DNA of 64,000 nt. It comes from Bacteroides sp. GTDB lineage: Bacteria; Bacillota; Clostridia; Lachnospirales; Lachnospiraceae. Positions 1-64,000 of this stretch are shown one piece after another (the stretch's first letter is position 1; every line of letters begins with the position of its first letter). A program made the translations under genes and the position numbers. The stretch covers positions 32,461-96,460 of the forward strand of contig JAMPBO010000006.1 of NCBI GenBank assembly GCA_023666705.1. Reading direction: 5' to 3'. The notes under the pieces were generated by a model. It was not told the origin of the DNA. It did not search any database and worked only from the letters and a program-made list of their open reading frames with translations.

Positions 1-90
1 ATTTATGGAAAAGACAGAGTTGACCGACTGACCAAGGCAGGCTATAATTACGATGAAGTACAAAAAAGAGTTAATGCACTCTGTGGGTAA
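1..90 (+). CDS. 3' end of an upstream gene, product unknown (partial)
   Basis: The frame is open from the window edge to TAA at 88-90. The peptide ends ...IYGKDRVDRLTKAGYNYDEVQKRVNALCG. The start lies outside the window. Confidence 0.3.
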   Translation: MYGKDRVDRLTKAGYNYDEVQKRVNALCG

Positions 91-312
91 AATTGGTATT
101 TAAAACCAGTTTAAAATGATGTGGTTAAATTACGGTTGATAACGGGTTGGTAACAAAAACTTGAGAGATGCCAGTAAATAAGCCATTTTTAATTTTCATT
201 TTTTAATCTAATTTTAATCTGGATAACATTTTAGATTAATCCTTGCAGTGTATGATAAACACCATAAGGAACATAAATGTAGCTGATTTAAATTAGAAAG
301 GATGTATGAGTT

Positions 313-861
313 ATGGATAATTTTGAAAAGGTTGAAAAAATCAGGGAGAAAACAGGAGTTACCTATCAGGAGGCGAAAGCGGCACTTGAAGCATCAGAAT
401 ATGATATGCTTGATGCAATGGTATATTTAGAGACGCTTGGTAAAGTACCTGCACCTGACATGAATAGCTTTAAGACAAGCGGAGGTGCTATGGGCTCGTC
501 CGAGTTTGACAAGGCACAGGCATCGTATGAAAATTCATGCAGGAAGCAAACCTTTGGGGATGTGTGTACAAAGCTGTTTAACTGGTTTAAGAAGATAGTC
601 AAGAAAGGCTGCGATACTACATTTGTAGTGGATAAAAATGACGAAACTGTATTTAAAATGCCTGTGATTGTGCTGGTGCTTGCACTTATATTCCTATTTC
701 CGGTAACGGTTATATTGCTCGTTGTAGGAATGTTTTGTGATTGCAGGTATTCATTTGTAGGATTTGAATCAACATCCCTTGATATCAATGAAATGTGCGA
801 AAAGGCATCAGATGCGTGCATGGATTTAAAGAACGATTTATCAAATAAGCAGGAGGACTAA
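313..861 (+). CDS. DUF4342-family membrane protein (N-terminal UBA/EF-Ts-like motif)
   Basis: The N-terminus MDNFEKVEKIREKTGVTYQEAKAALEASEYDMLDAMVYLE is the typical DUF4342 start. There is one TM segment (VIVLVLALIFLFPVTVILLVVGMF). It directly precedes a two-component pair. Confidence 0.55.
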   Translation: MDNFEKVEKIREKTGVTYQEAKAALEASEYDMLDAMVYLETLGKVPAPDMNSFKTSGGAMGSSEFDKAQASYENSCRKQTFGDVCTKLFNWFKKIVKKGCDTTFVVDKNDETVFKMPVIVLVLALIFLFPVTVILLVVGMFCDCRYSFVGFESTSLDINEMCEKASDACMDLKNDLSNKQED

Positions 862-863
862 AG

Positions 864-1544
864 TTGGCAAGGATACTTATCATAGAGGATGAAGCAAAAA
901 TAGCCAGATTTGTAGAGCTGGAGCTTGTACATGAGGGGAATGAGGTAGCTAAGGCTGCGGATGGCAGAATGGGTCTTGACATGGCACTTTCAGAGGAGTA
1001 TGACCTTATCCTTTTGGATGTTATGCTGCCGCAGCTAAATGGTTTAGAAGTGTTAAGAAGGCTGCGTCAAAAAAAGGATACTCCTGTTATCATGCTCACC
1101 GCAAGAGATGCGGTTATGGATAAGGTATCAGGTCTTGATGCAGGTGCAGATGACTACATTACGAAGCCATTTGCCATAGAAGAGCTGCTTGCACGTATCA
1201 GGGTGGCACTGAAAAAACACAGTGGCACCCTTGGGGCGGCTACAAACCATATGGAAATAAATGGTGTGATGCTCGATGAAGACAGACATGAGGTGACTGT
1301 AAACGGAGAACCTGTAGAGCTTACCAATAGGGAATTTGAGCTGCTTTATGCATTGATGAAAAATAAAAATATTGTTATGGACAGAGAAAAGCTTATGAAT
1401 ACCGTTTGTGGATATGATTATGTCGGCGAGACGAATATTATTGACGTATATGTCAGGTATCTCCGGACAAAAATAGATGACAGGTTCGGTATAAAGCTTA
1501 TCACGACCGTGCGTGGAGTAGGCTATGTTATAAGGGAAAATTAA
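864..1544 (+). CDS. OmpR/PhoB-family response regulator
   Basis: REC domain (LIIEDE...LLDVMLP...TARD) plus C-terminal winged-helix (GYVIRE). The start is 3 nt after the upstream stop. Confidence 0.9.
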   Translation: MARILIIEDEAKIARFVELELVHEGNEVAKAADGRMGLDMALSEEYDLILLDVMLPQLNGLEVLRRLRQKKDTPVIMLTARDAVMDKVSGLDAGADDYITKPFAIEELLARIRVALKKHSGTLGAATNHMEINGVMLDEDRHEVTVNGEPVELTNREFELLYALMKNKNIVMDREKLMNTVCGYDYVGETNIIDVYVRYLRTKIDDRFGIKLITTVRGVGYVIREN

Positions 1545-1546
1545 TT

Positions 1547-2815
1547 ATGAATGAAAACAAGAAAATGACCTCAATTGCACGAAAAATTAATATGACCTTC
1601 TGGTTAAAACGTCTGGGGGATGTATTTGCAATCGATTTATTGCTTATTTGCATCGCTACAGGCTTTTTTTTCTATGAGGCGGAACAACGGGTTCCTGGGA
1701 ATACAGGAGTTTGGGATAGGGATGTTGAGGTAGATAAGGAGACAAAGGCGGTTGATTACGTTATCATTCTGTCAGATAAAACAGAGCTCAAATCCAGCAT
1801 TACTGAGTATACGGACATGCTTCGCGAGCCTGCTTATATCATCCTGATTATGGAAGGAATCCATCTGTTTTTTGCTTTGTTTAACACAAATGTTGTAAGG
1901 AAGAAAATGAGACCCCTGAATGACCTTGCGGTTCAGGCACAACAGATAAGTTATGCTGCATATGATACCTCCAAGTTTGAAAGTCTGGAGCAGGCGATTA
2001 CAAATGCACATGCTGAATCTCCTGATGTGCATATTTCAACGGGAGATAAGGATTTGCAAAGCATAGAAATTGCACTGAACAATCTGCTTCTCAAAATGAA
2101 AGAGAGTGAACGACAGCAGGCGAGATTTGTGTCGGATGCGTCCCATGAGCTCCGCACGCCAATTTCCGTTATTCAGGGCTATGTAAATATGTTGGACCGT
2201 TGGGGTAAGGAGGATGAGGAGGTATTAACGGAATCCATTGAGGCATTAAAAAATGAATCTGAGCACATGAAGGAACTGATAGAACAGCTTCTTTTTTTGG
2301 CAAGGGGAGACAGCGGAAAAAATTCACTTCATGTTACGGAGTTTAATTTAAGTGAAGTAATGAGAGAGGTGTGGGAGGAATCCTGCATGATAGATGATAA
2401 GCATGAGTATAAGCTTTCCATAACGGAAGATGCGGCATCAAAGTGGGGGCAGGAATTTGACAGGGCATACGTAATGTCAGGTGATTTGGCAATGATTAAG
2501 CAATCCGTGCGTATTTTTGTCCAAAATGCAGCCAAATATTCCGAGGAGGGAAGCTGCGTCAGCTTAGGTGTTAAAAGAGAAGGCACAGTTTTAAGTTATA
2601 TTGTTCAGGATGATGGGGTTGGAATGAACTCCACTGACGTTGTGCACATTTTTGAACGGTTTTTCCGCTCTGACAAGGCAAGAAACAGCGAGACGGGAGG
2701 CTCAGGCTTAGGGCTTTCCATAGCCAAATGGATTGTGGATGCACACGACGGAACCATAGATGTTTTGTCACGTGCTGATATAGGCACGAGGTTTACAGTG
2801 AGCTTTCAGGTTTGA
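1547..2815 (+). CDS. Sensor histidine kinase (partner of the 864-1544 response regulator)
   Basis: HisKA H-box FVSDASHELRTPISVIQGY, HATPase_c G-boxes (DDGVGM, GGSGLGLSIAK), N-terminal TM segments. Translationally coupled to the response regulator. Confidence 0.9.
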   Translation: MNENKKMTSIARKINMTFWLKRLGDVFAIDLLLICIATGFFFYEAEQRVPGNTGVWDRDVEVDKETKAVDYVIILSDKTELKSSITEYTDMLREPAYIILIMEGIHLFFALFNTNVVRKKMRPLNDLAVQAQQISYAAYDTSKFESLEQAITNAHAESPDVHISTGDKDLQSIEIALNNLLLKMKESERQQARFVSDASHELRTPISVIQGYVNMLDRWGKEDEEVLTESIEALKNESEHMKELIEQLLFLARGDSGKNSLHVTEFNLSEVMREVWEESCMIDDKHEYKLSITEDAASKWGQEFDRAYVMSGDLAMIKQSVRIFVQNAAKYSEEGSCVSLGVKREGTVLSYIVQDDGVGMNSTDVVHIFERFFRSDKARNSETGGSGLGLSIAKWIVDAHDGTIDVLSRADIGTRFTVSFQV

Positions 2816-2962
2816 AACCATTATCTAAACGATATATAAAAGCAATTTCAAGGTCATAAATAAAATCACAAAATTATAGTTTGACAAAATCTATCATGGA
2901 CACACGAAGGATATATACGAGGTATATAATGAAATTATAAAAGCGGTTATTTAGAAAATAGG

Positions 2963-3005
2963 CAATTGCGAAATGTCGTATTATCGAAAAGTAGTTTCGC
3001 AATTG
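2963..3005. promoter_or_regulatory. Perfect 11-bp inverted repeat (CAATTGCGAAA-N21-TTTCGCAATTG) in the orphan histidine-kinase leader
   Basis: Read directly from the sequence; the repeat ends 37 bp before the start codon at 3042. Confidence 0.5.
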
Positions 3006-3041
3006 ACTATATTTTAGAAAACAATGAAAGGAGAGGTGTCC

Positions 3042-4946
3042 ATGAAATTCACAATTCTACCAGATATGGAAGCAAAACGGGAAAAGCTGCAACGCAGGAA
3101 AAAAGAACGGAACAGACGGAAATTTTTCAGACAGGAAAAAAGAAGAAAACAATATCTGGCAAAGAAAGAAACTTTTTGGACAATCTTTCTGAAACGATGG
3201 ATTGTATTTCTTGTAATCAGTGCATTGCTATGTGTAGCGGGAACGATATTTGTTGAAAGAAGTGCACATGCGACAGTCTGTAAGGAATATGAGCTGTGGG
3301 TAAAGGGAATTGTAAACAGTGCAGATTCCGCAATAAAATATATCGAGGACGCCCAGAGTGATTTAAGCGATGAAGAAAAGCTGGATACATTTTGCGTCAG
3401 GGTTCAGGCAGGTATGCTTGCAGGCAATTTCCCGGAGCTTTATGATTTTTCGGCAACACTTTATGATATAACCCCGGATGAGGATGGGATAATACCCCAT
3501 ATACCAGATGTTGTTTGTGACTCCCGTAGGGAAATTATCATGCAGCTTTATTCATATGATGGAACTGGCAATGATATCACATACCATCGGTGCCCGTCGG
3601 AGCTGTTTGGTGATTTGGCAGATGATATTGCAAAGGAAGATGCGGCAGATTTCCGTTATATGAGAATGGGATTTGCAAGGGCGTTCACTTATTTTGATTA
3701 TTTCAGGGATTATTATTATGAGTCAACGAACTCCCATTGGATATGGGGCATGCAGGATTATTATGTAAAAGAAAATGAATTCAGACCAGGTGTTGTTTGG
3801 GTAGGATACACCAATCAGGACAATATAACAATAAGGGATACAGTCCAGTTGTATGATTTGACACCTGCAGATGTAAGCGGCTGGACGCATATAGATGAAG
3901 ATGTGGAGCATGATAAAAGATATGCAGGTGAGTATCCGACCCATACGTATATGCTTTATACAGGCGGAACCAAGGAGGGCAGCAGGGCTGACCAGCAGTC
4001 TCATTATTGCAGGGCGGTGAAGTATAAGGATGGCGAAACAGGTCTGCAATATGGAATTGGATGGAGAAAGCAGGATTATAGAACGGAGCTGGAAATGGAC
4101 GGTGCCAGAATGCCTGATATTAAATGGGAAAGCATGGGCAAAAAATATACGCTTATTACATACGGCTATTATGATTTCTATGCCCGTCATATGGATGTCT
4201 GTATTAAGGTGTATTGCACGGCAAGCGTGCTGGCGACGTTACTGTCATTACTCATGGCAGGCTTAAGATGGCGAAGTGTAAAGATGCAGCTTGAAATGGA
4301 AGCTTACAGAAAGAGTATTACTGATGCGATGGCACATGACCTGAAAAGTCCGTTGATGGCAATTTCAGGCTATGCGGAAAACCTGAAAGCCAATATTCAT
4401 ACTGACAAAAAGGAAGATTATGCCGACAGCATTATAGAAAATGTGTCGTACATGAATGACATCATTGAACATATTTTGGAGCTTTCCAAAACGGAGACAC
4501 GAGGGGTTTCGCTTAATAAAGAAGCACTGGAGATTTCCCTGCTTTTGGATGAAATACTTGATAAGTATGCAATTGCCATTGAAGAAAAGAAGCTTAACGT
4601 AGACATAAATGGAAGCTGCAGCCTCCGTGCTGACAGACAGCTCATTGCACAGGCAATTGACAATCTGATATCAAATGCCGTGAAATTTGCGGTGGATGAA
4701 AGCACAATTCATATGGAATGTGATAAAAACAGCATGATTATCAGCAACAGCTGTAAGGCTGGGGAAAATAAAGATTTGGATATAGCAGATATGCTTAAGC
4801 CTTTTGTAAAGGGCGACTCAAGCAGAAGCAACAAGTCAGGCAGTGGAATTGGACTGACAATTGCGAAAAACATATTTGACCTGCATGGTTACACCATGAA
4901 GCTGACCTTTAAGGAAAATACATTTACCGTAAAGATAAGCTTCTAG
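3042..4946 (+). CDS. Orphan sensor histidine kinase with polybasic N-terminal tail and ~330-aa extracytoplasmic domain
   Basis: RBS AAAGGAGAGG precedes the ATG at 3042, so the ORF-track start at 3024 is probably too early. The first ~45 aa are K/R-rich, followed by two TM segments flanking a large W/Y-rich domain. H-box AMAHDLKSPLMAISGY and HATPase_c (GSGIGLTIAK) are present. No cognate response regulator is adjacent. Confidence 0.8.
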   Translation: MKFTILPDMEAKREKLQRRKKERNRRKFFRQEKRRKQYLAKKETFWTIFLKRWIVFLVISALLCVAGTIFVERSAHATVCKEYELWVKGIVNSADSAIKYIEDAQSDLSDEEKLDTFCVRVQAGMLAGNFPELYDFSATLYDITPDEDGIIPHIPDVVCDSRREIIMQLYSYDGTGNDITYHRCPSELFGDLADDIAKEDAADFRYMRMGFARAFTYFDYFRDYYYESTNSHWIWGMQDYYVKENEFRPGVVWVGYTNQDNITIRDTVQLYDLTPADVSGWTHIDEDVEHDKRYAGEYPTHTYMLYTGGTKEGSRADQQSHYCRAVKYKDGETGLQYGIGWRKQDYRTELEMDGARMPDIKWESMGKKYTLITYGYYDFYARHMDVCIKVYCTASVLATLLSLLMAGLRWRSVKMQLEMEAYRKSITDAMAHDLKSPLMAISGYAENLKANIHTDKKEDYADSIIENVSYMNDIIEHILELSKTETRGVSLNKEALEISLLLDEILDKYAIAIEEKKLNVDINGSCSLRADRQLIAQAIDNLISNAVKFAVDESTIHMECDKNSMIISNSCKAGENKDLDIADMLKPFVKGDSSRSNKSGSGIGLTIAKNIFDLHGYTMKLTFKENTFTVKISF

Positions 4947-4970
4947 GATGTAAACAAAGGTGCGGGATAT

Positions 4971-6017
4971 TTAATCAACGGTTACATTGATACTGCCTAA
5001 GTCGCAGGAAATGTTAATGATTCCTGTGCCGCGTGTATGATATTCTTTTCCCTGGTTATCATTGTTGAAGTAGATACTGCTTAAGTCACAGGAAAGGTCA
5101 AAACCGTAATAGTTGCGGTTTTGATCTTCCGCTATAAGCTTTACGTCTGCACTTCCCATATCAAGGTCAGCAGTCATACGGTTCTTTATGGATGTGGCTG
5201 CAATGTCAAGCTTGCCCATATCAAGGTCAAAGTCCGCATCGTTTATGGTACAATCCGTAATTGTTGCATTTCCCATATCAAGATCTGCGGATATGCTGTT
5301 TATGTTGCAGTTGTCAATTGAAAGACTTCCCATGTCAAGGTCAAGCTCTAAATTATTTATATCCGCACCTGTCAGGTTGATGCTTCCATCGCTAAGCTCT
5401 GCATAAACCGTTTCAAAAAAAGTATGTTCCGGATAATAAATTGTCACATACCCCCAAGTGTCATCGTCATCAAGGTGAAAGCTTATGTTGAAATGTTCAC
5501 CATCGTCAATATACAGGGTTCCGTCTTTAATATAATAAGGTGTGTCTGTGTCAGCTGTGAGGTCGTATGCAATGTAGTAGCCATCGGATGGAGTAAATAC
5601 CACGGTTGCATTGGTATCAATCTCAACCTTGTCAAAGCTGTCAATTGCTGTTTTTTCTAAGGTATGATGTAAATGGCTGCTATCCTTATCCCAATACATG
5701 GTATGCTTTTTGGGGATATAAATACCTAGAAAAAAAGTAAAGACAACGGAAACAATTACCAGTGCAATAATAAATGGCTTGAGTGGGCTCTTCTTTTTCG
5801 GAATGTCATAATTTGAGCGGGCACCTTGATTAAGCTCTAAGTCGAGTATATTGTCAGCAAGCTCCCGCGGAGTTCCAAGCTTGGCGGTAAGGTCCTCACC
5901 CTCTGCTTCAAGACGGGAGGTATATTCACTGTAAAAATCCAAAACCTTATTTTTTTGTTCTTGCGGTAAATCTGCAAGATAACCGCCCAGCTCTGTTAAA
6001 TATTTATCTCTGTTCAT
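4971..6017 (-). CDS. DUF1700 (N-terminal helical) / DUF4097 (beta-helical 'putative adhesin') membrane protein
   Basis: MNRDKYLTELGGYLADLPQEQKNKVLDFYSEY matches the DUF1700 start. One TM segment (FIIALVIVSVVFTFFLGIY) follows, then repeated DLDMG/NxS beta-helix-like units. RBS GAGGCA... is upstream. The start is set at the internal Met; the ORF-track start at 6071 is probably over-extended. Confidence 0.55.
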   Translation of the reverse strand: MNRDKYLTELGGYLADLPQEQKNKVLDFYSEYTSRLEAEGEDLTAKLGTPRELADNILDLELNQGARSNYDIPKKKSPLKPFIIALVIVSVVFTFFLGIYIPKKHTMYWDKDSSHLHHTLEKTAIDSFDKVEIDTNATVVFTPSDGYYIAYDLTADTDTPYYIKDGTLYIDDGEHFNISFHLDDDDTWGYVTIYYPEHTFFETVYAELSDGSINLTGADINNLELDLDMGSLSIDNCNINSISADLDMGNATITDCTINDADFDLDMGKLDIAATSIKNRMTADLDMGSADVKLIAEDQNRNYYGFDLSCDLSSIYFNNDNQGKEYHTRGTGIINISCDLGSINVTVD

Positions 6018-6112
6018 AATTAAATCATGCCTTTCATTTTTTAATGAATAATTTGTTTTACATTTTAACATCTTTTTAAAATATTTTCATCCCTCTTTTG
6101 CTTTTTATTAGC

Positions 6113-6305
6113 CGTGAGCAAAATGTACTATTTCAAACTTAGTTGTGCAATATAGACAATATCACAAGCGAGGCATTGTGAAGCCGTCGGTACTTAGCGA
6201 GGTTTTTCGAGCTTAGTACCGTTACGTGCGACACATAGCGAAAGCGTGCCTTGCGGTGATTTGTCTATGTTGTACAACGGAAGTTCATAAAAGTAATGTT
6301 TTGCT
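6113..6305. repeat. Palindromic intergenic repeat family A, copy 1 (arms ~6113-6160 and 6262-6305 with ~100-bp structured insert)
   Basis: Left arm gagcaaaatgtactatttcaaacttagttgtgcaa. Right arm ttgtacaacggaagttcataaaagtaatgttttgct is its imperfect reverse complement. The central segment holds a further hairpin (ggtacttagcgag...cgagcttagtacc). Confidence 0.7.
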
Positions 6306-6452
6306 TATCTCTATTTTTATAGCCATGAACGAAACTCTGTTTTCGTAAAATGTATAAAATCAATCTACAATTATCCTTGCATAAAGCGGTTCCTTATAAT
6401 AAAATAAAAAGTGGTTATATGGGCGGATGTCCCAAGAGTTAGGAGGAAAATT

Positions 6453-7166
6453 ATGAAAATAAAATCTTTGGCATCGGAGCTTAGTGCTACATCTTATCCC
6501 GGACGTGGTATCATCATAGGAAGAACTCCGAATGGGAAAAAAGCGGCAATGGCATATTTTATCATGGGAAGAAGTGCCAACAGCAGAAACCGTATATTCG
6601 TGGAATCGGGAGAGGGTATCAGGACAGAGGCATTTGACCCCTCCAAGCTTGAGGATCCGAGTCTGATTATATATGCACCGGTAAGAGTGCTTGGCAATAA
6701 GACAATCGTTACAAATGGAGACCAGACAGATACCATATATGAGCTTATGGATAAGCAGTTCACATTTGAGCAGGCACTCAGAACAAGAGAATTTGAGCCT
6801 GATGCACCAAATTATACCCCAAGAATTTCGGGGATTCTTCACCTTGATGACGGTGAATATAATTATGCAATGTCAATTCTGAAAAGCAACAACGGAAATC
6901 CTGATGCATGCAACAGATACACGTTTGCATACTCTAAGCCTGTAGCAGGAGAGGGGCATTTTATCCATACGTATATGGGAGACGGAAACCCGCTTCCAAG
7001 CTTCGAGGGAGAACCTGTACTCGTGGATATACCAGATGATATGAATGTGTTCGCTGATATTGTTTGGAACAGTCTGGATGATGACAATAAGGTATCCTTA
7101 TTTGTGAGATACATAAATATTGAAGATGGAACCTATGAGTCAAAAATAATAAACAAAAACGCATAG
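6453..7166 (+). CDS. purO: IMP cyclohydrolase, archaeal PurO type
   Basis: RBS AGGAGG precedes ATG at 6453. MKIKSLASELSATSYPGRGIIIGRTPNGKKAAMAYFIMGRSANSRNRIF is the characteristic PurO N-terminus. An AICARFT-only purH sits immediately downstream. Confidence 0.65.
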   Translation: MKIKSLASELSATSYPGRGIIIGRTPNGKKAAMAYFIMGRSANSRNRIFVESGEGIRTEAFDPSKLEDPSLIIYAPVRVLGNKTIVTNGDQTDTIYELMDKQFTFEQALRTREFEPDAPNYTPRISGILHLDDGEYNYAMSILKSNNGNPDACNRYTFAYSKPVAGEGHFIHTYMGDGNPLPSFEGEPVLVDIPDDMNVFADIVWNSLDDDNKVSLFVRYINIEDGTYESKIINKNA

Positions 7167-7194
7167 CTTGTGCAAGGAAGAGAAAGGGACTAAA

Positions 7195-8373
7195 ATGAAC
7201 GAAATAGAATTAAAATACGGTTGTAACCCAAACCAGAAACCATCGAGAGTTTACATGAAGGAGGGAGGACAGCTCCCGATTGAGATATTAAACGGAAAGC
7301 CGGGATACATAAACCTGCTGGATGCATTTAACGGCTGGCAGTTAGTCAAGGAATTAAAAAAGGCGACGGGACTTCCTGCTGCGACTTCCTTTAAGCATGT
7401 ATCTCCTGCAGGTGCGGCGGTGGGACTTCCGCTTACGGAGGTTGAAAGAAAAATTTACTGGGTGGATGACATGGGTGAGCTGTCACCGCTTGCAAATGCA
7501 TATGCAAGGGCAAGAGGAGCGGACAGAATGTCTTCCTTTGGAGACTTTATTTCACTTTCAGATGTTTGTGATGTTGCAACTGCCAAACTGATAAAGCGTG
7601 AGGTTTCGGATGGAATCATTGCTCCCGGCTATGAGCCTGAGGCACTTGAAATACTTGCCGCAAAGAAAAAAGGAAATTACTGTGTCATAAAAATTGATGA
7701 GGCATATACCCCTGCGGCAGTGGAGACGAAGGATGTATTTGGTGTTACATTTGAGCAGGGAAGAAATGAGCTTGTAATCGATGATGCACTTTTTGCAAAT
7801 ATCGTTACCAAAAATAAAGCGATGACGGAGCAGGCAAAGATAGATTTGGCAATCGCAATGATTACACTCAAGTATACACAGTCAAACTCGGTATGCTATG
7901 CAAAGGGCGGTCAGGCGATAGGAATCGGTGCAGGACAGCAGTCCAGAATTCACTGTACAAGGCTTGCGGGACAGAAGGCTGACAACTGGTTTTTGCGTCA
8001 GTCGCCAAAGGTGCTGAACCTTCCGTTTCAGGATGGCATAGGACGTGCGGACAGGGACAACACAATTGATGTATATATGAGCGATGATTATATGGATGTT
8101 CTTGCAGATGGAACATGGGAAAAATTCTTTACAAAAAAGCCTGAGGTATTTACGAGAGAAGAAAAACGTGCATGGCTTGATCAGATGCAGGACGTGGCAC
8201 TTGGCTCGGATGCATTTTTCCCATTTGGAGACAACATAGAGCGTGCATCCAAGAGCGGAGTAAAGTACATTGCACAGCCGGGAGGCTCCATACGTGATGA
8301 CAATGTTATTGAAACCTGTGACAAATATGATATGGTAATGTGTTTTACGGGAATTCGCTTATTCCACCATTGA
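7195..8373 (+). CDS. purH: AICAR transformylase (PurH lacking the IMP cyclohydrolase domain)
   Basis: MNEIELKYGCNPNQ...SFKHVSPAGAAVG...GGSIRD are AICARFT-domain motifs. There is no MGS/IMPCH domain. ~390 aa. Confidence 0.8.
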   Translation: MNEIELKYGCNPNQKPSRVYMKEGGQLPIEILNGKPGYINLLDAFNGWQLVKELKKATGLPAATSFKHVSPAGAAVGLPLTEVERKIYWVDDMGELSPLANAYARARGADRMSSFGDFISLSDVCDVATAKLIKREVSDGIIAPGYEPEALEILAAKKKGNYCVIKIDEAYTPAAVETKDVFGVTFEQGRNELVIDDALFANIVTKNKAMTEQAKIDLAIAMITLKYTQSNSVCYAKGGQAIGIGAGQQSRIHCTRLAGQKADNWFLRQSPKVLNLPFQDGIGRADRDNTIDVYMSDDYMDVLADGTWEKFFTKKPEVFTREEKRAWLDQMQDVALGSDAFFPFGDNIERASKSGVKYIAQPGGSIRDDNVIETCDKYDMVMCFTGIRLFHH

Positions 8374-8382
8374 TGACATATG

Positions 8383-8441
8383 GCGAAAGTATGATTTATC
8401 CATATTGTACAACGGACGGTTTCAAAACATAGGGTTTTGCA
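8383..8441. repeat. Palindromic intergenic repeat family A, copy 2 (compact)
   Basis: gcgaaagtatgatttatccatattgtacaacggacggtttcaaaacatagggttttgc. It shares the ttgtacaacgga core and both arms with copy 1. It lies just after the purH stop. Confidence 0.6.
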
Positions 8442-8472
8442 ATTGTAAAAATAATGAAAAGGAGGCGGACAA

Positions 8473-11400
8473 ATGAATAAGATAAAACGGATGATTGCTT
8501 ATATGCTTGTTTTTACCATGACAATCGGCTGTATTTTTGTCAGCAACCCAAATGTGGCATATGCAACAGACGATAATTGGCATATACTTACGGATGTTCA
8601 AGGGTCAGCTGTTGAGGTTCGGTTTAGTGATGATAAGACTGCTTCCTTTGAACTGTCTGCATTTTGCAACAATGTGTACATACCTGTCGGAAATGATGAG
8701 GCTGTTTATGGGCACAGTAAAATAGGACTGTATCATTTCGTCCTTGGAGCAAATGAAAGCTATAGGGTTATGTTTTCCTATGACAGTACAGATACCACGG
8801 CTGCGGATATGGAGGGCGGTGCACTTTATGTATATGAGGGAACGAATGCCACATCCAAGCCGTATACAAGTGCATGTGTGCTTACAAATGCGGAGGATAC
8901 AGGCGAGTGCCTCGTAACCAATGCAAATGAAACGGCAATGGACTGCTATCTTGTGTATGTGGGAAATAAAAGGGCGATATGTAAGATTGAGTCTGTTTTA
9001 TCAGTGGGGACTATAACCACACCTGATAATATATTGGTTGCAGGTGAGAGCGTCAGCGGTGTGGTCAGTGATACGGTGTATTCCTACGTGGTATCCCCTG
9101 AAAGCGGAAACCGCACCATAAAGATGGGAACAGGCGTACTGCTTGGACTGGACATTCCAGCAAATGCAAACCTGATTGTGGATGTGGGAGTGTTAAACAG
9201 CTTATACATTTACGGAGTGGATGCGTTGGATCAGGGAACCTATCAGGGCTTAAACATAAGCAGGGTGTCGGCTGGGAAATATTCCATAGGTAACCGACAG
9301 GATATGGAACTGCCTGTTTATGTGTGGGTTGCAACTGCTGCAACGGAATATACGGTTACGTCTGAGGTTGACGAGAGCATGCCCCTGACAGAAGCAAAAC
9401 CGCTTCGTACTCTGTTAAGACCGACCCAGATAGATGATTTAATTTATAATATCATGGACAGGGAAAATTATGTGGCAGGAAATTTTGCGGGAACTTATAT
9501 TGAGGGACTGGCATACATGCTTGAGGCGGGAACCTATGACTTTAACTTTTCCTATCAGGACGCAGGGGGCTTCATGGATTATGAGTTTAATAACAGTCAC
9601 CTTTACATCATTGATCCTGAGGATGGAAGTTATGAAATTGAAATTCTCCAGTCAAAAAAGGTGAAGATGTCATATCACCTTGTCGTGCCTGAGGGAGAAA
9701 CAAGGTATGTCATATTTAAACCAGGGGCGGAGGGAAATTACTACGGCGGTGAATGGACCATGGAGCTTGGCGGCTTTGAGGATGCCTCCACTGCATTTAA
9801 GGTTCCGGCAAACCCCAAGGATGTCTACATTTATGGCTGGGATAATGAAATTGAGGAGAAACTGAATTATTTTTATGAGGAATATCCGCAGTATAAGGAC
9901 AAGGTGCATTTTATAAGTCTGGATGCAAAGGGGCAGGTGGACAAATATAAAAGTCTGTTAAATACAGCGGCAAAAGGCAGCGAAAAGCCGACCCTGCTTG
10001 TGGCTGATATGTCAGTGATGGCTGAAATGAAACCGCTTATGGTGCCGGCAAGCAGTCTTGGTATAACCAAAAAAATGTACAATTCCTACTTGTACGAGGA
10101 GCTTTTGGGAAGTGATGCCCAAGGGCTAAAGGGACTTGCAGGCAGTGTACAGCCCGGATGCTTTATTTACAGGACAGATATAGCGGAGGCGGTTTTGGGA
10201 ACCTCCCAGCCTGAGGAGGTTGAGGCAAAGCTGGCAGATTGGGAAAGCTTTCTAAGTGTGGCGGCTGACATGAAGGCGGCAGGATACTTTATGACATCGG
10301 GGTCAGACCGGTTAAATGAGATGGCAAAGGGCTTTGACACTGAGGTTGACTATTATGGGCAGCTTACCGCAAATGGGTATGATACGGGTAATGTACTTGG
10401 CTCTGAGGAATGGAAGACGGATTTGGCGGGAGATACCTTTGGATTTTTTGGCTCTGTTTCCATGGTAACGGAGCTTGATTCTGATTTGTCCTACAATATG
10501 TGTGTGGGACCGTTAAGCTTCAGCTTTGGCGGAACATACATAGGCGGAACAAGTGAGGCTGTCGGAAATCCCTTGGCGGGACTTGTGCTTTATACCCTTT
10601 GCTGTGATCCTTATGTGATGTATAATATAGCTGCGGATAAGGGAGTCATTCCAAATAATCAGGCGGTTGTGGAAAAGCTGATAAACGACAATCGTGGATT
10701 TACAGGTGATGAATACGCAAATATGGGTGGTCAAAATCCGCTTAAAATGTTGGATAGTGCAGAGCAAAAAAGAGGCGTTGGCATAGGACCTTACACGATA
10801 ACCTATGTGCTTAATTCAGGAAAAAACAATGCGTCTAATCCTGCAGCATACAGCAGATATACGGGTGACATTCTGCTGGCAGCACCGACAAGAACAGGAT
10901 ATACATTCGGCGGCTGGTACAAGGATGCTGCATGTAAGACAAAAATAACAACGATACCGAAAGGCAGCTTAGGTGAGGTTACCCTTTATGCAAAATGGAC
11001 CGCAAATAAATATACCATAGAATTTGTTCCAAATGGTGCAACCAAAGGAACCATGAAGAAAATCAGTGCCACATATGACGTGGGCAAGACTTTAAGCAGC
11101 AATGCATTTAAACGGACGGGATATACATTTGCAGGCTGGAATACAAGGGCTGACGGCAAAGGAAAAACCTACAAAAACAAGGCAGCAGTTAAAAACCTTA
11201 CGGCTTCCGCAAATGGAACCGTGAAGCTTTACGCTACATGGAAAGCAACAAAATATACCGTCAAATATTATTTGCGGGGCGGAAAAAATAACAGCAAAAA
11301 TCCTACGGCATATTATGTGACCTCGTCTACAAAAACCCTTAAAAGTCCGAAACGGACGGGATACACATTTGTTGGCTGGTACAGTGATGCAAAGTATAAG

Positions 11401-11721
11401 AAAAAGGTTAAGAGCATAAAGAAGGGAAGTACGGGAAACAAAAAGCTTTATGCAAAATGGAAACCAAACCGATACAAAATTGTATTTAAGGGCAATGGGG
11501 CAACCAGCGGAAAAATGTCCTCTCTTCTCTCAAGGAAGTATGGAACAACGTATCGGTTACCTGCAAATAAGTTTGTGCGGGATGGATACACATTTGTTGG
11601 CTGGAGCCTGAAGCCAAATGCAAAGAAGATATACAAAAATAAGGCAAAAATAAAAAATTTAACCTCCAAATCGGGCGGAACGGTAACCCTTTATGCACGT
11701 TGGAAGAAAAATAAAAATTAA
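8473..11721 (+). CDS. Large secreted cell-surface protein with C-terminal Listeria-Bacteroides (Flg_new) repeats and lysine-rich tail
   Basis: Signal peptide MNKIKRMIAYMLVFTMTIGCIFVSNPNVAYA. There are at least 4 tandem ~70-aa units of the RTGYTFxGW...LYAKW type from about residue 770. The C-terminal end is basic (WKKNKN). Confidence 0.75.
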   Translation: MNKIKRMIAYMLVFTMTIGCIFVSNPNVAYATDDNWHILTDVQGSAVEVRFSDDKTASFELSAFCNNVYIPVGNDEAVYGHSKIGLYHFVLGANESYRVMFSYDSTDTTAADMEGGALYVYEGTNATSKPYTSACVLTNAEDTGECLVTNANETAMDCYLVYVGNKRAICKIESVLSVGTITTPDNILVAGESVSGVVSDTVYSYVVSPESGNRTIKMGTGVLLGLDIPANANLIVDVGVLNSLYIYGVDALDQGTYQGLNISRVSAGKYSIGNRQDMELPVYVWVATAATEYTVTSEVDESMPLTEAKPLRTLLRPTQIDDLIYNIMDRENYVAGNFAGTYIEGLAYMLEAGTYDFNFSYQDAGGFMDYEFNNSHLYIIDPEDGSYEIEILQSKKVKMSYHLVVPEGETRYVIFKPGAEGNYYGGEWTMELGGFEDASTAFKVPANPKDVYIYGWDNEIEEKLNYFYEEYPQYKDKVHFISLDAKGQVDKYKSLLNTAAKGSEKPTLLVADMSVMAEMKPLMVPASSLGITKKMYNSYLYEELLGSDAQGLKGLAGSVQPGCFIYRTDIAEAVLGTSQPEEVEAKLADWESFLSVAADMKAAGYFMTSGSDRLNEMAKGFDTEVDYYGQLTANGYDTGNVLGSEEWKTDLAGDTFGFFGSVSMVTELDSDLSYNMCVGPLSFSFGGTYIGGTSEAVGNPLAGLVLYTLCCDPYVMYNIAADKGVIPNNQAVVEKLINDNRGFTGDEYANMGGQNPLKMLDSAEQKRGVGIGPYTITYVLNSGKNNASNPAAYSRYTGDILLAAPTRTGYTFGGWYKDAACKTKITTIPKGSLGEVTLYAKWTANKYTIEFVPNGATKGTMKKISATYDVGKTLSSNAFKRTGYTFAGWNTRADGKGKTYKNKAAVKNLTASANGTVKLYATWKATKYTVKYYLRGGKNNSKNPTAYYVTSSTKTLKSPKRTGYTFVGWYSDAKYKKKVKSIKKGSTGNKKLYAKWKPNRYKIVFKGNGATSGKMSSLLSRKYGTTYRLPANKFVRDGYTFVGWSLKPNAKKIYKNKAKIKNLTSKSGGTVTLYARWKKNKN

Positions 11722-11875
11722 ACATTAAACTATATCGGACATATGACGATATATAATATGAGGTATTGTCTCGCTTGCTAAGGAGAGCAAGCGGGATATG
11801 CCTTGGGTAAAAGGATTTGCCCGTAACTAGAGTTGTGCATATGCACGAAATTATGGTTAGAAAGGATGCGATACC

Positions 11876-13036
11876 ATGATTATTAGTTCCAGTAGTGTAG
11901 CGATGTCTTCGAGCAGAAGCTACAGTAGTATCAGGCAGGAGGAGAGCGTATCCGTCCAGGAAAAGTTGGGCTCCGCTTCTGTCACACTCCAAATTTCTGA
12001 AGAATCCCAAAACAAAATGGAGCAAATCAAAGCGTACAAGGATTCCCTGAAGGAGAAACAGCAGGAGCAGGCTAAGCAAAATCAGATGAATCACTTGCGG
12101 GATATGGCACGCAAACATGCGGAAAATGTTGATGCAAGATTTGGCAGATATGATTTTGGCAAGGATCCAAAGCTGCAGATGCTCCGGAGACTGTTAGACT
12201 CATTTCAGAGAATGTTTGGCACGAAAAGCTCAAATCGGTGGATGGACGAATATTTAGGGAAATCCTATTCGCAAGAGACACGGCTTTCTGAAAGCTTTTC
12301 TGCGTCCTCTGGCACATTTCTTGGAGTTGAAGGCTCCGTGGGAACAACTTCATCAGGAAATGTTACAACAATGAAGCGTACAACGGTTACCTCAGGCTTT
12401 TTTGCCGAGACTGAGCATACAGCTTACGAGGCAACGGGGGTAGCACGGACGGCTGATGGACGGGAAATAAACTTTGGAGTGACGGTTGAAATGTCGAGAG
12501 GCTTTTGTGAGAGGTATGAGAAGCTCACACAGGAGAATGTGATTTTGTGCGATCCTCTTGTGATTAATCTTGACAGTGATGTTGCAAGTGTGTCTGACAT
12601 GAAATTTCTGTTTGACCTGGACGCAGACGGAAAAGAAGAGGAAGTATCATTTGCAGGAGAGGGAAGTGGATTTATTGCTCTTGACAAAAACGGTGACGGA
12701 AAGATTAACGATGGTTCGGAACTGTTTGGAACAAAGAGTGGTGATGGCTTTGGCGACCTTGCAGCCTACGATGAGGATGGTAATGGTTGGATTGATGAGG
12801 CGGACAGTGTTTTCAAGGACCTTAAGGTCTGGACAAAGGACAAGGATGGAAACGATGTGCTGCTTGATTTAAAATCCGCAAATGTCGGAGCAATTTATTT
12901 AAATAGTGCTTCCACTGAGTTTTCACTGAATAATATGGAAACGAATAAGACAAACGGAGTTATCAGAAGTACAGGTATTTACTTAAAGGAAAATGGTGGA
13001 GTAGGTACGGTACAACACGTTGATTTGGCGATTTAA
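11876..13036 (+). CDS. Hypothetical protein with low-complexity N-terminus and two EF-hand-like Ca-binding loops
   Basis: DKNGDGKINDGSE and DEDGNGWIDEADS loops. No signal peptide. Followed by an intrinsic terminator. Confidence 0.4.
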   Translation: MIISSSSVAMSSSRSYSSIRQEESVSVQEKLGSASVTLQISEESQNKMEQIKAYKDSLKEKQQEQAKQNQMNHLRDMARKHAENVDARFGRYDFGKDPKLQMLRRLLDSFQRMFGTKSSNRWMDEYLGKSYSQETRLSESFSASSGTFLGVEGSVGTTSSGNVTTMKRTTVTSGFFAETEHTAYEATGVARTADGREINFGVTVEMSRGFCERYEKLTQENVILCDPLVINLDSDVASVSDMKFLFDLDADGKEEEVSFAGEGSGFIALDKNGDGKINDGSELFGTKSGDGFGDLAAYDEDGNGWIDEADSVFKDLKVWTKDKDGNDVLLDLKSANVGAIYLNSASTEFSLNNMETNKTNGVIRSTGIYLKENGGVGTVQHVDLAI

Positions 13037-13093
13037 GTTTGCCGGACTCTATCAAATGGGGCTGCTGTTTAAGTCATTTTATACCTTGATGGG

Positions 13094-13125
13094 AAAACGT
13101 ATCGGTTATAAATACGTTTTTGTTA
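13094..13125 (+). terminator. Rho-independent terminator
   Basis: AAACGTAT-cggttataa-ATACGTTT followed by TTTGTT. Confidence 0.6.
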
Positions 13126-13340
13126 TCGTAGAAAAAATGTCTTAGATGGCAGCCTGTTTGGGTTTAATATTTTGATGACATATAGGTGAATTTGGGTGTA
13201 CAATAAGAAAACGGTTGTATGCGGTTGCCAAGCTGATAAAAACCGATGGTTGTACGATATAGACAAAATAGTGGAGGTGTGCCCTGTTGTGATTCGTGTA
13301 TGCCAATACAGACGGACAAAGGGCAAAAGGTAGAAAAAAT

Positions 13341-14255
13341 ATGAAAATACGGGAAATGCAGGATGAGATAAGGCGGTTAAAGGAGGAGCAGGATGTGTGC
13401 ATCCTTGTGCATGCATATCAGAGTCACGACCTTTGGGAAATTGCGGATTACATTGGGGATTCTTTTGGTCTTGCCGAGCAGGCAGTACATGCACCGCAAA
13501 AAAATATTATCATGTGCGGGGTAAGGTTTATGGCTGAGACGGTCAAGCTTTTATCACCTGATAAAACTGTGATATTGCCGAAAAGCGGGGCAGGCTGTCC
13601 AATGGCGGAGCAGTTTCATGTTGCGGATATCGAAAGATTTAAGGCGGAAAATCCGGAGTATGGTGTGGTTGCATATATTAACACAACGGCAAGCCTTAAG
13701 ACGGTGTGTGATGTGTGTGTTACATCGGCATCGGCAGTAAAAATTGTCAGGGCAATGAACACTGATAAGATACTATTTATACCGGATTGCAATTTGGGCA
13801 GCTGGGTGAGCAGACAGGTTCCCGAAAAAGAAATAAAGGTATTACAGGGCGGCTGTCCGAGGCATGCCGCAGTGACGGCAGAGGATGTGGAAAAAGCAAA
13901 GCGTGAGCATCCAAAAGCATTGCTTCTCGTGCACCCTGAGTGTAAGCCTGAGGTGACGGCTCAGGCGGATTATGTGGGAAGCACAACAGGCATTATGGGC
14001 TACGCAAGGGAAAGTACGGCGACGGAATTCATAATTGGAACGGAAAACAGCATCGTACAGCACCTGCAGCTTGAACTGCCTGACAAACAATTTTATGAGC
14101 TTTCCAAGGATTTGATATGTAACGATATGAGGCTCACAACGCTGGGAGATGTTTACAAGTGCCTCGCAGACAAGGCGGGGGAACAAATTGTCCTGTCTGA
14201 TGACGTGATGAAAAGGGCGAAACCTTGTATAGACGAAATGCTTCGTTTAGGATAA
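13341..14255 (+). CDS. nadA: Quinolinate synthase A
   Basis: MKIREMQDEIRRLKEEQDVCILVHAYQ...CGVRFMAET...HPEC motifs are typical of type-II NadA. The start is set at the Met that has a plausible RBS. The ORF-track start at 13296 is probably too early. Confidence 0.85.
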   Translation: MKIREMQDEIRRLKEEQDVCILVHAYQSHDLWEIADYIGDSFGLAEQAVHAPQKNIIMCGVRFMAETVKLLSPDKTVILPKSGAGCPMAEQFHVADIERFKAENPEYGVVAYINTTASLKTVCDVCVTSASAVKIVRAMNTDKILFIPDCNLGSWVSRQVPEKEIKVLQGGCPRHAAVTAEDVEKAKREHPKALLLVHPECKPEVTAQADYVGSTTGIMGYARESTATEFIIGTENSIVQHLQLELPDKQFYELSKDLICNDMRLTTLGDVYKCLADKAGEQIVLSDDVMKRAKPCIDEMLRLG

Positions 14256-14405
14256 AATTGTAATATTACTTTCTGTTGAAAAAAGATATATTTTGGAGTA
14301 ATATAGGTTGATAAGGCAGGATGCTGTCGTTCCAAAGGATTGCGTAGCCCATTTGCAGCAGGCAAATTTGAAATGGGCTGATGTTCAAAGGAGAGAGTAC
14401 ATATT

Positions 14406-15797
14406 ATGAAAAGTCCGTTTGATAAAAGAAGTCAGGGATTTAACATTATAATTGTTGGCTGTGGTAAGGTCGGAACAACACTGGTTGAAAAGCTGAGACA
14501 GGCGAATCATGACATAACCATCATAGACCAGAGTGCCGAGGTGGTACAAAAGGTTACCAACATGTATGATGTTATGGGTATCACGGGAAATGGCTCCAGC
14601 TATAAGGTGCAGCTTGAGGCAGGCATTGAAAAGGCAAATATTATTATTGCAGTTACAGAGTCGGACGAGTTAAATCTGCTTTGCTGTACAATTGCAAAAA
14701 AGGTCAGCGAGTGTGTTGCCGTGGCTAGGGTGAGAAATCCTGATTACAGTGAGGAGCTGAGTTATTTGCGGGATCAGCTTGGCATATCCCTTATTATTAA
14801 TCCTGAGCTTGAGATAGCAAGAGAAATGGCAAGGCTGTTGCGTCTTCCGACAGCACTTGATATCAATTCATTTGCAAAGGGACATGTGGAGCTTGTGAAA
14901 TTCCGAATACCGGAAAATAGTATTTTGCATGACCGCAAAATAGCAAATATTAACAAGGACTTTAAGAGTGATGTGCTGATTTGTGGAGTAGAACGTGGGG
15001 AAAACCTTGTGATTCCTGATGGTAATTATGTGCTCGAGGAAAAGGATGTGGTTTCCTTTATTGCAACACCGAAAAATACCCAGATGTTTTTCAGGCAGAT
15101 AGGTGTTGAGACCCATCAGGTAAGGAATTGCATGATAGTCGGTGGAGGAAAAACTTCGTACTATCTTGCAAAACAGCTTACGGAAATGAATATAGATGTA
15201 AAGATAATAGAATCAAACCAGAAACGGTGTGAGGAGTTGTCAGTGCTTCTTCCGAAGGCACTTGTCATATACGGAGACGGTGGTGACGAGGAGCTGCTCA
15301 AGGAGGAGGGCGTTATGAAGGTAGAGGCGTTCGTGCCGCTTACAGGTCTTGATGAGGAAAACATACTTCTCACCCTGTTTGCAAAGCGGATATCGAATGC
15401 AAAGGTGATTACAAAAATAAACAGAACTACATTTATTGATGTGATAGAAAATCTGGATATGGGAAGCGTGATTTACCCAAGGTATATGACCTCAGAAAAT
15501 ATCCTGAGGTATATCAGGGCGATGAAAAATTCCATGGGAAGCAGTAATATAGAAACGCTTTACAACATATTTGATAATAGGGCTGAGGCGTTGGAATTTC
15601 TGGTTGATGAAAGCTCTCCGGTTGTTGGAAGGCAGATTATGGAGTTGCCCCTTAAGGAGGAGCTTTTGCTTGCATGCTTGAGCAGAAATGGCAAGGTAAT
15701 TATCCCGCGTGGTAACGACGTCATTATGGGTGGTGACAGAGTAATAATTGTTACAAAGCATGCGGGCTTTTATGATATTGCGGATATTTTGAGGTAA
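14406..15797 (+). CDS. trkA: Trk potassium uptake NAD-binding subunit (two RCK_N + two RCK_C)
   Basis: IIIVGCGKVGTTL and MIVGGGKTSYYLAK Rossmann motifs in a duplicated architecture. Confidence 0.85.
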   Translation: MKSPFDKRSQGFNIIIVGCGKVGTTLVEKLRQANHDITIIDQSAEVVQKVTNMYDVMGITGNGSSYKVQLEAGIEKANIIIAVTESDELNLLCCTIAKKVSECVAVARVRNPDYSEELSYLRDQLGISLIINPELEIAREMARLLRLPTALDINSFAKGHVELVKFRIPENSILHDRKIANINKDFKSDVLICGVERGENLVIPDGNYVLEEKDVVSFIATPKNTQMFFRQIGVETHQVRNCMIVGGGKTSYYLAKQLTEMNIDVKIIESNQKRCEELSVLLPKALVIYGDGGDEELLKEEGVMKVEAFVPLTGLDEENILLTLFAKRISNAKVITKINRTTFIDVIENLDMGSVIYPRYMTSENILRYIRAMKNSMGSSNIETLYNIFDNRAEALEFLVDESSPVVGRQIMELPLKEELLLACLSRNGKVIIPRGNDVIMGGDRVIIVTKHAGFYDIADILR

Positions 15798-15893
15798 GGC
15801 AGATACATCGTTAGAAAATGGATGGACATTTTCTATCTGCAGAGGGAAACTATTAAGTAACAGACTGAGGTTCAAAAGGTACAGAGGGTCAAG

Positions 15894-17342
15894 ATGAATT
15901 ACGGAATTGTTGTATATATTTTAGGCTGGATAATGAATTTTGAGGCTGCATTTATGACGATGCCATGTCTTGTTGCTGCAATCAAGGGCGAGAGGCAGGG
16001 ACTTGCGTTTCTTTGGGTTATGCTTGCATGTGTGGTTGTCGGTGGATTGACGGTAAGGCACAAGCCGAAAAATATGACCTTTTATGTCAAGGAAGGCTTT
16101 GTGACGGTTGCGTTAAGCTGGATTGTCATGTCAGTCATAGGTTGTCTTCCGTTTGTTATTAATGAGGATATTCCGAATTTTATTGATGCATTGTTTGAAA
16201 CCATATCAGGCTTTACGACGACAGGTGCAAGCATACTAAGCAATATTGAAGGGCTGTCAAGATGCAGCCTGTTCTGGAGAAGCTTCACCCATTGGATTGG
16301 CGGAATGGGAGTTCTTGTTTTTATTCTTGCCATTTTGCCGCTTACAGGCGGTTCCAACATGAACCTTATGAAGGCGGAAAGCCCGGGACCTTCTGTTGGG
16401 AAGCTGGTTCCAAAGGTGAGACAGACTGCGATTTATCTTTATGGCATTTATATTGTGCTCACGATTATAGAGGTTATATTTTTGCTCTGTGGCAAAATGA
16501 AATTTTTTGAGGCGGTTACGACAGCCATGTCAACGGCAGGCACAGGCGGCTTTGCAATAAGAAACGACAGCCTTATGAGTGCAAGCCCATATATACAATG
16601 GGTTGTCACAATTTTTATGATATTGTTTGGTGTCAATTTCAGCGTATATTTTCTTATACTGATGAAAAAATTCGGTATGGCAGTCAGGCATGAGGAAGCA
16701 AGAGCATATTTACTGATTATGCTGTCCTCCATTATAATCATTTTTATTAATGTGAGGGACATGTGGGAGTCTGCGGCAGATGCCATCAGGCATGTTTCCT
16801 TTCAGGTGGCATCCGTTATGACGACGACGGGCTTTTGTACTGCGGATTTTGATTTGTGGCCCCAGACATCACAAACCATTCTCATATTAATTATGTTTAT
16901 TGGTGCCTGTGCAGGAAGTACGGGTGGTGGAATTAAGGTTTCCAGAATTATTATACTTGTTAAAACCGTGGGAAAGGAAATTGTTTCTTACATACATCCG
17001 AGAAGTGTTAAGAAGGTTAAGGTGGAAGGGAAAGTTGTTGAGCATGATGTGTTGCGTGCCACAAATGTATATTTTATAACCTTTGTCATTCTGTTTGCCC
17101 TGTCTGTGTTTTTACTTTCCTTTGATGGGAAAAGTCTTGTGACTAACTTTACTGCAGTTGTGGCATCTATTAATAACATTGGTCCGGGACTAGAGGCGGT
17201 AGGACCGACGCAAAATTTTGCAGGCTTTAGTGTATTTTCAAAGCTTGTTTTGATGTTTGACATGCTGGCAGGAAGACTTGAGCTGTTCCCACTGTTGCTT
17301 TTATTTAGCCCGTCCCTTTGGATAAAGGGAAAAAATGCATAG
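15894..17342 (+). CDS. trkH: Trk/Ktr potassium transporter membrane subunit
   Basis: Multi-pass membrane protein with repeated M-P-M selectivity motifs (TTTGASIL, TAGTGGF, TTTGFCT, STGGGIK). Confidence 0.85.
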   Translation: MNYGIVVYILGWIMNFEAAFMTMPCLVAAIKGERQGLAFLWVMLACVVVGGLTVRHKPKNMTFYVKEGFVTVALSWIVMSVIGCLPFVINEDIPNFIDALFETISGFTTTGASILSNIEGLSRCSLFWRSFTHWIGGMGVLVFILAILPLTGGSNMNLMKAESPGPSVGKLVPKVRQTAIYLYGIYIVLTIIEVIFLLCGKMKFFEAVTTAMSTAGTGGFAIRNDSLMSASPYIQWVVTIFMILFGVNFSVYFLILMKKFGMAVRHEEARAYLLIMLSSIIIIFINVRDMWESAADAIRHVSFQVASVMTTTGFCTADFDLWPQTSQTILILIMFIGACAGSTGGGIKVSRIIILVKTVGKEIVSYIHPRSVKKVKVEGKVVEHDVLRATNVYFITFVILFALSVFLLSFDGKSLVTNFTAVVASINNIGPGLEAVGPTQNFAGFSVFSKLVLMFDMLAGRLELFPLLLLFSPSLWIKGKNA

Positions 17343-17366
17343 AATAATGATTCGGAGGATTGTCGG

Positions 17367-19238
17367 ATGAAGTTTCCGTTTGGGTCTGGAGGCTCTGACA
17401 CAATTAAAAAGGGATTGGATTTTTTTAAGGGAAACAGTCTGGACGATGTGATATCAAATGTGAGATATAAAATGTCAGGCTCTGCTTCTGCGTACAATAA
17501 TTGGTATAAAACGGTACATGAGGCGGACGAGGAGGAGCTTGCGGAGCAGAGAAAGCACAGCTTTGCCTATGAACCGTTTATCAGCATAATCGTACTTGCA
17601 TATATGACCCCTGAGTTTTATCTGCGTTCCATGATAGAGTCAATTCAGGCTCAAACCTACGAAAAATGGCAATTGTGTATTGTTGATGTCAGTCAGGCTG
17701 ATTTGCCGGATGAGAAAGGTGCCGACCAGACAACTGCTTATGAACGTTCATACAGCATGGAGACGGAAAAAATTGTGGGACAGTATGCAGGTTCGGATGA
17801 CAGAATTACCTATAAGCTGTTAGATAAAGATTTGGGCATGAGTGAAAATGCCAACGTTGCGGTCAGGATGGCAGTCGGAGATTATATTTCGGTTGTAGGG
17901 CAGAACGATTTGCTTTCGGAGGATGCACTTTACCATGTGGTAAGTGCCATAAATGAGAAAAAATATGATATTGTCTATTCGGATGAGGACAGAGTTTCCA
18001 CTGATGGTACGAAGCATCAGGACCCTGTCTTTAAGCCTGATTTCAGTATCGATTTGCTCAGAAGCTGGAATTATATGCAGCATCTTTTTGTGGTGAAACG
18101 TGGGATTGCAATGGAATGTGGAGGCTTTCGGAGCGGATACGAGGGGGCGTGGATTTACGACCTTATTTTGCGTTGCTGTGAACGGGCAAAAAGCATAAAG
18201 CATATACCGCGTGTTCTGTATCATTGGAGAGTAGACAAAAGGGCGGTGGAGGATACGGACAGACGGGAGCTGGCAAATGAGACGGGCAGGAAAGCGGTGT
18301 CATCCCACATCAAAAGGTGCATGTATTATGCGACGGTGGCAAAAACAGAAATTGAGGGCATGTACAAGGTATCGTATGAAACACTGGGAAATCCCCTTGT
18401 GTCAATCGTAATACCAGGGGAGGCGTCCCCGCTTCTGATGGAAAAATGTTTAAAGCCTTTGTATGAGTTTAACAGATACAGTAATTTTGAACTTATCATT
18501 ATAGACTGCTACGGTGACAATCAGGATATGATTAAATTTTATCATGGTATACAGCGGAAACGAAGAAATATCAGAGTCATTGCAAAAACAGAATTTAAAA
18601 CCCTGGGCGAGGTGAGGAATTATGGAGCCAAGCTTGCAAACGGCGATTACATCCTGTTTCTTGACGGAAGCACGGAGCTGATAGAGCCTACCTCCATCAG
18701 GGCAATGCTGGGCTTTTGTATGCGTGATAACGTGGGGATTGCTGGAGCAACCTTATACAATGATAATGCAACGATAAACAGTGCAGGCTTTATCATAGGC
18801 TTGAACGGAGTGGCGGATGGTATTCATGCGGGTACAAGAAAGGGCGAGCCGGGATATCTGATGTACAACAGGGCAAATAACAACTGCAGTGCCGTAAGTG
18901 CATCCTGTATGATGGTAAAGAAACATATATTTGAACAATTGCGGGGATTTTCTACGGAATATATGTCAAATTTGGCAGATATCGATTTTTGCCTGCGGTG
19001 CAGGGATATGGAATATCTGATTGTAAGCGTGGCAGATGCATCATGGTATCTTCATCCTGCAGGAAAGGATCTGGTTGCCTTTTTGTCTGAAATGCCGACA
19101 GATAAGCTTGAGCGTAAGCTTCGGTCAGAGAAAAATATTTTCAGAAATTTATGGAGCGAAATCATAGAAAACGGAGACCCTTATTACAACATAAATTATG
19201 CAAGGGAAGGGAGTCCGTTTTCCCTGAAAAAAGCATAG
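17367..19238 (+). CDS. Tandem two-domain family-2 glycosyltransferase
   Basis: Two GT2 cores (ISIIVLAY...DxD region DEDR; VSIVIPGE...LFLDGST). ~620 aa. Confidence 0.75.
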   Translation: MKFPFGSGGSDTIKKGLDFFKGNSLDDVISNVRYKMSGSASAYNNWYKTVHEADEEELAEQRKHSFAYEPFISIIVLAYMTPEFYLRSMIESIQAQTYEKWQLCIVDVSQADLPDEKGADQTTAYERSYSMETEKIVGQYAGSDDRITYKLLDKDLGMSENANVAVRMAVGDYISVVGQNDLLSEDALYHVVSAINEKKYDIVYSDEDRVSTDGTKHQDPVFKPDFSIDLLRSWNYMQHLFVVKRGIAMECGGFRSGYEGAWIYDLILRCCERAKSIKHIPRVLYHWRVDKRAVEDTDRRELANETGRKAVSSHIKRCMYYATVAKTEIEGMYKVSYETLGNPLVSIVIPGEASPLLMEKCLKPLYEFNRYSNFELIIIDCYGDNQDMIKFYHGIQRKRRNIRVIAKTEFKTLGEVRNYGAKLANGDYILFLDGSTELIEPTSIRAMLGFCMRDNVGIAGATLYNDNATINSAGFIIGLNGVADGIHAGTRKGEPGYLMYNRANNNCSAVSASCMMVKKHIFEQLRGFSTEYMSNLADIDFCLRCRDMEYLIVSVADASWYLHPAGKDLVAFLSEMPTDKLERKLRSEKNIFRNLWSEIIENGDPYYNINYAREGSPFSLKKA

Positions 19239-19240
19239 TC

Positions 19241-20659
19241 CTATTCTTCTAAATCAGATTTGATAAGCGTCCGGAGCTGCTTGTCCGAAATGTCTTCGAT
19301 TTCGACGACGCGTGATGCCTGTCTTGCTATGGCACGCTCGATATAGTTCCGTACTTCGCGGGCATTTGCAAAATTTTCGTCATGGGAGGCTGCCCGTGCC
19401 TCCAGGTATTCCTTGACATATTTTTTTCCGGCATCGTTAGGAATGTAATCCTGCTTGGAGCACATGGACATGAAAATATCAAAGAGCTGTCCGCCTGTGT
19501 AGTCCTCAAAAAATACATATTTATTAAAGCGTGATTTGAGCCCCGGATTTGACTCTACAAATTCTTCCATAAGCTTTGTGTAGCCTGCAACGATTACGAT
19601 AAGGTCGTCACGGTTATCCTCCATAAGCTTAAGCAGCGTATCGACAGCTTCTTGTCCAAAATCTTTGCCGTCCTTGCCTGCTGTTAAAGTATACGCCTCG
19701 TCTATGAAAAGGATACCGCCAAGTGCAGTTTCCACAACCGCCTTGGTTTTTGTGGCTGTCTGTCCGACATATCCCTCTACAAGACCTGAGCGGTCAACCT
19801 CAACAAGCTGTCCTGTCCTTGCGACACCCAGACATTTATATATTTTGGCAAGCAGTCTTGCTACTGTTGTTTTTCCTGTTCCCGGGTTTCCCGAAAATAC
19901 CATGTGAAGTGACATGGCGGGAAGCTTCATGCCCCGTTCTTCCCTGAGCTTTTTGACCTTGAGAAGGTTAATCAGGCTCTTTATTTCTTTTTTTACTTCA
20001 TCCAGACCCGTAAGCTGGTTGAGTTCTTCCAGCAAATCCTCCAGCTTAAGCTCCTCCTCAGGAAGTTCTTCCTTGTTAAGCTGTCCCTTTTTCATTGCCG
20101 CAAGGGTTGCGTTAGCTGCTGATGCTGTGTCCAGGCTTGTGTTTGATTTTGGTGCACTGCCTGCCTCATACAAATTGTGCTCCCGCAAAAATTTTTCGAT
20201 ATTGAGACAATAGTCCGTAAGCTTTTTCAGCTCGGTATCGGTCAAGTTGTTATCGCAGGCGATAAACTCCTGTCCCAGTTGGTTATACACGTTGAGAAGA
20301 AATCTGGATTTGGAATATCCCTTTGTCGTAAAAGCGGATTTTCCCGATAAATCAGCCTTTGCAAGGTATGTAAAGGAACGTGGAACTTTTGTGGGAAATG
20401 ACTTGGAGATTGTTCGTTCATATTTAAAGGCAATCAGTTTGTCCTTTGTCATATATTGGTTTAAGTATTCCTGCATAATGGTAAGCTCAGAGGATAAGGA
20501 ACCACTCTCGTCATCAATCAGATAAGCAAGAAATTGCATTAAATCAAATTTAATCATTTCCGTCATGCTTATGTCACCGGTTGGACCAAACCCTTGTTGC
20601 GATATAATTTCGCCATACATATAGCTGTCTTCTATGTCTTTTTTCAAAGCGCTGTTCAT
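19241..20659 (-). CDS. SpoVK/CbbX-type AAA+ ATPase with ~230-aa N-terminal domain of unknown function
   Basis: Walker A GNPGTGKTT, Walker B ILFIDEAY, sensor/arginine finger region in the C-terminal half. RBS GGAGGT precedes the Met at 20659. The N-terminal half has no recognisable motif. Confidence 0.75.
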   Translation of the reverse strand: MNSALKKDIEDSYMYGEIISQQGFGPTGDISMTEMIKFDLMQFLAYLIDDESGSLSSELTIMQEYLNQYMTKDKLIAFKYERTISKSFPTKVPRSFTYLAKADLSGKSAFTTKGYSKSRFLLNVYNQLGQEFIACDNNLTDTELKKLTDYCLNIEKFLREHNLYEAGSAPKSNTSLDTASAANATLAAMKKGQLNKEELPEEELKLEDLLEELNQLTGLDEVKKEIKSLINLLKVKKLREERGMKLPAMSLHMVFSGNPGTGKTTVARLLAKIYKCLGVARTGQLVEVDRSGLVEGYVGQTATKTKAVVETALGGILFIDEAYTLTAGKDGKDFGQEAVDTLLKLMEDNRDDLIVIVAGYTKLMEEFVESNPGLKSRFNKYVFFEDYTGGQLFDIFMSMCSKQDYIPNDAGKKYVKEYLEARAASHDENFANAREVRNYIERAIARQASRVVEIEDISDKQLRTLIKSDLEE

Positions 20660-20835
20660 GCTTTTTACCTCCTGCCATGGAAATCGCCTCATTGCTTAAA
20701 TTTGCGTTCAATAATAATTTATTATAACATTTACATGCAAAGGTCGTAAAGTATGAATTATGTTGAATAAAAACCTTGTTTGAGGTATACTTGACAAAAG
20801 TGTATTTTTAATTTTGCTTACAGAAGGAAAAGGAT

Positions 20836-21612
20836 ATGAGATTTCGACCATGTATAGACATTCATAACGGAGCAGTAAAGCAAATCGTAGGAGAAAGCTT
20901 AAGGGATAAGGCAGATACGGCAACGGAAAATTATGTATCTGAATTTAATGCAGACTTTTATGCAAAAATGTATCAGAGGGATAAGCTTGCAGGCGGGCAT
21001 ATCATTATTCTGAATCCTGCGGGCAGCAGCTTTTACGATGCGGATGTAGAACAGGCAAGGCTGGCACTTGCAGCATACCCGTGCGGTTTACAGATAGGCG
21101 GGGGAATCAATGCAGAAAATGCAAATAAATTTCTTGACATGGGAGCCACACATGTGATAGTAACATCCTATGTGTTTCAAAATGGAAAAATAAATTATGA
21201 CAATTTAAGAAGGCTTAAGGAGAAGGTCGGCAGGGAGCATCTTGTTTTGGATTTAAGCTGCCGCATGAGAGGCGAAAGCTATTATATTGTCACGGACCGA
21301 TGGCAGAATTATACGGACGTGGCAGTTACCCCGAAGCTTTTGGATGAGTTGTCGGAGTACTGTGATGAGTATTTGATCCATGCAGTTGACGTCGAGGGAA
21401 AGGCAACGGGTATTGAAATGAAGTTGGCTGCCATGCTGGGTGAATGGGGCAAAATACCTGTGACCTATGCAGGTGGAGTAGGTTCTTTTGAGGATTTAAG
21501 ACTTCTCAAGGAGCTTGGACAGGGAAGACTGGATGTGACAATCGGAAGTGCACTTGATTTATTTGGAGGAAGCATGCCCTACAAAGAGGTGCTGGACTAC
21601 ATAAAAAAATAA
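20836..21612 (+). CDS. hisA: ProFAR isomerase, eukaryotic HIS6-type HisA
   Basis: Runs of CIDIHNGAVKQIVG, QIGGGIN, HVIVTSYVF, VLDLSCR, YLIHAVDVEG and YAGGVGS...TIGSALDLFGG align with yeast His6. No other his genes are adjacent. Confidence 0.8.
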   Translation: MRFRPCIDIHNGAVKQIVGESLRDKADTATENYVSEFNADFYAKMYQRDKLAGGHIIILNPAGSSFYDADVEQARLALAAYPCGLQIGGGINAENANKFLDMGATHVIVTSYVFQNGKINYDNLRRLKEKVGREHLVLDLSCRMRGESYYIVTDRWQNYTDVAVTPKLLDELSEYCDEYLIHAVDVEGKATGIEMKLAAMLGEWGKIPVTYAGGVGSFEDLRLLKELGQGRLDVTIGSALDLFGGSMPYKEVLDYIKK

Positions 21613-21706
21613 AACGCTACGGTTTGGAGTATTCCGTTACCATAGATGATGAATCTTTTTTATTATTATGTCTATCTATAAAATAAAGTGAGAGGAGAAC
21701 AATATC

Positions 21707-23995
21707 ATGAGACGATTTAAAAAAATTGCCGCAGTTGCTGCCATGTTTGCTTTGGCACTTTCCACATTTGGTTGCGGAAAAAAGGAGGAGGAACCAACTT
21801 CCACAAACACGGAAACGGTGCAGACAGGCGGGGATGCAACGGATGCTGTTTTGGATGATGGTGACTGGCCTACCACGGAGATGGCGGTCATTGAGGAGGA
21901 GCGTTTTATTACCGTGGAAGGAGAGGATGTAATCGGAATTAACTTCGACGACAATGAGCTCCACGGATTTGTTACATATGAAAATGGCGGTAAATATAAA
22001 CTGAATGCAGAAAACGGAGAAATGGTTGCGGACATAGAAAAAACGGGCACTGTTGAGCATGGCTGTCAGCTTTATTTTGACGGATTCACCATGGCAAAGG
22101 GCTGTGAGTATACCCTTTCCTTTGATGTGTATTCGACGGTTGACCGTATCGTTGAGTGGAGAGTACAGATAAACGGCGGGGACTATCATGCATACGCAAG
22201 CGACAAGGTAAATCTGACTTCAGAAAAGCAGACGGTTACACAAACCTTTGTCATGGAAGAAAATTCGGACCCTGCACCACGTTTTGTTGTAAATATGGGT
22301 GCGTTTGAGGGCATGGGTGAGGTAGGAGCCCACCAGATACATTTTGACAATATTTCACTTATCGTGTCTGACAGTTCAAATGCAGAGGATATAAAGGGTG
22401 CACCGATTCCGGTACCTGTAAAGGTCAATCAGATTGGATATAGACCGGATGACGTAAAGACGGTAATCACAACCTCTGATGCAGATGAAAAATTTAAGAT
22501 AGTGGACGCAAAAACGGATGAAACCGTATATGTTGGAAAATATAATGAAGAGCTTGTATATGATGTATCGGTAAGCTCGGTTGTTAAGGTGGGCGATTTT
22601 ACGGAGGTAAAGACACCGGGAACCTACAAGGTATTATCCAGCCCATCGGGATATTCCTACGAGTTTAGCATAGGTGACGGATTGTATGACGATATTTACA
22701 GGGATGTCGTTCTTATGTTGTATAACCAGAGGTGTGGATGTAAGCTGGATGGCAGTATCTCAGGAGATTTTGCACATGAGGCATGTCATATGGAGGATGC
22801 AGTTGTCTATGACTCAACAGAAACCCGTTCCGTGACAGGCGGATGGCATGATGCAGGAGATTACGGACGCTATGTTGTTCCTGGGGCAAAGACTGTTCAG
22901 GATTTATTGCTTGCATACGAGGATTATAACTATACAGATGACAGCATAGGAATACCGGAAAGCGGAAACGGCGTTCCTGATTTGCTGGATGAGGCAAGAT
23001 ATGAGCTTGAGTGGATGCTCAAAATGCAGGATGAATCGTCAGGTGGTGTATACCATAAAGTAACAGCCCTTGTATTCCCTGAAACCGTTCTTGCCGTGGA
23101 GGAGACGGACCAGATGGTGCTTGCACCGATATCATATGCTGCAACAGCAGATTTTGCAGCCGTGATGGCAAAGGCATCCATTGTTTATCAGGATTTTGAT
23201 GCAGATTTTGCGGATGCGTGTCTGGATGCAGCGGTAACGGCTTACGGTTATATCGAGGCGAACCCGGATAAGAAAGTATTCAAAAACCCGGAGGATATTG
23301 TTACGGGAGAATATCCTGATGCACAGCTTGAGGATGAGTTTGTGTGGGCATCCGGTGAGCTTTATATCGCAACAGGTGATGATAAATATAAGACTGCGTT
23401 AAGCACGGCACTTGACGAAAATTTCATGAAGGGACTTGGATGGGCAAGCATCGGAACCTATGCAATCTATGATTTGGCAAAGGCAGAGGGCATTGACGAA
23501 AGCATAAAATCCAAGGCAAATGATATGGTAGTTGCAACAGCAGACAAGTTGGTTAAAACATGTGGGGACAGTGCTTTTTCCATAGGGCTTAACTCTTCAT
23601 TCCCATGGGGCAGTAACATGACGGTTGCAAATGATGGTATGCTGCTTTTGATGACGGCAAATCTTACAGGTGACGATCAATATCTTGAATATGCACAGAA
23701 GCATAGGGATTATATTTTCGGAACAAACGGAACGGCATACTGTTATGTTACAGGCTACGGGTCACTTTCACCACAGGGAACACACCACAGACCTTCGCAG
23801 GTATTAGGCAAGACCATGCCGGGTATGCTTGTAGGAGGACCAAATTCAAATCTGGAGGATCCATATGCGGTTGCCGTTTTGACAGGACTTCCTGCTGCAC
23901 TTGCGTATGTTGACAACGACCAGAGTTTTTCATGTAATGAAGTTACGATTTACTGGAATTCGCCGCTTATTTATCTTATGACGGGCTTAAAGTAA
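21707..23995 (+). CDS. Glycoside hydrolase family 9 endoglucanase lipoprotein (CelD-N/Ig-like + GH9 catalytic)
   Basis: Lipobox LSTFGC. GH9 signature GGWHDAGDYGRYV. Catalytic region ~residues 300-760. Confidence 0.85.
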   Translation: MRRFKKIAAVAAMFALALSTFGCGKKEEEPTSTNTETVQTGGDATDAVLDDGDWPTTEMAVIEEERFITVEGEDVIGINFDDNELHGFVTYENGGKYKLNAENGEMVADIEKTGTVEHGCQLYFDGFTMAKGCEYTLSFDVYSTVDRIVEWRVQINGGDYHAYASDKVNLTSEKQTVTQTFVMEENSDPAPRFVVNMGAFEGMGEVGAHQIHFDNISLIVSDSSNAEDIKGAPIPVPVKVNQIGYRPDDVKTVITTSDADEKFKIVDAKTDETVYVGKYNEELVYDVSVSSVVKVGDFTEVKTPGTYKVLSSPSGYSYEFSIGDGLYDDIYRDVVLMLYNQRCGCKLDGSISGDFAHEACHMEDAVVYDSTETRSVTGGWHDAGDYGRYVVPGAKTVQDLLLAYEDYNYTDDSIGIPESGNGVPDLLDEARYELEWMLKMQDESSGGVYHKVTALVFPETVLAVEETDQMVLAPISYAATADFAAVMAKASIVYQDFDADFADACLDAAVTAYGYIEANPDKKVFKNPEDIVTGEYPDAQLEDEFVWASGELYIATGDDKYKTALSTALDENFMKGLGWASIGTYAIYDLAKAEGIDESIKSKANDMVVATADKLVKTCGDSAFSIGLNSSFPWGSNMTVANDGMLLLMTANLTGDDQYLEYAQKHRDYIFGTNGTAYCYVTGYGSLSPQGTHHRPSQVLGKTMPGMLVGGPNSNLEDPYAVAVLTGLPAALAYVDNDQSFSCNEVTIYWNSPLIYLMTGLK

Positions 23996-24011
23996 CAGGC
24001 AGGAGAATATA

Positions 24012-26996
24012 ATGATTGATTTCATAATTAAGTGCTTCAAAAACGATAAGATACGGTATTTATTTGCTGGGGGATGCACGACATTTGTAAACTTAATAAC
24101 GTTCTTTTTACTGCGTACTCTGACAAATATAGAGAGAAATGTGTGCAATGTTATAGCCATTATGATGGCTATAACATTTGCCTATTTTGTAAACAAGTTT
24201 TTTGTTTTTCAGATTAAAAGTAAAAATATTGGGGCTGCTATCTCAGAGGCAGTCAGCTTTGTTGCACTGCGAATTGTATCAATGGCAGTTGAAATTATAG
24301 GCTTTGCGATACTGTGTGACAGCTTCCGTTTCAATGAACTGTTGTCAAAGCTTGCGGTGCAGGTAGTTGTTTTGGTTTTGAATTATTTGTTCAGTAAGCT
24401 GTTTGTATTCAAGAAGGAGCGGAAGTCTTTCAAGGAAAGATTTGCGGATGATTACTGCTATTTCATATCATTTGGAATCGTGTTGCTTGTGATGCTTGTT
24501 ATTATGATAGCGGAAAAAATAGTCCCGTTCGGACAGCACAGTCTGACGCTGGTAGACAGCCTCCACCAGTATATTCCATTTTTCTCCGAGTATAGGGACA
24601 AGCTTTTAAATGAGGGAAGCCTTTTTTATACATGGAATGTTGCCATGGGCTCTAATTTCCTGTCTCTTGGTGCTTACTATCTGTCCAGTCCATTCAACCT
24701 GGTTTTTCTGTTGTTTAAGCAGGAACATATTATAGCGGTTTTCTGTGTTATTTCCGTGTTGAAAATCGCACTTAGTGCGGTTACAATGACACATTTCCTA
24801 AGCTGGAAGGATGGAAAAAAATCAAGAAGCATACACATTATTGCAATAGCGGTTGCGTATGCATTAAGCAATTATGTTGTGGGCTATTACTGGAATATTA
24901 TGTGGATGGACTGCATTTTGATATTCCCGCTTGTTATTTTGGGATTTTCCAGACTGATGGAGGAGAAGGATCCGAAGCTTTACGCCTTGTCCTTGTTTTA
25001 TGCACTTTATTGTAATTACTATATTGGATTTATAATTTGTGTATTTCTGATTGTATGGTTTTTGGTTTATAACCATAAGACAGTTAAGAAATTTTTTGTG
25101 GATGGGCTTAAGTTTGCACTGTTCTCCATCGTATCGGCGGGAATGGCAGCATTTTTACTGCTTCCTGCATATAAGGGAATTATGATGACGGCATCTGCGG
25201 AAGCAAAGCTGCCAAAATGGGAATGGTATGGCAACCTGTTTGCCCAACTGAAGCAACAGCTTTTTATGACGCTTCCAATCACAAATCAGGTGTTTGACGG
25301 CGGCGTAAATCTGTATTGCAGCATGTTGGCAGTATTTGCGTTTTTCCTGTATATATTTGCACCGAAGATTAAGCTGTTTGATAAGATACGGTATATGGTT
25401 ATTGTGGCATTCCTGCTGGTAAGCTTTAATTCCACCACGCTTAATTTTGTTTGGCATGGGTTCCATGACCAATATGGCATACCGAACCGGTTTTCATTTT
25501 TGTATTGCTTTGTCATTCTTATCATGGCGTATGATGTGCTGAAAAAATCAAAATATATGAGGGCAATTCAGGTTGTCATTGCGGGGCTTTTGTCCATTGC
25601 GTTTGTCCTTGCATGTGAGAATTACGGAGGTATTTCCACAAAAATTCTGACTGCCTCGATGATTGCAATTGCCATTTATCTGGTAGTATGTCTGCTTCGG
25701 AGCTTTGGTGTATATAAGAGTAGGATGTTTCACATTCTTATTACGGGATTTTGTCTGATTGAGGTGTGTACAAGTGCCGTTCTTGGATTTTTGGACAATG
25801 GGTACTCTGAATACATGAATTATTACGAGACGACTGCGGCTGTAACAGCAGCAAACAAGAGGGTAAATGCACTTGGGGAGGAAGCACAGGCAGGCTTTTA
25901 CAGAAGTGAGCTTATGGACTCCACGGTGTTGGATGAAGCGACATGGCATAATATGCCGAGTATAGGAATCTTTTGTTCTACGGTGCTTGGTGAAATGACT
26001 ACCCTTATGGGAAAGCTGGGATTTTACACGGGTGCAAATGAATTTCTGTATATGGGTGCCACTCCGTTTACAAACTCCATTTTTAATGTGCGGTATTTGT
26101 TGGAGCGGGAGGGCGATTTAAACAATTTTGCATTTGACTTTGTGGAAGATGTGGATGGTGTAGGAATATATGAAAATCCATATCCGCTCTCCATTGGCTT
26201 TGCCGTGTCAGAGGATATAAAGACTTGGGACAGGGGTGCAGGACTTCCGCTTAACAATCAGAACGCTATGGCGGAGGCAATGACGAATATGGATGGAATG
26301 TTTTACAGTATCTATCCTGAGCTGACGGTAAGCAGTGATGACTGTGATGTTACCGTGTCGGGCAGTGTTATTAATTATGAGGCTTATGAGTCAGGAAAGG
26401 CAAGCATTATGGCTTCCTTTACCGCTGGGGTTGATGGTGATTATTACATTAACTGCAGGGGAAATTATGTTACGAAAATCCGCTTTTACGTTAATGGAAA
26501 TGAGATAGCGTATGACAGATACCAAATTCAGATATTCCATTTAGGGGAATTAAAGGAAGGCGATTATGTATCGGTGGAATATTGTTACGATAACATGAAG
26601 GCGGGAACGGAGGTTGCCTCCATGTACATTGCGTTATTCAATGAAAGTGCCTATCAGCAGATTTATAATGTTTTAGATGACAATTTGATGCAGGTTGATG
26701 TACTTGAGGATGGTTATGTAAAAGGTACAATTGATATGCCGGCAGGTAAGGTGTTGTTTACGTCAATTCCATATGATGAAGGCTGGACGTTGTTTGTGGA
26801 CGGAAAAAGGACAAAGTATTATGCCATAGGGGAAGCCCTTATCGGGTTTGATTTGTCTGAGGGTATCCATACAATTGAGCTTAAGTATGTTCCGCAGGGG
26901 CTTTACCTTGGAATCATAATTTCACTTGTGTCATGGATGCTGCTGTTAGGCTGTGTGCTTGCGGGTAACCACAAAAAGGAAGAAAAAAACGACTAA
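24012..26996 (+). CDS. GtrA-like flippase domain fused to YfhO-family membrane glycosyltransferase
   Basis: N-terminal 4-TM GtrA motif (RYLFAGGCTTFVNLITFFLL). Then a >12-TM YfhO-like body with a C-terminal extracytoplasmic domain and a final TM. Confidence 0.6.
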   Translation: MIDFIIKCFKNDKIRYLFAGGCTTFVNLITFFLLRTLTNIERNVCNVIAIMMAITFAYFVNKFFVFQIKSKNIGAAISEAVSFVALRIVSMAVEIIGFAILCDSFRFNELLSKLAVQVVVLVLNYLFSKLFVFKKERKSFKERFADDYCYFISFGIVLLVMLVIMIAEKIVPFGQHSLTLVDSLHQYIPFFSEYRDKLLNEGSLFYTWNVAMGSNFLSLGAYYLSSPFNLVFLLFKQEHIIAVFCVISVLKIALSAVTMTHFLSWKDGKKSRSIHIIAIAVAYALSNYVVGYYWNIMWMDCILIFPLVILGFSRLMEEKDPKLYALSLFYALYCNYYIGFIICVFLIVWFLVYNHKTVKKFFVDGLKFALFSIVSAGMAAFLLLPAYKGIMMTASAEAKLPKWEWYGNLFAQLKQQLFMTLPITNQVFDGGVNLYCSMLAVFAFFLYIFAPKIKLFDKIRYMVIVAFLLVSFNSTTLNFVWHGFHDQYGIPNRFSFLYCFVILIMAYDVLKKSKYMRAIQVVIAGLLSIAFVLACENYGGISTKILTASMIAIAIYLVVCLLRSFGVYKSRMFHILITGFCLIEVCTSAVLGFLDNGYSEYMNYYETTAAVTAANKRVNALGEEAQAGFYRSELMDSTVLDEATWHNMPSIGIFCSTVLGEMTTLMGKLGFYTGANEFLYMGATPFTNSIFNVRYLLEREGDLNNFAFDFVEDVDGVGIYENPYPLSIGFAVSEDIKTWDRGAGLPLNNQNAMAEAMTNMDGMFYSIYPELTVSSDDCDVTVSGSVINYEAYESGKASIMASFTAGVDGDYYINCRGNYVTKIRFYVNGNEIAYDRYQIQIFHLGELKEGDYVSVEYCYDNMKAGTEVASMYIALFNESAYQQIYNVLDDNLMQVDVLEDGYVKGTIDMPAGKVLFTSIPYDEGWTLFVDGKRTKYYAIGEALIGFDLSEGIHTIELKYVPQGLYLGIIISLVSWMLLLGCVLAGNHKKEEKND

Positions 26997-27135
26997 AAAT
27001 TCGCCTGATTGAGATTGACCATAACTTAAATATATAGTAGAATAATTAGTATATTTGATATATTTGTAAAGTGGCAATATGTCACTTTGCACAATGGGAA
27101 GCTATGAATAACTATAGAATAGGGGTGTTTCATTG

Positions 27136-28902
27136 ATGGAAAAATTAAAAAAGATGGGTTGGCAGAGACTGCTGATTATCGTTGCTATCGTTCAGGTTGC
27201 AGTAGGAATTATTTTGGGGGTTGTCTTTCATTCGGTACCGGCAGGTCTGATAACAGGTATTCTGTCAGCGGGAGCGTCAGGTGTTGCCATATTTGCACTT
27301 TGTGGGGATGAGATAGCAGGTCACTCCAAAAGTGATAAGTACAAAAAGCTGTTTATGAATCTCCCAATTGGATTTGCACAGGCAAAGATTATTACGGATT
27401 CTGTTGGAAACAATAGCGGATTTTGCATTGAGGATGCAAACGAGCGGTTTGGGAATTATTTCAACCTTGATGAGTCCGATTACACTGGAAAGATTTTAGG
27501 AGAAAGTAAAATAGATGTCCTCCGGGATATCAATGCGTGGTTTATGGCTTACAATACGTCAGGAACCAAGGAGGGCGACTTCATGGATGTTGAGATTACC
27601 ATGGAGAAGCTTGACCGTGTATTTAATACGGTTATGTACAAGTCAGAGGCAGACTACATAAATATGGTTGTTATTGATATTACCGAGCAGAAGGAAACGG
27701 AGAATAAGCTTTCCGCTGCGATTGAGGATGCCAATGCTGCATATAAGACGCAGGCTGAGTTCCTTGCAAACATGAGCCATGAAATCAGAACCCCTATTAA
27801 TGGTATTCTTGGTATGCTTCAGCTTACGCTTATGGCTGAGGATTTGCAGGCAGATTACAGGGATAACCTTTTAACGGCAAAGAATTGTGCAGATACACTC
27901 CTTCGGTTAATCAATGATATTTTGGATATCAGTAAGCTGGAGGCAGGTAAGTATAACCTTAAGGATGAGATATTCGATATCAAGAGTGCCATTGAAGAAA
28001 CAGTTGCGGCACAGGTTCCGATTGCTACCAATAAGGGACTTGCACTTGATTGTACCTTTGGTAACAACATTCCAAAGCTTGTCAAGGGTGATGGGCAGAG
28101 AATACAACAGATATTGAACTGTCTTTTGTCAAACGCACTCAAGTTTACACCTGAGGGTAATGTAAGAGTTAAGATTGCAGCCATAGATACAGGCTCAGAT
28201 GCAATCAATATCAGAATTGCAGTTGCCGATTCTGGTATCGGTATATCGGAAAAGAACATGGATAAGCTGTTTATCAGATTTTCACAGGTGGATGCTTCTG
28301 ATACAAGAAAATTCGGAGGCTCAGGTCTGGGACTTGTTATTTCCAAGCAGATAGCAGAGCTTATGGGCGGAAACATTACCGTACAGAGCAAGGAAGGCAT
28401 CGGTTCCACCTTTATTGCAGAGATACCGCTCAAGGTAGTGAAGGCGGCTGAGGTTGATGCTGAGAAGGATGAAGAAAAGAAAGAGGATGTTGCATTATTC
28501 TCCATCAATGCACACAGCAAGGCAAGAATTCTTGTGGCAGAGGATGAACCTGTCAACCAGCAGGTTATCGGAAAGCTTCTTGGTATGGCAGGATTTTCTT
28601 ATGATATTGCCGAAAATGGCGAGAAGGCAATTGAGCTCTTTAAGCAGAAGGAATATGACGCAGCCTTATTTGATGTTCAGATGCCTGTTATGGATGGTAT
28701 CACTGCCACACAGGAAATCCGTGAGATAGAGCAGAAGGAGCACAAACGCAGACTTCCGATTATAGCGGTAACGGCAAGAGCCATGTTTGGAGACAAGGAG
28801 CGTATTCTGGAAAATAAGCTGGATGATTATATTGCAAAGCCATACAATCTGAATACAGTTGTTGAGACGCTCAACAAATACATAGACAAGAAAGAAGAAT
28901 AA
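27136..28902 (+). CDS. Hybrid sensor histidine kinase / response regulator (orphan)
   Basis: Two N-terminal TM segments, H-box LANMSHEIRTPINGILGM, HATPase_c (GGSGLGLVISK), and a C-terminal REC domain (ILVAEDEPVNQQV...FDVQMPVMDG...K). Confidence 0.85.
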   Translation: MEKLKKMGWQRLLIIVAIVQVAVGIILGVVFHSVPAGLITGILSAGASGVAIFALCGDEIAGHSKSDKYKKLFMNLPIGFAQAKIITDSVGNNSGFCIEDANERFGNYFNLDESDYTGKILGESKIDVLRDINAWFMAYNTSGTKEGDFMDVEITMEKLDRVFNTVMYKSEADYINMVVIDITEQKETENKLSAAIEDANAAYKTQAEFLANMSHEIRTPINGILGMLQLTLMAEDLQADYRDNLLTAKNCADTLLRLINDILDISKLEAGKYNLKDEIFDIKSAIEETVAAQVPIATNKGLALDCTFGNNIPKLVKGDGQRIQQILNCLLSNALKFTPEGNVRVKIAAIDTGSDAINIRIAVADSGIGISEKNMDKLFIRFSQVDASDTRKFGGSGLGLVISKQIAELMGGNITVQSKEGIGSTFIAEIPLKVVKAAEVDAEKDEEKKEDVALFSINAHSKARILVAEDEPVNQQVIGKLLGMAGFSYDIAENGEKAIELFKQKEYDAALFDVQMPVMDGITATQEIREIEQKEHKRRLPIIAVTARAMFGDKERILENKLDDYIAKPYNLNTVVETLNKYIDKKEE

Positions 28903-28928
28903 AATACTATCAGCAACATAGAATATAT

Positions 28929-29062
28929 GAAGGGGCTGTCACAGTAAGGATTTGAGGCACACTTAAAATTACACTGACAAGCCCTTTTTTATTTTGTATT
29001 TTTATAATTACCGGCTATCTTTAACATATTGATATTTTGTTTTTTCTATTATGTGGGGCACG
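28929..29062 (+). repeat. Repeat family B copy 1 (terminator hairpin + ~75-bp tail); outer left arm of the large palindrome
   Basis: aggggctgtcacagtaaggatttgaggcacacttaaaattacactgacaagccc + T-run, then ttgtatttttataattaccggctatctttaacatattgatattttg... It is near-identical to 39758-39897. Confidence 0.75.
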
Positions 29063-29339
29063 GACTGTTGTCTGAGTGCACAGCCTTATGTTGCCAGTCA
29101 ATATGTGTATTTTGAATTGCAACTTTTAAGACCGCAAGAATACCTCCACATTTGAAATTTGCGATGTTTGATTACATGCTGCTTAGGCGAAACTCGCTTC
29201 GCTCAGACATCGCTACGCAGCATGTTTCATCGCAAATTATCAAATGTGGGTATTCTAAACGGTCTTGTTGTCAAATTCAAAATACACATACTGACTGGCA
29301 ACATGGCTGTGTACGAGTTCAAGGGAGTGCCCCACAAGC
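29063..29339. repeat. Inner ~280-bp imperfect palindrome (symmetry centre ~29200)
   Basis: Left half gttgccagtcaatatgtgtattttgaatt...catgctgcttaggcga. Right half tcgctacgcagcatg...aattcaaaatacacatactgactggcaac. The halves are ~85% reverse-complementary. Confidence 0.7.
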
Positions 29340-29465
29340 CATAATAGAAAAGCAAAATATCTTAATATGCTTAGATAGCACAGGTTATAAAAATACAAAA
29401 TAAAAGAGGGCTTGTCACAGGTAAACAACTATGTGCCTTAAATCCTTACTGTGACAGCCCCTTTT
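29340..29465 (-). repeat. Repeat family B copy 2 (inverted); outer right arm of the large palindrome, terminator for the minus-strand gene
   Basis: The reverse complement reads ggggctgtcacagtaaggatttaaggcaca...gacaagccctcttttattttgtatttttata... Confidence 0.75.
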
Positions 29466-29485
29466 AAAGTTAGTTACAAATCTAA

Positions 29486-31222
29486 TTAAAGTGCATTTAC
29501 CAGCTTCTTAAGAGCTTCGAGTGCCTCATCAGGAAGCTTGTCATAGCCTTCCTTCTTAGTTGCAAAGCCCTCTACGGCATCTACACGATTTTGCATTGCT
29601 GACTTAAGTGCAGCTCTGTATTCAGCATCATCAAGATTTGGCTTGAAGTCAGCAGTCTTGCCTGACCAGTCGTACATAATCTCGATATCCTCAAATGGTC
29701 CCCACTTCTCAAATGTAGCCTTGCCTTCAACGATTGTCTCAAGAATTCCTAGCGTATCAGCAGGCTTACACTTTGTTCCCATGAAGTCACCAGTATTTAC
29801 AATGTAGCAATCTACATTTTTCTCCTCAACAAGCTTCTTGAACTTAACATAATCATTTACAAGTGGATAAGTTCTAAATGGGTTTGCGTAAGGAACGATA
29901 CGAAGTGCATTCATATCAGTACCTGCAGCAACACGCTCAGCAGTTGAAGTCTTAGTTGCAAGTGTAGCACCCATAACAGATGCAAGTGCAGAACCTTTAA
30001 GCTTGATTACAGGTGGAATTGTTGGGTCCTTCATAATCCAGAAAATAGCATTTACAGGAGCATCAATTTTATCTACACGGTTTGGTGACCAAAGCTTTGA
30101 CTTAATGGCACGACCGTTACCGTTTCTGATATCCTCAGTAACAAGCTGGATTTTTCCGTCCTCATCCATAGTTGCGGAACAGTTCTGAACTGTAAGTAAG
30201 TATTTGTTGTCAGGACAACCGGTAGGATAATCGGCAGTCTTATCAAAGTAAGTAGGCTCAAGTGCTATGGAAGCACATGTGTCTGAATTAATAATGAAAG
30301 CATCATCATGAAGTACCTTAATTCCGCCAAACGCATCATACTTTCCGTCATGCTTTGCATGTGTAAGTGTTGACTTACCTGAGCCTGAAAGTCCGTAAAC
30401 AGAAGCAACGAACTTCTTGCCACCTTCGAGTGAGTATTCCTTCTGACCGCCGTGGCAGGAAGCATAACCATTTCTGTTTGCAAGTGCCCATGCCATTGTA
30501 AGAGTTCCTTTTTTGTGCTCTCCAAAATACTTCATACCAAGGATTGCTGCACAGTTCTGGTCTGTGTCGAAGTAGCAGAGTGTAAGTGGATCGCTCAGGC
30601 AGCTGTAATCAACATCAGGACTCTCGGTAGGTGCCCATTGTGGGTCAGAGAAGATATAGATATCAGGCTCCTTGCCATCTGCGATTGGCTTTGAGTTTTT
30701 GTACATCTTAACATACTCGTCTGACATATACTGGAAGTTCAACATCCAGTTATAAAGAAGATTTTCTTCTCCTTCCGGAATAAGAAGATGTGCCTTGGCC
30801 ATGAATTCAGGGTCAAGACCAACGAAACAGGTTGCATGATAGAGCTTCTTAAAGCGTGTTTTGTATATAGCATCCATAACAACCTTATCGAGCTTTGCAG
30901 CGTCTACACCAGGCTCTCCCTTGATACGTCTTGCTGCTGCGTAACGACCTGTAACTGCACCGTCATTAAATAATAAAACCTTTGCATCAGCATCGAGACC
31001 GAACTCCTCACCTCTGTATACAGGCATATCTGTTACGATGGTTCCTGGTGAGTTCTTAGCAAGGTTATAAGCTTCCTTTAAGGTATTTACCTTTACTACA
31101 TTGTTTCCATAGTAAGCTGCTTCAATGATGGCACGTGTGTTGGTTACTGCTTCACCTGTTTTTGGGAAGCCTACCTTACCTGCACCAATTTCGTCAAGTT
31201 TGTAGTTTGCTTTTGTTGACAT
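29486..31222 (-). CDS. pckA: Phosphoenolpyruvate carboxykinase (ATP) family protein
   Basis: Kinase-1a P-loop VYGLSGSGKSTLT. Downstream blocks LHDDAF, IFWIMKDPTIPPVIKL, VMGATLATKTSTAERVAAG and YIVNTGDFMGTK are collinear with E. coli PckA. The N-terminal ~150 aa are divergent. Confidence 0.6.
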   Translation of the reverse strand: MSTKANYKLDEIGAGKVGFPKTGEAVTNTRAIIEAAYYGNNVVKVNTLKEAYNLAKNSPGTIVTDMPVYRGEEFGLDADAKVLLFNDGAVTGRYAAARRIKGEPGVDAAKLDKVVMDAIYKTRFKKLYHATCFVGLDPEFMAKAHLLIPEGEENLLYNWMLNFQYMSDEYVKMYKNSKPIADGKEPDIYIFSDPQWAPTESPDVDYSCLSDPLTLCYFDTDQNCAAILGMKYFGEHKKGTLTMAWALANRNGYASCHGGQKEYSLEGGKKFVASVYGLSGSGKSTLTHAKHDGKYDAFGGIKVLHDDAFIINSDTCASIALEPTYFDKTADYPTGCPDNKYLLTVQNCSATMDEDGKIQLVTEDIRNGNGRAIKSKLWSPNRVDKIDAPVNAIFWIMKDPTIPPVIKLKGSALASVMGATLATKTSTAERVAAGTDMNALRIVPYANPFRTYPLVNDYVKFKKLVEEKNVDCYIVNTGDFMGTKCKPADTLGILETIVEGKATFEKWGPFEDIEIMYDWSGKTADFKPNLDDAEYRAALKSAMQNRVDAVEGFATKKEGYDKLPDEALEALKKLVNAL

Positions 31223-31336
31223 GTTTTTTCCTCCTAAAATTTATTTTTATTAATTTTATAGGAAACCCAAATTTCCTAAAATTAAAAAATTAACCAAGAT
31301 AAGTATATAAGCAAGAATTGGATAAGTCAATATTTT

Positions 31337-31380
31337 TGTGCCAATTTAATTTGCATAAATGGACAAATTAAATTGGCACA
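31337..31380. promoter_or_regulatory. Perfect 17-bp inverted repeat TGTGCCAATTTAATTTG-N10-CAAATTAAATTGGCACA upstream of the PEPCK-like gene
   Basis: Read directly. ~115-160 bp upstream of the minus-strand start at 31222 and just after the stop of the 31402-33297 gene. Confidence 0.5.
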
Positions 31381-31401
31381 CATATTGTGAAATCTGTATA
31401 T

Positions 31402-33297
31402 TTATTTTGTTGCGTCTATATATTTTTCTACCTTTTCTTTTACAAACTTAAACTGGCATGGACCTGCATCGAGGACAACCTGATGGAAGTTCCTTTCGTT
31501 GAATTTATCACCCAGCTCTGTCTCTGCCAGTTCACGAAGCAACTGGAATTCGAGCCAGCCGATACAGTACATCTGATAGTTGCAGGGCTCAGCTACCACA
31601 TAGTCTATGATATCCTGTGCTGCAGCTCCGTTAAAACCGTTGTTGTTTAGGAAATCGGCAGTTTCGTCTTTTGTCCAGCCCTCATAGTTGACGCCGATGT
31701 CAATTCTTGCGGAAAGAAGAAGGTTCAGCTTTGTGTTGATTCGCTCTACCTCGGCATAGGTGTCCTTGCTAAAATCGTAGTAATCAAAGGACATCATTTC
31801 AACATAGGATGCCCAGCCTTCCTGATATCCGTTGAAGTTAAGTAAGGTACGAAGCGGAGTAGGGCTGCCTGACAGGAAATAAACAAACTGGTACATGTGT
31901 CCCGGTACACCCTCATGGGCAAGCGTGCTCCATAAAGCACCTGCACCATCGCTTTCCATATTGGTATGGATGACATTATCCTCGTATGCATCCAAAGGCG
32001 GAGTCATGTAAAAGGCAGGACTTACCATGTCAACGAGAGAGTCATGTACAGGTGTTATGGTAAAATCAATTTCAGGAATTTCAGGAAATCTCTTTGAAAA
32101 TGCTTCCTCGAAAAACTCAATTGTCTCCTTTGGGTCAACATCCTGATAAAAGTTTTCATATTCATCATAATATGACATAATATCATCGTAATTTCCCATG
32201 GCAAGTGTAGTCAAATCCTCCATGGTTGCATTAATACGCTCGTCCAAAAGTGTACATATTTCATCCGCCGAATGGGTGGAGCCTACCTTGGATTTTAAAA
32301 GATATTCGTAATATTCTTTTCCTCCGTCAAAGTTGCAGAGTCCCAAATCATTTTTGCCTGTGTCTTGAAGCTCTTCAAACTTTGAAATGATAGCTTCATA
32401 GGTTGGAATAACATTGTTAATAACAGCATCATGGTTTGCCTGCTTGTAGCTTTCAATTTCTTCATCCGATAGTCCCGCAACATCACCGATACGGTCATTA
32501 AAGGTTTCAATTAGAAGATTTTTTTCAGGCTCCGCAATAAATTCGTTGCATTGTCTGATTACTTCACTGGCAGAGTTACTTGACATGAAAAGCCCCTTAT
32601 CAGACTTTATCTGCTCAAATTCAAGCAGTGGGGTAATGTAATCCGGTGTGATTTGCAAAAGCCTGATGTAATCGTCCACATCATCCCTGTCATAAAATTT
32701 ATATTCTGATATTGTGATTGGCAGGTTGGACTGAATACCGCTGGTATATGCAAAAGGTTCATATAAATATATGTTTTCATATGAGAGCAGGGAGGTCTGC
32801 AAATATTCCATCAGTATGTTATATGTGAACTGCTGGTCCGTTGTAAGCAGGTCAGGATTGATGGCTTCAAGCTCGGCAATGGAATCCTTTGTTTCCTGTT
32901 CCTCCTCAGCTAAGGCTTCCTCATCCATATTGACATCCCCGTATGTTACTTCAGGAGCTTCAATGCCCATTTTTTCAGGGTAAGCCAGTGAGTAATGGAG
33001 CGTTACCGTATCCTGTGTTACGGTGTCCTCAAAATTTTTGGCAAGATAATCCTCAAATTTCTGCTGCTCTGCCAATGCCTCTTCAGAATCAGGATTTTCT
33101 TTTTCTTCCACATATTCCACATACGGAACATCGGGAACAGGGTCTGTGTTGGTCGAAATTATTTGAGCATCAGCGGTTGTGGTTATAGGGTCATCACTGC
33201 TTGCCGTATCGTCTTTTTTTCCGCATCCGGCAAGTGACAGCGTCAAAGCTGAAACAAGCAAGACGGATATGATTTTTTTCGTGTTAAATTTAAACAT
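31402..33297 (-). CDS. DUF885-family lipoprotein (putative zincin-like peptidase fold)
   Basis: Lipobox LSLAGC. AHEGVPGHMYQ and EGWASYVE motifs are typical of DUF885. ~630 aa. Confidence 0.55.
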   Translation of the reverse strand: MFKFNTKKIISVLLVSALTLSLAGCGKKDDTASSDDPITTTADAQIISTNTDPVPDVPYVEYVEEKENPDSEEALAEQQKFEDYLAKNFEDTVTQDTVTLHYSLAYPEKMGIEAPEVTYGDVNMDEEALAEEEQETKDSIAELEAINPDLLTTDQQFTYNILMEYLQTSLLSYENIYLYEPFAYTSGIQSNLPITISEYKFYDRDDVDDYIRLLQITPDYITPLLEFEQIKSDKGLFMSSNSASEVIRQCNEFIAEPEKNLLIETFNDRIGDVAGLSDEEIESYKQANHDAVINNVIPTYEAIISKFEELQDTGKNDLGLCNFDGGKEYYEYLLKSKVGSTHSADEICTLLDERINATMEDLTTLAMGNYDDIMSYYDEYENFYQDVDPKETIEFFEEAFSKRFPEIPEIDFTITPVHDSLVDMVSPAFYMTPPLDAYEDNVIHTNMESDGAGALWSTLAHEGVPGHMYQFVYFLSGSPTPLRTLLNFNGYQEGWASYVEMMSFDYYDFSKDTYAEVERINTKLNLLLSARIDIGVNYEGWTKDETADFLNNNGFNGAAAQDIIDYVVAEPCNYQMYCIGWLEFQLLRELAETELGDKFNERNFHQVVLDAGPCQFKFVKEKVEKYIDATK

Positions 33298-33538
33298 GGT
33301 ATCCTCCTTTAAAGCTTAAAATGACAACTTTCCTTGTCATTGTGATTATACACACGGAAAGAAATACTGTCAATTGATAAAATGCGGTTGCCGCATATTT
33401 ATAGTATATACATTTCTTTGAAAAAAACAATTGATACTTTGAACAGTTGAATAAAATAGGAAATTAGTGTAAAATTAACCTTAGTTTTGAAGAATTTTAC
33501 ATAGTTTCAAAACAAAAAATAAAAAGGAGGCTTTACGG

Positions 33539-35213
33539 ATGAAAGTAAAGAAAGCAATTTGTATGCTTGTCAGCATACTCATGATTGTGATCTCCCCGAT
33601 ACCTTTTGCGTGCATGGGGGGTAGCAAAGGCTGCTGAAAAATTAACGTATCAGGATTGGGAATATGAGATACTCGAAGAAGAGTGTGTGAAGATTACCCG
33701 ATATAATGGAAGTGAAGAAGAGGTTGTTATACCTGAGGAAATTGACGGAAAAAAAGTAACTTTCATAGGAACAGGTGCATTTGGTGGAGAAAGTAGTCTG
33801 ACAGGTGTAGAAGTTCCATCAAGTGTAATAAATATAGAAGATTCTGCATTTAATTGCAATAATGATTTTATAATGTATGGAGAGGCAGATTCGGCAGCAC
33901 AGAAGTATGCAATTGAAAACAATATAAAATTTGTTGTTGGAAGTATGCCGGAATCTTCAGTTTGGGTATATTCAGAGTTAGATGATGGAACTGTGGAGAT
34001 TGTAGAATATCACGGAAGGGGACCGGAAGTTGTTATACCCGAAAAAATTGATGGTAAAACAGTATCGAAGATATTGAGTGATGTATTTGGTGGTGCGAAT
34101 TTGGTAAGTATAAAAATACCATCAGGCGTAACAACCATAGATGAGTACACAGTTGTGAATTGCGACAATTTGGAACGTATAGAAATTCCGGAAAGTGTAA
34201 AACATATAGATCGTTCGGCATTTTATAAATGCAATAAGTTTGTAATATATGGAAAAGAAGGATCTTATGCACATGAATACGCAATTGAAAATAATATAAA
34301 GTTTGTTGCAAACGTGCCTGCGGATCCTATTATTGTCGGAGAAATTTTTATTGACAGGAAGTCAAGGGGTGAATACAAGGTTACAGGGAAATCAACAGTA
34401 TCTTACATGGGGAGAGAATTAACAGCTCCGCTAGTGAAGACCCTTAGAATACCTGATACGGTATTCTATAAGGGAAAAACATTAAAGGTAACAGCAGTAT
34501 ATAAAGGAGCATTTAAAGGAGCATTAGAAGGAACATTAAAGAATTACCATTGCCTAAAAATTTGTCAAGTTATTCTTGGAAAAAATATTACAACAATTGG
34601 AAGTGAAGCTTTTAGTGGGTGTCGTAACCTTCAAATAATAACCTTTAATTCCAACCTTACCAAGATCGGAGACAAGGCATTTTACAATTGTAAAAGGCTT
34701 ACACAGGTAAAGCTAGGCAGTAAGGTAACAACGATAGGCAAGTCAGCATTTGCAGAATGTGAGAAGCTGAATAAGGTAACCCTTGGTTCAGGACTTACCA
34801 CAATCGGAGACAAGGCATTTTACAATTGTAAGGTTCTTACACAGGTAAAGCTAGGCAGTAAGGTGACAACGATAGGCAAGTCAGCATTTGCAGGATGTGA
34901 GAAGCTGAATAAGGTAACCCTTGGTTCAGGACTTACTACAATCGGAGACAGTGCCTTTAACAAGTGTATAGCACTTACCGCTATTACAATTCCGGCAAAG
35001 GTAAAGAAAATAGGAAAGCAGGCGTTCTATGGATGTAAGAAGCTAAAGAGCATAACAATCAGTACAACGAAGCTGAAAAGCTCAAATGTTGGAGCAAATT
35101 CGTTCAAGGGTATATATGCCAAGGCAACGATAAAGGTTCCAAAGAGCAAAAAAGCTGCCTACAAGAAGCTCATAAAGAGCAAGGGTGCAGGCAAGAACGT
35201 GAAATATAAGTAG
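33539..35213 (+). pseudogene. BspA-type leucine-rich-repeat surface protein interrupted by a +1 frameshift in a G6 tract (possible phase-variable gene)
   Basis: RBS AAAAGGAGG precedes ATG at 33539, which encodes the signal peptide MKVKKAICMLVSILMIVISPIPFACMG. The frame then hits TGA at 33635-33637. The long ORF (33606-35213, LRR_5 repeats ITTIGSEAFSGC / LTTIGDKAFYNCK) is in the +1 frame. The junction is GGGGGG at 33616-33621. Removing one G gives ...PFACMGVAKAAEKLTYQD, with a plausible AKA-A signal cleavage site. Confidence 0.6.
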
Positions 35214-35229
35214 TTGGCAAGACAAAAAC

Positions 35230-35260
35230 AGGCAGGCGGTAAAATCGCCTGCCTTGTTAT
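35230..35260. terminator. Bidirectional intrinsic terminator
   Basis: AGGCAGGCG-gtaaaat-CGCCTGCCT flanked by an A-run and TTGTTATT. It sits between the convergent LRR gene and the Rpn gene. Confidence 0.65.
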
Positions 35261-35271
35261 TAGCCAACTAT

Positions 35272-36141
35272 TTAAGTCATATTGATATATTTCTCAGCTT
35301 CTTCGGGAGATAGGTTATATTTATTGATTAGTACTTCTGTGATTTTGCTGTCTGATAAACCGTTTTCCCGAAGGAGGGCAATCGTAGTTGTAATCGTTTC
35401 AGAAATGCCCTGCTTGCGTCCTTCACTACGTCCGATGTCGATGCCTTGTTCTAAGCCATCCTCTACACCTTCTTCATATTTTTCTCGATAATGCATTTCA
35501 AGCGTCATATAATCAATCCTCCACTTCTCATTATTTTTCACGGACTTAACTGCAGTTTCTAGCTTCATGGTAAAATCATCCGATGCTGCCTGACCGTCTA
35601 TGTAATTAAGTAACCGTTTCATTTCAGGTGTTATATCGTCCATCGTACCCTTGGTATTTAATATAATCTTTGTTGTCTCATCGCCAAGACTGATTTCGTA
35701 ATCCTGTAAGCATCTGTTTTCAAATGTGTAAATATGTCGTCCCTTGCCGAATAAATCAAAGGTACAGACAAAAATGACAAAGCTCCGTTTTAGTTCTTTG
35801 TAGTCTCCGCCCTTTTCCAGTACATTCAGGTCTATCATTCCCTGATAATATCTTGACCGTTTTGGCAGATTTTTATTTATGGATACCTGCATTTCTATAT
35901 TATAAACGGTATTCTTGTCATCTTCAACATAAACATCCAAACGGACAGACTTTGCATCTGCTGTAATGTTTATGGTTTCCTGTGTTCTCGGATATTCTAT
36001 GTCGGAGATGCTTATACCAAGTATTGTTTCCAGAAATGGTTTGCAATACTTGGGGTTCCGCATAATAACCCCAAACATGAAATCATCCTTCAGCTCCAGT
36101 TTCTCAAAGCTTTTGACAGTTCTCGTTTCTTTTTTGTTCAT
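35272..36141 (-). CDS. Rpn-family recombination-promoting nuclease / putative transposase (PD-(D/E)xK, YhgA-like)
   Basis: LKDDFMFGVIMRNP, RLDVYVEDDKNTVYNIEMQ and LPKRSRYYQGMIDLNVLEKG are conserved Rpn/YhgA-like blocks. Acidic C-terminal tail. Confidence 0.75.
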   Translation of the reverse strand: MNKKETRTVKSFEKLELKDDFMFGVIMRNPKYCKPFLETILGISISDIEYPRTQETINITADAKSVRLDVYVEDDKNTVYNIEMQVSINKNLPKRSRYYQGMIDLNVLEKGGDYKELKRSFVIFVCTFDLFGKGRHIYTFENRCLQDYEISLGDETTKIILNTKGTMDDITPEMKRLLNYIDGQAASDDFTMKLETAVKSVKNNEKWRIDYMTLEMHYREKYEEGVEDGLEQGIDIGRSEGRKQGISETITTTIALLRENGLSDSKITEVLINKYNLSPEEAEKYINMT

Positions 36142-36612
36142 TCAATTTCCTCCCTTGTCCTTTGGACATGATCCATGGTTTTGCCGAACCCTTGCGGAAT
36201 ATACATCGTGTAAAACCAATTTGTTGCCAGTAATAATCAATCACGTCAGGCAGAGAAGAGTATTGAACAAATATGCTTTTCGGTGAGTCCTGCTTAAGCC
36301 AACCTGTCAAATACAGTTTGTTTCTTGCTTGAAATCTTTGTTACAGCACTCCGCTGCCTATTTTTGTGAAATAAAGCATCGAAGTTATTTGATAACAGAT
36401 TCGTTAGGAATGGCTGTAAGCCACAAATAAAAATAGAATACAATGCTCTCAAAACATATTACCATGTGCGTATGAAAAATACAATCTTTTTTTACGGTTG
36501 CTTAAAAATAATCTGTCTAATAAGGTAGAAATTATAATTTATTTGGCGGACGATTATGGACAGCCTTAAGAGTTTATTATGGTATCATACATCGTATACA
36601 ATATAATTTAGC

Positions 36613-36684
36613 GATGAGCAAAACGCATTATTTCCAAAACATGGTTGTACAATGAATGTTCGTAAAAGTAGTGTTTTGCTCATG
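36613..36684. repeat. Palindromic intergenic repeat family A, copy 3 (compact, arms adjacent)
   Basis: gagcaaaacgcattatttccaaaacatggttgtacaa | tgaa | tgttcgtaaaagtagtgttttgctc. The arms are reverse complements of each other and match copies 1 and 2. Confidence 0.7.
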
Positions 36685-36713
36685 GTTATATAATTTCGAA
36701 AAGGGGGATGTAC

Positions 36714-37469
36714 ATGGATAATTTTATGATAAAGGATGCCACAAAAAGGCTGGGAATTGAAGCACATGTACTTAGATATTGGGAGGAGGAGCTTGGGCTT
36801 GAAATAAAGAGAAACAGCATGGGACACCGCTATTACGAGGAAAAAGATTTGCGGATGTTTGGTGAAATCAAGCGGCTTCGGGCAGATGGAGTGTCCCTGA
36901 AGGATATTAAGAAAAGTATTGATGGTGCAAGGAAAAAGTCGCAGGAAATGAAAAAGGAAGCGGCGGGATCTGAAGCTGAACAGAAGATGAAACCAGAGGA
37001 AGTCAGGTGTGCAGAGAGCAGGCTTGAAGAAAATAAACAGGAAACAAACAAGCCGGAAGCAAATAAATCGGATAACCCTAAAAATACAAATAAAATTGAA
37101 CGAGATATGGGACAACAGGGGGCGGACAGGGACGGAAAAGAAAAAAATACGGAGCTTTCCACAGGTGGAGAATCCTTGACGGAGGAACAGAACAACATTG
37201 TGGATTTTAAAATTGCACAGATGCAGACATTAATGAACCGGATTGTTGCCAATGCATTTAGGGAAAATAAGGGGGTTCTTACCAGTACCATTAAGTCGGA
37301 GATTACAGAGGATGTAATGAAACAGATGGATGTTATTATGCGGGAAAAGGAAGAACGCGAGGAGGCAAGATTCAGGAAGCTGGATGAGTATTTAAGGCAA
37401 ATCCAACGTGCAAATGAGGAGGTTGCTGCAACGAAAAGTAAAAGATTATTTGGCAGGAAAAGACATTAA
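36714..37469 (+). CDS. MerR-family transcriptional regulator with long charged C-terminal tail
   Basis: HTH IKDATKRLGIEAHVLRYWEEELGL plus dimerisation helix. The C-terminus is K/E-rich low complexity. RBS AAGGGGGA precedes ATG at 36714. Confidence 0.75.
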   Translation: MDNFMIKDATKRLGIEAHVLRYWEEELGLEIKRNSMGHRYYEEKDLRMFGEIKRLRADGVSLKDIKKSIDGARKKSQEMKKEAAGSEAEQKMKPEEVRCAESRLEENKQETNKPEANKSDNPKNTNKIERDMGQQGADRDGKEKNTELSTGGESLTEEQNNIVDFKIAQMQTLMNRIVANAFRENKGVLTSTIKSEITEDVMKQMDVIMREKEEREEARFRKLDEYLRQIQRANEEVAATKSKRLFGRKRH

Positions 37470-37549
37470 TTAGTTGAAAATATAAAAGGAATTGAGTATA
37501 CTAGTTTCGGATGCGGGTTGCATGAATAATTAATTTAAAGTGAGATAAT

Positions 37550-38257
37550 GTGAAAATGAAACCAAAGATTCTTTATGAGGATGAAGCAATGCTCGTATGC
37601 GTAAAGCCTTGTGGGGTTCCTGCCCAGGGGGACAAATCCAACGACGAGGACATGCTGACATTGCTAAAAAATTATATATTTGATAACGGTGAGTCAAATG
37701 AGGAACCGTATCTTGCTGCAGTACATAGACTTGACCGACCCGTAGGGGGTATTATGGTATTTGCAAGGACACCAGAGGCGGCAGCAAAGCTTTGTGCACA
37801 GGCAGCCGATGGCACGATGGTGAAGTTTTATCAGGCTATTATTACGGGAGAGCTGCCGGATGAGGCAGGAGAGTTGGTTGACTTTCTTGCCCACGACCCA
37901 AAGACAAATAAAACAATTGTCGTAAATAAAGGAGACGAAGGAGCGAAGAAGGCAGTACTTTATTATGAAGTACTGGATGTGATGGAGACGGATGACGGAA
38001 TTTTATCCTATGTACTGCTTGAGCTTGAAACAGGCAGGCACCACCAAATAAGGGCACAGCTTGCAGCGAGAGGCTGTGGTATATGGGGTGACACAAAATA
38101 TAATCCCCGTTTTGTAAAAACAAAACGTGTATACCGTGAAATAGGACTCCACTCGTCGAGAATTGAGCTTGAGCATCCTGTGACAGGAGAGCACATGGTG
38201 TTCAAAAATGAGCCTGTGGGAGGCGTCTTTGATGTAATTGAGCTTGATGAGTTTTAG
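37550..38257 (+). CDS. RluA-family pseudouridine synthase
   Basis: HRLDRPVGGIMVFART catalytic-Asp motif and the ...IRAQL motif. The start could be ATG at 37556. Confidence 0.8.
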   Translation: MKMKPKILYEDEAMLVCVKPCGVPAQGDKSNDEDMLTLLKNYIFDNGESNEEPYLAAVHRLDRPVGGIMVFARTPEAAAKLCAQAADGTMVKFYQAIITGELPDEAGELVDFLAHDPKTNKTIVVNKGDEGAKKAVLYYEVLDVMETDDGILSYVLLELETGRHHQIRAQLAARGCGIWGDTKYNPRFVKTKRVYREIGLHSSRIELEHPVTGEHMVFKNEPVGGVFDVIELDEF

Positions 38258-38318
38258 ATAGATGAATTCTACGACAGATGTAAAACAGTATGAAAGAGAA
38301 TGAATTAGGAGAAAGAAA

Positions 38319-39755
38319 ATGGCGAAGGAAAAAAAATTAGTAGAACAGATAACTTCCATGGATGAAGATTTTCCACAGTGGTATACAGATGTGGTTACAA
38401 AAGCAGGTCTTATTGATTATACAAGCGTTAAAGGGTGTATGGTTTTAAAGCCTGCGGGCTATGCAATATGGGAGCTGATACAAAAACAGCTCGATGAACG
38501 GTTTAAGGCAACTGGCGTTGAAAATGTATATCTTCCAATGTTTATACCTGAAAGCCTGCTTCAGAAAGAGAAGGATCACGTTGAGGGCTTTGCCCCTGAG
38601 GTTGCATGGGTAACACATGGAGGACTGAATCCGCTTCAGGAAAGAATGTGTGTAAGACCTACATCGGAGACATTATTCTGCGATTTTTACAGTAAAGAAA
38701 TCCAGTCCTACAGAGATCTTCCAAAGGTGTATAACCAGTGGTGTTCTGTTGTAAGATGGGAGAAGGAGACAAGACCTTTTTTGCGTTCCAGAGAGTTTTT
38801 GTGGCAGGAAGGACATACGGCACATGCCACTGCAGAAGAGGCGGAGGAACGGACAATACAGATGTTAAATGTATATGCTGATTTCTGCGAGGAGGTTCTT
38901 GCAATGCCTGTCATAAAGGGCAGAAAAACCGATAAGGAAAAATTTGCAGGTGCAGAGGCTACCTATACCATTGAGGCACTGATGCACGATGGAAAGGCAC
39001 TCCAGTCAGGAACCAGCCATAATTTTGGGGACGGCTTTGCAAAAGCCTTTGACATTCAATATACCGATAAGGAGAATAAGCTCCAATATGTACATCAGAC
39101 ATCGTGGGGAATGACCACAAGGTTAATTGGAGCGATTATCATGGTGCATGGGGACGACAGCGGACTTGTGCTTCCGCCGAAAATTGCACCTACACAGGTT
39201 ATGATAGTCCCAATCATGCAGAAAAAGGAAGGCGTGCTTGAAAAGGCGGAGGAGCTTAGAGCGATGTTAGCGGCATCTGTCCGTGTTAAGGTTGATGCCT
39301 CAGATAAAAATCCGGGATTTAAATTTGCAGAGCAGGAAATGAGAGGAATTCCGTTAAGGGTAGAGGTGGGACCAAAGGATATTGAGGCAGGACAGGCTGT
39401 TATTGTCAGACGGGATACGCGGGAAAAAACGATAGTAAGCTTTGACGTGCTTTCCGAAAAGGTAAATGAAATACTCGCCCAAATGCAGGATGACATGTTT
39501 GAACGTGCGAGGAAGCACCGTGATGAAAACACCCGTACTGCCACGAACTGGGAGGAGTTTACAGATATACTGGAACATAAACAGGGCTTTATCAAGGCTA
39601 TGTGGTGTGGAGAGGAAGAATGTGAGACTGCCATAAAGGATGAAACGGGAGCAACAACAAGATGTATGCCGTTTACCCAGGAGCGGCTTGCAGAGACGTG
39701 TGTTCACTGCGGTAAGCCTGCAAAGCACATGGCTTACTTTGGAAAAGCGTACTAA
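38319..39755 (+). CDS. proS: Prolyl-tRNA synthetase, archaeal/eukaryotic-type (class IIa, no INS editing domain)
   Basis: ~478 aa with class-II motifs (FRxE region [10 protein letters not shown]; GxGxGxxR-like HQTSWG). A C-terminal Zn-binding CxxC...C domain is characteristic of the ProRS-C type. No T-box leader fits in the 60-bp upstream gap. Confidence 0.9.
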
Positions 39756-39757
39756 AA

Positions 39758-39897
39758 AAAGAGGGCTGTCACAGTAAGGATTTAAGGCACACTTAAAATT
39801 ACACTGACAAGCCCTCTTTTATTTTGTATTTTTATAGTTACCGACTATCTTTAGCATATTGATATTTTGTCTTTTCTGTTATGTGCGACAGCCCCGC
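39758..39897 (+). repeat. Repeat family B copy 3 (solo, MITE-like, ~10-bp imperfect terminal inverted repeats); its hairpin is the proS terminator
   Basis: gagggctgtcacagtaaggatttaaggcacacttaaaattacactgacaagccctc + TTTTATTTTG, then a tail ending ...gtgcgacagcccc. Start GGGCTGTCAC and end GCGACAGCCC are inverted. Confidence 0.7.
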
Positions 39898-39900
39898 TTT

Positions 39901-40089
39901 TTAGTTCTCCATCATCTCTTCCTTTTGTTTTGCCGTATCCTTTAGGACTTCGTCGTATCCTGTCAGTGCTGAAAATGGGGAAAACTGGGCGGCACGGTCA
40001 TATATGGACATGTGCGGTCTGGTTTTCGACTGATGGTGAGGCAAATTGATGATGTCGTCATATTTGTGTATGTCAGTTTGGTTGGTCAT
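39901..40089 (-). CDS. Small protein co-transcribed after the Y-family polymerase; possible YolD-like (UmuD-analogue) protein
   Basis: 62 aa (MTNQTDIHKYDDIINLPHHQSKTRPHMSIYDRAAQFSPFSALTGYDEVLKD...). Position and size match yolD/yqzH-type partners of UmuC-like genes in Firmicutes. The family assignment is by context and weak motif recall only. Confidence 0.35.
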   Translation of the reverse strand: MTNQTDIHKYDDIINLPHHQSKTRPHMSIYDRAAQFSPFSALTGYDEVLKDTAKQKEEMMEN

Positions 40090-40176
40090 GGTGCTGTCTC
40101 CTTAAATCTAAAATTTCGTGGAACTGTTGCATTTATTACAACACAAATTGATTGAAACCGTTTATTTTGGTGGCAT

Positions 40177-41706
40177 TTACGCTTTATGTCCGCCAATCTG
40201 TGCATTCCGGTCCTTGGCAGTTGCACCCTCCGTGTAGCTTGTCCCTTTTAAAATGGCATTTTTGCCATACTTTTTCTTGATATTAAGCAGAGCTTCCTGC
40301 AAATGGCGTTCTTTTTCAAGCCCGGCTTCCTCCTGTGCCCGCTTTTGTTCTATCATTTCATAGTCTGTAAATAAATCAAGCTGCTCATAAACCTCCTGTT
40401 TGGTTACGGATGTTTCATCAACTACTTTATTTGCTGTTAATGTAATTCTTCTGATAAGCAGGTTTTTGTCAACAATGCGGTCGTAAAGTCTGGTGGCGGC
40501 ATCAAGAAGCATGGAGGAGGATGAGGTTTGTCTTGTAAGATTTTCCGTTCCATGTGCATGCTTAGGGATGCTGCGTCCGTATCGGTCCATTGTAATTTCA
40601 CCTTTGTATTGTTTCCTGCGTTCCGGGTCGGAAAGATTTTCCCGGTCATAGCCAATCGTCAGTACAAGCTGGTTTGTTACCAGTTTTTTGTCCAATAAGT
40701 CAAGTGCAAGGGCATCTGTCATTTCACGGACTACAATTTTTGCTTTCTCAAATGTATATGGACACTGAAGAACCTGTCCCGAACATATGCTGTTGCTTTC
40801 AGGCTTATAGGACTTGATATCAGAAATTTGGCATGGCTCCCATCCCCACGCATGGTCGATAAGAAGCTCTGCATTAATTCCAAACATTTTATAAAGCAAA
40901 TCCTCGTTGTAATAATCGTTGGCACCGCCGAGGGAACATTTTGCTACATCACCCATAGTATAAAGACCTGCTTCCTCAAGCTTTTTTGCATAGCCTCTGC
41001 CGATTCGCCAAAAGTCCGTTAATGGTCTGTGTCCCCACAAAAGTCTGCGGTAGGACATTTCGTCAAGCTCGGCAATACGGACGCCGTCCTTGTCCGCATC
41101 CATATGCTTTGCTACAATATCCATTGCAATTTTACATAAATAGAGATTGCTGCCTATCCCTGCAGTTGCAGTTATGCCTGTTGTTTTTAAGACGTCCCGG
41201 ATCATGGTCATGGCAAGCTCATGTGCCGTCATTTGATAAGTTTTAAGATAATGGGTTGAGTCGATAAAAACCTCATCAACGGAATAAACATGGATGTCTT
41301 CAGGTGCAATATATTTCAGGTATACATTATAAATCTGTGAGCTTACTTCCATGTATTTTGCCATGCGGGGACTTGCAATGATATAGTCAATTGCACAGTC
41401 AGGAGAGGTACGAAGTACAGTCGCATCGCTGGATTTGCCTGTAAACTGACGATTTGGTGCCTGTTGTTTTCGTTTTGCATTTGCGGCATTTACCCTTTGA
41501 ATGACTTCAAACAAACGTGGACGTCCGGGAATTCCATAGCTTTTCAGGGACGGGGAAACGGCAAGGCAAATTGTTTTTTCCGTGCGGCTTTCGTCTGCGA
41601 CTACAAGATTGGTGGTCATTGGATTTAATCCGCGGCTCATACATTCTACAGAAGCGTAGAATGACTTTAAATCTATGGCAATGTAGCGTTGGTTTTCGTT
41701 TGACAT
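40177..41706 (-). CDS. Y-family (UmuC/DinB-like) translesion DNA polymerase
   Basis: RBS GAGGAG precedes the Met at 41706. YIAIDLKSFYASVE is the Y-family palm start. ~510 aa with a C-terminal extension. Confidence 0.8.
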   Translation of the reverse strand: MSNENQRYIAIDLKSFYASVECMSRGLNPMTTNLVVADESRTEKTICLAVSPSLKSYGIPGRPRLFEVIQRVNAANAKRKQQAPNRQFTGKSSDATVLRTSPDCAIDYIIASPRMAKYMEVSSQIYNVYLKYIAPEDIHVYSVDEVFIDSTHYLKTYQMTAHELAMTMIRDVLKTTGITATAGIGSNLYLCKIAMDIVAKHMDADKDGVRIAELDEMSYRRLLWGHRPLTDFWRIGRGYAKKLEEAGLYTMGDVAKCSLGGANDYYNEDLLYKMFGINAELLIDHAWGWEPCQISDIKSYKPESNSICSGQVLQCPYTFEKAKIVVREMTDALALDLLDKKLVTNQLVLTIGYDRENLSDPERRKQYKGEITMDRYGRSIPKHAHGTENLTRQTSSSSMLLDAATRLYDRIVDKNLLIRRITLTANKVVDETSVTKQEVYEQLDLFTDYEMIEQKRAQEEAGLEKERHLQEALLNIKKKYGKNAILKGTSYTEGATAKDRNAQIGGHKA

Positions 41707-41857
41707 GTGTGGCTCCTCACTACCTGATGATTTACTGCTTGTTACCATATATATTGTGTACTGTTTCGTAAAATATGTCAAGAAATAGAACAAACTTTCA
41801 TAATTGCAGAAAAAGACAGCTTTTGTTGGTTGACAGGGAAGATAAATATAAAAATTT

Positions 41858-41900
41858 ATTGACTTTTTCTTGACTTTGCCCTAAGGTCAAGGTGTAAATT
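41858..41900 (+). promoter_or_regulatory. MerR-type promoter: -35 TTGACT, 19-bp spacer carrying dyad CTTGAC-N11-GTCAAG, -10 TAAATT
   Basis: ttgactttttCTTGACtttgccctaagGTCAAGgtgTAAATT. The over-long spacer with a centred dyad is the MerR operator hallmark. ~110 bp upstream of the MerR-TM gene. Confidence 0.55.
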
Positions 41901-42011
41901 CATGATGATTTTGGAGACGTCCCATTAAAAAAGGACAAAGACAAATACGCATAAGGGGCGAAATGTGACAGGCGATACATTTTGTCTTAGGTTGAAAGGG
42001 TGAATCTAATC

Positions 42012-43349
42012 ATGAAAATCAAAGAGGTAGAACAGTTGACGGGGCTGACTGCAAAAAGTATTCGGTATTATGAATCGAAGGGTCTGCTTGAGGTGGGCAG
42101 GGAGGAAGAAAATTCCTACCGCACCTACACAGAGGAAAATGTAAAGGAATTAAAGAAAATACGTCTGTTGCGTTTCCTTGATTTTAGCATTGAGCAGATT
42201 AGTGAGCTGCAGCATGCAGATGAAAAAAGCATTAAGGAAATTTTATTAAATAAGGCTGAGGAACTGGATAATTCAAGCAGAGACTTAAATATAAAGAAAG
42301 AGCTTTTGAGAACGCTTGGCGAGGATGGAATAACAAATGCCACAGTGGTGGAGGAATACAATTCGGTTTTTGACAAATATGGAGAAGAATGGCAGGATGG
42401 ATTGATAGAGAACCTTAAGGATTTTATGGTTCCATCGTTGACGGAGGTAATTGCATGTACATTCATATGGCTTGGACCTGTATTATGGCTGTTTTACAAT
42501 ATCCATATGCAAAAATGGCACGGCTTGGCTGCAAACGCAGTTCTTGCCCTATTGTTTACGGTATTTATAACATCGGAGTGGATACGGTATTTTAGAACAA
42601 GAAAATACCAGCCAAAGAGGATGAAAAAGAAAAACAGGGAGAACTTATATCTTTTCCCGGGAGCAATTGTGGGCGGAATTTTATGTCTTGCATTGATTAT
42701 CTTTGTTTATGTGATAGAGGAAATACTGTTTGCACCTGAAGAATGGTTGTTTTACCAGATGAAGCCTTTTGCTGAGTGGTGGTTGGTTTTGTGGGTTGGA
42801 ATACCTATATTTGTGATTGCATTGTGGGTGATGGAAAAGGTTTTCCATAAAAAACAGGACAAGGAGCAGGAGACGGACGGTGACGAAAAGACAAAAACGC
42901 ATAGCTTCCGCAAATATGGCTGGATTTTTGCTTTACTTTGGCTATTGGTCGTATATGTCTGTATTTCAAATGTCACCTTTGTAACGCAGGATGAAATCAT
43001 TGTGCACAGCCCGCTTTGTCCACAGGGCAAGAGCTACAACTATACAGACGTAGAAAAGGCGGAGGCATTTTTCGGAACGTCGGTGTTTACGTTCCCGTGG
43101 CAGGACTACAAAAGGTCGGGAAGCTTTTCTTACACGATTTATATTGATGGAAAACGAATTATATTTTCCCAGGCACAGGTGAACGGGGATATTACAAGAT
43201 ATGATGATACATATTTGGAGCTTGAGGAATTTGACGAAGCACTTATGCAGTGCGGCATTGCCAAGGAGTCTGGTGAAAAGGGGTATGAGGATTGCGGCTT
43301 TGATCAGGTCTATGTGGACAGATTTTTAAGAATTATCAATAACCGTTGA
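42012..43349 (+). CDS. Membrane-anchored MerR-family regulator (N-terminal HTH, 4 TM segments, C-terminal ~130-aa domain)
   Basis: MKIKEVEQLTGLTAKSIRYYESKGLL HTH. Hydrophobic segments are around residues 150-300. RBS AAAGGGTG precedes ATG at 42012. Confidence 0.7.
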   Translation: MKIKEVEQLTGLTAKSIRYYESKGLLEVGREEENSYRTYTEENVKELKKIRLLRFLDFSIEQISELQHADEKSIKEILLNKAEELDNSSRDLNIKKELLRTLGEDGITNATVVEEYNSVFDKYGEEWQDGLIENLKDFMVPSLTEVIACTFIWLGPVLWLFYNIHMQKWHGLAANAVLALLFTVFITSEWIRYFRTRKYQPKRMKKKNRENLYLFPGAIVGGILCLALIIFVYVIEEILFAPEEWLFYQMKPFAEWWLVLWVGIPIFVIALWVMEKVFHKKQDKEQETDGDEKTKTHSFRKYGWIFALLWLLVVYVCISNVTFVTQDEIIVHSPLCPQGKSYNYTDVEKAEAFFGTSVFTFPWQDYKRSGSFSYTIYIDGKRIIFSQAQVNGDITRYDDTYLELEEFDEALMQCGIAKESGEKGYEDCGFDQVYVDRFLRIINNR

Positions 43350-43364
43350 GAGTAAGGAGCAGCT

Positions 43365-43583
43365 ATGAAATTATTTAAAAGCAGGGAAATTGCAAAAACA
43401 TATGATAGTGAAAACCTGAAGCCTGTGCTGAAATGCAGCATATGCACAGGTGAACAGGTTGCGGGATTTCAAAATGTCCATACGGGGAAGTTCGAGGATG
43501 TAATGCTAATCCGTACAGAGGAGGATATAAAGAAATTTAAAAAACAGTATGGGATTACAGTGGAGATAGAGAAAATATACTAA
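43365..43583 (+). CDS. Small conserved hypothetical protein (72 aa, CSICTGE motif)
   Basis: Tightly coupled, 15 bp after the MerR-TM stop. Followed by an intrinsic terminator. Confidence 0.45.
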   Translation: MKLFKSREIAKTYDSENLKPVLKCSICTGEQVAGFQNVHTGKFEDVMLIRTEEDIKKFKKQYGITVEIEKIY

Positions 43584-43599
43584 TGTATCTGCATGGAAC

Positions 43600-43622
43600 A
43601 AAGTGCCTTCGGCACTCTTTAT
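43600..43622 (+). terminator. Rho-independent terminator
   Basis: AGTGCC-ttc-GGCACT followed by CTTT. Three further hairpins follow at 43650-43735 and serve the convergent minus-strand gene. Confidence 0.55.
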
Positions 43623-43759
43623 GCTACCACAACTTTAATGGCACTTTGGGCGAATCCTAGCAGGATTTTTAATCCTGCCTTATAAGAAAGTTCGAAGAAC
43701 TTTCTTATAAAGTAAAAAGGGGGCTGTCGTGCGGCAGCTCCCTGAAAATTCATCTTAAC

Positions 43760-44920
43760 TTATTGCTCTGTTATGTCGGTGTCATTTTTATCTTTAGGTG
43801 CAGAGTCAATTGTTGTTGCATCCGCTTGAACAGGTGTAGCATTATTGGCAGCAATTGTTGTCTGGGCAGGTGTTACGTCTGTCATCTGTGTTGCTGCTTT
43901 TCGGGCAACTTTCTTCTTGCGGAGCTTTCTCCACACGATAATTACGATTATCGCAATAATGATAATTGTGTAGATGTTCATAATGATACCGAATAAAAAT
44001 CTTTCAAGGAAGTCGAGGAAATTCTCCCATGAGTCGGCACATGTATTTTTAAAACGGTCAAGGAACGTCTCCGTGGAGGCTGGCTGTTCCTCATATTTGG
44101 ATACTTCCTTTATGTATATGTCTATATATGAGTATGCCACGTCATTTTCAATATTGGAAATGCCTGACTTTAAGCTTGCAATCTTAATCTGAATGTCAAA
44201 CAGCTCATTTTCAATCATAAGTGCATATTCGTCCTCAGTTGCTTTTTCCAACAGGCTTAAATATCTGGCATACTCAGCCTCATAAATTTCTAACTGGCTT
44301 TTATATGTACCATACTCCTGCGTTACATTTGTTACCACGGAGGAACGGTTTCTGATATCGCCAAAGGTATTTGCGGAATTCATGACTGCATCATACTCTG
44401 AGCTTGGAACTCTCACGGTAGCACTGTATATGTTGTGCTTTTCCGCACGTTCCACATAATAATAGCCGCTGTCTGAATAGCTGTCCGTGTAGGACTCATT
44501 TTCAACAAAGCCGCCCTTTTCGTTTATGAGTGCCTTGAAATCAGATACAGATTTGTCAAAATCAAGGGTATCAATGCTTAAATCGCCACGGTATACGAGC
44601 ATTTCTTTGCTCACCTTGCCTGCATTGCTGTCGCTGGCAGTCTGCTTGCTGTCAGCAGGGGCACTTGCCTGTTCGCCTGAAACTGCATCGGCAGAATTGG
44701 TACCATAGCCACCCTCCGCCATGGTTGCTGACTGTAGATAGTCGGATGATGTGTCGGCAGCCTCGTACATGACTTCCTCCTCATAATCTCCATCGTAGGC
44801 AACACCATTATCGTAAGCAGCTTCGGTTGCCATGGCATTTTTTGAGGTGTCAGATTTGCTGTTTCCGCAGCCCGTTAAAATGAGCAGCATACTGAGGGTA
44901 ATGAATAATCGTTTTTTCAT
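43760..44920 (-). CDS. DUF4349-like lipoprotein with C-terminal TM anchor
   Basis: Lipobox LILTGC. Ser/Thr/Ala-rich linker, coiled-coil middle, C-terminal TM IIMNIYTIIIIAIIVIIVW and basic tail. Confidence 0.45.
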   Translation of the reverse strand: MKKRLFITLSMLLILTGCGNSKSDTSKNAMATEAAYDNGVAYDGDYEEEVMYEAADTSSDYLQSATMAEGGYGTNSADAVSGEQASAPADSKQTASDSNAGKVSKEMLVYRGDLSIDTLDFDKSVSDFKALINEKGGFVENESYTDSYSDSGYYYVERAEKHNIYSATVRVPSSEYDAVMNSANTFGDIRNRSSVVTNVTQEYGTYKSQLEIYEAEYARYLSLLEKATEDEYALMIENELFDIQIKIASLKSGISNIENDVAYSYIDIYIKEVSKYEEQPASTETFLDRFKNTCADSWENFLDFLERFLFGIIMNIYTIIIIAIIVIIVWRKLRKKKVARKAATQMTDVTPAQTTIAANNATPVQADATTIDSAPKDKNDTDITEQ

Positions 44921-45017
44921 AAATATAAACTCCTTTCGTTTGTATATCTCGTTCTATATACAATATACGGATGCAATTTTGTTTTTTATGGAAAAAATTT
45001 AAAAATGGCTATAATTT

Positions 45018-46262
45018 TTACAAATCATAGCCATTTTTTACAAGAAGTTCACGTGCAGAGTCCACGGAGTCGATGCCTGTTTTATTTTTCACAGGTGCAA
45101 ATTCTTTGCTTCGTTCCACCTCGAATACAAGACAGTCGTCCATTTCATGTATCAGGTCAAGGGCAAGGGTCTCATATTTTAAACCGTTCGGTGCATCCGG
45201 CTCCACAAGGTGTCCGTTTTCATCTATGTGCGGGATAGCCTTTTTTACGATGTGAAGCGGCATTTTAATATTTAAGGTTTCTTTTAGTCTGTGAATCGGA
45301 AACAGATAATTTAATATAACGCCAAAGCCATATGCAAGGCTGCCATCAGGGTTCGTCTGGTTTTTCATTTCGTCCGACAGCTCATAGTATTCTATGATGT
45401 GGGGCTTTCCATTTTCAAGGCACATGGCACCAACCTTTTCGTCGGGTGCATTTTTTCTTATGACCTTGGCACCGCACATTTTATTGCTTGCAATTGTTGC
45501 CCCAAGAAATACAGGGTCGGCAATACGCTGCAAAACGTTGTCAACGGCAAAAACATTAATCCACTTTAAGTCAGAGTCAAATATGTCATCCAGCAGACCA
45601 GCCTTGTGCATGGAAGAAAACCATCCGCCGTTGCCATTTGGTGACATCGAAATAGAGCATTTGGAGTTCATAAGAATTTTACCGTCAAGGTCAGTGGTTG
45701 GATTTAACTCCTGAATGAAAAAATGGATATAGTCGGAGTTATACCCAAAATAATCATGCTCCTTAAAAAAAGCTGTGGTGTCCTCATAATTTATGTCACT
45801 TGTCATAATGTACAAATGAATCCATGTATCTGTAAGACGGACTACGTCGAGTGTATGCTCAATAAGGAGCTGGAATATAAATAAATCCCTGTTTATTCCC
45901 ATGTTGAAGGAGCCCTTGGGCTTGTCATAGCCAAGGCGGGTTCCCTGTCCGCCTGCAAGAAGCAGCAGGCAAAGCTTTCCCGCCTTGATTGCCTTGGTTC
46001 CGATGGCAGCATAGCTGTCGTAATTGTCCTTGATTGCATCAAGGGAGTGGGCACCCATTGGCTCGATTGTTCCCGAAACAAGCTTTTTGTTTCCGGAGCA
46101 GTCGTTGAAGCCCCAGTCAACCGCATTTATTTGTGCAAGCAGTGCAGATAATTCTGACTGGCTTAATTCGTCCGCATATTTTAGTAGGTGTTCCTGGTTA
46201 TGTTCCTTTAAAAGTGTTTTTGCAGTGTCAAGCTTGGATTGATTTACTGTACCTGAAAACAT
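45018..46262 (-). CDS. UDP-sugar (UDP-GlcNAc/UDP-hexose) pyrophosphorylase, eukaryotic UDPGP/UAP1 family
   Basis: LLLAGGQGTRLGYDKPKG nucleotide-binding signature. ~414 aa. Confidence 0.7.
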   Translation of the reverse strand: MFSGTVNQSKLDTAKTLLKEHNQEHLLKYADELSQSELSALLAQINAVDWGFNDCSGNKKLVSGTIEPMGAHSLDAIKDNYDSYAAIGTKAIKAGKLCLLLLAGGQGTRLGYDKPKGSFNMGINRDLFIFQLLIEHTLDVVRLTDTWIHLYIMTSDINYEDTTAFFKEHDYFGYNSDYIHFFIQELNPTTDLDGKILMNSKCSISMSPNGNGGWFSSMHKAGLLDDIFDSDLKWINVFAVDNVLQRIADPVFLGATIASNKMCGAKVIRKNAPDEKVGAMCLENGKPHIIEYYELSDEMKNQTNPDGSLAYGFGVILNYLFPIHRLKETLNIKMPLHIVKKAIPHIDENGHLVEPDAPNGLKYETLALDLIHEMDDCLVFEVERSKEFAPVKNKTGIDSVDSARELLVKNGYDL

Positions 46263-46263
46263 A

Positions 46264-47043
46264 TTATTTTTTAATCGCCTTTCTTATTTTTAGTGTTTCA
46301 TGAAATATCCGGAATATCTGTTTCAATGAAAATCTGGTCTTTTCAGTCTTTGCCCTGTTGTAATTTAATTCAATGGGAAGCTCAATAATCCTACAGCCCT
46401 GGCTGGATGCCTTTGCAAGGATTTCTATATCAAAGGCGTATCCATATGTTTGGAGTGAGCTGCAGATTGGCTTTATAACCTCCGATTTAAAAAGCTTAAT
46501 GCCTGTCTGAGTGTCCTTCAGCTTCAGATTAAATAAAAGCTTAAGTAAAACATAGTAGCCAACGCTTAAAACTTTTCGGCTGATTGGGTAGTTCAGCTTG
46601 GATTTTTTATGGAGCTTGGAGCCGATGGCAATGTCCGCGTCCGTCGTCTGTAGTGCCCTCAAAAAATACCGTAGCATTTTAGGGTTAAGCTCCATGTCCG
46701 AGTCTAAAAAAGCAATGTAATCTGCATTGGCGTGCTGTACGCCCTTTGTAATTGCATAGCCCTTTCCCATGTTATTGTGGTAGCTTACGTAAGCAATATG
46801 TGGGTCCGCTTTTGCCGCCTTAATTATCTGTTCGGCTGTATTGTCCGCACTTCCGTCATTTATGGCTATTATCTGATAGTTTCTCACAAAACCGGAAAGA
46901 ATATGTGATGCGTCAAGGAGATTTTCCTTAATTGCTGCACCCTCATTGTATGCCGGCATAACAACACACAAATAATATTTGTGTGAGAAGTGTTTTAGCA
47001 CTTCGCTGCATATGGTTTCATTTTGCTTTTTTAAATCTTTCAT
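46264..47043 (-). CDS. GT2 polyprenyl-phosphate sugar transferase (DPM1/GtrB/CsbB-like, no C-terminal TM domain)
   Basis: VVMPAYNEGAAI...INDGSAD...DSDME are GT2 DxD motifs. 259 aa. Stop is 1 nt before the UDPGP start. Confidence 0.75.
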   Translation of the reverse strand: MKDLKKQNETICSEVLKHFSHKYYLCVVMPAYNEGAAIKENLLDASHILSGFVRNYQIIAINDGSADNTAEQIIKAAKADPHIAYVSYHNNMGKGYAITKGVQHANADYIAFLDSDMELNPKMLRYFLRALQTTDADIAIGSKLHKKSKLNYPISRKVLSVGYYVLLKLLFNLKLKDTQTGIKLFKSEVIKPICSSLQTYGYAFDIEILAKASSQGCRIIELPIELNYNRAKTEKTRFSLKQIFRIFHETLKIRKAIKK

Positions 47044-47221
47044 TTACTACTCCTGACCTTCTAACTTTAAAAGCTTAAAAAATAAGAAACTAAAAAATTC
47101 ACATAAGTATAGCATAAAAATCCAATAAATACAAAACATAATTTTCTATTGTATTTTCCTGATGAATAATGTATTATATTTTGGAATTGCTTAGTAATTG
47201 TATGATACGTAGGAGGCGGTT

Positions 47222-48310
47222 ATGAGTAAAAGAAAAAAGAAAATGAGTGCAACTGCAAAATGGGCGATAGCATTCCTTGTTGAGCTTGCTGTGCTTATTA
47301 CCATGGTTGCAGGATATTTTGTATATTGGACAAATTCAAAGCTTGGAAATATACAGCATGTAGAAATACAGGTAGAAAACGTTGATATAAATGAAGGTGC
47401 GAACGAGGCACAAAAAGGATTTACTACCATAGCACTTTTTGGTATTGATGCAAGAAGTAATACGTCCATGGCTGAGGGTAACCGGACAGATGCCATTATG
47501 ATTGCAAGTATCAATAATGATACAAAGGAAGTTAAAATTGTTTCCGTATATAGGGATACTTTGTTGGAAATCAGGGACGGAAGTTCCATAACTTCAAAGG
47601 TAAATTCAGCGTATGCTTACGGCGGACCTGAGCTTGCACTTAAGACCCTGAATGCAAATCTTGACTTGGAGATAACAGAATTTGTAACGGTCAATTTCCT
47701 CGCCCTTACAAAGGCAGTAGATGATTTGGGCGGCATTGTCATCAATGTAAAGAGCAGCGAGCTCCCTGTATTAAATTCTTCCATACAGGAGCAGATTGGT
47801 GTTACGGGAATTTATTCTGATGGTGTATTTACTACAGGCGACCTGCTTTTAAATGGTACGCAGGCAACGGCATATGCACGTATCAGAAGCACGGACCGTG
47901 GCGACATAACCAGAACGGAGAGACAGCGTGAGGTGATTGCAAAGATGGTGGAAAAGGCAAAGAAGTCGGATATGGGAACCATTGAAGATATCATAGACGA
48001 TGTATTTCCAAATGTCTACACAAGTATTGACAAGAAGGAAATGATTAATCTTGCAACAAGCCTGTTCAGTTATTCCATGGGAGATACGGCTGGGTTCCCG
48101 TTTGTATATGCACCTGTAACGACTGACAGTAAGGGAGCCGTGCTTGTACCTGCAAACTTAGAGGCAAATGTATCGGCACTCCATGAATTTTTGTTTGGTA
48201 CAAAGGATTATGATCCGAGCCAGACTGTCAAAAATATAAGTAATCAGATTGAAAGTGAGACAGGAGTTGCGGAGCAGGAAATTAATGTTGAGGTTTTTAA
48301 TCCGGAATAA
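47222..48310 (+). CDS. LytR-CpsA-Psr (LCP) family cell-wall glycopolymer phosphotransferase
   Basis: N-terminal TM, then FTTIALFGIDAR...RTDAIMIASIN, the LCP core. Confidence 0.8.
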   Translation: MSKRKKKMSATAKWAIAFLVELAVLITMVAGYFVYWTNSKLGNIQHVEIQVENVDINEGANEAQKGFTTIALFGIDARSNTSMAEGNRTDAIMIASINNDTKEVKIVSVYRDTLLEIRDGSSITSKVNSAYAYGGPELALKTLNANLDLEITEFVTVNFLALTKAVDDLGGIVINVKSSELPVLNSSIQEQIGVTGIYSDGVFTTGDLLLNGTQATAYARIRSTDRGDITRTERQREVIAKMVEKAKKSDMGTIEDIIDDVFPNVYTSIDKKEMINLATSLFSYSMGDTAGFPFVYAPVTTDSKGAVLVPANLEANVSALHEFLFGTKDYDPSQTVKNISNQIESETGVAEQEINVEVFNPE

Positions 48311-48323
48311 AAGAGAGTAATCT

Positions 48324-49685
48324 ATGTTTAAAATTGATATACCTGACGGAGCAGGCTATATTATAAATGAATTAAATAAAAACGGCTATGAGGCATACAT
48401 CGTCGGAGGCTGTGTGAGGGATGCACTGCTTGGCAGAATACCCAGTGACTGGGACATTACCACCTCCGCAACACCGGGCGATATAAAACGCATTTTCAGA
48501 AGGACTGTTGACACGGGAATTGAACACGGAACGGTTACAGTGCTCACATATGAGTACGCTCCCATAACGAGCTATGAGGTTACCACCTACAGGATTGACG
48601 GTGCGTACTCTGACCATAGACGCCCTGATAGCGTGAGCTTTACTACAAGCCTGGAGGAGGACTTAAAGCGGCGTGATTTTACAATCAATGCCATGGCATA
48701 TAACGATGAGCGTGGACTTGTGGATTTATATGGCGGGTGCAGCGATTTGAAAAATGGAATCATAAAATGTGTGGGAAATGCAAGTGAACGGTTTGACGAG
48801 GATGCACTCCGGATATTGCGTGCAGTAAGATTTGCGGCACAGCTTTCCTTTGATATTGAGGAGGAAACAAGGCAGGCGATGAAGCGGCAGAGTGTTTTTT
48901 TGAAGGATATCAGTGCGGAACGGATACAGATGGAGCTTACTAAGCTTATTACATCAAAGCATCCCGAAAAGCTTATCACGGCATACGAGCTTGGCATTAC
49001 CTCCATAATATTACCTGAGTTTGACGCCATGATGGAGACGGAGCAAAATAACCCATATCATATTTACAATGTAGGTATGCACACAATAGAGGTGATGAAA
49101 CATATTCCGCAGACACCGGTACTCAGATACACGGCACTCCTGCACGACGTGGGAAAGCCAAACAAAAAACAGATAGGCAAGGATGGCTATGACCACTTTT
49201 ACGGACATCAGGAAGAAAGTCAGGAGATGGCGAGGCGGATTTTGCGTAGGCTGAAGCTTGACAATCACACCATCGACAAAACATGCCTTCTGATAAAATA
49301 TCACGATTTCGGCATATCGGAGGATATCAGCACAAAAAGCATCCGACGCTTTGTAAGTAAGCTGGGTGCGGAGAATTTTGAGGATTTTATGTATATCAGG
49401 CGTGCTGATATGGCGGGGCAGAGCGGTTACAGGCTGGAAGAACGAAAACAGACCGTTGAAAAAATCAGGGATACCTTCCGTACAATTATGGAGGAAGAGC
49501 AGTGCATAAGACTGGCAGATTTAAAGCTGAATGGCAGCGACCTGATTCATATGGGAATGACACCGGGAAAAGAGCTGGGTGAAACCTTAAAGTATTTGTT
49601 TGAGCTTGTGCTTGATTATCCTGAGCTGAATGAAAAAGCTAAGCTTACGGAACTGGTTCATGAGTATAGAAAAAAAACAATATAG
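48324..49685 (+). CDS. cca: CCA-adding tRNA nucleotidyltransferase with HD domain
   Basis: GGCVRDALLGRIPSDWDITT polymerase-beta head motif. HD motif HDVGKP in the C-terminal half. Confidence 0.85.
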   Translation: MFKIDIPDGAGYIINELNKNGYEAYIVGGCVRDALLGRIPSDWDITTSATPGDIKRIFRRTVDTGIEHGTVTVLTYEYAPITSYEVTTYRIDGAYSDHRRPDSVSFTTSLEEDLKRRDFTINAMAYNDERGLVDLYGGCSDLKNGIIKCVGNASERFDEDALRILRAVRFAAQLSFDIEEETRQAMKRQSVFLKDISAERIQMELTKLITSKHPEKLITAYELGITSIILPEFDAMMETEQNNPYHIYNVGMHTIEVMKHIPQTPVLRYTALLHDVGKPNKKQIGKDGYDHFYGHQEESQEMARRILRRLKLDNHTIDKTCLLIKYHDFGISEDISTKSIRRFVSKLGAENFEDFMYIRRADMAGQSGYRLEERKQTVEKIRDTFRTIMEEEQCIRLADLKLNGSDLIHMGMTPGKELGETLKYLFELVLDYPELNEKAKLTELVHEYRKKTI

Positions 49686-49747
49686 ATGCATTAAAATCCC
49701 CTTTTGGACATACAATTAACAAGATTGATGTGTGGAGGGGATTTATT

Positions 49748-50761
49748 TTGTCTGAGAAGCTTGCAGAGGTGTTTGAGTCATATGATATGACCGTGCACAA
49801 GGTTATGCGCGGAAGAGAATCAAACGTGTTGAAAACAGATAAGGGAGTGAGGCAGCTTAGGAAGTTGACAGTTGGTGAAAGCAGACTGAATACGGAGTGG
49901 CGGTTTAAGGATGACCTGTGCAATGTCGGCTTTGACAGTATTGACCGATGCATCTTAAATGAATCGGGAGAGCTTGTGACATATGACAGGTACAATAATC
50001 CGTATGTTATGAGAGAATATGTCGAAGGACAGGAGGTTAATCTCACAAATCAGGACGAGGTGGATTTGGCGGTACAAAACCTTGCAAGGCTTCATATCAA
50101 GGGACAGGAAATTTTTAAGACTACGGAGCAGGATGTACATGTGCGGCATGTGTGTAGCTTTAAAAAGCGGAATCAGGAGCTTAAGCGGGTATATTCCTTT
50201 ATCATGAGGCAGCACCAGAAAAAGAGCTTTGAGGAATTATACCTGAATTGCTTTCAATATTTTTATGGGCAGGCAAAGAAATGTGAGCAGGACTTTGATG
50301 TGGGGATTACGGAGGATATAAAACCCCACATAGGTTATTGTCATGGAATGTACAATCAGCACAGTATCCTGCTTTGTCATGAAAATGAGGAAGTGAAAAT
50401 ATTTACAACCAGCTTCGATAAATTTCATGTAGGAAACCAACTGGCGGATTTGTATCATTTTTTGAGAAAGGCGGTAGAAAAAAATAATTACAGCTTTCCG
50501 CTGGCGGTGAGGATACTGAAAACATATTCGGATATATGCCCATTGTCTGACAGGGATATAGAGTATATTTACATATTGTATGCTTATCCTGAGAAGTTTT
50601 ATAAGGTTAGCAATCAGTATATTAATACAGCAAAAAATTGGATTTCACCTAAAATGATGGAGAAATTATGTAAGATTATTGATGATGAGGAGAAAAAACA
50701 GAAAATTTTAATGCAGTTAAAGGATATAAATGCTTCACATTTTGAAAAATATCTAGTATAA
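49748..50761 (+). CDS. CotS/YutH-like (aminoglycoside phosphotransferase-fold) kinase family protein
   Basis: ~340 aa with a Brenner-like HGMYNQHSILL region. The start is set at TTG 49748 after RBS GGAGGGG. The GTG at 49730 is an alternative start. Confidence 0.35.
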   Translation: MSEKLAEVFESYDMTVHKVMRGRESNVLKTDKGVRQLRKLTVGESRLNTEWRFKDDLCNVGFDSIDRCILNESGELVTYDRYNNPYVMREYVEGQEVNLTNQDEVDLAVQNLARLHIKGQEIFKTTEQDVHVRHVCSFKKRNQELKRVYSFIMRQHQKKSFEELYLNCFQYFYGQAKKCEQDFDVGITEDIKPHIGYCHGMYNQHSILLCHENEEVKIFTTSFDKFHVGNQLADLYHFLRKAVEKNNYSFPLAVRILKTYSDICPLSDRDIEYIYILYAYPEKFYKVSNQYINTAKNWISPKMMEKLCKIIDDEEKKQKILMQLKDINASHFEKYLV

Positions 50762-50783
50762 TACTGTAGTTAAGGTGGGTATT

Positions 50784-52115
50784 ATGCGTAAAAATGTATT
50801 ATTACTTAGTCTGATACTGCTGCTTGTGCTTGTTTGTGGTTGCGGTGACTCGGGTAAAATCAAGGTTTACGACAACACGGAAACCTTGCCTGAGGGGCAT
50901 AAGGAAACGACAATGACAGCGGTTGTTACAAGGCTGGAAGCGGATAGCGATATCATTGAATTTATGGATTGCTATTCAGGAAAATGTACTGAACTTTCAT
51001 ATCACGGCGGTGTGAGTATTACCAACACCTACGGCAAGGACGTCGGTCTTATGGGGCTTACTTGTGGTAGTGTAGTTGATGTTGTGTATTATTTTGATAC
51101 AAGCAGGCTGGTAAGCATTGCCATGAACGAGAATGTGCTCAACATTGATGATGTAAGTAAGCTTAGTGTTGACAAGGAAAATTTAAAGGCTGTGTATAAG
51201 GGCAGGTCATATGAAATGTATGATTACGTTGTTGCTTTTGATGAAAATGAACCATTGGACATTATGGAGATTAATACGGAAGACAAGGTCACGCTCAGTA
51301 TATTTAACGGCAGGCTTATTTCCATCAGGGTCGTGGAGGGGCACGGGTATGTCAGGCTCTATAATCACGATACCTATATTGGCGGCATGGTTGAGTTGGG
51401 AAATGATGTAATCGTCCCTGTTACGGGTGATATGCTTGTTGCGGTACGTGAGGGGAGTTATACTTTAAGGATAAGCAAAAACGGATATAGCGACAGCAAA
51501 GACATCACGGTTATGAAGGACAATGAGACAAGGGTAGATATTGGTTCCATTGCAATACCTACGGGAACTGTTACAATCAATGTCACGCCTTCGGATGCAA
51601 AGGTTTATATTGATAATAATATAGACGAGGATCATGTTTTTACGGGAGCATATGGAGACTACAGTTTAAGAATAGAGGCAGATGGATATAAAACGTTCAG
51701 GGGTAGCTTTACGATAAGCGAACCGGCAAAGAGTTATAAATTTACGCTAAAAGAAAACAAGGATGCGACTACGGAGGCAACCACCGAAGCCACGACAACG
51801 GAAAAAGCAACCGATGGGGACTCATCGCCGAAAACCACGACTTCTTCAGGCAAGACAACAACAGAGACGACGGAAGCAGTTGAAACGAACAATAAAATAA
51901 CAATTAAAGCACCTGTGGGTGTGGGCGTATATTTAGATGGGGAATATATGGGTGAGGCACCTGTAACATTCCCAAAGACAGTGGGAACCCACACAGTAAC
52001 CCTGTATAAAACGGGATATTTAATAAAGAGTTACACAATTCAATCGACTAATAATGGTAAGGATGATGAGTACAGTTTTGCGGCGCTTACATCAGTTCTT
52101 AGCATGAATGAATAA
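50784..52115 (+). CDS. Lipoprotein with PEGA domains and Thr/Glu-rich linker
   Basis: Lipobox LVLVCGC. Two PEGA-like units (...VTINVTPSDAKVYIDNN...GYKTF; ITIKAPVGVGVYLDGEYMGEAPVTF...GYLIKSY). Linker ATTEATTEATTTEK. Confidence 0.5.
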   Translation: MRKNVLLLSLILLLVLVCGCGDSGKIKVYDNTETLPEGHKETTMTAVVTRLEADSDIIEFMDCYSGKCTELSYHGGVSITNTYGKDVGLMGLTCGSVVDVVYYFDTSRLVSIAMNENVLNIDDVSKLSVDKENLKAVYKGRSYEMYDYVVAFDENEPLDIMEINTEDKVTLSIFNGRLISIRVVEGHGYVRLYNHDTYIGGMVELGNDVIVPVTGDMLVAVREGSYTLRISKNGYSDSKDITVMKDNETRVDIGSIAIPTGTVTINVTPSDAKVYIDNNIDEDHVFTGAYGDYSLRIEADGYKTFRGSFTISEPAKSYKFTLKENKDATTEATTEATTTEKATDGDSSPKTTTSSGKTTTETTEAVETNNKITIKAPVGVGVYLDGEYMGEAPVTFPKTVGTHTVTLYKTGYLIKSYTIQSTNNGKDDEYSFAALTSVLSMNE

Positions 52116-52132
52116 ATTTAAGGAGGCACATC

Positions 52133-53860
52133 ATGGACTACATGAAGGAATACGAGGAATGGATGACCAATCCGTTTTTCAGTGAGGAGACCAGGCAGGA
52201 GCTGCTGGCAATCAAAGATAATGACAAGGAAATAAAGGAACGCTTTTATGCTGACCTTGAATTTGGTACGGCAGGATTGCGTGGTATTATCGGTGCCGGT
52301 ATAAATAGAATGAACGATTATGTAGTTGCAAAGGCAACCCAAGGGCTTGCAAATTACATTATCCATAGGAAGAAGCAGTCAAAGGGTGTGGTAATTGCCT
52401 TTGACTCCAGAAGATGTTCTCCGGAATTCGCTGATGTAGCTGCTTTGTGTCTTGCCGCAAATGGTATTAAGGCATATGTTTTTGAGTCGTTAAGACCGAC
52501 GCCTGAGCTGTCATTTGCAGTCAGGTATTTTGGATGTATTGCAGGAATCAATATAACGGCAAGTCATAACCCTCCTGAGTATAATGGATATAAGGTTTAT
52601 TGGGAGGACGGTGCCCAGATTACGCCTCCGCATGACGCAGGTATTATGAAGGAGGTTAAGCTGATTTCCGTGCAGGATGCAAAGACGATGCCGAAGCAGG
52701 AGGCAATTCATGAGGGACTTTATGAGATTGTTGGCAAGGAAGTGGATGACGCTTATATTGCCGAGCTTAAGAAGCTGGTAATCCATCAGGATTGTATAGA
52801 TAAATATGGAAGTGAGCTTAAGATTGTGTACACGCCGCTTCATGGAACAGGAAATATACCTGCGAGAAGGATTCTTCGTGAGCTTGGTTTCCAGAATGTA
52901 TATGTTGTGCCGGAGCAGGAGCTTCCGGATGGGGAATTTCCTACAGTCAGCTATCCGAACCCTGAGGCAGCGGAGGCATTTGAGCTTGCCTTAAAGCTTG
53001 CAAAGGAAAGAGATGCTGACCTTGTGCTGGCAACAGACCCGGATGCGGACAGGCTTGGTGTTTATGTTAAGGACAAGGCAGGTGAATATCATTGCCTTAC
53101 GGGAAATATGTCAGGAAGCCTTCTTGCTGACTATGAGCTTGGACAGATAAAGGCGACAAGAGGTTTGCCTGAGGATGGAGCGTTAATTAAGACAATCGTT
53201 ACTACCAACCTTGCAAATTCCGTTGCCGAGCATTATGGTGTTAAGGTGATTGAGGTTCTTACAGGCTTTAAGTTTATCGGACAGCAAATCCTTGGCTTTG
53301 AGCAAAAGAGGTCAGGAACATATCTGTTTGGATTTGAGGAGAGCTATGGATGCCTGATAGGAACCCATGCAAGGGACAAGGATGCCATCGTTGCAACCAT
53401 GGCACTTTGTGAGGCAGCAGCATACTACAAGTCAAAGGACATGACTTTGTGGGATGCGATGATAGATATGTATGACAAGTATGGATATCATGTTGACGAT
53501 ATCAAGACGATAACCTTAAAGGGTGTGGATGGACTTGAGAAGATAAAGAGCATCATGGAAATACTCAAGAACAATACCCCGAAGGAAATCGCAGGACATG
53601 AAGTGCTTTGGGCAAGAAATTATGACAATGACACTGCCATCAACATGAGGACAAAGGCGGTGCTCCCTACGGGACTGCCAAAGTCAAACGTAGTATATTA
53701 CGATTTGGCGGATGAGGCGTGGCTGTGTGTCAGACCATCAGGAACAGAACCAAAAATAAAGTTCTACTACGGAGTTGTAGGAAAAAGTCTGGAGGATGCA
53801 CAGGAGCTGTCAGCCAAATTTGGAGAAGCAGTAATGAAAATGATTGAGAACATGCTCTAA
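52133..53860 (+). CDS. Phosphoglucomutase/phosphomannomutase (alpha-D-phosphohexomutase)
   Basis: Active-site GINITASHNPPEYNGYKV. ~575 aa. Confidence 0.85.
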   Translation: MDYMKEYEEWMTNPFFSEETRQELLAIKDNDKEIKERFYADLEFGTAGLRGIIGAGINRMNDYVVAKATQGLANYIIHRKKQSKGVVIAFDSRRCSPEFADVAALCLAANGIKAYVFESLRPTPELSFAVRYFGCIAGINITASHNPPEYNGYKVYWEDGAQITPPHDAGIMKEVKLISVQDAKTMPKQEAIHEGLYEIVGKEVDDAYIAELKKLVIHQDCIDKYGSELKIVYTPLHGTGNIPARRILRELGFQNVYVVPEQELPDGEFPTVSYPNPEAAEAFELALKLAKERDADLVLATDPDADRLGVYVKDKAGEYHCLTGNMSGSLLADYELGQIKATRGLPEDGALIKTIVTTNLANSVAEHYGVKVIEVLTGFKFIGQQILGFEQKRSGTYLFGFEESYGCLIGTHARDKDAIVATMALCEAAAYYKSKDMTLWDAMIDMYDKYGYHVDDIKTITLKGVDGLEKIKSIMEILKNNTPKEIAGHEVLWARNYDNDTAINMRTKAVLPTGLPKSNVVYYDLADEAWLCVRPSGTEPKIKFYYGVVGKSLEDAQELSAKFGEAVMKMIENML

Positions 53861-53877
53861 TGAGACATGCACTCAAA

Positions 53878-53928
53878 ATAAAAACATCCCTATGCGTGCT
53901 TGCACGTACATAGGGATGTTTTTATTTT
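53878..53928. terminator. Bidirectional intrinsic terminator (long perfect hairpin)
   Basis: AACATCCCTATG-cgtgcttgcacg-tACATAGGGATGTT with flanking A-run and T-run. Confidence 0.75.
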
Positions 53929-54006
53929 GGAGTATATGGCGAAGCCATACACCGAGCGAAGCGAGGTGCATGTCTCATTAGAGGTAATGAGGCACCGCCT
54001 TATCCA

Positions 54007-54519
54007 TTACTGGAACGTAATGGAGTCTGCCCATGAGAGTATCTTTTCCTCAAGTCTGTTGAAATTCTTGGATTTACATGCAAATTCACATATCCAGAAG
54101 GAGTCGCCTTGCTGGAACATACAGTGAACGTAGGTGTATTTTGCTTTATCTACGGTTCTTGTGTTTGTGAAGTAATAATAATTATTTCTAGTCTTAAGTG
54201 AGTCCTTGGATGCACTGTTCAGTGAAATTATCTCATCGCAGTAATCCCTTAAGGATTGGATTTCATAGCCTGCATATTCAAGCTCGTGCGTCGTTTCCTG
54301 TACTGCTGAAAATACAACATCATCGCTCTCAATATATATATCAAAGCTGTTGTTTTTCTCGACGTGGAATGCATCGGTCAGCGTGATGGTAAGATTAAGC
54401 TCCGTAAAGTTCTTTGGCTGGTGACCACATGCACATAAGAGACCTGCCATGCATATGAGCAGAACAAAGAGAATCATATGCTGCTTTTTTAGGGCTTTTT
54501 GATAAAAATATTTTTTCAT
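54007..54519 (-). CDS. Hypothetical lipoprotein
   Basis: Signal plus lipobox LLCACG. 170 aa. Co-directional with the upstream 208-aa ORF, 30-bp gap. Confidence 0.45.
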   Translation of the reverse strand: MKKYFYQKALKKQHMILFVLLICMAGLLCACGHQPKNFTELNLTITLTDAFHVEKNNSFDIYIESDDVVFSAVQETTHELEYAGYEIQSLRDYCDEIISLNSASKDSLKTRNNYYYFTNTRTVDKAKYTYVHCMFQQGDSFWICEFACKSKNFNRLEEKILSWADSITFQ

Positions 54520-54549
54520 ATTGCTCCTGCCTCCTTAAATGAATATCTG

Positions 54550-55176
54550 CTATACAGGATTGCCTGAATCAGTGTTTGCCGATGCTTCTGTCTGACTGGC
54601 TTTTCCTTCTTCGATAAATTTTGAAATGTCAACCTTGTTGGAACGCATGATTTCCTCTAAACGCTCCCGCTCGGCGGCAGCCGTTCTTGCCTGATCAATT
54701 TCAGCCTGCTTTTTTGCCTCGTCCTCGGCGGCTTCCCTTGCAAGACGTTCCATAATTTCCTTTGCCAAATCCACAGACTCGGTTGACAGCCCTGATGTAT
54801 CAACGGTGTCGTCCCAGACAGCATCGGTGGCTGCTTGGGATGTGGCAGCGTCAGTCTGGCTGATATGTGCCGCCACTGTTTCATTTACACTTTTTTGCGT
54901 GCCGTTTAACACGCTTGCTAAAATAGAGTCGGTTGAAGCATCAGGTGTTGATTGGGCTTGTGATTTATTTTCAACAGGAGATATGGTATCCTGTTCCTTC
55001 TTTTCAGGTGGTATATATCCGGGCTCTTTTTCTTCAGGCCAGTAGCCATGGTGGGTAAGCTTATATACAGGGCGGTAAACAACACACCACCACTTGTAAA
55101 CGGTACGCTTAACCCGTGCGAAAAAAAAGTCCTTGTATGGGTCATTATCTGAGTATTTTGAATTCGGCTTGCTCAT
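54550..55176 (-). CDS. Hypothetical protein (aromatic/basic N-terminus, acidic coiled-coil C-terminus)
   Basis: ORF with RBS-like GGAGAGG upstream. No recognisable domain. Confidence 0.35.
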   Translation of the reverse strand: MSKPNSKYSDNDPYKDFFFARVKRTVYKWWCVVYRPVYKLTHHGYWPEEKEPGYIPPEKKEQDTISPVENKSQAQSTPDASTDSILASVLNGTQKSVNETVAAHISQTDAATSQAATDAVWDDTVDTSGLSTESVDLAKEIMERLAREAAEDEAKKQAEIDQARTAAAERERLEEIMRSNKVDISKFIEEGKASQTEASANTDSGNPV

Positions 55177-55273
55177 GGCCTCTCCTTTCTGATAAAACTT
55201 TTATGGCAAATAACTTCATGGTTATAATAACATTTTTATGCAAAGTTGTGAAGAACAAACTGGGTAAAAATAT

Positions 55274-56590
55274 TTATATCATTTTATTGGAATGCCGGAG
55301 TAGCAAAAACCCCAATATACAAACAATAAGCTCTGTTGCCGAAAATGACAGCCATACCCCTGTCATTCCCAGTAGAAAGGAGAGCAAAACCGCCATCGGA
55401 ATGACGATAAAAAATCCTCTTGACAGGGAAATTACCTGTGCGGGTATTGCCTGTTCCGTGGATGTAAAATAAGTGGAAAGTATAATATTAAAACCGACAA
55501 ACGGCATTGCGGTAAAGTACAGCTTAAGCCCGGCGGTTGCAATTTCCTTAAGGCACTCATTGTGCCCACTGTTAAACAGTGCAACAATTGGGTTTGCACC
55601 GAGAAAAAATCCAACATAAATAAAAACAGAGAGAATCAGCATGGTCCAAATGGCATATTTTAATATCCTTTTTGTTGCACCCGTTTCACCATATCCGTAG
55701 GCTCTGTTTATGATTGGCTGTATGCCCTGTGCCATTCCTGTGTAAATTGCAGTGATTACAAGCGACAGGTTGGCGACCACGCCATAAGCTGCCACCCCGG
55801 TATTTCCCTGCAGGTGGAGAATGATGGAATTAAACACGATAATGACAATTCCTGACGCAACCTCCGTAATCAGTGATGGAATGCCCAAGGGGATGGTATT
55901 TAAGACGAATTTAAGGGAAAGCCGCAGCCTTGCAAAATGAAGATTGCTCTGATTGGAAATCCAATGCTTTGATAGAATACACATGCTAATTACAGGGGCG
56001 AAGCCGGTTGCCAAAACAGCACCGAAAATGCCCATGTGGAGCGGAAATATAAATATATAGTCAAGCAGAATGTTTGACAGACTGCCAAGCAGCATAGCGG
56101 TCATTGCAAGTCTTGGATTGCCGTCGTTTCTCACAAAACAAAGTAAAACATCGTTCATCATAAATGCAGGGGAAAAAAGCAAAATAAAACGCAAATACGT
56201 TTTTGTCATATCAAAAACCACGCTGTCGGCACGCAGTAAAGCAGTCAGACCATCGGAAAGGAAAAGTCCGGCAAGCATAAACAATATGGCGGCTATGACG
56301 GTAAGATATAGGATGTTGACAAATATTTTGTTTGCATTTTCGTATTCCTTTTGTCCTCTAAAAATGGAATATTTGGTTGCACCGCCCATTCCAAGCATAA
56401 GACCGCTTCCGTGAACGAAGCTGTAAATGGGAATTGCCAGATTAAGTGCAGTAAGACCATTTGCACCAAGCCCCTTGGAGACAAAATATGTGTCGGCAAG
56501 AATATAGCAGGATAAGCCAAGCATGCCAAGTATGTTAAAAGCAACATAGTTACAAAATTCCTGAAATAAACTTTTTGGTTTCATCATCAT
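55274..56590 (-). CDS. MATE-family efflux transporter
   Basis: 12-TM protein with the duplicated MatE architecture. Confidence 0.8.
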   Translation of the reverse strand: MMMKPKSLFQEFCNYVAFNILGMLGLSCYILADTYFVSKGLGANGLTALNLAIPIYSFVHGSGLMLGMGGATKYSIFRGQKEYENANKIFVNILYLTVIAAILFMLAGLFLSDGLTALLRADSVVFDMTKTYLRFILLFSPAFMMNDVLLCFVRNDGNPRLAMTAMLLGSLSNILLDYIFIFPLHMGIFGAVLATGFAPVISMCILSKHWISNQSNLHFARLRLSLKFVLNTIPLGIPSLITEVASGIVIIVFNSIILHLQGNTGVAAYGVVANLSLVITAIYTGMAQGIQPIINRAYGYGETGATKRILKYAIWTMLILSVFIYVGFFLGANPIVALFNSGHNECLKEIATAGLKLYFTAMPFVGFNIILSTYFTSTEQAIPAQVISLSRGFFIVIPMAVLLSFLLGMTGVWLSFSATELIVCILGFLLLRHSNKMI

Positions 56591-56915
56591 TTCCTCTGCA
56601 TAAAACTTTTTGCGGTTAAATAAACAAAAGCGTCAGACTTTCCATCTTCTAAGACCTAACGACAGAAAGGATGACGCCAAATCCCTTTACCCGGTGGCAA
56701 AGGGCACGTTTAATATACTAGTATGTATTATACCGCTTTAATGTCAATATTACAAGTAAGGAACAAATGGATTGCATGTCCGCAATTTGGGTATAGGTAT
56801 CGTTCATCTCCTGAAACAAAAGTGGGCAGGACTGCCCACCAAAAGGGATTTTGAATTTGATAAAATATGGGGGAAACTCATTAATGATTTAAAAATGAAA
56901 AGGAGGATTTTACTG

Positions 56916-59900
56916 ATGAGGGTAAAAAAGAAACGGGCAGCCCTTTTGCTTGTCTTCTGCATGGTGTTTTCCTTATTCGTGGGAATACCGTTGAATGCAT
57001 CGGCAGAAGAAGGGGAACAAACGGGATTGCTTATCCAGGACGATATATACTGGGATAATGATGGTGTGCCTGCTTTGGAAGAAAATGCACAAACCAAAAA
57101 GGCGACATGGGCGAATGTATTATATGGCTTGACATTGCATCTCAGCTATATGGAAAGCGAGGGAGCTACAGCAACTGTAGTAAGCTTGGAGAACATTACT
57201 GTTACGCTTGATGAAGAGGATGTCAAGGAAAAAACAGTAAAAGCAAACGAAAAGAATAATGAAATGATAGATTTTACTTTCGATGCTGTTGGAGATTATA
57301 TCGTCACATATAATAATTCCAGTATCACTATCCATGTAAGTTATCCAACAATTGGCTTTTATACAACAAATATACCGTCTGTTGATAGCATGATAAAGGA
57401 TGAGATTCAGAAGATAGATGGTGAGGATAAAACAGTTTATATGATTCTTCACCGTGGAGGATGGGAAAAACTGGATTTAGGTTCAGTTCAGTATACAAAA
57501 GATGATGAGGAAAACATTGATGCTGGTTATTTTACAATAACAGGACCATCGAAAACGTTATCAACGGATCCATCTGAGTATCTGACGGAGGAAAATTATG
57601 TATACGAAATCCAAATAAATGAGGACATGAAAGAAAGTTTTTCGTTCAATGTTAAAGTAGACCTATATAGAGTAACTGCGGCTGGGGAGGAGGGAGACCT
57701 AACATATTCTTTTACGGATAATCCAGAGACTTCCCGGCAGGGTATCAATATCAGCTATAAGCAAAAAAAGGATGGACTTTTTGTAGTAGACTGGCTGGAT
57801 TGGGGAACGCCTAAATTAAATGATGACAGTTCACCTGTTCTGGATGATGAGGGTAATGCTGTCTATGAGGAAGATGGTAAGGTTGCTCCAAATCCAAATG
57901 CAATGCCATCGAAGGAAATATGGCAGACTATAAGTGGATGTTCACTGTATCTTGGCTACGCAGCAAATGAAATCGGCGAAGATGCCGCGATGAAAGATTT
58001 AACTCTGGCTCCGGTAACGGCAGAAAACATTACCGTTTTATATGAGGGAACTGCCGCAAAGGAAGACAAGGTGAAATATTATACGAATAAAAATTGGGAT
58101 GCAGAAGGCAACGAAGTAACGAACGATACTATAACGGATTTTGAATTTTACAGGACTGGAACATACACAATTCAATATACGAAGGATGATGTAACCTCTT
58201 CCGTTACAGTATATGTGTCCCTTCCGGAAGTGGGTTTTTATTCTTCAAACACGGCTTCAGAGAGTACTTACATGAGAGACGGAAACTATGAGAGAGGCAC
58301 GGAAAAAAGCTTTTATGTAATACCAAGACCAGAAAATGGTGAGGATGCAACAACCTATACTTATAAGCTCGAAACAGAAGAGGTTCCTGACGGAGCAGTT
58401 TATGTCGAGGTGGATGGAGCTGCACTTAATCCTGAGGCAGAGTATACTGATACGGCAAAGATTACCATTACTGCAGATGCAAGGGGTGGATTTGGTTTAA
58501 AGGCGAGGGGCGTCGCTACTCCTGCTGAGGGAGAACCATGGGAATTTGACTACTATATTTATTGTGAAGATACCTATGAGACCATTACGATTGAAGATGG
58601 CGTGGAGCATAAAGGCTTTGCAGGCTGTTTTATTTCAAAGGATATGTATGATGCTAGTCGCATGGACCCATCCCTTGCAGATACGACGTTGTACTGGGTA
58701 CATGCTGAGACCATGCAGGGCGTGATTGACAAATTGATGGAGACCGCAGAAGCAGGCACTGTAACAGTTAATGGAAAGTCTTACACAATTGAAAATACCG
58801 GATATATATGGGCAAACGTAAGCTATTTCCCTGAATATAAGGGAAATGCAACGAAGCCGCTATATGTAACGACATCAGATGTAGAGGGAATTTTATTTGC
58901 ATCTAATTTTGAAATGTACTATACAGAGGAAAAAAATGATGTAGGCAGCTATTATGAGGTAAAGCTGTGGGAAAAGAAAAATGGAGGCGGCGAGGTTACC
59001 GACGAGTATGTAAGCTGCCTTATGGATGATGGCAAATATTATCCTGTTACAAGAACCGGGGAAGAGGATAGCACTGAAAACCCATTGAAATTTAATGTAA
59101 CGACTGACGGAGAGGGAAAAACAGAAGACGAATTAATAGGTGAAGGTTACGTTCTAAATGAAGGGTATGGAATCGGTTGTCAGTGGCCGGAGCTGCATGT
59201 AGACGCTACGACAAATGTAAAGATTATTGGAGACTTTTCCGAAGCAGCAGAAAATAGGGCAAACGTTTATCTTGGACTTTACAAGGATTCTGATATTGTT
59301 TCCCTTATTGTAGATGGAGAAGAAAATGAGGACGGAAACTTTGACTTCAAGGAAATTACCAAGAATGATATCGGAAAAGCTGATATTACAACCAACAAAG
59401 GCTTGGTTGTAAAGGTCAATGAATTAAAGGCAACCATGGACGCAACCGTTGTGGGTAATTTCATCAGTGCTGATGCGGTAACCATTGAGGAGGACGGAGG
59501 CAAAGCACTTCGTGACAAGATTGCCATTGAGGAGTTATTTGCTGATGACGAGGACTTAAAGAAAGCAATTATAGATGGAGAAGCACTGGATGTATCCATG
59601 AATGTAAAAACCGTGGAAAGCAGCGAAACAGAGTCTGCTCCCGTAAAGGAAGGAATTAATAAAATATCAACCTTAATTGGCAGCGGTAAAAATAAGACCT
59701 CCAAGATTCAGTATCTGGATATCGGATTGCAGTATCAGGTTGGTACAAAGACAGGCGATATCGCAGAGACGAAAGAGGATATTACGGTAAGCATTGACCT
59801 TCCAAAGGATTTTGCAAAGGCACATGCGGATTTATCAAAGTCATGGACACCGGTTGTATACCGTTACCATGATGGAAAAGCAGAAAAATTGGATTCTGCA

Positions 59901-60920
59901 TTTAAAGACGGAAAGCTGAAATTTGCAACAGGAAAGTTTTCTGTATATGCAGTAGCAATTGAGGAGGTTGTGCCAACCGCTATCAAGATTACAACCCCTC
60001 CAACCAAAACAAAATATACGGTTGGTGATAAGTTTGATAAGAAGGGAATGGTAGTTCAGGTAACATATTCTGATGGAACGACAAAGAATGTTACGGACTA
60101 TAAGGTATCGACGACTGCTGCTTTGAAAAAGACCGATAAGGCGATTACGGTTACATATGGAACCTGTACCGTAAAGCAGGCAATTACTGTAAGTGAAGTG
60201 GCAACCAAGGTAGGAGATACGGTGACCGTAGGTGGTAATACATACAAGGTTACCAGTGTTAAGGCAGGCAAGCAGGCTGTTACCCTTACAAGCGGAAGCA
60301 AGACGGCAGCTACAGTTACAATCCCTGCTACGGTTACAATTAAGAATGTAAAGTACAAGGTAACTGCAATTGCAGACAAGGCATTCTATAAACGCACAAA
60401 GCTTACAACCGTTAAGCTTTCAGCTAACGTAACAGCGATTGGTAAGTCTGCATTTGAAGGCTGTAGCAAGCTTAAGAAGGTGACATTTAATAAGAACCTT
60501 AAAACATTAGGCGATAAGGCATTTTACAATTGTAAGGCACTGACGCAGGTGACGCTTGGCAGCAAGGTTACAACAATCGGTAAGTCTGCATTTGCAAGCT
60601 GTACAAAGCTCGCAAAGGTAACACTTGGCACAGGACTTACAACAATAGGAAATACAGCATTCAACAAGTGTACAGCTTTGACATCTGTTGTGATTCCAAA
60701 GAATGTAAGCAAGATTGGAACGCAGGCATTTTACGGATGTAAGAAGTTAAAGACCATAACGATTCAGACAAGCAAGCTGACAACGAAGAATGTGGGAAAT
60801 AAGGCATTCAAGGGAATTTATGCAAAGGCAACCATCAAGGTACCAGCAAAGAAGTTAGCAAGCTATAAGAAAATCTTAAAGGCAAAGGGCGTAGGCTCAA
60901 AGGCTAAGATTAAAAAGTAA
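56916..60920 (+). CDS. Very large secreted surface protein: divergent N-terminal beta-rich region, Big/Ig-like domain, C-terminal BspA-type LRR module, lysine-rich tail
   Basis: RBS AAAAGGAGGA precedes ATG at 56916. The frame is open from 56772, but the signal peptide MRVKKKRAALLLVFCMVFSLFVGIPLNASA begins at 56916. The C-terminal 230 aa are ~65% identical to the C-terminus of the 33606-35213 LRR protein. Confidence 0.75.
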   Translation: MRVKKKRAALLLVFCMVFSLFVGIPLNASAEEGEQTGLLIQDDIYWDNDGVPALEENAQTKKATWANVLYGLTLHLSYMESEGATATVVSLENITVTLDEEDVKEKTVKANEKNNEMIDFTFDAVGDYIVTYNNSSITIHVSYPTIGFYTTNIPSVDSMIKDEIQKIDGEDKTVYMILHRGGWEKLDLGSVQYTKDDEENIDAGYFTITGPSKTLSTDPSEYLTEENYVYEIQINEDMKESFSFNVKVDLYRVTAAGEEGDLTYSFTDNPETSRQGINISYKQKKDGLFVVDWLDWGTPKLNDDSSPVLDDEGNAVYEEDGKVAPNPNAMPSKEIWQTISGCSLYLGYAANEIGEDAAMKDLTLAPVTAENITVLYEGTAAKEDKVKYYTNKNWDAEGNEVTNDTITDFEFYRTGTYTIQYTKDDVTSSVTVYVSLPEVGFYSSNTASESTYMRDGNYERGTEKSFYVIPRPENGEDATTYTYKLETEEVPDGAVYVEVDGAALNPEAEYTDTAKITITADARGGFGLKARGVATPAEGEPWEFDYYIYCEDTYETITIEDGVEHKGFAGCFISKDMYDASRMDPSLADTTLYWVHAETMQGVIDKLMETAEAGTVTVNGKSYTIENTGYIWANVSYFPEYKGNATKPLYVTTSDVEGILFASNFEMYYTEEKNDVGSYYEVKLWEKKNGGGEVTDEYVSCLMDDGKYYPVTRTGEEDSTENPLKFNVTTDGEGKTEDELIGEGYVLNEGYGIGCQWPELHVDATTNVKIIGDFSEAAENRANVYLGLYKDSDIVSLIVDGEENEDGNFDFKEITKNDIGKADITTNKGLVVKVNELKATMDATVVGNFISADAVTIEEDGGKALRDKIAIEELFADDEDLKKAIIDGEALDVSMNVKTVESSETESAPVKEGINKISTLIGSGKNKTSKIQYLDIGLQYQVGTKTGDIAETKEDITVSIDLPKDFAKAHADLSKSWTPVVYRYHDGKAEKLDSAFKDGKLKFATGKFSVYAVAIEEVVPTAIKITTPPTKTKYTVGDKFDKKGMVVQVTYSDGTTKNVTDYKVSTTAALKKTDKAITVTYGTCTVKQAITVSEVATKVGDTVTVGGNTYKVTSVKAGKQAVTLTSGSKTAATVTIPATVTIKNVKYKVTAIADKAFYKRTKLTTVKLSANVTAIGKSAFEGCSKLKKVTFNKNLKTLGDKAFYNCKALTQVTLGSKVTTIGKSAFASCTKLAKVTLGTGLTTIGNTAFNKCTALTSVVIPKNVSKIGTQAFYGCKKLKTITIQTSKLTTKNVGNKAFKGIYAKATIKVPAKKLASYKKILKAKGVGSKAKIKK

Positions 60921-60930
60921 CCAGTAAAAA

Positions 60931-60978
60931 ATGAGGCTGTCGCCTTAGGGGGGAACCCTTAAGGCGGCAGCCTTTTAT
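60931..60978. terminator. Bidirectional intrinsic terminator
   Basis: GAGGCTGTCGCCTTAGGG-gggaac-CCTTAAGGCGGCAGCC followed by TTTTATTT. An A-run precedes it. Confidence 0.65.
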
Positions 60979-60983
60979 TTCTT

Positions 60984-61011
60984 TATAGGAAATTCCTTTG
61001 AATTTCCTATA
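60984..61011. promoter_or_regulatory. Perfect 12-bp inverted repeat TATAGGAAATTC-cttt-GAATTTCCTATA
   Basis: Read directly. Lies between the terminator and the ppiB stop. The function is unknown; it could be a second hairpin terminator or a protein site. Confidence 0.4.
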
Positions 61012-61079
61012 GGCACGCTCCTTACGGAGCCTGCTAAGATTCGAACTACAGCGTCATAGACGCTTTGTTCTGGCTATGA

Positions 61080-61607
61080 TTAACACGTTTCAGGCTCATC
61101 GTATGTGACGCCCATCGTGTCAACGGTTATGGTTTTGATAACCTGGTCCTCCAGTGGTCTGTCCCCAAAGCCTGTCGGGACAGTGGCAAGCTTATTCACC
61201 ACATCAAGCCCCTCGGTAATTTTTCCAAATGCAGCATAAGCACCATCAAGATGAGGGCTTGTCTTATGCATGATAAAAAACTGGGAGCCTGCTGAGTTCG
61301 GCATCATGGACCTTGCCATGGAAAGAACACCCGGCTCATGCTTTAAGTCGTTTTGGAAACCGTTCTGTGAAAACTCTCCTTTGATGGAGTAGCCCGGTCC
61401 TCCCATGCCTGTTCCTTCAGGGCAGCCGCCCTGAATCATAAAGCCCTCTATAATTCTATGAAAAATAAGTCCATCATAAAATCCCTTGTTTATAAGGGAA
61501 ATAAAGTTCTTTACTGTATTGCCTGCAATGTCGGGATATAACTCGAATTTCATTGTGTCTCCACTTTCCATTGTTATGGTTACAATAGGATTTGTCAAAA
61601 TTATCAT
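61080..61607 (-). CDS. ppiB: Cyclophilin-type peptidyl-prolyl cis-trans isomerase
   Basis: FHRIIEGFMIQGGCP...GTGMGGPGY cyclophilin motifs. The true start may be the in-frame TTG at 61598, which gives MTNPIVTI. Confidence 0.85.
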   Translation of the reverse strand: MIILTNPIVTITMESGDTMKFELYPDIAGNTVKNFISLINKGFYDGLIFHRIIEGFMIQGGCPEGTGMGGPGYSIKGEFSQNGFQNDLKHEPGVLSMARSMMPNSAGSQFFIMHKTSPHLDGAYAAFGKITEGLDVVNKLATVPTGFGDRPLEDQVIKTITVDTMGVTYDEPETC

Positions 61608-61718
61608 CCTTTCTTGATATTTTCTATAAAAGATGTTACTATAATATCATTATTGTAAAATTACTTCAAGTATGTAATTTTATAAAAAATTATGTAAACT
61701 AGATTAGAGGGATAAGAA

Positions 61719-62810
61719 GTGAACAAGGTAGCAGGGTACATTAAAGGAATTATACTTACCATAGCGGTGCTTGCCTTATGTGGACAAGTAGTGAACTATG
61801 TTAAGGGATTTTATAATGAATACATGGAGGAATATGAGGGAACAGCGGTTCATGCGGGAGAGGATGTCGTGGTTGTGATTGACGAAGGAGACTCGGCAAA
61901 GACGATTGCAAGTAAGCTTAAGGATGCAGGATTGATTAAGTATCCCAGTGCATTTGTAAGAAGACTGAAGAATTCCCCATATAAAGGAAGCCTCCACAGC
62001 GGAACCTTTACACTGAATACAGGTATGAATACACTGCAGATGATGGAGGTGCTGTCACCAAAGCTTGCCGTGGATGAGCCGATTGACAAGCTGGTTGTTC
62101 CTGAGGGCTACACCATAGAAATGATTGCGGAACGGTGCTCGGAGCAGGGCATATGTACCAAAAAAGAATTTTTGGATGCGGTAAATTCCGTGACTTCCTC
62201 CGAGTTTGAGTATCTGAAGGATGTGCCTGCAGGAGCCGATGTTGAATATAAGCTTCAGGGATACATTTTCCCTGCAACTTACGATATTTACGAAAATACA
62301 ACCGCCGAATCACTTGTGGACTGGATGCTTGACACATTTGAAAATTATTATTCCGGTGACTTGGCAAATCGGGCAGCGGAGCTTGGTTACTCGTCCTTCG
62401 AGGTTGTCACAAGGGCATCTATTATTGAGCGTGAGGCGAAGATTGACAGTGAGAGGGCTACAATAGCAGGGGTAATCAACAACCGTTTAAACAATGGTAT
62501 GCAGCTTCAAATGTGTCCTACAGTTTTATACCCACTGACAAACGGCATGTATGATCAGGCACAGGTTTATTATTCTGACCTTGAGCTTGATTCTCCATAC
62601 AACACATACAAAAATACAGGTCTTCCGGTAGGACCGATTTGCAATCCGGGTCTGGCATGCATTGAGGCGGTGCTATATCCGGAGGAGCATGGCTACTATT
62701 ATTATCACGTAGCGGATGAAGATGCGGGAACCCATGTATTTACGGAAACCTATGAGGAGCATTTAAATCCTCAGATTATATATGATACGGATGAGCAGGG
62801 AACTGAGTAA
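61719..62810 (+). CDS. mltG: Endolytic murein transglycosylase (YceG/MltG family)
   Basis: GTG start after RBS AGAGGG. One N-terminal TM, then a YceG-like domain (...LYPLTNGMYD...YNTYKNTGLPVGPICNPG). Confidence 0.8.
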   Translation: MNKVAGYIKGIILTIAVLALCGQVVNYVKGFYNEYMEEYEGTAVHAGEDVVVVIDEGDSAKTIASKLKDAGLIKYPSAFVRRLKNSPYKGSLHSGTFTLNTGMNTLQMMEVLSPKLAVDEPIDKLVVPEGYTIEMIAERCSEQGICTKKEFLDAVNSVTSSEFEYLKDVPAGADVEYKLQGYIFPATYDIYENTTAESLVDWMLDTFENYYSGDLANRAAELGYSSFEVVTRASIIEREAKIDSERATIAGVINNRLNNGMQLQMCPTVLYPLTNGMYDQAQVYYSDLELDSPYNTYKNTGLPVGPICNPGLACIEAVLYPEEHGYYYYHVADEDAGTHVFTETYEEHLNPQIIYDTDEQGTE

Positions 62811-62863
62811 ACATTAAAATAAATGATGGTATTTACTTAATATATTAAATTAGGAGGGAAGCT

Positions 62864-64000
62864 ATGAGGACGTTTAACTTCAAGGCAAGAAATATTGGAG
62901 AGGAAAAGTATTTAACTTACACAATGGGGGAAGAGTGTGAGTTAGATGAGGACGTTCTGGATTATTGTGAGGAAAATGATGTAAAGGAAATATTGGATAT
63001 AATTTACGAAGAAGATGATGACTACGATTACCTCACATATGATATTACGGGAAGGGTTACGCTTGAGGATTACATTAAGAAGGAAATGAATGCGGAAAAG
63101 GTTCTCAATATTTTGAGAAATGTTGCATCGGGTCTTATTTCCCTCAAGGAGCAGGCAGTTCAGCTCTCGTACATATTGTTGAACAAAAGCTTTGTGTACA
63201 TTGATGAAGAAACATATGCACTTCAATTTATTTGTCTGCCGATTGAAAGCAAGGGGTCACTCGCTGTTGAATTTAAAGGCTTTGTGAGACAATTGCTTGC
63301 GAACATGAAGTATGATGTGGACGAGCAGCTTGGGTATGTTGGAAAGCTGCTGACCTATATCAATGGAGACTCCTTCAATTTACGTGGACTGGTAGGGTTG
63401 ACGGAAGCACTTATGGAGGAGTGCGAGATAAGCTTCGAGGAAGCAGGAACAATTGAGGCGGACGGAGTAGAGGTAGTATCGGAAGAACCTGAACTGAAAG
63501 CAGAGCCATCAGATAATGTTGCTGATTTTATGAATTATGCGGCAAGTGAGGGTGAAGTGCTTCCTGAAATAGGCGATGATGAGGAAGACGAGGATGAGGA
63601 TGAGGAAGAAATCGATGCTGCCATTGATGATGAGCTTGACAGCATACTTCCTGCAGGTATGAAGGTAGCTGAAAACGCAGATGCGGGCATGTCAGCAGAA
63701 GAAATTGAAAATGAAATACCTGAGATATCGATTGAGGATATAAAAGCTGAAGCAGTGCCTGAGGCAGAAGAAGCAATGCCACAGGTTGAGGAGATAAAAG
63801 CAGAGGCAGAACCGCAGGTTAAGGAGATAAAGGCAGAGGCGGCACCGTGGGTTGAGGAGATAAAAGCAGAGACAGAACCGCAGGTTGAAGAAGTAAAAGC
63901 AGAGACAGAACCGCAGGTTGAAGAAGTAAAAGCAGAGACAGAACCGCAGGTTAAAGAGGTAAAGGCAGAGACAGAACCGCAGGTTGAAGAGGTAAAGGCA
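62864..64000 (+). CDS. Partial CDS (5' part) of an acidic repetitive protein; N-terminal ~200-aa globular domain followed by an 11-aa repeat array, continuing beyond the window
   Basis: RBS AGGAGGG precedes ATG at 62864. The open frame runs to the window end with no stop. The repeat region is E/K/A/P-rich (EIKAEAEPQVE x N). Confidence 0.5.
   Translation, partial: MRTFNFKARNIGEEKYLTYTMGEECELDEDVLDYCEENDVKEILDIIYEEDDDYDYLTYDITGRVTLEDYIKKEMNAEKVLNILRNVASGLISLKEQAVQLSYILLNKSFVYIDEETYALQFICLPIESKGSLAVEFKGFVRQLLANMKYDVDEQLGYVGKLLTYINGDSFNLRGLVGLTEALMEECEISFEEAGTIEADGVEVVSEEPELKAEPSDNVADFMNYAASEGEVLPEIGDDEEDEDEDEEEIDAAIDDELDSILPAGMKVAENADAGMSAEEIENEIPEISIEDIKAEAVPEAEEAMPQVEEIKAEAEPQVKEIKAEAAPWVEEIKAETEPQVEEVKAETEPQVEEVKAETEPQVKEVKAETEPQVEEVKA
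63756..64000 (+). repeat. 33-bp in-frame tandem repeat array (at least 7 units, truncated by the window end)
   Basis: Consensus unit gaRgaRRtaaaRgcagagRcagaaccgcaggtt. Units differ by a few synonymous or conservative changes. Confidence 0.8.

Follow-up and report, generated by a model that had tools for sequence, protein, structure and literature searches.

Bacterial MITEs, as defined in Delihas 2011 (PMC3184786) and exemplified by the Correia/nemis elements of Neisseria and the RUP elements of Streptococcus pneumoniae, are the closest described counterparts of the repeats analysed here. The same source describes bcr1, a MITE-like repeat of ~155 bp from the Bacillus cereus group (Group A of the bcr repeats) that is flanked by direct repeats, varies in distribution between close relatives, and carries compensatory base changes that keep its double-stranded structure (PMC3184786). 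Further dispersed intergenic repeats that form hairpins are the REP/REPIN and BOX elements, often transcribed within mRNAs; PMC3733652 gives REPs as units of 20-40 bp with GTAG or CGTC tags.

The family that we describe from a window of 64 kb, the whole stretch of DNA that was analysed, resembles bacterial MITEs in that its elements are ~200 bp long, ORF-free, and bounded by terminal inverted repeats and target duplications, occur as many dispersed intergenic copies that vary between related strains, and could each fold as a whole into one long stem-loop if transcribed. The likeness is one of features, and no similarity in sequence is expected. Correia and RUP elements duplicate TA, whereas the target duplication here is long (~11-12 bp), and the part most conserved across subfamilies is the centre and not, as in bacterial MITEs in general, the termini. 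With bcr1 the family shares its character as a MITE-like repeat of Firmicutes, its direct repeats, a distribution differing between close relatives, and compensatory changes; bcr1, however, belongs to another host clade, has another sequence, carries 5-bp direct repeats, adopts a cruciform-like fold with two stem-loops, and is known to be transcribed, whereas the present family is known from sequence alone. Target duplications of 10-12 bp are typical of the IS231 group of the IS4 family, Firmicutes transposases that also mobilise non-autonomous derivatives bounded by the inverted repeats of the group (cassettes, MIC231), the likeness to IS231/MIC231 being one of duplication length only. A dispersed, intergenic and hairpin-forming habit is shared with REP/REPIN and BOX, but REPs lack target duplications, and BOX elements are modular (A, B and C boxes) and have neither terminal inverted repeats nor target duplications.

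The initial annotation of the window described a ~70-bp palindromic family with three copies, and all three do exist at about the positions it gave (Table 1). Their relatedness goes beyond chance: a family HMM built from copies in other genomes matched copy 1 with E=1e-54 (HMM positions 12-234, nhmmer), copy 2 with E=4e-8 (positions 174-227), and copy 3 with E=6e-4 when all loci are searched and 3.5e-5 when only the window is, the last value being that of its left arm, while its right arm matches weakly. Copies 1 and 3 are 86% identical over 37 nt (E ~2e-4 within the window), copy 2 matches copy 1 at 78% over 36 nt (direct repeat D20), and copy 1 is 82.6% identical over 155 nt to positions 16748-16900 of locus L001. 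That the three are chance palindromes in AT-rich intergenic DNA has a negligible probability, since, although the short shared motifs by themselves do not reach significance within the window (TTGTACAAYGRA has 4 matches against 1.7 expected, and 8 of 100 shuffles reach 4), these HMM E-values and the hundreds of homologues found elsewhere argue strongly against it.

Table 1. Positions of the repeat copies and associated features within the 64-kb window.
Feature	Position	Strand	Description
Copy 1	6109..6313	+	Full-length element, 205 bp
Copy 1, ends			Termini TAGCCGTGAGCAAAAT...GTTTTGCTTATCTCTA; inner arms TTGTGCAATATAGACAAT / TTGTCTATGTTGTACAA
Copy 1, centre			Three-way-junction core with AGC-GAAA-GCG hairpin
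Copy 1, left target-site duplication	6102..6108		TTTTTAT, read from the sequence
Copy 1, right target-site duplication	6314..6320		TTTTTAT, same 7-mer, directly abutting the right end
Possible left-arm remnant of an older copy	6321..6354	+	AGCCATGAACGAAACTCTGTTTTCGTAAAATGTA compared with arm AGCCATGAGCAAAACNCACTATTTCNNAAATGTA; by eye, weak
Copy 2	8375..8447	+	3' part only; left arm absent
Copy 2, parts			Core piece GACATATGGCGAAAG, right inner arm TGATTTATCCATATTGTACAACGGA, right terminus GTTTTGCAATTGTA
Copy 3	36609..36687	+	Derivative with an internal deletion; one TTGTACAA links the two outer arms
Copy 3, flanks	36601-36608; 36688-36695		ATATAATT on both sides
Mini copy	2959..3009	+	51 bp; complete left outer arm fused to right terminus (TAGGCAATTGCGAAATGTCGTATTATCGAAAAGTAG+TTTCGCAATTGACTA)
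Mini copy, flanks	2947-2958; 3010-3021		TTATTTAGAAAA (left); TATTTTAGAAAA (right); 11-12-bp target duplication
Degenerate, internally deleted copy	13216..13301	+	Upstream of nadA; weak candidate
Promoter-like block, outside the element	6377..6405	+	TTGCAT-17-TAAAAT, overlapping TATAAT; downstream of copy 1

Of the three palindromic repeats, one is an intact and two are decayed members of a single element family, whose unit is ~205 bp (copies of 195-260 bp) and not ~70 bp. Copy 3 has lost the inner arms and core. Nearly all copies that were retrieved from other genomes have the core and are full-length homologues of copy 1; with copy 1 canonical and copy 3 an internal-deletion derivative, what had been taken for a ~100-bp structured insert in copy 1 is the native core. 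Arms that are mutual reverse complements, first reported for all three copies, do not extend to copy 2. Folding gave a similarly divided outcome: copy 1 forms a 193-nt hairpin with a minimum free energy of -90.4 kcal/mol (z=-9.2) and copy 3 also folds significantly (z=-4.3), but copy 2 has no significant fold (z=-1.2). Nor is the window limited to three copies. A mini copy was recovered as inverted repeat I13 (nhmmer E=0.018), with a target duplication that reads T(T/A)(A/T)TTTAGAAAA; the weak candidate before nadA gave nhmmer E=0.003-0.011; and an arm-like segment follows copy 1, with no separate nhmmer match, the envelope of copy 1 extending to 6334.

Beyond the window, a pattern scan of one genome per species yielded >115 copies among the matches listed, so that the family is clearly not restricted to three loci. 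Most of these copies come from about a dozen MAGs of Lachnospiraceae type, of which CAMWYM01 has at least 14 and CAZRKN01 at least 10. Neighbouring genes are unrelated (ABC transporters, two-component systems, nadA, cbiMQ, dnaG), and orientation is unbiased: in the genome set, 30 tandem contexts are same-strand and 50 opposite-strand, and the metagenome set has 16 of each. In viral contigs, a scan for the arm pattern gave only chance matches inside a phage gene and a scan for the core pattern gave none, and a BLAST search of a plasmid collection returned no match. Four partial matches in a phage collection lie on unverified human-faecal "Bacteriophage sp." scaffolds and represent other subfamilies adjoining bacterial-type genes. 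The family is new, in that searches of Rfam and of the literature (with sequence words, and with MITE together with Lachnospiraceae or Clostridiales) found no relevant description.

Small size, lack of an ORF, terminal inverted repeats, target duplications, dispersed copies, and presence that varies between relatives are the features by which we assign these repeats to the MITEs, and they match the definition in Delihas 2011 (PMC3184786). MITEs generally measure less than 200-400 bp; copy 1 contains no ORF of at least 50 aa within its 205 bp. In the family alignment, the terminal inverted repeats are 16-18 bp long (TAGRYAATTGCGAAAC...GTTTCGCAATTRYCTA or TAGCCATGAGCAAAAC...GTTTTGCTCATGGCTA) and the two ends are reverse complements of each other, with GCGAAACTC at both ends in most subgroups of the superfamily. 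Direct repeats that differ from copy to copy abut these ends; they measure 8-13 bp, most often 11-12 bp, and in the window they flank three copies (at 6102/6314, 36601/36688, and 2947/3010). Exact flanking repeats of at least 8 bp occur in 22 of 57 copies, compared with 6.2% in a permuted control, and those of at least 10 bp in 11 of 57, compared with 0.7%. Against the assignment, an exact duplication of at least 8 bp is seen in only ~40% of copies; the others may have diverged or may have escaped the exact-match search. Copies are dispersed, and their presence or absence differs between related genomes. We therefore consider it very probable that the repeats are a MITE family that multiplied in Eshraghiella-related Lachnospiraceae and belongs to a wider superfamily in gut Clostridia, defining an abundant group of such elements in uncultured gut Lachnospiraceae.

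The same duplications bear on the REP/BOX-like identity proposed initially, of which the dispersed, high-copy, intergenic character stands while the identity itself gives way to that of a MITE with terminal inverted repeats and target-site duplications. REP/REPIN palindromes spread by a RAYT (a Y1 HUH enzyme), or single-stranded DNA elements of the IS200/IS605 type, would also appear as intergenic repeats that form hairpins, and the hint of strand-specific pairing in the core described below would suit them; yet we judge such an origin very unlikely. Variable duplications of 8-13 bp abut the ends, and the REP/RAYT and IS200/IS605 systems are not known to make any of this kind. IS200/IS605-type elements are strand-specific, have different hairpins at their two ends, and create no target duplication, whereas here the ends are mutual reverse complements, duplications are present, and orientation relative to genes is unbiased; no such transposase gene was seen near the copies. 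The unit is ~205 bp, compared with the 20-40 bp of REPs in PMC3733652, and is not a tagged (GTAG/CGTC) palindrome of that size lacking a target duplication.

Within the fetched loci, no transposase lies between or beside copies, no autonomous element with matching termini was seen, and no core halves are split by 0.3-5 kb or have an ORF between them. Paired arms enclose ORFs of an ordinary kind (a glycosidase, a histidine kinase, MgsA, CbiMQ), and clustering of 1,771 neighbouring ORFs returned only ABC ATPases, response regulators, kinases, AraC regulators and MATE transporters. With neither a transposase nor an autonomous element of matching termini found, we can only infer that mobilisation occurs in trans. 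A transposase encoded elsewhere would bind the termini, and the element would insert across a staggered cut of ~11 bp, a spacing that fits enzymes of the IS4/IS231 type. After insertion, copies would decay, with the long hairpin favouring slippage deletions: copy 3 may have arisen by slippage deletion between two TTGTACAA boxes, and the mini copy and the 5'-truncated copy 2 would be further products of decay.

The strongest conservation in the superfamily lies in the asymmetric centre and not in the termini, a pattern that is unusual among MITEs and points to some further function. The core spans ~70 nt and is kept across at least 20 gut subfamilies whose long arms have no sequence in common (<75% identical). 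Its consensus reads GGAGCCGYCGG-YCTTAG-[hairpin]-CTTAGTACCGYTRCGAGCGAC-N4-AGC-GNRA-GCGTG and describes a three-way junction that is asymmetric and contains tandem G-A pairs, a conserved U-U mismatch (CUUAG/CUUAG), and a hairpin capped by a GNRA loop, set between arms of 60-80 nt that have been completely replaced by compensatory change among at least 20 subfamilies of gut Clostridia. Among 28 diverse sequences, 91% of cells are paired, compared with 74.6% after shuffling; double changes occur at 34 of 50 pairs, and covariation scores 0.50, compared with at most 0.13 for slid registers. Of 57 copies chosen without regard to the loop, 54 have a GNRA loop, and in searches that left its two middle positions free the third position is a purine without exception.

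These properties raise the question of whether the element is above all a mobile module of structured RNA or single-stranded DNA with the three-way-junction core and its GNRA hairpin as the functional part, a view that we regard as doubtful. Such a core might, somewhat improbably, be an RNA that the element needs to propagate itself, or a cargo in the form of a small RNA, with the long arms serving only to close the structure. Beyond the retention of the core, the covariation and the loop, several strand-specific features favour this view: in the canonical family, G-U wobbles at a frequency of at least 3 occur in 11 pairs and A-C in none; the tip hairpins show G-U in 31 contexts and A-C in 8; and the core folds better on the + strand in all 57 copies. 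The arms, on the other hand, show no strand asymmetry (58 G-U and 72 A-C in a gapped register), private mutations in single copies are about symmetric, orientation relative to host genes is unbiased, and neither a conserved promoter inside the element (weak matches at any one position occur in at most 18 of 57 copies) nor a terminator in the one copy scanned was found. A search of 20 loci of other subfamilies against Rfam 15 gave no family that matches the element, its weak overlaps being to microRNA precursors only (E 0.18-1.5), and a threshold as loose as E=10 yielded no match to it. Apparent covariation can also arise from inverted repeats bound by one protein or from arm homogenisation. 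Moreover, the core is wholly or mostly lost in four of the five further copies or fragments of the window, which argues that single copies are not maintained by the host.

A related but distinct proposal keeps the MITE assignment and adds to it. Tentatively, and against the balance of our expectations, the MITE shell may carry, or exist to carry, a previously undescribed structured motif that acts as RNA or single-stranded DNA in its own propagation; it is equally speculative that this motif is, for example, a recognition, priming, or guide structure for some enzyme. If so, the family would not be simply a passive derivative left by deletion within an insertion sequence. In the conserved core we have a specific candidate for a new, mobility-linked structured motif. 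Resemblances to known motifs were also considered. The CUGGGGA...GAC junction prompted a comparison with hammerhead ribozymes, which was rejected because the equivalents of A6 and A14 are not conserved (by eye) and there is no Rfam hammerhead match; resemblances to the PurBox, to CS-6 of ssoA and to relaxase nic sites were set aside, since the bases concerned vary across the family.

The position of copies 1 and 2 around purO-purH is incidental, and the repeats are not a pur regulator. Copy 1 sits between two divergent genes, and copy 2 fills the spacer from purH to the next gene, starting 2 nt past the purH stop codon and ending ~10 nt before the ribosome-binding site of that gene. This placement, together with the lack of a purine riboswitch in the window, could be taken to mean that the copies are binding sites or leader elements of the purine operon, such as a PurR-type operator or a riboswitch-like leader, and copy 1 had indeed been put forward as the candidate cis-element of the purO leader. 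Such a role is highly improbable. Neither copy 1 nor copy 2 stands at the orthologous sites of L001, the closest relative found (97% identity in PurO), and its spacer after purH measures 34 bp and contains no element. Comparison of the regions upstream of purO in relatives showed copy 1 to be absent from L001, L003, L004, L005, L006, L007 and L008, and copy 2 is absent from the spacers after purH in the farther relatives L005 and L006. Elsewhere, the same element adjoins many unrelated genes in both orientations.

Copy 1 also lies upstream of a promoter-like block (6377-6405) that a comparison of upstream regions found conserved before purO in L001, L005, L006 and L008, and it is thus probably outside the purO leader RNA. 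A simple promoter scan missed the block on account of its first hexamer, in which just 3 of 6 positions match, and from its sequence and conservation it is a putative promoter. For purine control it is the feature worth study, and the removal of a repeat-based regulator from the purO-purH region disposes of a false lead. The lack of a purine riboswitch reported in the initial annotation is confirmed: Rfam gave 0 matches at gathering score across the whole window and 0 at E up to 10 on 6050-6400. No intrinsic terminator-like site is present in 6000-6500 around copy 1. Before nadA, L001 carries a full-length copy and the window its degenerate remnant; this insertion is likely orthologous between the two, with an ambiguous pairwise alignment. 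For copy 3, an exact-protein look-up of the adjacent MerR-family protein (MerR_1 Pfam match) returned no record, so there is no orthologous site to compare.

Across the family, copies are almost always intergenic and typically end 15-35 nt from the next start codon; copy 3 ends ~15 nt before the ribosome-binding site of its MerR-family gene. This preference for sites just upstream of ribosome-binding sites was counted as a point against the MITE assignment. With start codons often no more than some tens of bases away, the copies mark recent insertions, can mislead searches for motifs and RNAs in these genomes, and may alter the expression of neighbouring genes. As a speculative possibility, an element that is transcribed through would form a ~95-bp hairpin in the mRNA, which might lead to RNase III cleavage or to altered mRNA stability of its neighbours. 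One copy sits between a T-box leader and its gene.

The three repeats flanking purO-purH and preceding a MerR gene, which the initial annotation had described as related palindromes, do belong to one real family, although short motifs taken alone were not significant in the window. Within the window, copy 1 is 86% identical to copy 3 over 37 nt (E about 2e-4) and 88% identical to copy 2 over 25 nt (E 0.04-0.14). Folding each copy, as had been proposed, bears out the palindrome for two of them: copy 1 is long and near-perfect (RNA fold of -90.4 kcal/mol vs -49.8 ± 4.4 when shuffled, z=-9.2) and copy 3 forms a palindrome of 72 nt (z=-4.3), but copy 2 has no significant fold (z=-1.2). The gene context is as originally described (Table).

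The family also extends well beyond these three loci. A pattern scan with ATTTRTCYATRTTGTACAAYGR across one genome per species returned, among the matches listed, more than 115 stretches, almost all from roughly twelve MAGs of Lachnospiraceae type (CAMWYM01 with at least 14, CAZRKN01 with at least 10, JAAVIA01 and CAMWYJ01 with 7 each). Nearly every one of these matches is a full-length element, 195-230 bp long and colinear with copy 1. Certain carrier MAGs bear doubtful labels, e.g. "uncultured Bacteroides"; the window itself matches contig JAMPEX010000007.1 (assembly GCA_023664715.1) at 100% identity, and the PurO it encodes, which shares 86% identity with the Eshraghiella crossota protein, places its organism in the Lachnospiraceae. 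A family HMM built on 58 of the scanned elements identified 158 non-overlapping copies, 73 of them full length, in the fetched DNA. Based on its matches in the window, copy 1 is the canonical form, copy 3 a deletion form, and copy 2 a 3' fragment. The ~100-bp segment once interpreted as an insert in copy 1 is present in full-length homologues, and is hence part of the element. In copy 3, everything between two TTGTACAA boxes, 8-bp direct repeats of one another, is gone. A sensitive HMM pass over the window added two matches, one of them a 51-bp mini copy that joins the whole left outer arm directly to the right terminus and has TTATTTAGAAAA and TATTTTAGAAAA on its two sides.

Table. Coordinates of repeat copies, neighbouring genes and other features in the window
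Feature	Position	Description	HMM E-value
Copy 1	6109-6313	full-length match to family HMM	1e-54
Copy 1 flanking repeat	6102-6108 and 6314-6320	TTTTTAT	
Copy 2	8375-8447	right arm only matched	4e-8
Copy 3	36609-36687	left arm matched	6e-4 (3.5e-5 on window alone)
Copy 3 flanking repeat	36601-36608 and 36688-36695	ATATAATT	
Mini copy	2953-3003	additional match, sensitive pass	
Degenerate copy	13216-13301	additional match, sensitive pass	0.003-0.011 (nhmmer)
Promoter-like block	6377-6405	upstream of purO	
purO	6453-7166	IMP cyclohydrolase-like gene	
purH	end at 8373	AICARFT gene	
MerR_1 gene	36708-37469		
PF12784 gene	35272-36141 (minus)	PD-(D/E)XK nuclease family "transposase"	
Inverted-repeat segment (I1-I5)	28930-29465	~535 bp	
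Partial copy of that segment (D4)	39758-39890	128 bp	
138-nt-period repeats (D1, D3)	34656-35093 and 60369-60797		
Tandem 33-nt repeat (D2)	63733-64000		

Taken together, the features of this family match the definition of a MITE (PMC3184786), and we identify it as such; the earlier REP/BOX-like reading pointed the right way, MITE being the more exact assignment. The family as such is new, no description of it having been found, while the kind itself is well known. Its terminal inverted repeats are of two types, TAGRYAATTGCGAAAC...GTTTCGCAATTRYCTA and TAGCCATGAGCAAAAC...GTTTTGCTCATGGCTA, and are directly flanked by direct repeats that vary between copies (e.g. AATTTATTTTTT, ATTTTAGATTTA, CCTTTCATTTATT, ACAAGCACTGAA, ATAGTAAAAGCAG). 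Exact flanking repeats of at least 8 bp were found in 22 of 57 copies vs 6.2% when left and right flanks were permuted between copies, and those of at least 10 bp in 11 of 57 vs 0.7%, with the longer ones clustering at 11-13 bp. This duplication length is presumably compatible with IS4/IS231-type transposases. Copy 1 lacks any ORF of ≥50 aa, genes sitting between nearby copies are ordinary, no recurrent transposase was detected among 1,771 clustered neighbouring ORFs, and no parent element was found in the fetched loci. No evidence was found linking the PF12784 gene, ~470 nt from copy 3, with the element; another family, likewise annotated as PD-(D/E)XK-type, recurs in 8 loci. Copies are nearly always intergenic, with ends near the next start codon. 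In L141 (500-1114, minus strand), one of the fetched loci, a member of another subfamily separates a T-box leader (RF00230, 104.5 bits) from the ribosome-binding site of the leader-controlled gene, which indicates that a riboswitch-type 5' UTR tolerates such an insertion.

The suggested link to the pur operon did not survive comparison with loci whose PurO is 97% or 91% identical. Copy 1 is missing in every relative fetched; what these share upstream of purO is instead a block (CTTGCA, 11-12 nt, TTATAATAAAAT), located downstream of copy 1 in the window, which, read as TTGCAT-17-TAAAAT, appears to resemble a promoter, and which a simple promoter scan did not call. Downstream of purH, the spacer measures 99 bp in the window vs 34 bp in L001, the closest relative, and copy 2 accounts for the difference. 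Conversely, L001 carries a full-length homologue of copy 1 upstream of nadA, supposed insert included (82.6% over 155 nt), where the matching intergenic region of the window has only a degenerate, shortened version whose pairwise alignment is ambiguous. The copies are thus not part of the pur locus, and their position around purO-purH is incidental. Between the purO promoter-like block and the ribosome-binding site, L001 has ~90 nt absent from the window (L001:9860-9985; AATGTACTAATACTAGTCGTGTCAGTTTTATAAAATCTGACATGCAGCGTCAACGCATTTGCTAAGGGCAAATTTTG); this stretch includes hairpins and has no relation to the MITE. In the 91%-PurO relatives, insertion of an Endonuclease_NS_2 gene has separated the DUF4097 gene from purO (L006:8977-9906, L007:2729-3658), leaving just 94 nt upstream of purO with the promoter-like block still there; this intergenic region is a rearrangement hotspot.

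Across 57 canonical copies, RNAalifold predicted 48 pairs, 19 with compensatory changes, in a four-part fold: the outer plus inner arms pair as a long closing stem, and the remainder comprises a junction, a bulged stem whose tip varies, and a two-pair hairpin capped by a GNRA loop (54 of the 57 copies, a set not selected on the loop). Scanning metagenome contigs with the core pattern alone (ACCGYTRCGWGCGACN{3,6}AGCGNNAGCGTG) yielded, among the matches listed, at least 120 stretches, most of them of human or animal gut origin. They fall into at least 20 subfamilies, between which the 60-80-nt arms are <75% identical. The core is the same in all of these, most have GCGAAACTC near both ends, none matches Rfam, and the loop has a purine at its third position without exception, even though the two middle positions were left free in the pattern. 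For 28 diverse sequences, 91.1% of cells were paired vs 74.6% in shuffles (0/500 reaching the observed value), both-sided changes affected 34 of 50 pairs, and the covariation score was 0.50 vs 0.20 shuffled and at most 0.13 in slid registers. The variable tip of some copies harbours small secondary hairpin modules, one ATGTCCTGAGGTGKCTGCGWAGCAGACGGWGTCCTGAGGACAA and another AAAAAGCTTCGCTTTTTAATCATCATTTTGCTCCGCAAAATAACGATAT (L022:195-313; L130:2797 and 3506; L048:4358-4614 and 6999-7247; L136), which may themselves be mobile since each recurs in separate copies.

On whether the element acts through a strand-specific fold, as RNA or single-stranded DNA, or only as DNA, the observations point both ways. 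The + strand of the core folds better in 57/57 copies, G-U wobbles reach a frequency of at least 3 in 11 pairs of the canonical family and A-C in none, and internal contexts of the tip hairpins contain 31 G-U vs 8 A-C, by a method that somewhat favours G-U. However, the arms of 20 subfamilies display no asymmetry (58 G-U vs 72 A-C, p=0.25), singleton mutations are roughly symmetric, and apparent covariation is also mimicked by inverted repeats bound by one protein or homogenised between arms. Nor was a conserved promoter found within the element, or, in the genome and metagenome sets, the orientation bias to flanking genes needed by a cis-acting RNA (tandem contexts: 30 co-oriented vs 50 anti-oriented, and 16 vs 16). 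Furthermore, the core is wholly or mostly lost in four of five further window copies or fragments, and we read single copies as evolving near-neutrally. Because lineages still multiplying retain it, the core probably matters for propagation of the element rather than for the host. This conserved, asymmetric core is the sole feature that could set the family above an ordinary MITE.

The window also includes different repeats. Arms of 33-34 nt (94-100% complementary) form long inverted repeats on either side of the ~535-bp segment, and one of its ends has a 93% identical copy at a distance of 10.8 kb. The segment could represent another non-autonomous element, or the "family B" of the initial annotation. 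A tandem 33-nt repeat continues past the window end, and 138-nt-period repeats are common to two distant genes, where the units probably represent protein repeat domains of surface proteins.

Follow-up and report, generated by a model that had tools for sequence, protein, structure and literature searches.

A long palindromic repeat family with terminator-like arms follows core genes in Lachnospiraceae

Results

A nested palindrome lies between convergent hybrid kinase and pckA genes

The stretch of DNA analysed here, which we call the window, is 64,000 nucleotides long. In it, a hybrid histidine kinase gene (27133-28902, plus strand; HisKA, HATPase_c and Response_reg domains) converges on a gene encoding an ATP-dependent PEP carboxykinase (PEPCK, pckA; 29486-31222, minus strand). 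Between the end of the kinase ORF at 28902 and that of the PEPCK ORF at 29486 is a gap of 583 bp (28903-29485), the longest intergenic gap of the window. This gap contains a 534-bp palindromic element (28930-29463, no strand assigned), which we classify as a full-length member of a repeat family, family A, on the basis of its self-complementarity, its fold z-scores and the existence of copies at 91-94% identity. Its GC content is 36.7%, compared with 41.7% for the window. The initial annotation of this DNA had described a long, nested, imperfect palindrome across the gap, and both the coordinates and the anatomy held up: when 28930-29463 was aligned to its own reverse complement, 245 positions were paired, 212 of them as Watson-Crick pairs, the remainder comprising 13 transition mismatches and 20 transversions, while 44 nt were left unaligned.

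The element consists of two outer arms and an inner palindrome. The left, or L-type, arm (28929-29060, plus strand; nhmmer with an arm profile) carries an A-run, a terminal repeat, a local hairpin, a T-rich tract and an AT-rich tail. The right, or R-type, arm (29340-29465, minus strand; nhmmer with the arm profile and an alignment of the arms) is about 80% complementary to the L arm and has a conserved loop sequence of its own; this type of arm is kept in L009, L026, L024, L027 and L020 (L numbers denote the loci that we compared). Between the arms lies the inner palindrome (29063-29339, no strand assigned), centred near 29196 and delimited by an inverted-repeat search and by folding. Seven inverted-repeat pairs are nested in the element. 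The terminal inverted repeat (28930-28961 / 29432-29463) is 32 nt long and 97% complementary, a degree of complementarity also reached by a 33-nt pair at 28975-29007 / 29385-29417 and a 31-nt pair at 29088-29118 / 29274-29304. The dyad that had been cited as an example of nesting was also recovered, at 29174-29186 / 29213-29225; it forms the centre of the inner palindrome and encloses a non-complementary spacer of about 26 nt.

Folded as RNA, the element reaches a minimum free energy of -297.7 kcal/mol, against -129 +/- 6 kcal/mol in shuffled sequences (z = -26.9; 0 of 100 shuffles were as good). The z-scores for the minus-strand RNA and for single-stranded DNA are -24.3 and -30.8, respectively. 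Each outer arm also folds alone, into a hairpin of about 55-60 nt with a long U-rich tract, directed towards its flanking gene. The predicted intrinsic terminator of the hybrid kinase gene (28929-29004, plus strand; -25.6 kcal/mol, z = -5.1) comprises a hairpin at 28929-28988 followed by TTTTTTATTTTGTATTTTTAT, and that of the PEPCK gene (29385-29466, minus strand; -26.3 kcal/mol, z = -3.6) a hairpin at 29401-29466 followed by a U-rich tract. At the level of folding, therefore, both arms agree with the earlier claim of an inward-pointing terminator hairpin in each, with hairpin and U-tract present on the two sides. A simple consensus terminator scanner called no terminator in the element, because the loops of the arm terminators are longer than 8 nt.

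These folds suggest that the arms are Rho-independent terminator modules, with a GC-rich hairpin and a U-tract placed 3' of stop codons. By the same predictions, the element holds the only recognisable terminators of both genes at the kinase/pckA site. Read on the plus strand, the DNA of the PEPCK-side terminator again gives a hairpin followed by UUUU (-24.3 kcal/mol), which would serve as a second terminator for read-through. As each arm has a hairpin and a U-run on both strands, each direction of transcription would meet two terminators in series.

The element is unlikely to encode a protein. Its internal ORFs (83, 61 and 57 aa) all start with TTG, and the palindrome causes the same peptide strings, for example VASQYVYFE and KFKIHILTGN, to recur in mirrored form among them. 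In other copies these ORFs are interrupted by 1-nt indels; they are not conserved, and they match one spurious database protein only. We thus rejected a coding role, regarding the ORFs as mirror by-products of the palindrome, in agreement with the initial annotation, which had considered nothing coding to be plausible here and the ORFs to be mirror images of each other.

Family A recurs at the 3' ends of unrelated genes

A scan of one genome per species with a 19-nt terminal seed gave nine loci, and a census of family members was obtained by a profile search over 284 kb of loci. The whole unit of about 530 bp recurs at 91-94% identity at L027 6999-7529, L024 5504-6027 (the same as L002 2283-2806), L026 4995-5527 and L020 2-355. 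The BLAST comparison proposed in the initial annotation was thus positive: the unit is multi-copy, with full copies at unrelated loci and a third copy of the arm in the window.

In the species of the window, full-unit copies stand after glmS and beside a thioesterase gene, and in two other MAGs they stand after metG. The copy after metG in L002, a Lachnospiraceae MAG, comprises the whole unit of about 525 bp at 92.6% identity, in flanks unlike those of the window. That at L027, found via metG homologues, has the glmS stop on one side and a convergent gene on the other (93.8% identity). The L020 copy, reached via a spurious ORF inside the element, comes from the same genome as L027 and L010, the latter being a near-identical relative of the window. 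Taken together, the window and the JAMPCS contigs give at least three full copies and one solo arm for this species. The JAMPFU MAG has five seed matches, three of them at contig ends. The family A sample amounts to about eight independent copies, all from MAGs, in which the assembly of repeats can create chimeric variants.

Full-length members were assembled through at four sites: pckA (window and L010), glmS (L027), and the metG site both in L024/L002 and in L026. Other full-length members are cut at contig ends (L020; L007/L009). Solo arms occur in the window and in L008, an arm cut at a contig end in L004, and members reduced to the hairpin in L001, L006 and L025. The latter are 47-59 bp long (48-59 bp in L001 and L006) and share the same terminal stem; the inner palindrome is missing from solo-arm and hairpin derivatives alike. 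Two further candidates, L003 and L005, have only about 22 nt in common with the family and lack a partner repeat or transposase, and were rejected as chance or very remote matches.

The solo arm of the window (39757-39897, plus strand) takes up the space separating the stop codons of proS (39755) and of a convergent 62-aa ORF (39901). Over the 123 bp of 39763-39885 it shows 94% identity to the L arm, and it joins ...ATTATGTG to TGTGCGACAGCCCC, which is the right terminus of the full element. The 62-aa ORF (39901-40089, minus strand) lies upstream of a gene for a Y-family polymerase (IMS domains; 40177-41793, minus strand). This two-gene unit converges on proS, and the solo arm is the sole spacer between the unit and proS.

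Every copy adjoins a stop codon, starting 1-27 nt past it, and has an A-run at one side and a T-run at the other. The neighbouring genes are of the ordinary, housekeeping kind and include pckA, the hybrid kinase gene, glmS, metG and proS, as well as HAD, Bax1-I, thioesterase and sigma factor genes. Both window copies and that of L027 lie between convergent genes, and in L020 the assembled side of the copy borders on the stop codon of a gene on the minus strand. At the ends of eight copies, with boundary shifts of +/-4 allowed, we found no direct repeat (4 bp or longer) of the kind that a target-site duplication would leave. No transposase adjoins any copy, nor did we see an excision or insertion junction. 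The 284 kb of loci contained no autonomous IS with the termini of the element, and none of the 43 window ORFs scanned had a Y1_Tnp (RAYT) domain.

The sole transposase-like gene of the window, not adjacent to the element, is a PDDEXK_2 gene (PD-(D/E)XK 'transposase' family; 35272-36141, minus strand). It adjoins the second-longest gap of the window (36142-36707, 566 bp); we found no link between this gene or gap and the repeat family. The window also has a 138-bp tandem repeat (34656-34968, 92% identity between copies) inside a gene for a BspA-type leucine-rich-repeat protein.

Outside these genomes the searches were negative. Blastn against phage and plasmid collections gave no match to the element, and viral contigs scanned with the terminal seed gave 0 matches. 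In JGI metagenomes, a degenerate seed retrieved five loci, none of which matched the element by blastn (E <= 1e-3); L017 and L018 have only the 19-mer in common with it.

The distribution of the copies bears on two other explanations. According to one, the palindrome is a locus-specific structure that evolved in place, either as a pair of terminators or as a cruciform serving recombination or replication. This would fit the strong symmetry of the palindrome and its place between two convergent genes, but the same 530-bp sequence is present at no fewer than four unrelated loci in at least three species, and relatives of the PEPCK gene (91-95% amino acid identity) have other downstream neighbours and short, ordinary, unrelated terminators. 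In these relatives the region is not syntenic downstream, hence it offers no empty site. We also sought a GC-skew switch across the window and found none, the skew being positive throughout. As the skew has no switch and the element is multi-copy, a role in replication is unsupported. The non-complementary centre, together with the 44 unaligned nt in the arms, would be unfavourable for cruciform extrusion. With copies at the 3' ends of genes, the earlier suggestion of a recombination or replication site, or of a cruciform, finds no support, and an origin in place is most improbable.

The other explanation is an assembly artefact, for example a chimeric inverted duplication. All data come from MAGs, and contigs of several assemblies (L004, L007, L009, L011 and L020) stop inside the element. 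Against this, the unit with its diverged L and R arms was assembled in independent projects (the NALB MAGs JAMPCS and JAMPHN, the Mgla MAG, and ENA ERZ27267569), and a divergence of about 20% between the arms is unlike an inverted-duplication artefact. We find this explanation scarcely credible.

An allelic series occupies the metG-glmS slot

We define the metG-glmS slot as the interval from the metG stop to the glmS promoter/ribozyme, and give MetRS identities relative to the L002 protein. L024 and L002 (99%) have the full element with the L arm beside metG, and L026 (96%) has it in the opposite orientation. In L025 (97%) the slot holds a 47-bp hairpin, which corresponds to the first local hairpin of an arm. 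The flanks of L025 and L026 are the same, namely ...AAGTTAAAAAAATAAAGA to the left of the slot's content and TTTTTT(T)CTTTACTTACATAT... to its right. L021, L022, L023 and L031 (97%) carry an unrelated palindrome of about 310 bp, palindrome B, and in L027, from the species of the window (89%), the spacer measures 194 bp and contains an unrelated terminator of the ordinary kind. The terminator slot thus appears to be exchanged among unrelated palindromic elements.

The element contains internal direct repeats: GACAAGCCCTCTTTT, which closes the first hairpin, and GACAGCCCCTCTTTT, at the far terminus. A deletion between them would yield the hairpin-only allele. None of the loci compared offered a clean empty site with the same flanks, so the hairpin-only alleles could be either remnants or precursors.

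Other features of these regions are worth recording. Palindrome B (L021 5490-5795; also L022, L023, and L031 about 4490-4790) has four cross-pairing units of about 30 nt; the L022 and L023 contigs end at its centre, and a 36-bp piece of it resembles window 6213-6248 (86% identity). A glmS ribozyme was found 5' of glmS in two relatives (L021 5871-6071 and L024 6106-6284) and was not detected in the species of the window (L027 4987-5180), where the metG-glmS spacer is only the 194 bp mentioned above. A further repeat, repeat C, consists of three consecutive small hairpins over about 97 bp and lies between convergent genes at window 60974-61070. It recurs at L031 5098-5194 (83.5% identity), where it is inserted into the glmS leader of a different species. 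In the window it follows a terminator hairpin (60933-60975), and the outer stem of that hairpin, GAGGCTGTCGC, is similar to the family A terminus.

Compensatory changes maintain the palindrome, and a mirrored box varies

We counted pairs in an alignment of eight copies, taking the long-range palindrome as the structure. The long-range pairs were counted explicitly since RNAalifold, given an alignment that included truncated copies, returned a 'clover' fold and not the long hairpin. Standard pairs account for 88% of the alignment cells. Thirteen pairs are altered on both sides, a count that none of 500 shuffles attained (5.5 +/- 1.5) and that compares with 0-2 in slid controls; five of these compensated pairs lie in the terminal stem, six in the box region described below and two elsewhere. 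Between the window and L002 alone, 5 compensated pairs occur among 31 substitutions, where about 0.3 would be estimated by chance. The G.T and A.C mismatches are balanced (7 and 6), so neither strand is favoured. The asymmetric loops and bulges of the L and R arms are kept in all copies, which indicates that wholesale arm-to-arm conversion is not frequent.

Variation is concentrated in two boxes that are mirror partners. The left box (29091-29101, plus strand) is made up of a dinucleotide (29091-29092) and the heptamer CAGTCAA (29095-29101), and the right box (29291-29301, plus strand) contains the partner heptamer CTGACTG (29291-29297). The most variable 9-nt stretches of the element, 29093-29101 and 29293-29301, have mean pairwise differences of 0.35 and 0.28, compared with 0.065 overall; the mirrored 7-nt box varies about five times as much as the remainder of the element, and its left side co-varies with its right. 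The heptamer is unlike in each independent copy, nearly all changes being transitions (CAGTCAA, CAACCAG, YAACTGG, CAAACGG, CAAYCGR). With the right box given as its reverse complement, the left and right heptamers read CAGTCAA and CAGTCAG in the window (pckA), CAACCAG and CAATCGG in L027, TAACTGG and CAACTGG in L024, and CAAACGG and CAA-CGG in L026; in L020 the left box is not assembled and the right reads CAACCGA. An inversion of the box between copies, considered by eye, was rejected, as transitions explain the differences better.

The initial annotation had named a structured sRNA locus among its candidates, and the family might accordingly be a set of sRNA genes in which inward promoters at about 29113-29141 (plus strand) and 29280-29252 (minus strand) drive two convergent RNAs of about 300 nt. 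Each RNA would have the central hairpin at its 5' end, the single-stranded variable box as seed and the arm hairpin as terminator. A consensus scan did reveal a promoter-like site, TTGAAT-17-TAGAAT (29252-29280, minus strand, 9 of 12 matches), which points inward and which we treat as a lead, and reading by eye added a weaker mirror site, TTGAAT-18-AAGAAT (29113-29141, plus strand). The unit is bracketed by predicted terminators, co-variation upholds its structure, and the box would fall 3' of the putative starts and be unpaired.

Several results argue against such a locus. The promoter-like sites are weak matches and number 6 in the region, against 3.1 +/- 1.9 in shuffles; TTGAAT-17-TAGAAT is kept in other copies, as is nearly everything else. 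Rfam gave no relevant match even at E <= 10 over 28600-29800. At the gathering score, scans of the window and of three loci likewise gave nothing relevant, and the element copies of L024 and L027 had no match. The balance of G.T and A.C mismatches favours no single strand, solo arms and hairpins without the inner part persist at similar sites, and at one site an unrelated palindrome replaces the element. With no Rfam match and the inner part missing from deletion derivatives, the proposal gained no support, and we regard sRNA genes as an unlikely explanation of the family.

Over 13,737 bp, only 8 positions distinguish the window from L010, and all of them lie within 29263-29352, in the right half of the palindrome. 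Three of the eight differences fall in the right variable box, and three of the variants are otherwise common only to the L020 copy of L010's own genome. This cluster reflects either ectopic exchange between copies or the mixing of reads during MAG assembly.

Exchange of this kind could in principle account for the family with no transposition at all. Terminator hairpins would be enlarged, flipped and homogenised by ectopic gene conversion or template switching via the terminal repeats, long palindromes growing from, and collapsing to, simple terminators. The hairpin of L025 and the full element of L026 between identical flanks would agree with such a process, as would both orientations at one site, the partial match of the cluster of eight differences to another copy in that genome, and the lack of a target-site duplication. 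The box changes, mirrored and nearly all transitions, are also what mismatch correction in a hairpin would produce. However, conversion leaves unaccounted for the first arrival of the element at pckA, glmS, proS and metG, given that the pckA and metG sites of relatives have unrelated terminators, and the L/R asymmetries kept in all copies imply that arm-to-arm conversion is neither frequent nor long-tract. We therefore consider conversion alone possible, though unlikely.

Discussion

The repetition of the element, its positions, its structure, the co-variation of its pairs and the allelic series lead us to propose that the palindrome is probably a copy of a non-coding foldback interspersed repeat family whose arms act as inward Rho-independent terminators. 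Within the collections searched, family A is confined to a few related Lachnospiraceae ('Clostridium sp.') MAGs. A literature search on the terminal sequence and on related elements in Lachnospiraceae found none. We describe the family as previously undescribed, and as an unusually long, fully palindromic form of a known class, that of terminator-like hairpin repeats.

Within this class, the pneumococcal SPRITE repeats offer a close parallel. They are shorter than 200 bp, have a single 18-bp stem, and have neither an established target-site duplication nor a matching IS (PMC3049150). Each arm of family A resembles a SPRITE in being AT-rich, with AAAA/TTTT ends and a long duplex that leads into an extended U-rich tract, and in lying near the 3' ends of coding sequences and between convergent genes, sites at which SPRITE is strongly enriched (PMC3049150). 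Both are also small interspersed repeats of Firmicutes with no established duplication or IS partner (PMC3049150). In contrast, and as far as a comparison by description goes, family A joins two diverged, inverted arms through a 277-bp inner palindrome into a unit of about 530 bp, in another host clade.

REPINs are doublets of REP sequences that form hairpins and are mobilised by RAYT transposases (Bertels & Rainey 2011, PMC3116915). They measure about 70-110 bp, are found mainly in Proteobacteria, number from tens to hundreds in a genome and come with a cognate RAYT gene (PMC3116915). Like family A, they have two inverted conserved ends around a spacer and are predicted to fold, as ssDNA or mRNA, into a long hairpin that shows compensatory changes; the alternative 'clover' fold with a local hairpin per end, the extragenic location, the singlet remnants and the lack of a classical duplication are likewise common to both (PMC3116915). 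Family A differs in being about five times longer (about 530 bp, with arms of about 130 bp), and no RAYT/Y1 gene was seen in the window.

The Correia elements of Neisseria (100-200 bp, 26-bp TIRs, TA duplication) and ERIC (about 127 bp) are all proteobacterial; Correia and ERIC/IRU elements are co-transcribed with their neighbours and act on termination, RNase processing and mRNA stability (PMC10969869, PMC3184786). They share with family A the nature of imperfect palindromic intergenic repeats (PMC10969869, PMC3184786), and the in-place inversion of Correia elements parallels the two orientations at the metG site. Family A, however, has no duplication and is palindromic over the whole 530 bp. 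Classical MITEs, derived from DDE-type IS, are likewise small, non-coding, multi-copy and intergenic, with terminal inverted repeats; here, in contrast, the palindrome is continuous throughout and no parent IS was identified, and because there is no target-site duplication at the eight copies we do not consider family A a classical MITE.

Among the three earlier readings, which had been offered without a choice between them, that of a head-to-head pair of MITE-like elements came closest. The arm of about 130 bp does occur alone (39757-39897 in the window; L004 and L008), but the recurring unit is the whole palindrome with distinct L and R arms, and not two independent insertions, and it lacks a duplication.

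Our model suggests the following life cycle. The full unit of about 530 bp is composed of the L-type arm, the inner palindrome and the R-type arm, and in each arm a local GC-rich hairpin and a long T-rich tract accompany a terminal inverted repeat of 30 nt. Copies take the 'terminator slot' right after stop codons, usually between convergent genes, where the two arms would terminate transcription inward. Spread between sites may follow a single-strand hairpin route that leaves no target-site duplication, as in IS200/RAYT, or alternatively gene conversion and ectopic recombination in which the terminal repeats serve as anchors; either orientation could result at one site. Decay would proceed by deletion between the internal direct repeats GACAAGCCCTCTTTT and GACAGCCCCTCTTTT, giving rise to solo arms and to terminator-like hairpins of 47-59 bp. 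Both the terminator activity of the arms and the mode of spread are thus proposed from sequence and predicted folds.

A model of a purely selfish terminator does not account for the mirrored hypervariable box. Its heptamer changes from copy to copy while the two arms keep it complementary, and the box could be a programmable determinant of specificity, either a guide that pairs with DNA of the target or cleavage site in single-strand hairpin transposition or the seed of paired sRNAs from inward promoters, which we consider very unlikely. If it were so, these foldback elements would be hairpin replicators of a new class, guided by RNA or DNA, and would not be passive terminator repeats.

In practical terms, family A elements disrupt MAG assemblies and may yield clustered pseudo-SNPs. 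If the foldback-repeat interpretation is correct, some gut Lachnospiraceae would draw the terminators of core metabolic genes (pckA, glmS, metG and proS) from a spreading palindromic repeat, and one intergenic slot would alternate between the long palindrome in either orientation, the hairpin left over from it and a palindrome unrelated to it. The family would then provide a natural series for the birth, exchange and loss of intrinsic terminators, for the tolerance and upkeep of imperfect palindromes of about 500 bp in bacteria, and for the movement of duplication-free hairpin repeats outside Proteobacteria.

Follow-up and report, generated by a model that had tools for sequence, protein, structure and literature searches.

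The LRR gene and its frameshift site

The window (the whole stretch of DNA that was analysed, 64 kb in length) carries on its + strand a BspA-type LRR gene whose signal peptide and body are read in different frames. A promoter-like site, TTGAAT-17-TAAAAT, is located at 33447..33475 (+), ∼64 nt 5′ of the start codon; it scored 9/12 in a consensus scan and is a pattern match only. As read directly from the sequence, an RBS AGGAGG is present at 33525..33530 (+) with 8-nt spacing to the start codon ATG at 33539–33541, in keeping with a preliminary description of this DNA that had credited ATG 33539 with a good RBS. The frame-0 ORF from this ATG, MKVKKAICMLVSILMIVISPIPFACMGGSKGC, is only 32 codons long and ends at TGA 33635–33637, and this remnant (33539..33637, +) consists of the signal peptide MKVKKAICMLVSILMIVISPIPFACMG followed by the out-of-frame residues GSKGC and the stop codon. 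The signal peptide has an n-region of charge +3, an h-region of 20 aa with a mean Kyte-Doolittle value of 2.44, and A-x-A at positions −3/−1, and both the direct reading and these features bear out the earlier view of a classical signal peptide that ends at TGA 33635. The LRR body lies, as had been described, in frame +1 relative to the signal peptide, in an ORF of 535 codons (33606..35213) that matches Pfam LRR_5 in three stretches with E = 2.5e-73 (244.4 bits, cut-off 27.7); counted from the junction (…G VAKAAEKLTYQ… to the stop codon), the body occupies 33618..35213 (+), ∼530 codons without interruption. The frameshift site between the two parts is a G6 homopolymer, GGGGGG, at 33616..33621 (+), with T on either side and at the coordinates previously assigned to it; the same tract is present in the two other copies of the gene, L001 (JAMPEX MAG) and L006 (JAMPCS MAG).

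Tract length was then varied in silico. Deletion of one G (G5) gave a single protein of 557 aa, ...PFACMGVAKA|AEKLTYQ..., and the simulation thereby confirms that five Gs give a seamless secreted protein with an AKA-A cleavage site. A G8 version is also in frame (...CMGGVAKAAE...), a point absent from the preliminary description, and a G7 version stays out of frame, as does G6. A change of tract length within the reading frame thus toggles the frame, with G5/G8 in and G6/G7 out, and the junction peptide of the full-length, frame-restored protein is …AEKLTYQDWEYEILEEECVK. Only in the hypothetical G5/G8 versions and in the relatives is the LRR body fused in frame to an export signal; in the G6 allele it is not. 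The CDS deposited in GenBank (P0001, 508 aa) begins at an internal GTG codon and lacks the signal peptide; it spans 33687..35213 (+), the start at 33687 having been calculated from the 508-aa length and then checked on the sequence.

Tandem Repeats Finder detected a 138-bp tandem duplication within the body (34656..34968, +; 2.3 copies, 92% identical), which corresponds to two LRR units. An intrinsic-terminator-like hairpin of 11 pairs, seven of them G-C, lies 3′ of the gene at 35230..35254 (+), and directly downstream a PD-(D/E)XK ‘transposase’-family (PDDEXK_2) gene on the − strand (35272–36141) converges with the LRR gene and shares this terminator, which is bidirectional. No LPXTG motif was seen in the translated LRR body, and a Pfam scan of the body returned only LRR families and no SLH or cell-wall-binding domain. 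Moreover, a Cys encoded at 33611–33613 is conserved in most family members (junction …PFxC-GDVKAAE), 3–5 residues before the K of KAAE, and falls just before the predicted signal-peptidase site, outside a canonical lipobox. A lipoprotein reading of this conserved Cys was considered and rejected because positions −3 to −1 (P-F-A here; F-I, F-T and L-T in relatives) are unlike a lipobox, and V/A-x-A|A matches a site for signal peptidase I.

Compared with Tannerella forsythia BspA and Pfam LRR_5, the repeat type is the same, and in the intact relatives the signal peptide is N-terminal. The present protein differs in its domain layout, with two cap-like modules at the N-terminus, an LRR block at the C-terminus, a conserved basic tail, and neither a Big_2 nor a CTD sorting domain. 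This very basic C-terminal tail (…KSKKAAYKKLIKSKGAGKNVKYK; 35140–35210 and 60850–60917 in the window, and in P0002–P0011) is conserved at the end of every member of the LRR family, and the 1382-aa paralogue in the window ends in a tail of the same type (…KKLASYKKILKAKGVGSKAKIKK). The tail might be an envelope-retention signal, a role that we put forward as putative.

Signal peptide and body are in frame in the relatives

When the repaired N-terminus was compared by tblastn with the fetched loci, residues 1–26 aligned in one frame and residues 27–74 in another in all three copies of the disrupted gene, with the break exactly at the G run, and the same query aligned in a single frame to every relative from other genomes. 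In ∼10 distinct relatives from other genomes, a signal peptide of the family type, homologous to the frame-0 remnant, continues in frame into a body of at least 410 aa, and the nearest relatives (P0011, P0002, P0003, P0004 and P0007) are intact and 40–45% identical over >90% of the length of the present body. What is read as two ORFs is a single gene, a signal peptide and a BspA-type LRR body that a 1-nt frameshift in the G run has separated; ∼10 relatives keep both parts in one frame, and measured against these intact homologues the disruption is a true one. No true orthologue was found in the species-representative genomes, where the best match is only 51% identical, and hence the matches in these genomes are paralogues or family members rather than orthologues.

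All five of these nearest relatives start with a very similar signal peptide directly joined to the same motif, as in P0011, the closest of them, with MKTKKVICVIVSMLMVATLLTPLTCSEAVKAAEKLTYQDWEY. The G5 version of the present gene has the C-x4-KAAE spacing of P0011, and the spacing of a G8 version would equal that of P0004 (…CMGGTVKAAE). Relatives of the LRR gene occur in tandem arrays in their genomes. The segment that is duplicated in the present gene is single-copy in P0011, and the 138-bp duplication, which adds two LRR units, gives this gene a further source of variation, of the recombination type. In addition, the ∼40 nt that follow the junction (AAGGCTGCTGAAAAATTAACGTATCAGGATTGGGAATA, 33622–33665) are nearly identical to the P0011 gene (L003, 3075–3125) despite 45% protein identity, which may reflect gene conversion or a strong constraint on the 5′-end.

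A probable recent frameshift in one of several surface-protein genes

The truncated 508-aa product is recorded under three protein accessions from three MAG assemblies (MCM1271963.1, MCM1399075.1 and MCM1459466.1), and the G6 run was read directly in all three copies of the gene. The contig JAMPEX010000001.1 (GCA_023664715.1) showed no mismatch to the window over 7.5 kb, the G6 run included, and JAMPCS010000006.1 (GCA_023666045.1) showed eight mismatches in 9,896 positions, again with G6; because eight positions differ, the JAMPCS contig is not a copy of the window contig. The JAMPEX contig stops near window position 29363 and hence cannot have supplied the window, which presumably belongs to the third MAG. 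The three assemblies are essentially one strain, and their agreement is a matter of reproducibility and not of evolutionary fixation. Sister MAGs with adjacent WGS prefixes carry isolate names of the form NALB_78xx, in which NALB stands for Neotoma albigula, the white-throated woodrat. The host of the gene is thus presumably a Clostridia (Lachnospiraceae-like) bacterium of the woodrat gut, the woodrat link being drawn from these accession prefixes.

We consider that the gene has probably suffered a genuine and recent one-base insertion (G5 to G6), and that it represents a hotspot knockout or an incipient pseudogene that is slowly reversible, rather than an evolved switch. In this model, replication slippage would have added one G to a G5 run at the junction of the signal peptide and the mature protein, in one paralogue of a multi-copy, redundant family of secreted BspA-type LRR proteins. 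In the G6 state the RBS and ATG would yield only a 32-residue signal-peptide fragment, and the LRR body, which lacks both an export signal and a convincing start of its own, would effectively not be displayed, so that the allele would be null. This null allele, the consensus in all three assemblies, would be the majority form in the sampled woodrat-gut population. Because the lesion sits in a homopolymer, slippage could in principle restore the frame (G6 to G5, or to G8), though with a tract of this length such reversion should be much slower than switching at dedicated contingency loci. The split, its exact position, its recurrence in the assemblies and the intact relatives are observed; that the mutation went from G5 to G6, that export is lost and that switching is slow is what we infer. 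The loss of one copy would be affordable given a second intact LRR_5 paralogue in the window and the tandem arrays in relatives.

Apart from the frameshift, the gene showed no further degenerative lesions such as extra stops, frameshifts or decayed signals; the body reads through 535 codons without a stop, and neither the RBS, nor the signal peptide, nor the terminator has decayed. This absence of further lesions indicates that the frameshift is recent and, if the gene is a pseudogene, that it is a very young one. Recent pseudogenization had been listed as one option in the preliminary description, and with intact relatives, a reproducible G6 and an undecayed body it is the option that fits best.

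The closest analogue of this lesion is BP0059 of Bordetella pertussis, where almost every strain carries the frameshift and a single natural revertant is known (PMC1891110), and a similarly slow reversion is what we propose here. BP0059 and the C6/C7 run of bvgS in the same species resemble the present gene in having a G/C run of 6–7 nt in the CDS and a truncating frameshift. They differ in belonging to a Gram-negative pathogen with a high-GC genome, in which strain polymorphism has been demonstrated (PMC1891110), whereas the genome studied here has 41.7% GC, its G/C runs are depleted and no polymorphism was observed.

The practical gain is mainly in annotation. The GenBank records that start a 508-aa LRR protein from an internal GTG ought to mark the locus as disrupted, for it is in fact a gene for a secreted protein of about 557 aa that carries a frameshift; the corrected gene model replaces a cytoplasmic product of 508 aa by a secreted one. 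Events of this kind are well known, and the present instance in an LRR gene is new but ordinary, a modest case of turnover among the multi-copy surface proteins of a bacterium from a herbivore gut.

Is the tract a phase-variation switch?

The preliminary description had put forward phase variation as its headline reading. According to this reading the G tract is an SSR switch, kept because slippage reversibly toggles export of the LRR protein, ON at G5/G8 and OFF at G6/G7, and the assemblies happened to catch the OFF state. We regard such a switch as rather unlikely, although several properties of the gene would suit it. The classic place for such a tract is the 5′ coding region of a surface-type gene, and here it falls in that region of an LRR_5 gene with a signal peptide, where changes of ±1 toggle the frame; the intact 1.6-kb body, RBS, signal peptide and terminator, together with the promoter-like site, are equally expected of a reversible OFF state; and the family is multi-copy and fast-evolving, with tandem arrays in relatives, the internal 138-bp duplication and a second paralogue in the window. 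Precedents exist as well, both for the protein type, since BspA-like proteins of Ca. Mycoplasma girerdii phase-vary by repeats (PMC5476646), and for a short tract, in C6/C7 of bvgS in B. pertussis (PMC1891110). The switch and the null allele that we favour differ in rate and in selection for the tract.

The tract itself is short. A cut-off of at least 7 nt for G/C tracts in phase-variable genes was derived by PhasomeIt from experimental data, and its authors note that even this cut-off admits sequences that are perhaps too weakly mutable for efficient switching (PMC6321876). At 6 nt, the present tract is below the hypermutable G/C range by these criteria. The tract length of orthologues and paralogues, which had been suggested as a check, likewise speaks against a switch: across 13 distinct 5′-ends of the family the G run at the junction never exceeds G4 (TGT GGG GAT), the closest relatives have either an interrupted GGGCGG (P0004) or no run at all (P0011), and no tract is present in the LRR_5 paralogue of the window, whose signal peptide is intact. 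Moreover, only two G/C runs of at least 6 nt were observed in the 64 kb, compared with 21.5 ± 6.3 expected from dinucleotide-preserving shuffles, and this approximately tenfold depletion is the opposite of what a genome rich in contingency loci would show. The other G6 run (60948–60953) is non-coding and forms the loop of a terminator hairpin (AGGCTGTCGCCTTAGGGGGGAACCCTTAAGGCGGCAGCCTTTT) after the paralogue.

Tract-length polymorphism was not seen among the three assemblies, all of which have G6; these are consensus sequences of nearly a single strain, in which minor variants are invisible, and the comparison has little power. A search for other tract lengths with a pattern of exact flanks and a variable gap returned no match in GTDB genome contigs and none in JGI metagenome contigs, and a 36-mer from inside the gene had no match in JGI metagenome contigs either. 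On the comparison as a whole, a tract of <7 nt, relatives with at most G4, depleted hexamers and the same length in three assemblies, the headline reading does not hold up well.

In Ca. Mycoplasma girerdii, the BspA-like proteins likewise form a multi-copy family of the BspA/TpLRR type in which a repeat within the CDS causes a truncating frameshift and the consensus is OFF; the repeats there are, however, dinucleotide tracts of at least five units (or G8 for a methylase) that recur in eight paralogues (PMC5476646). Read pile-ups in that organism revealed length variants at 1.7–44%, with an OFF consensus and a minor ON form (PMC5476646), whereas the present gene has a single G6, no other paralogue bears a tract, and no variation was seen in the assemblies. 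The poly-G/C contingency genes of Campylobacter and Neisseria are likewise genes for surface structures with a G tract close to the 5′-end, and tract length sets ON or OFF; their tracts are at least 7 nt and usually 8–13 nt long, conserved across strains and over-represented, and they switch at ∼1e-5 to 1e-2 (PMC6321876), and none of these properties was found here.

Phase variation in gut Clostridia/Lachnospiraceae is mostly ascribed to invertible promoters, and to our knowledge repeat-driven switching in these bacteria is hardly documented. That a short G5/G6 tract should serve as a low-rate but biologically used slipped-strand export switch for a BspA-like LRR adhesin, in commensal fibre-degrading gut Clostridia/Lachnospiraceae, strikes us as improbable. 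Mixed tract lengths, if real, would make this one of the few instances in which a commensal Firmicute varies its surface through repeats, but the comparative evidence makes mixed lengths unlikely.

Assembly error or recoding?

A sequencing or assembly artefact, in which the organism truly has G5 and the gene is intact, would be suspected from the nature of the data, because the source is a metagenome-assembled genome and homopolymers are the commonest sites of indel errors. The platform can be approached through the accession prefixes. From the neighbouring prefixes, JAMPEX and JAMPCS appear to belong to an Illumina woodrat study, whose gut MAGs (PRJNA833303) were obtained from Illumina HiSeq 2500 2×150 reads with metaSPAdes and Autometa (PMC12045624). 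The present MAGs are thus probably also products of Illumina and metaSPAdes, with which consensus indels in a 6-mer are rare, and the same G6 is present in three separately deposited assemblies, one of them differing from the window at eight positions.

The remainder of the window is also free of such breaks. Among the 42 other ORFs scanned, 37 have a Pfam match and none of these looked split at a homopolymer, the other five having no Pfam match and hence not being assessable; the PEPCK ORF gave a weak partial match although it is otherwise full-length. The window contains 131 A/T runs of at least 6 nt, yet no gene among the ORFs with Pfam matches is broken at one. A homopolymer-frameshift scan of the whole window, the output of which was noisy, proposed three junctions joining two substantial ORFs (7155, 46267 and 49670), and these were rejected as frameshifts because they separate distinct, complete and unrelated genes. 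Hence the error that the preliminary description had offered as an alternative is decidedly improbable, given G6 in three MAG assemblies, probable Illumina data and an otherwise clean window. An exact look-up among ∼15 billion proteins found no intact protein of 557 or 558 aa (G5/G8).

Programmed recoding, in which the ribosome would slip by +1 on GGG_G (or by −2, or slippage would occur during transcription) and so yield the full-length secreted protein from G6, is scarcely credible, for even though tRNA-Gly can re-pair perfectly one base forward on GGGG to give exactly the G5 product, and a 121-nt segment that takes in the tract and its 3′ side is more stably folded than shuffled versions (z = −4.3) and includes a small hairpin from 33620, the frameshift is not conserved and every relative is in frame, the A site has no stop or rare codon, no prfB-like Shine-Dalgarno stimulator is present at the right spacing, the hairpin sequence is not conserved in relatives, and G6 is short for RNA-polymerase slippage. 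A −1 programmed frameshift on G_GGG_GGU was rejected separately, because it runs straight into UAG at 33622–33624, as the G7 simulation demonstrates. The folded mRNA segment (33600–33720) has a predicted energy of −33.1 kcal/mol and comprises a 6-bp hairpin at 33620–33635 and a larger one at 33655–33702.

Other features of the window

The second BspA-type LRR_5 protein of the window (56772–60920, about 1340–1382 aa) also contains a Big_3 domain, and its signal peptide (…GIPLNASA|EE) is intact. What it has in common with the frameshifted gene is confined to the C-terminal LRR module and the tail.

All eight differences between the JAMPCS contig and the window are transitions and fall within 90 bp, at 29263–29352 in an intergenic region flanked by convergent genes; the remainder of the 9.9 kb compared is identical. 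The JAMPEX contig ends at ∼29363, beside this patch, which is thus a strain-polymorphic spot that breaks one of the assemblies. The patch folds into a long hairpin of about −33 kcal/mol; compensatory changes were looked for in it and dismissed, as there is one G.U to G-C change and no convincing covariation, and an Rfam scan of the window, the patch included, returned nothing at gathering score.

Among the context genes (21707–26996 and 8473–11721) are a GH9 cellulase with CBM4_9, a YfhO/GtrA fusion and a 1082-aa protein with Listeria-Bacteroides (Flg_new) repeats, and these are consistent with an anaerobe of the gut that degrades fibre and has a rich repertoire at its surface.
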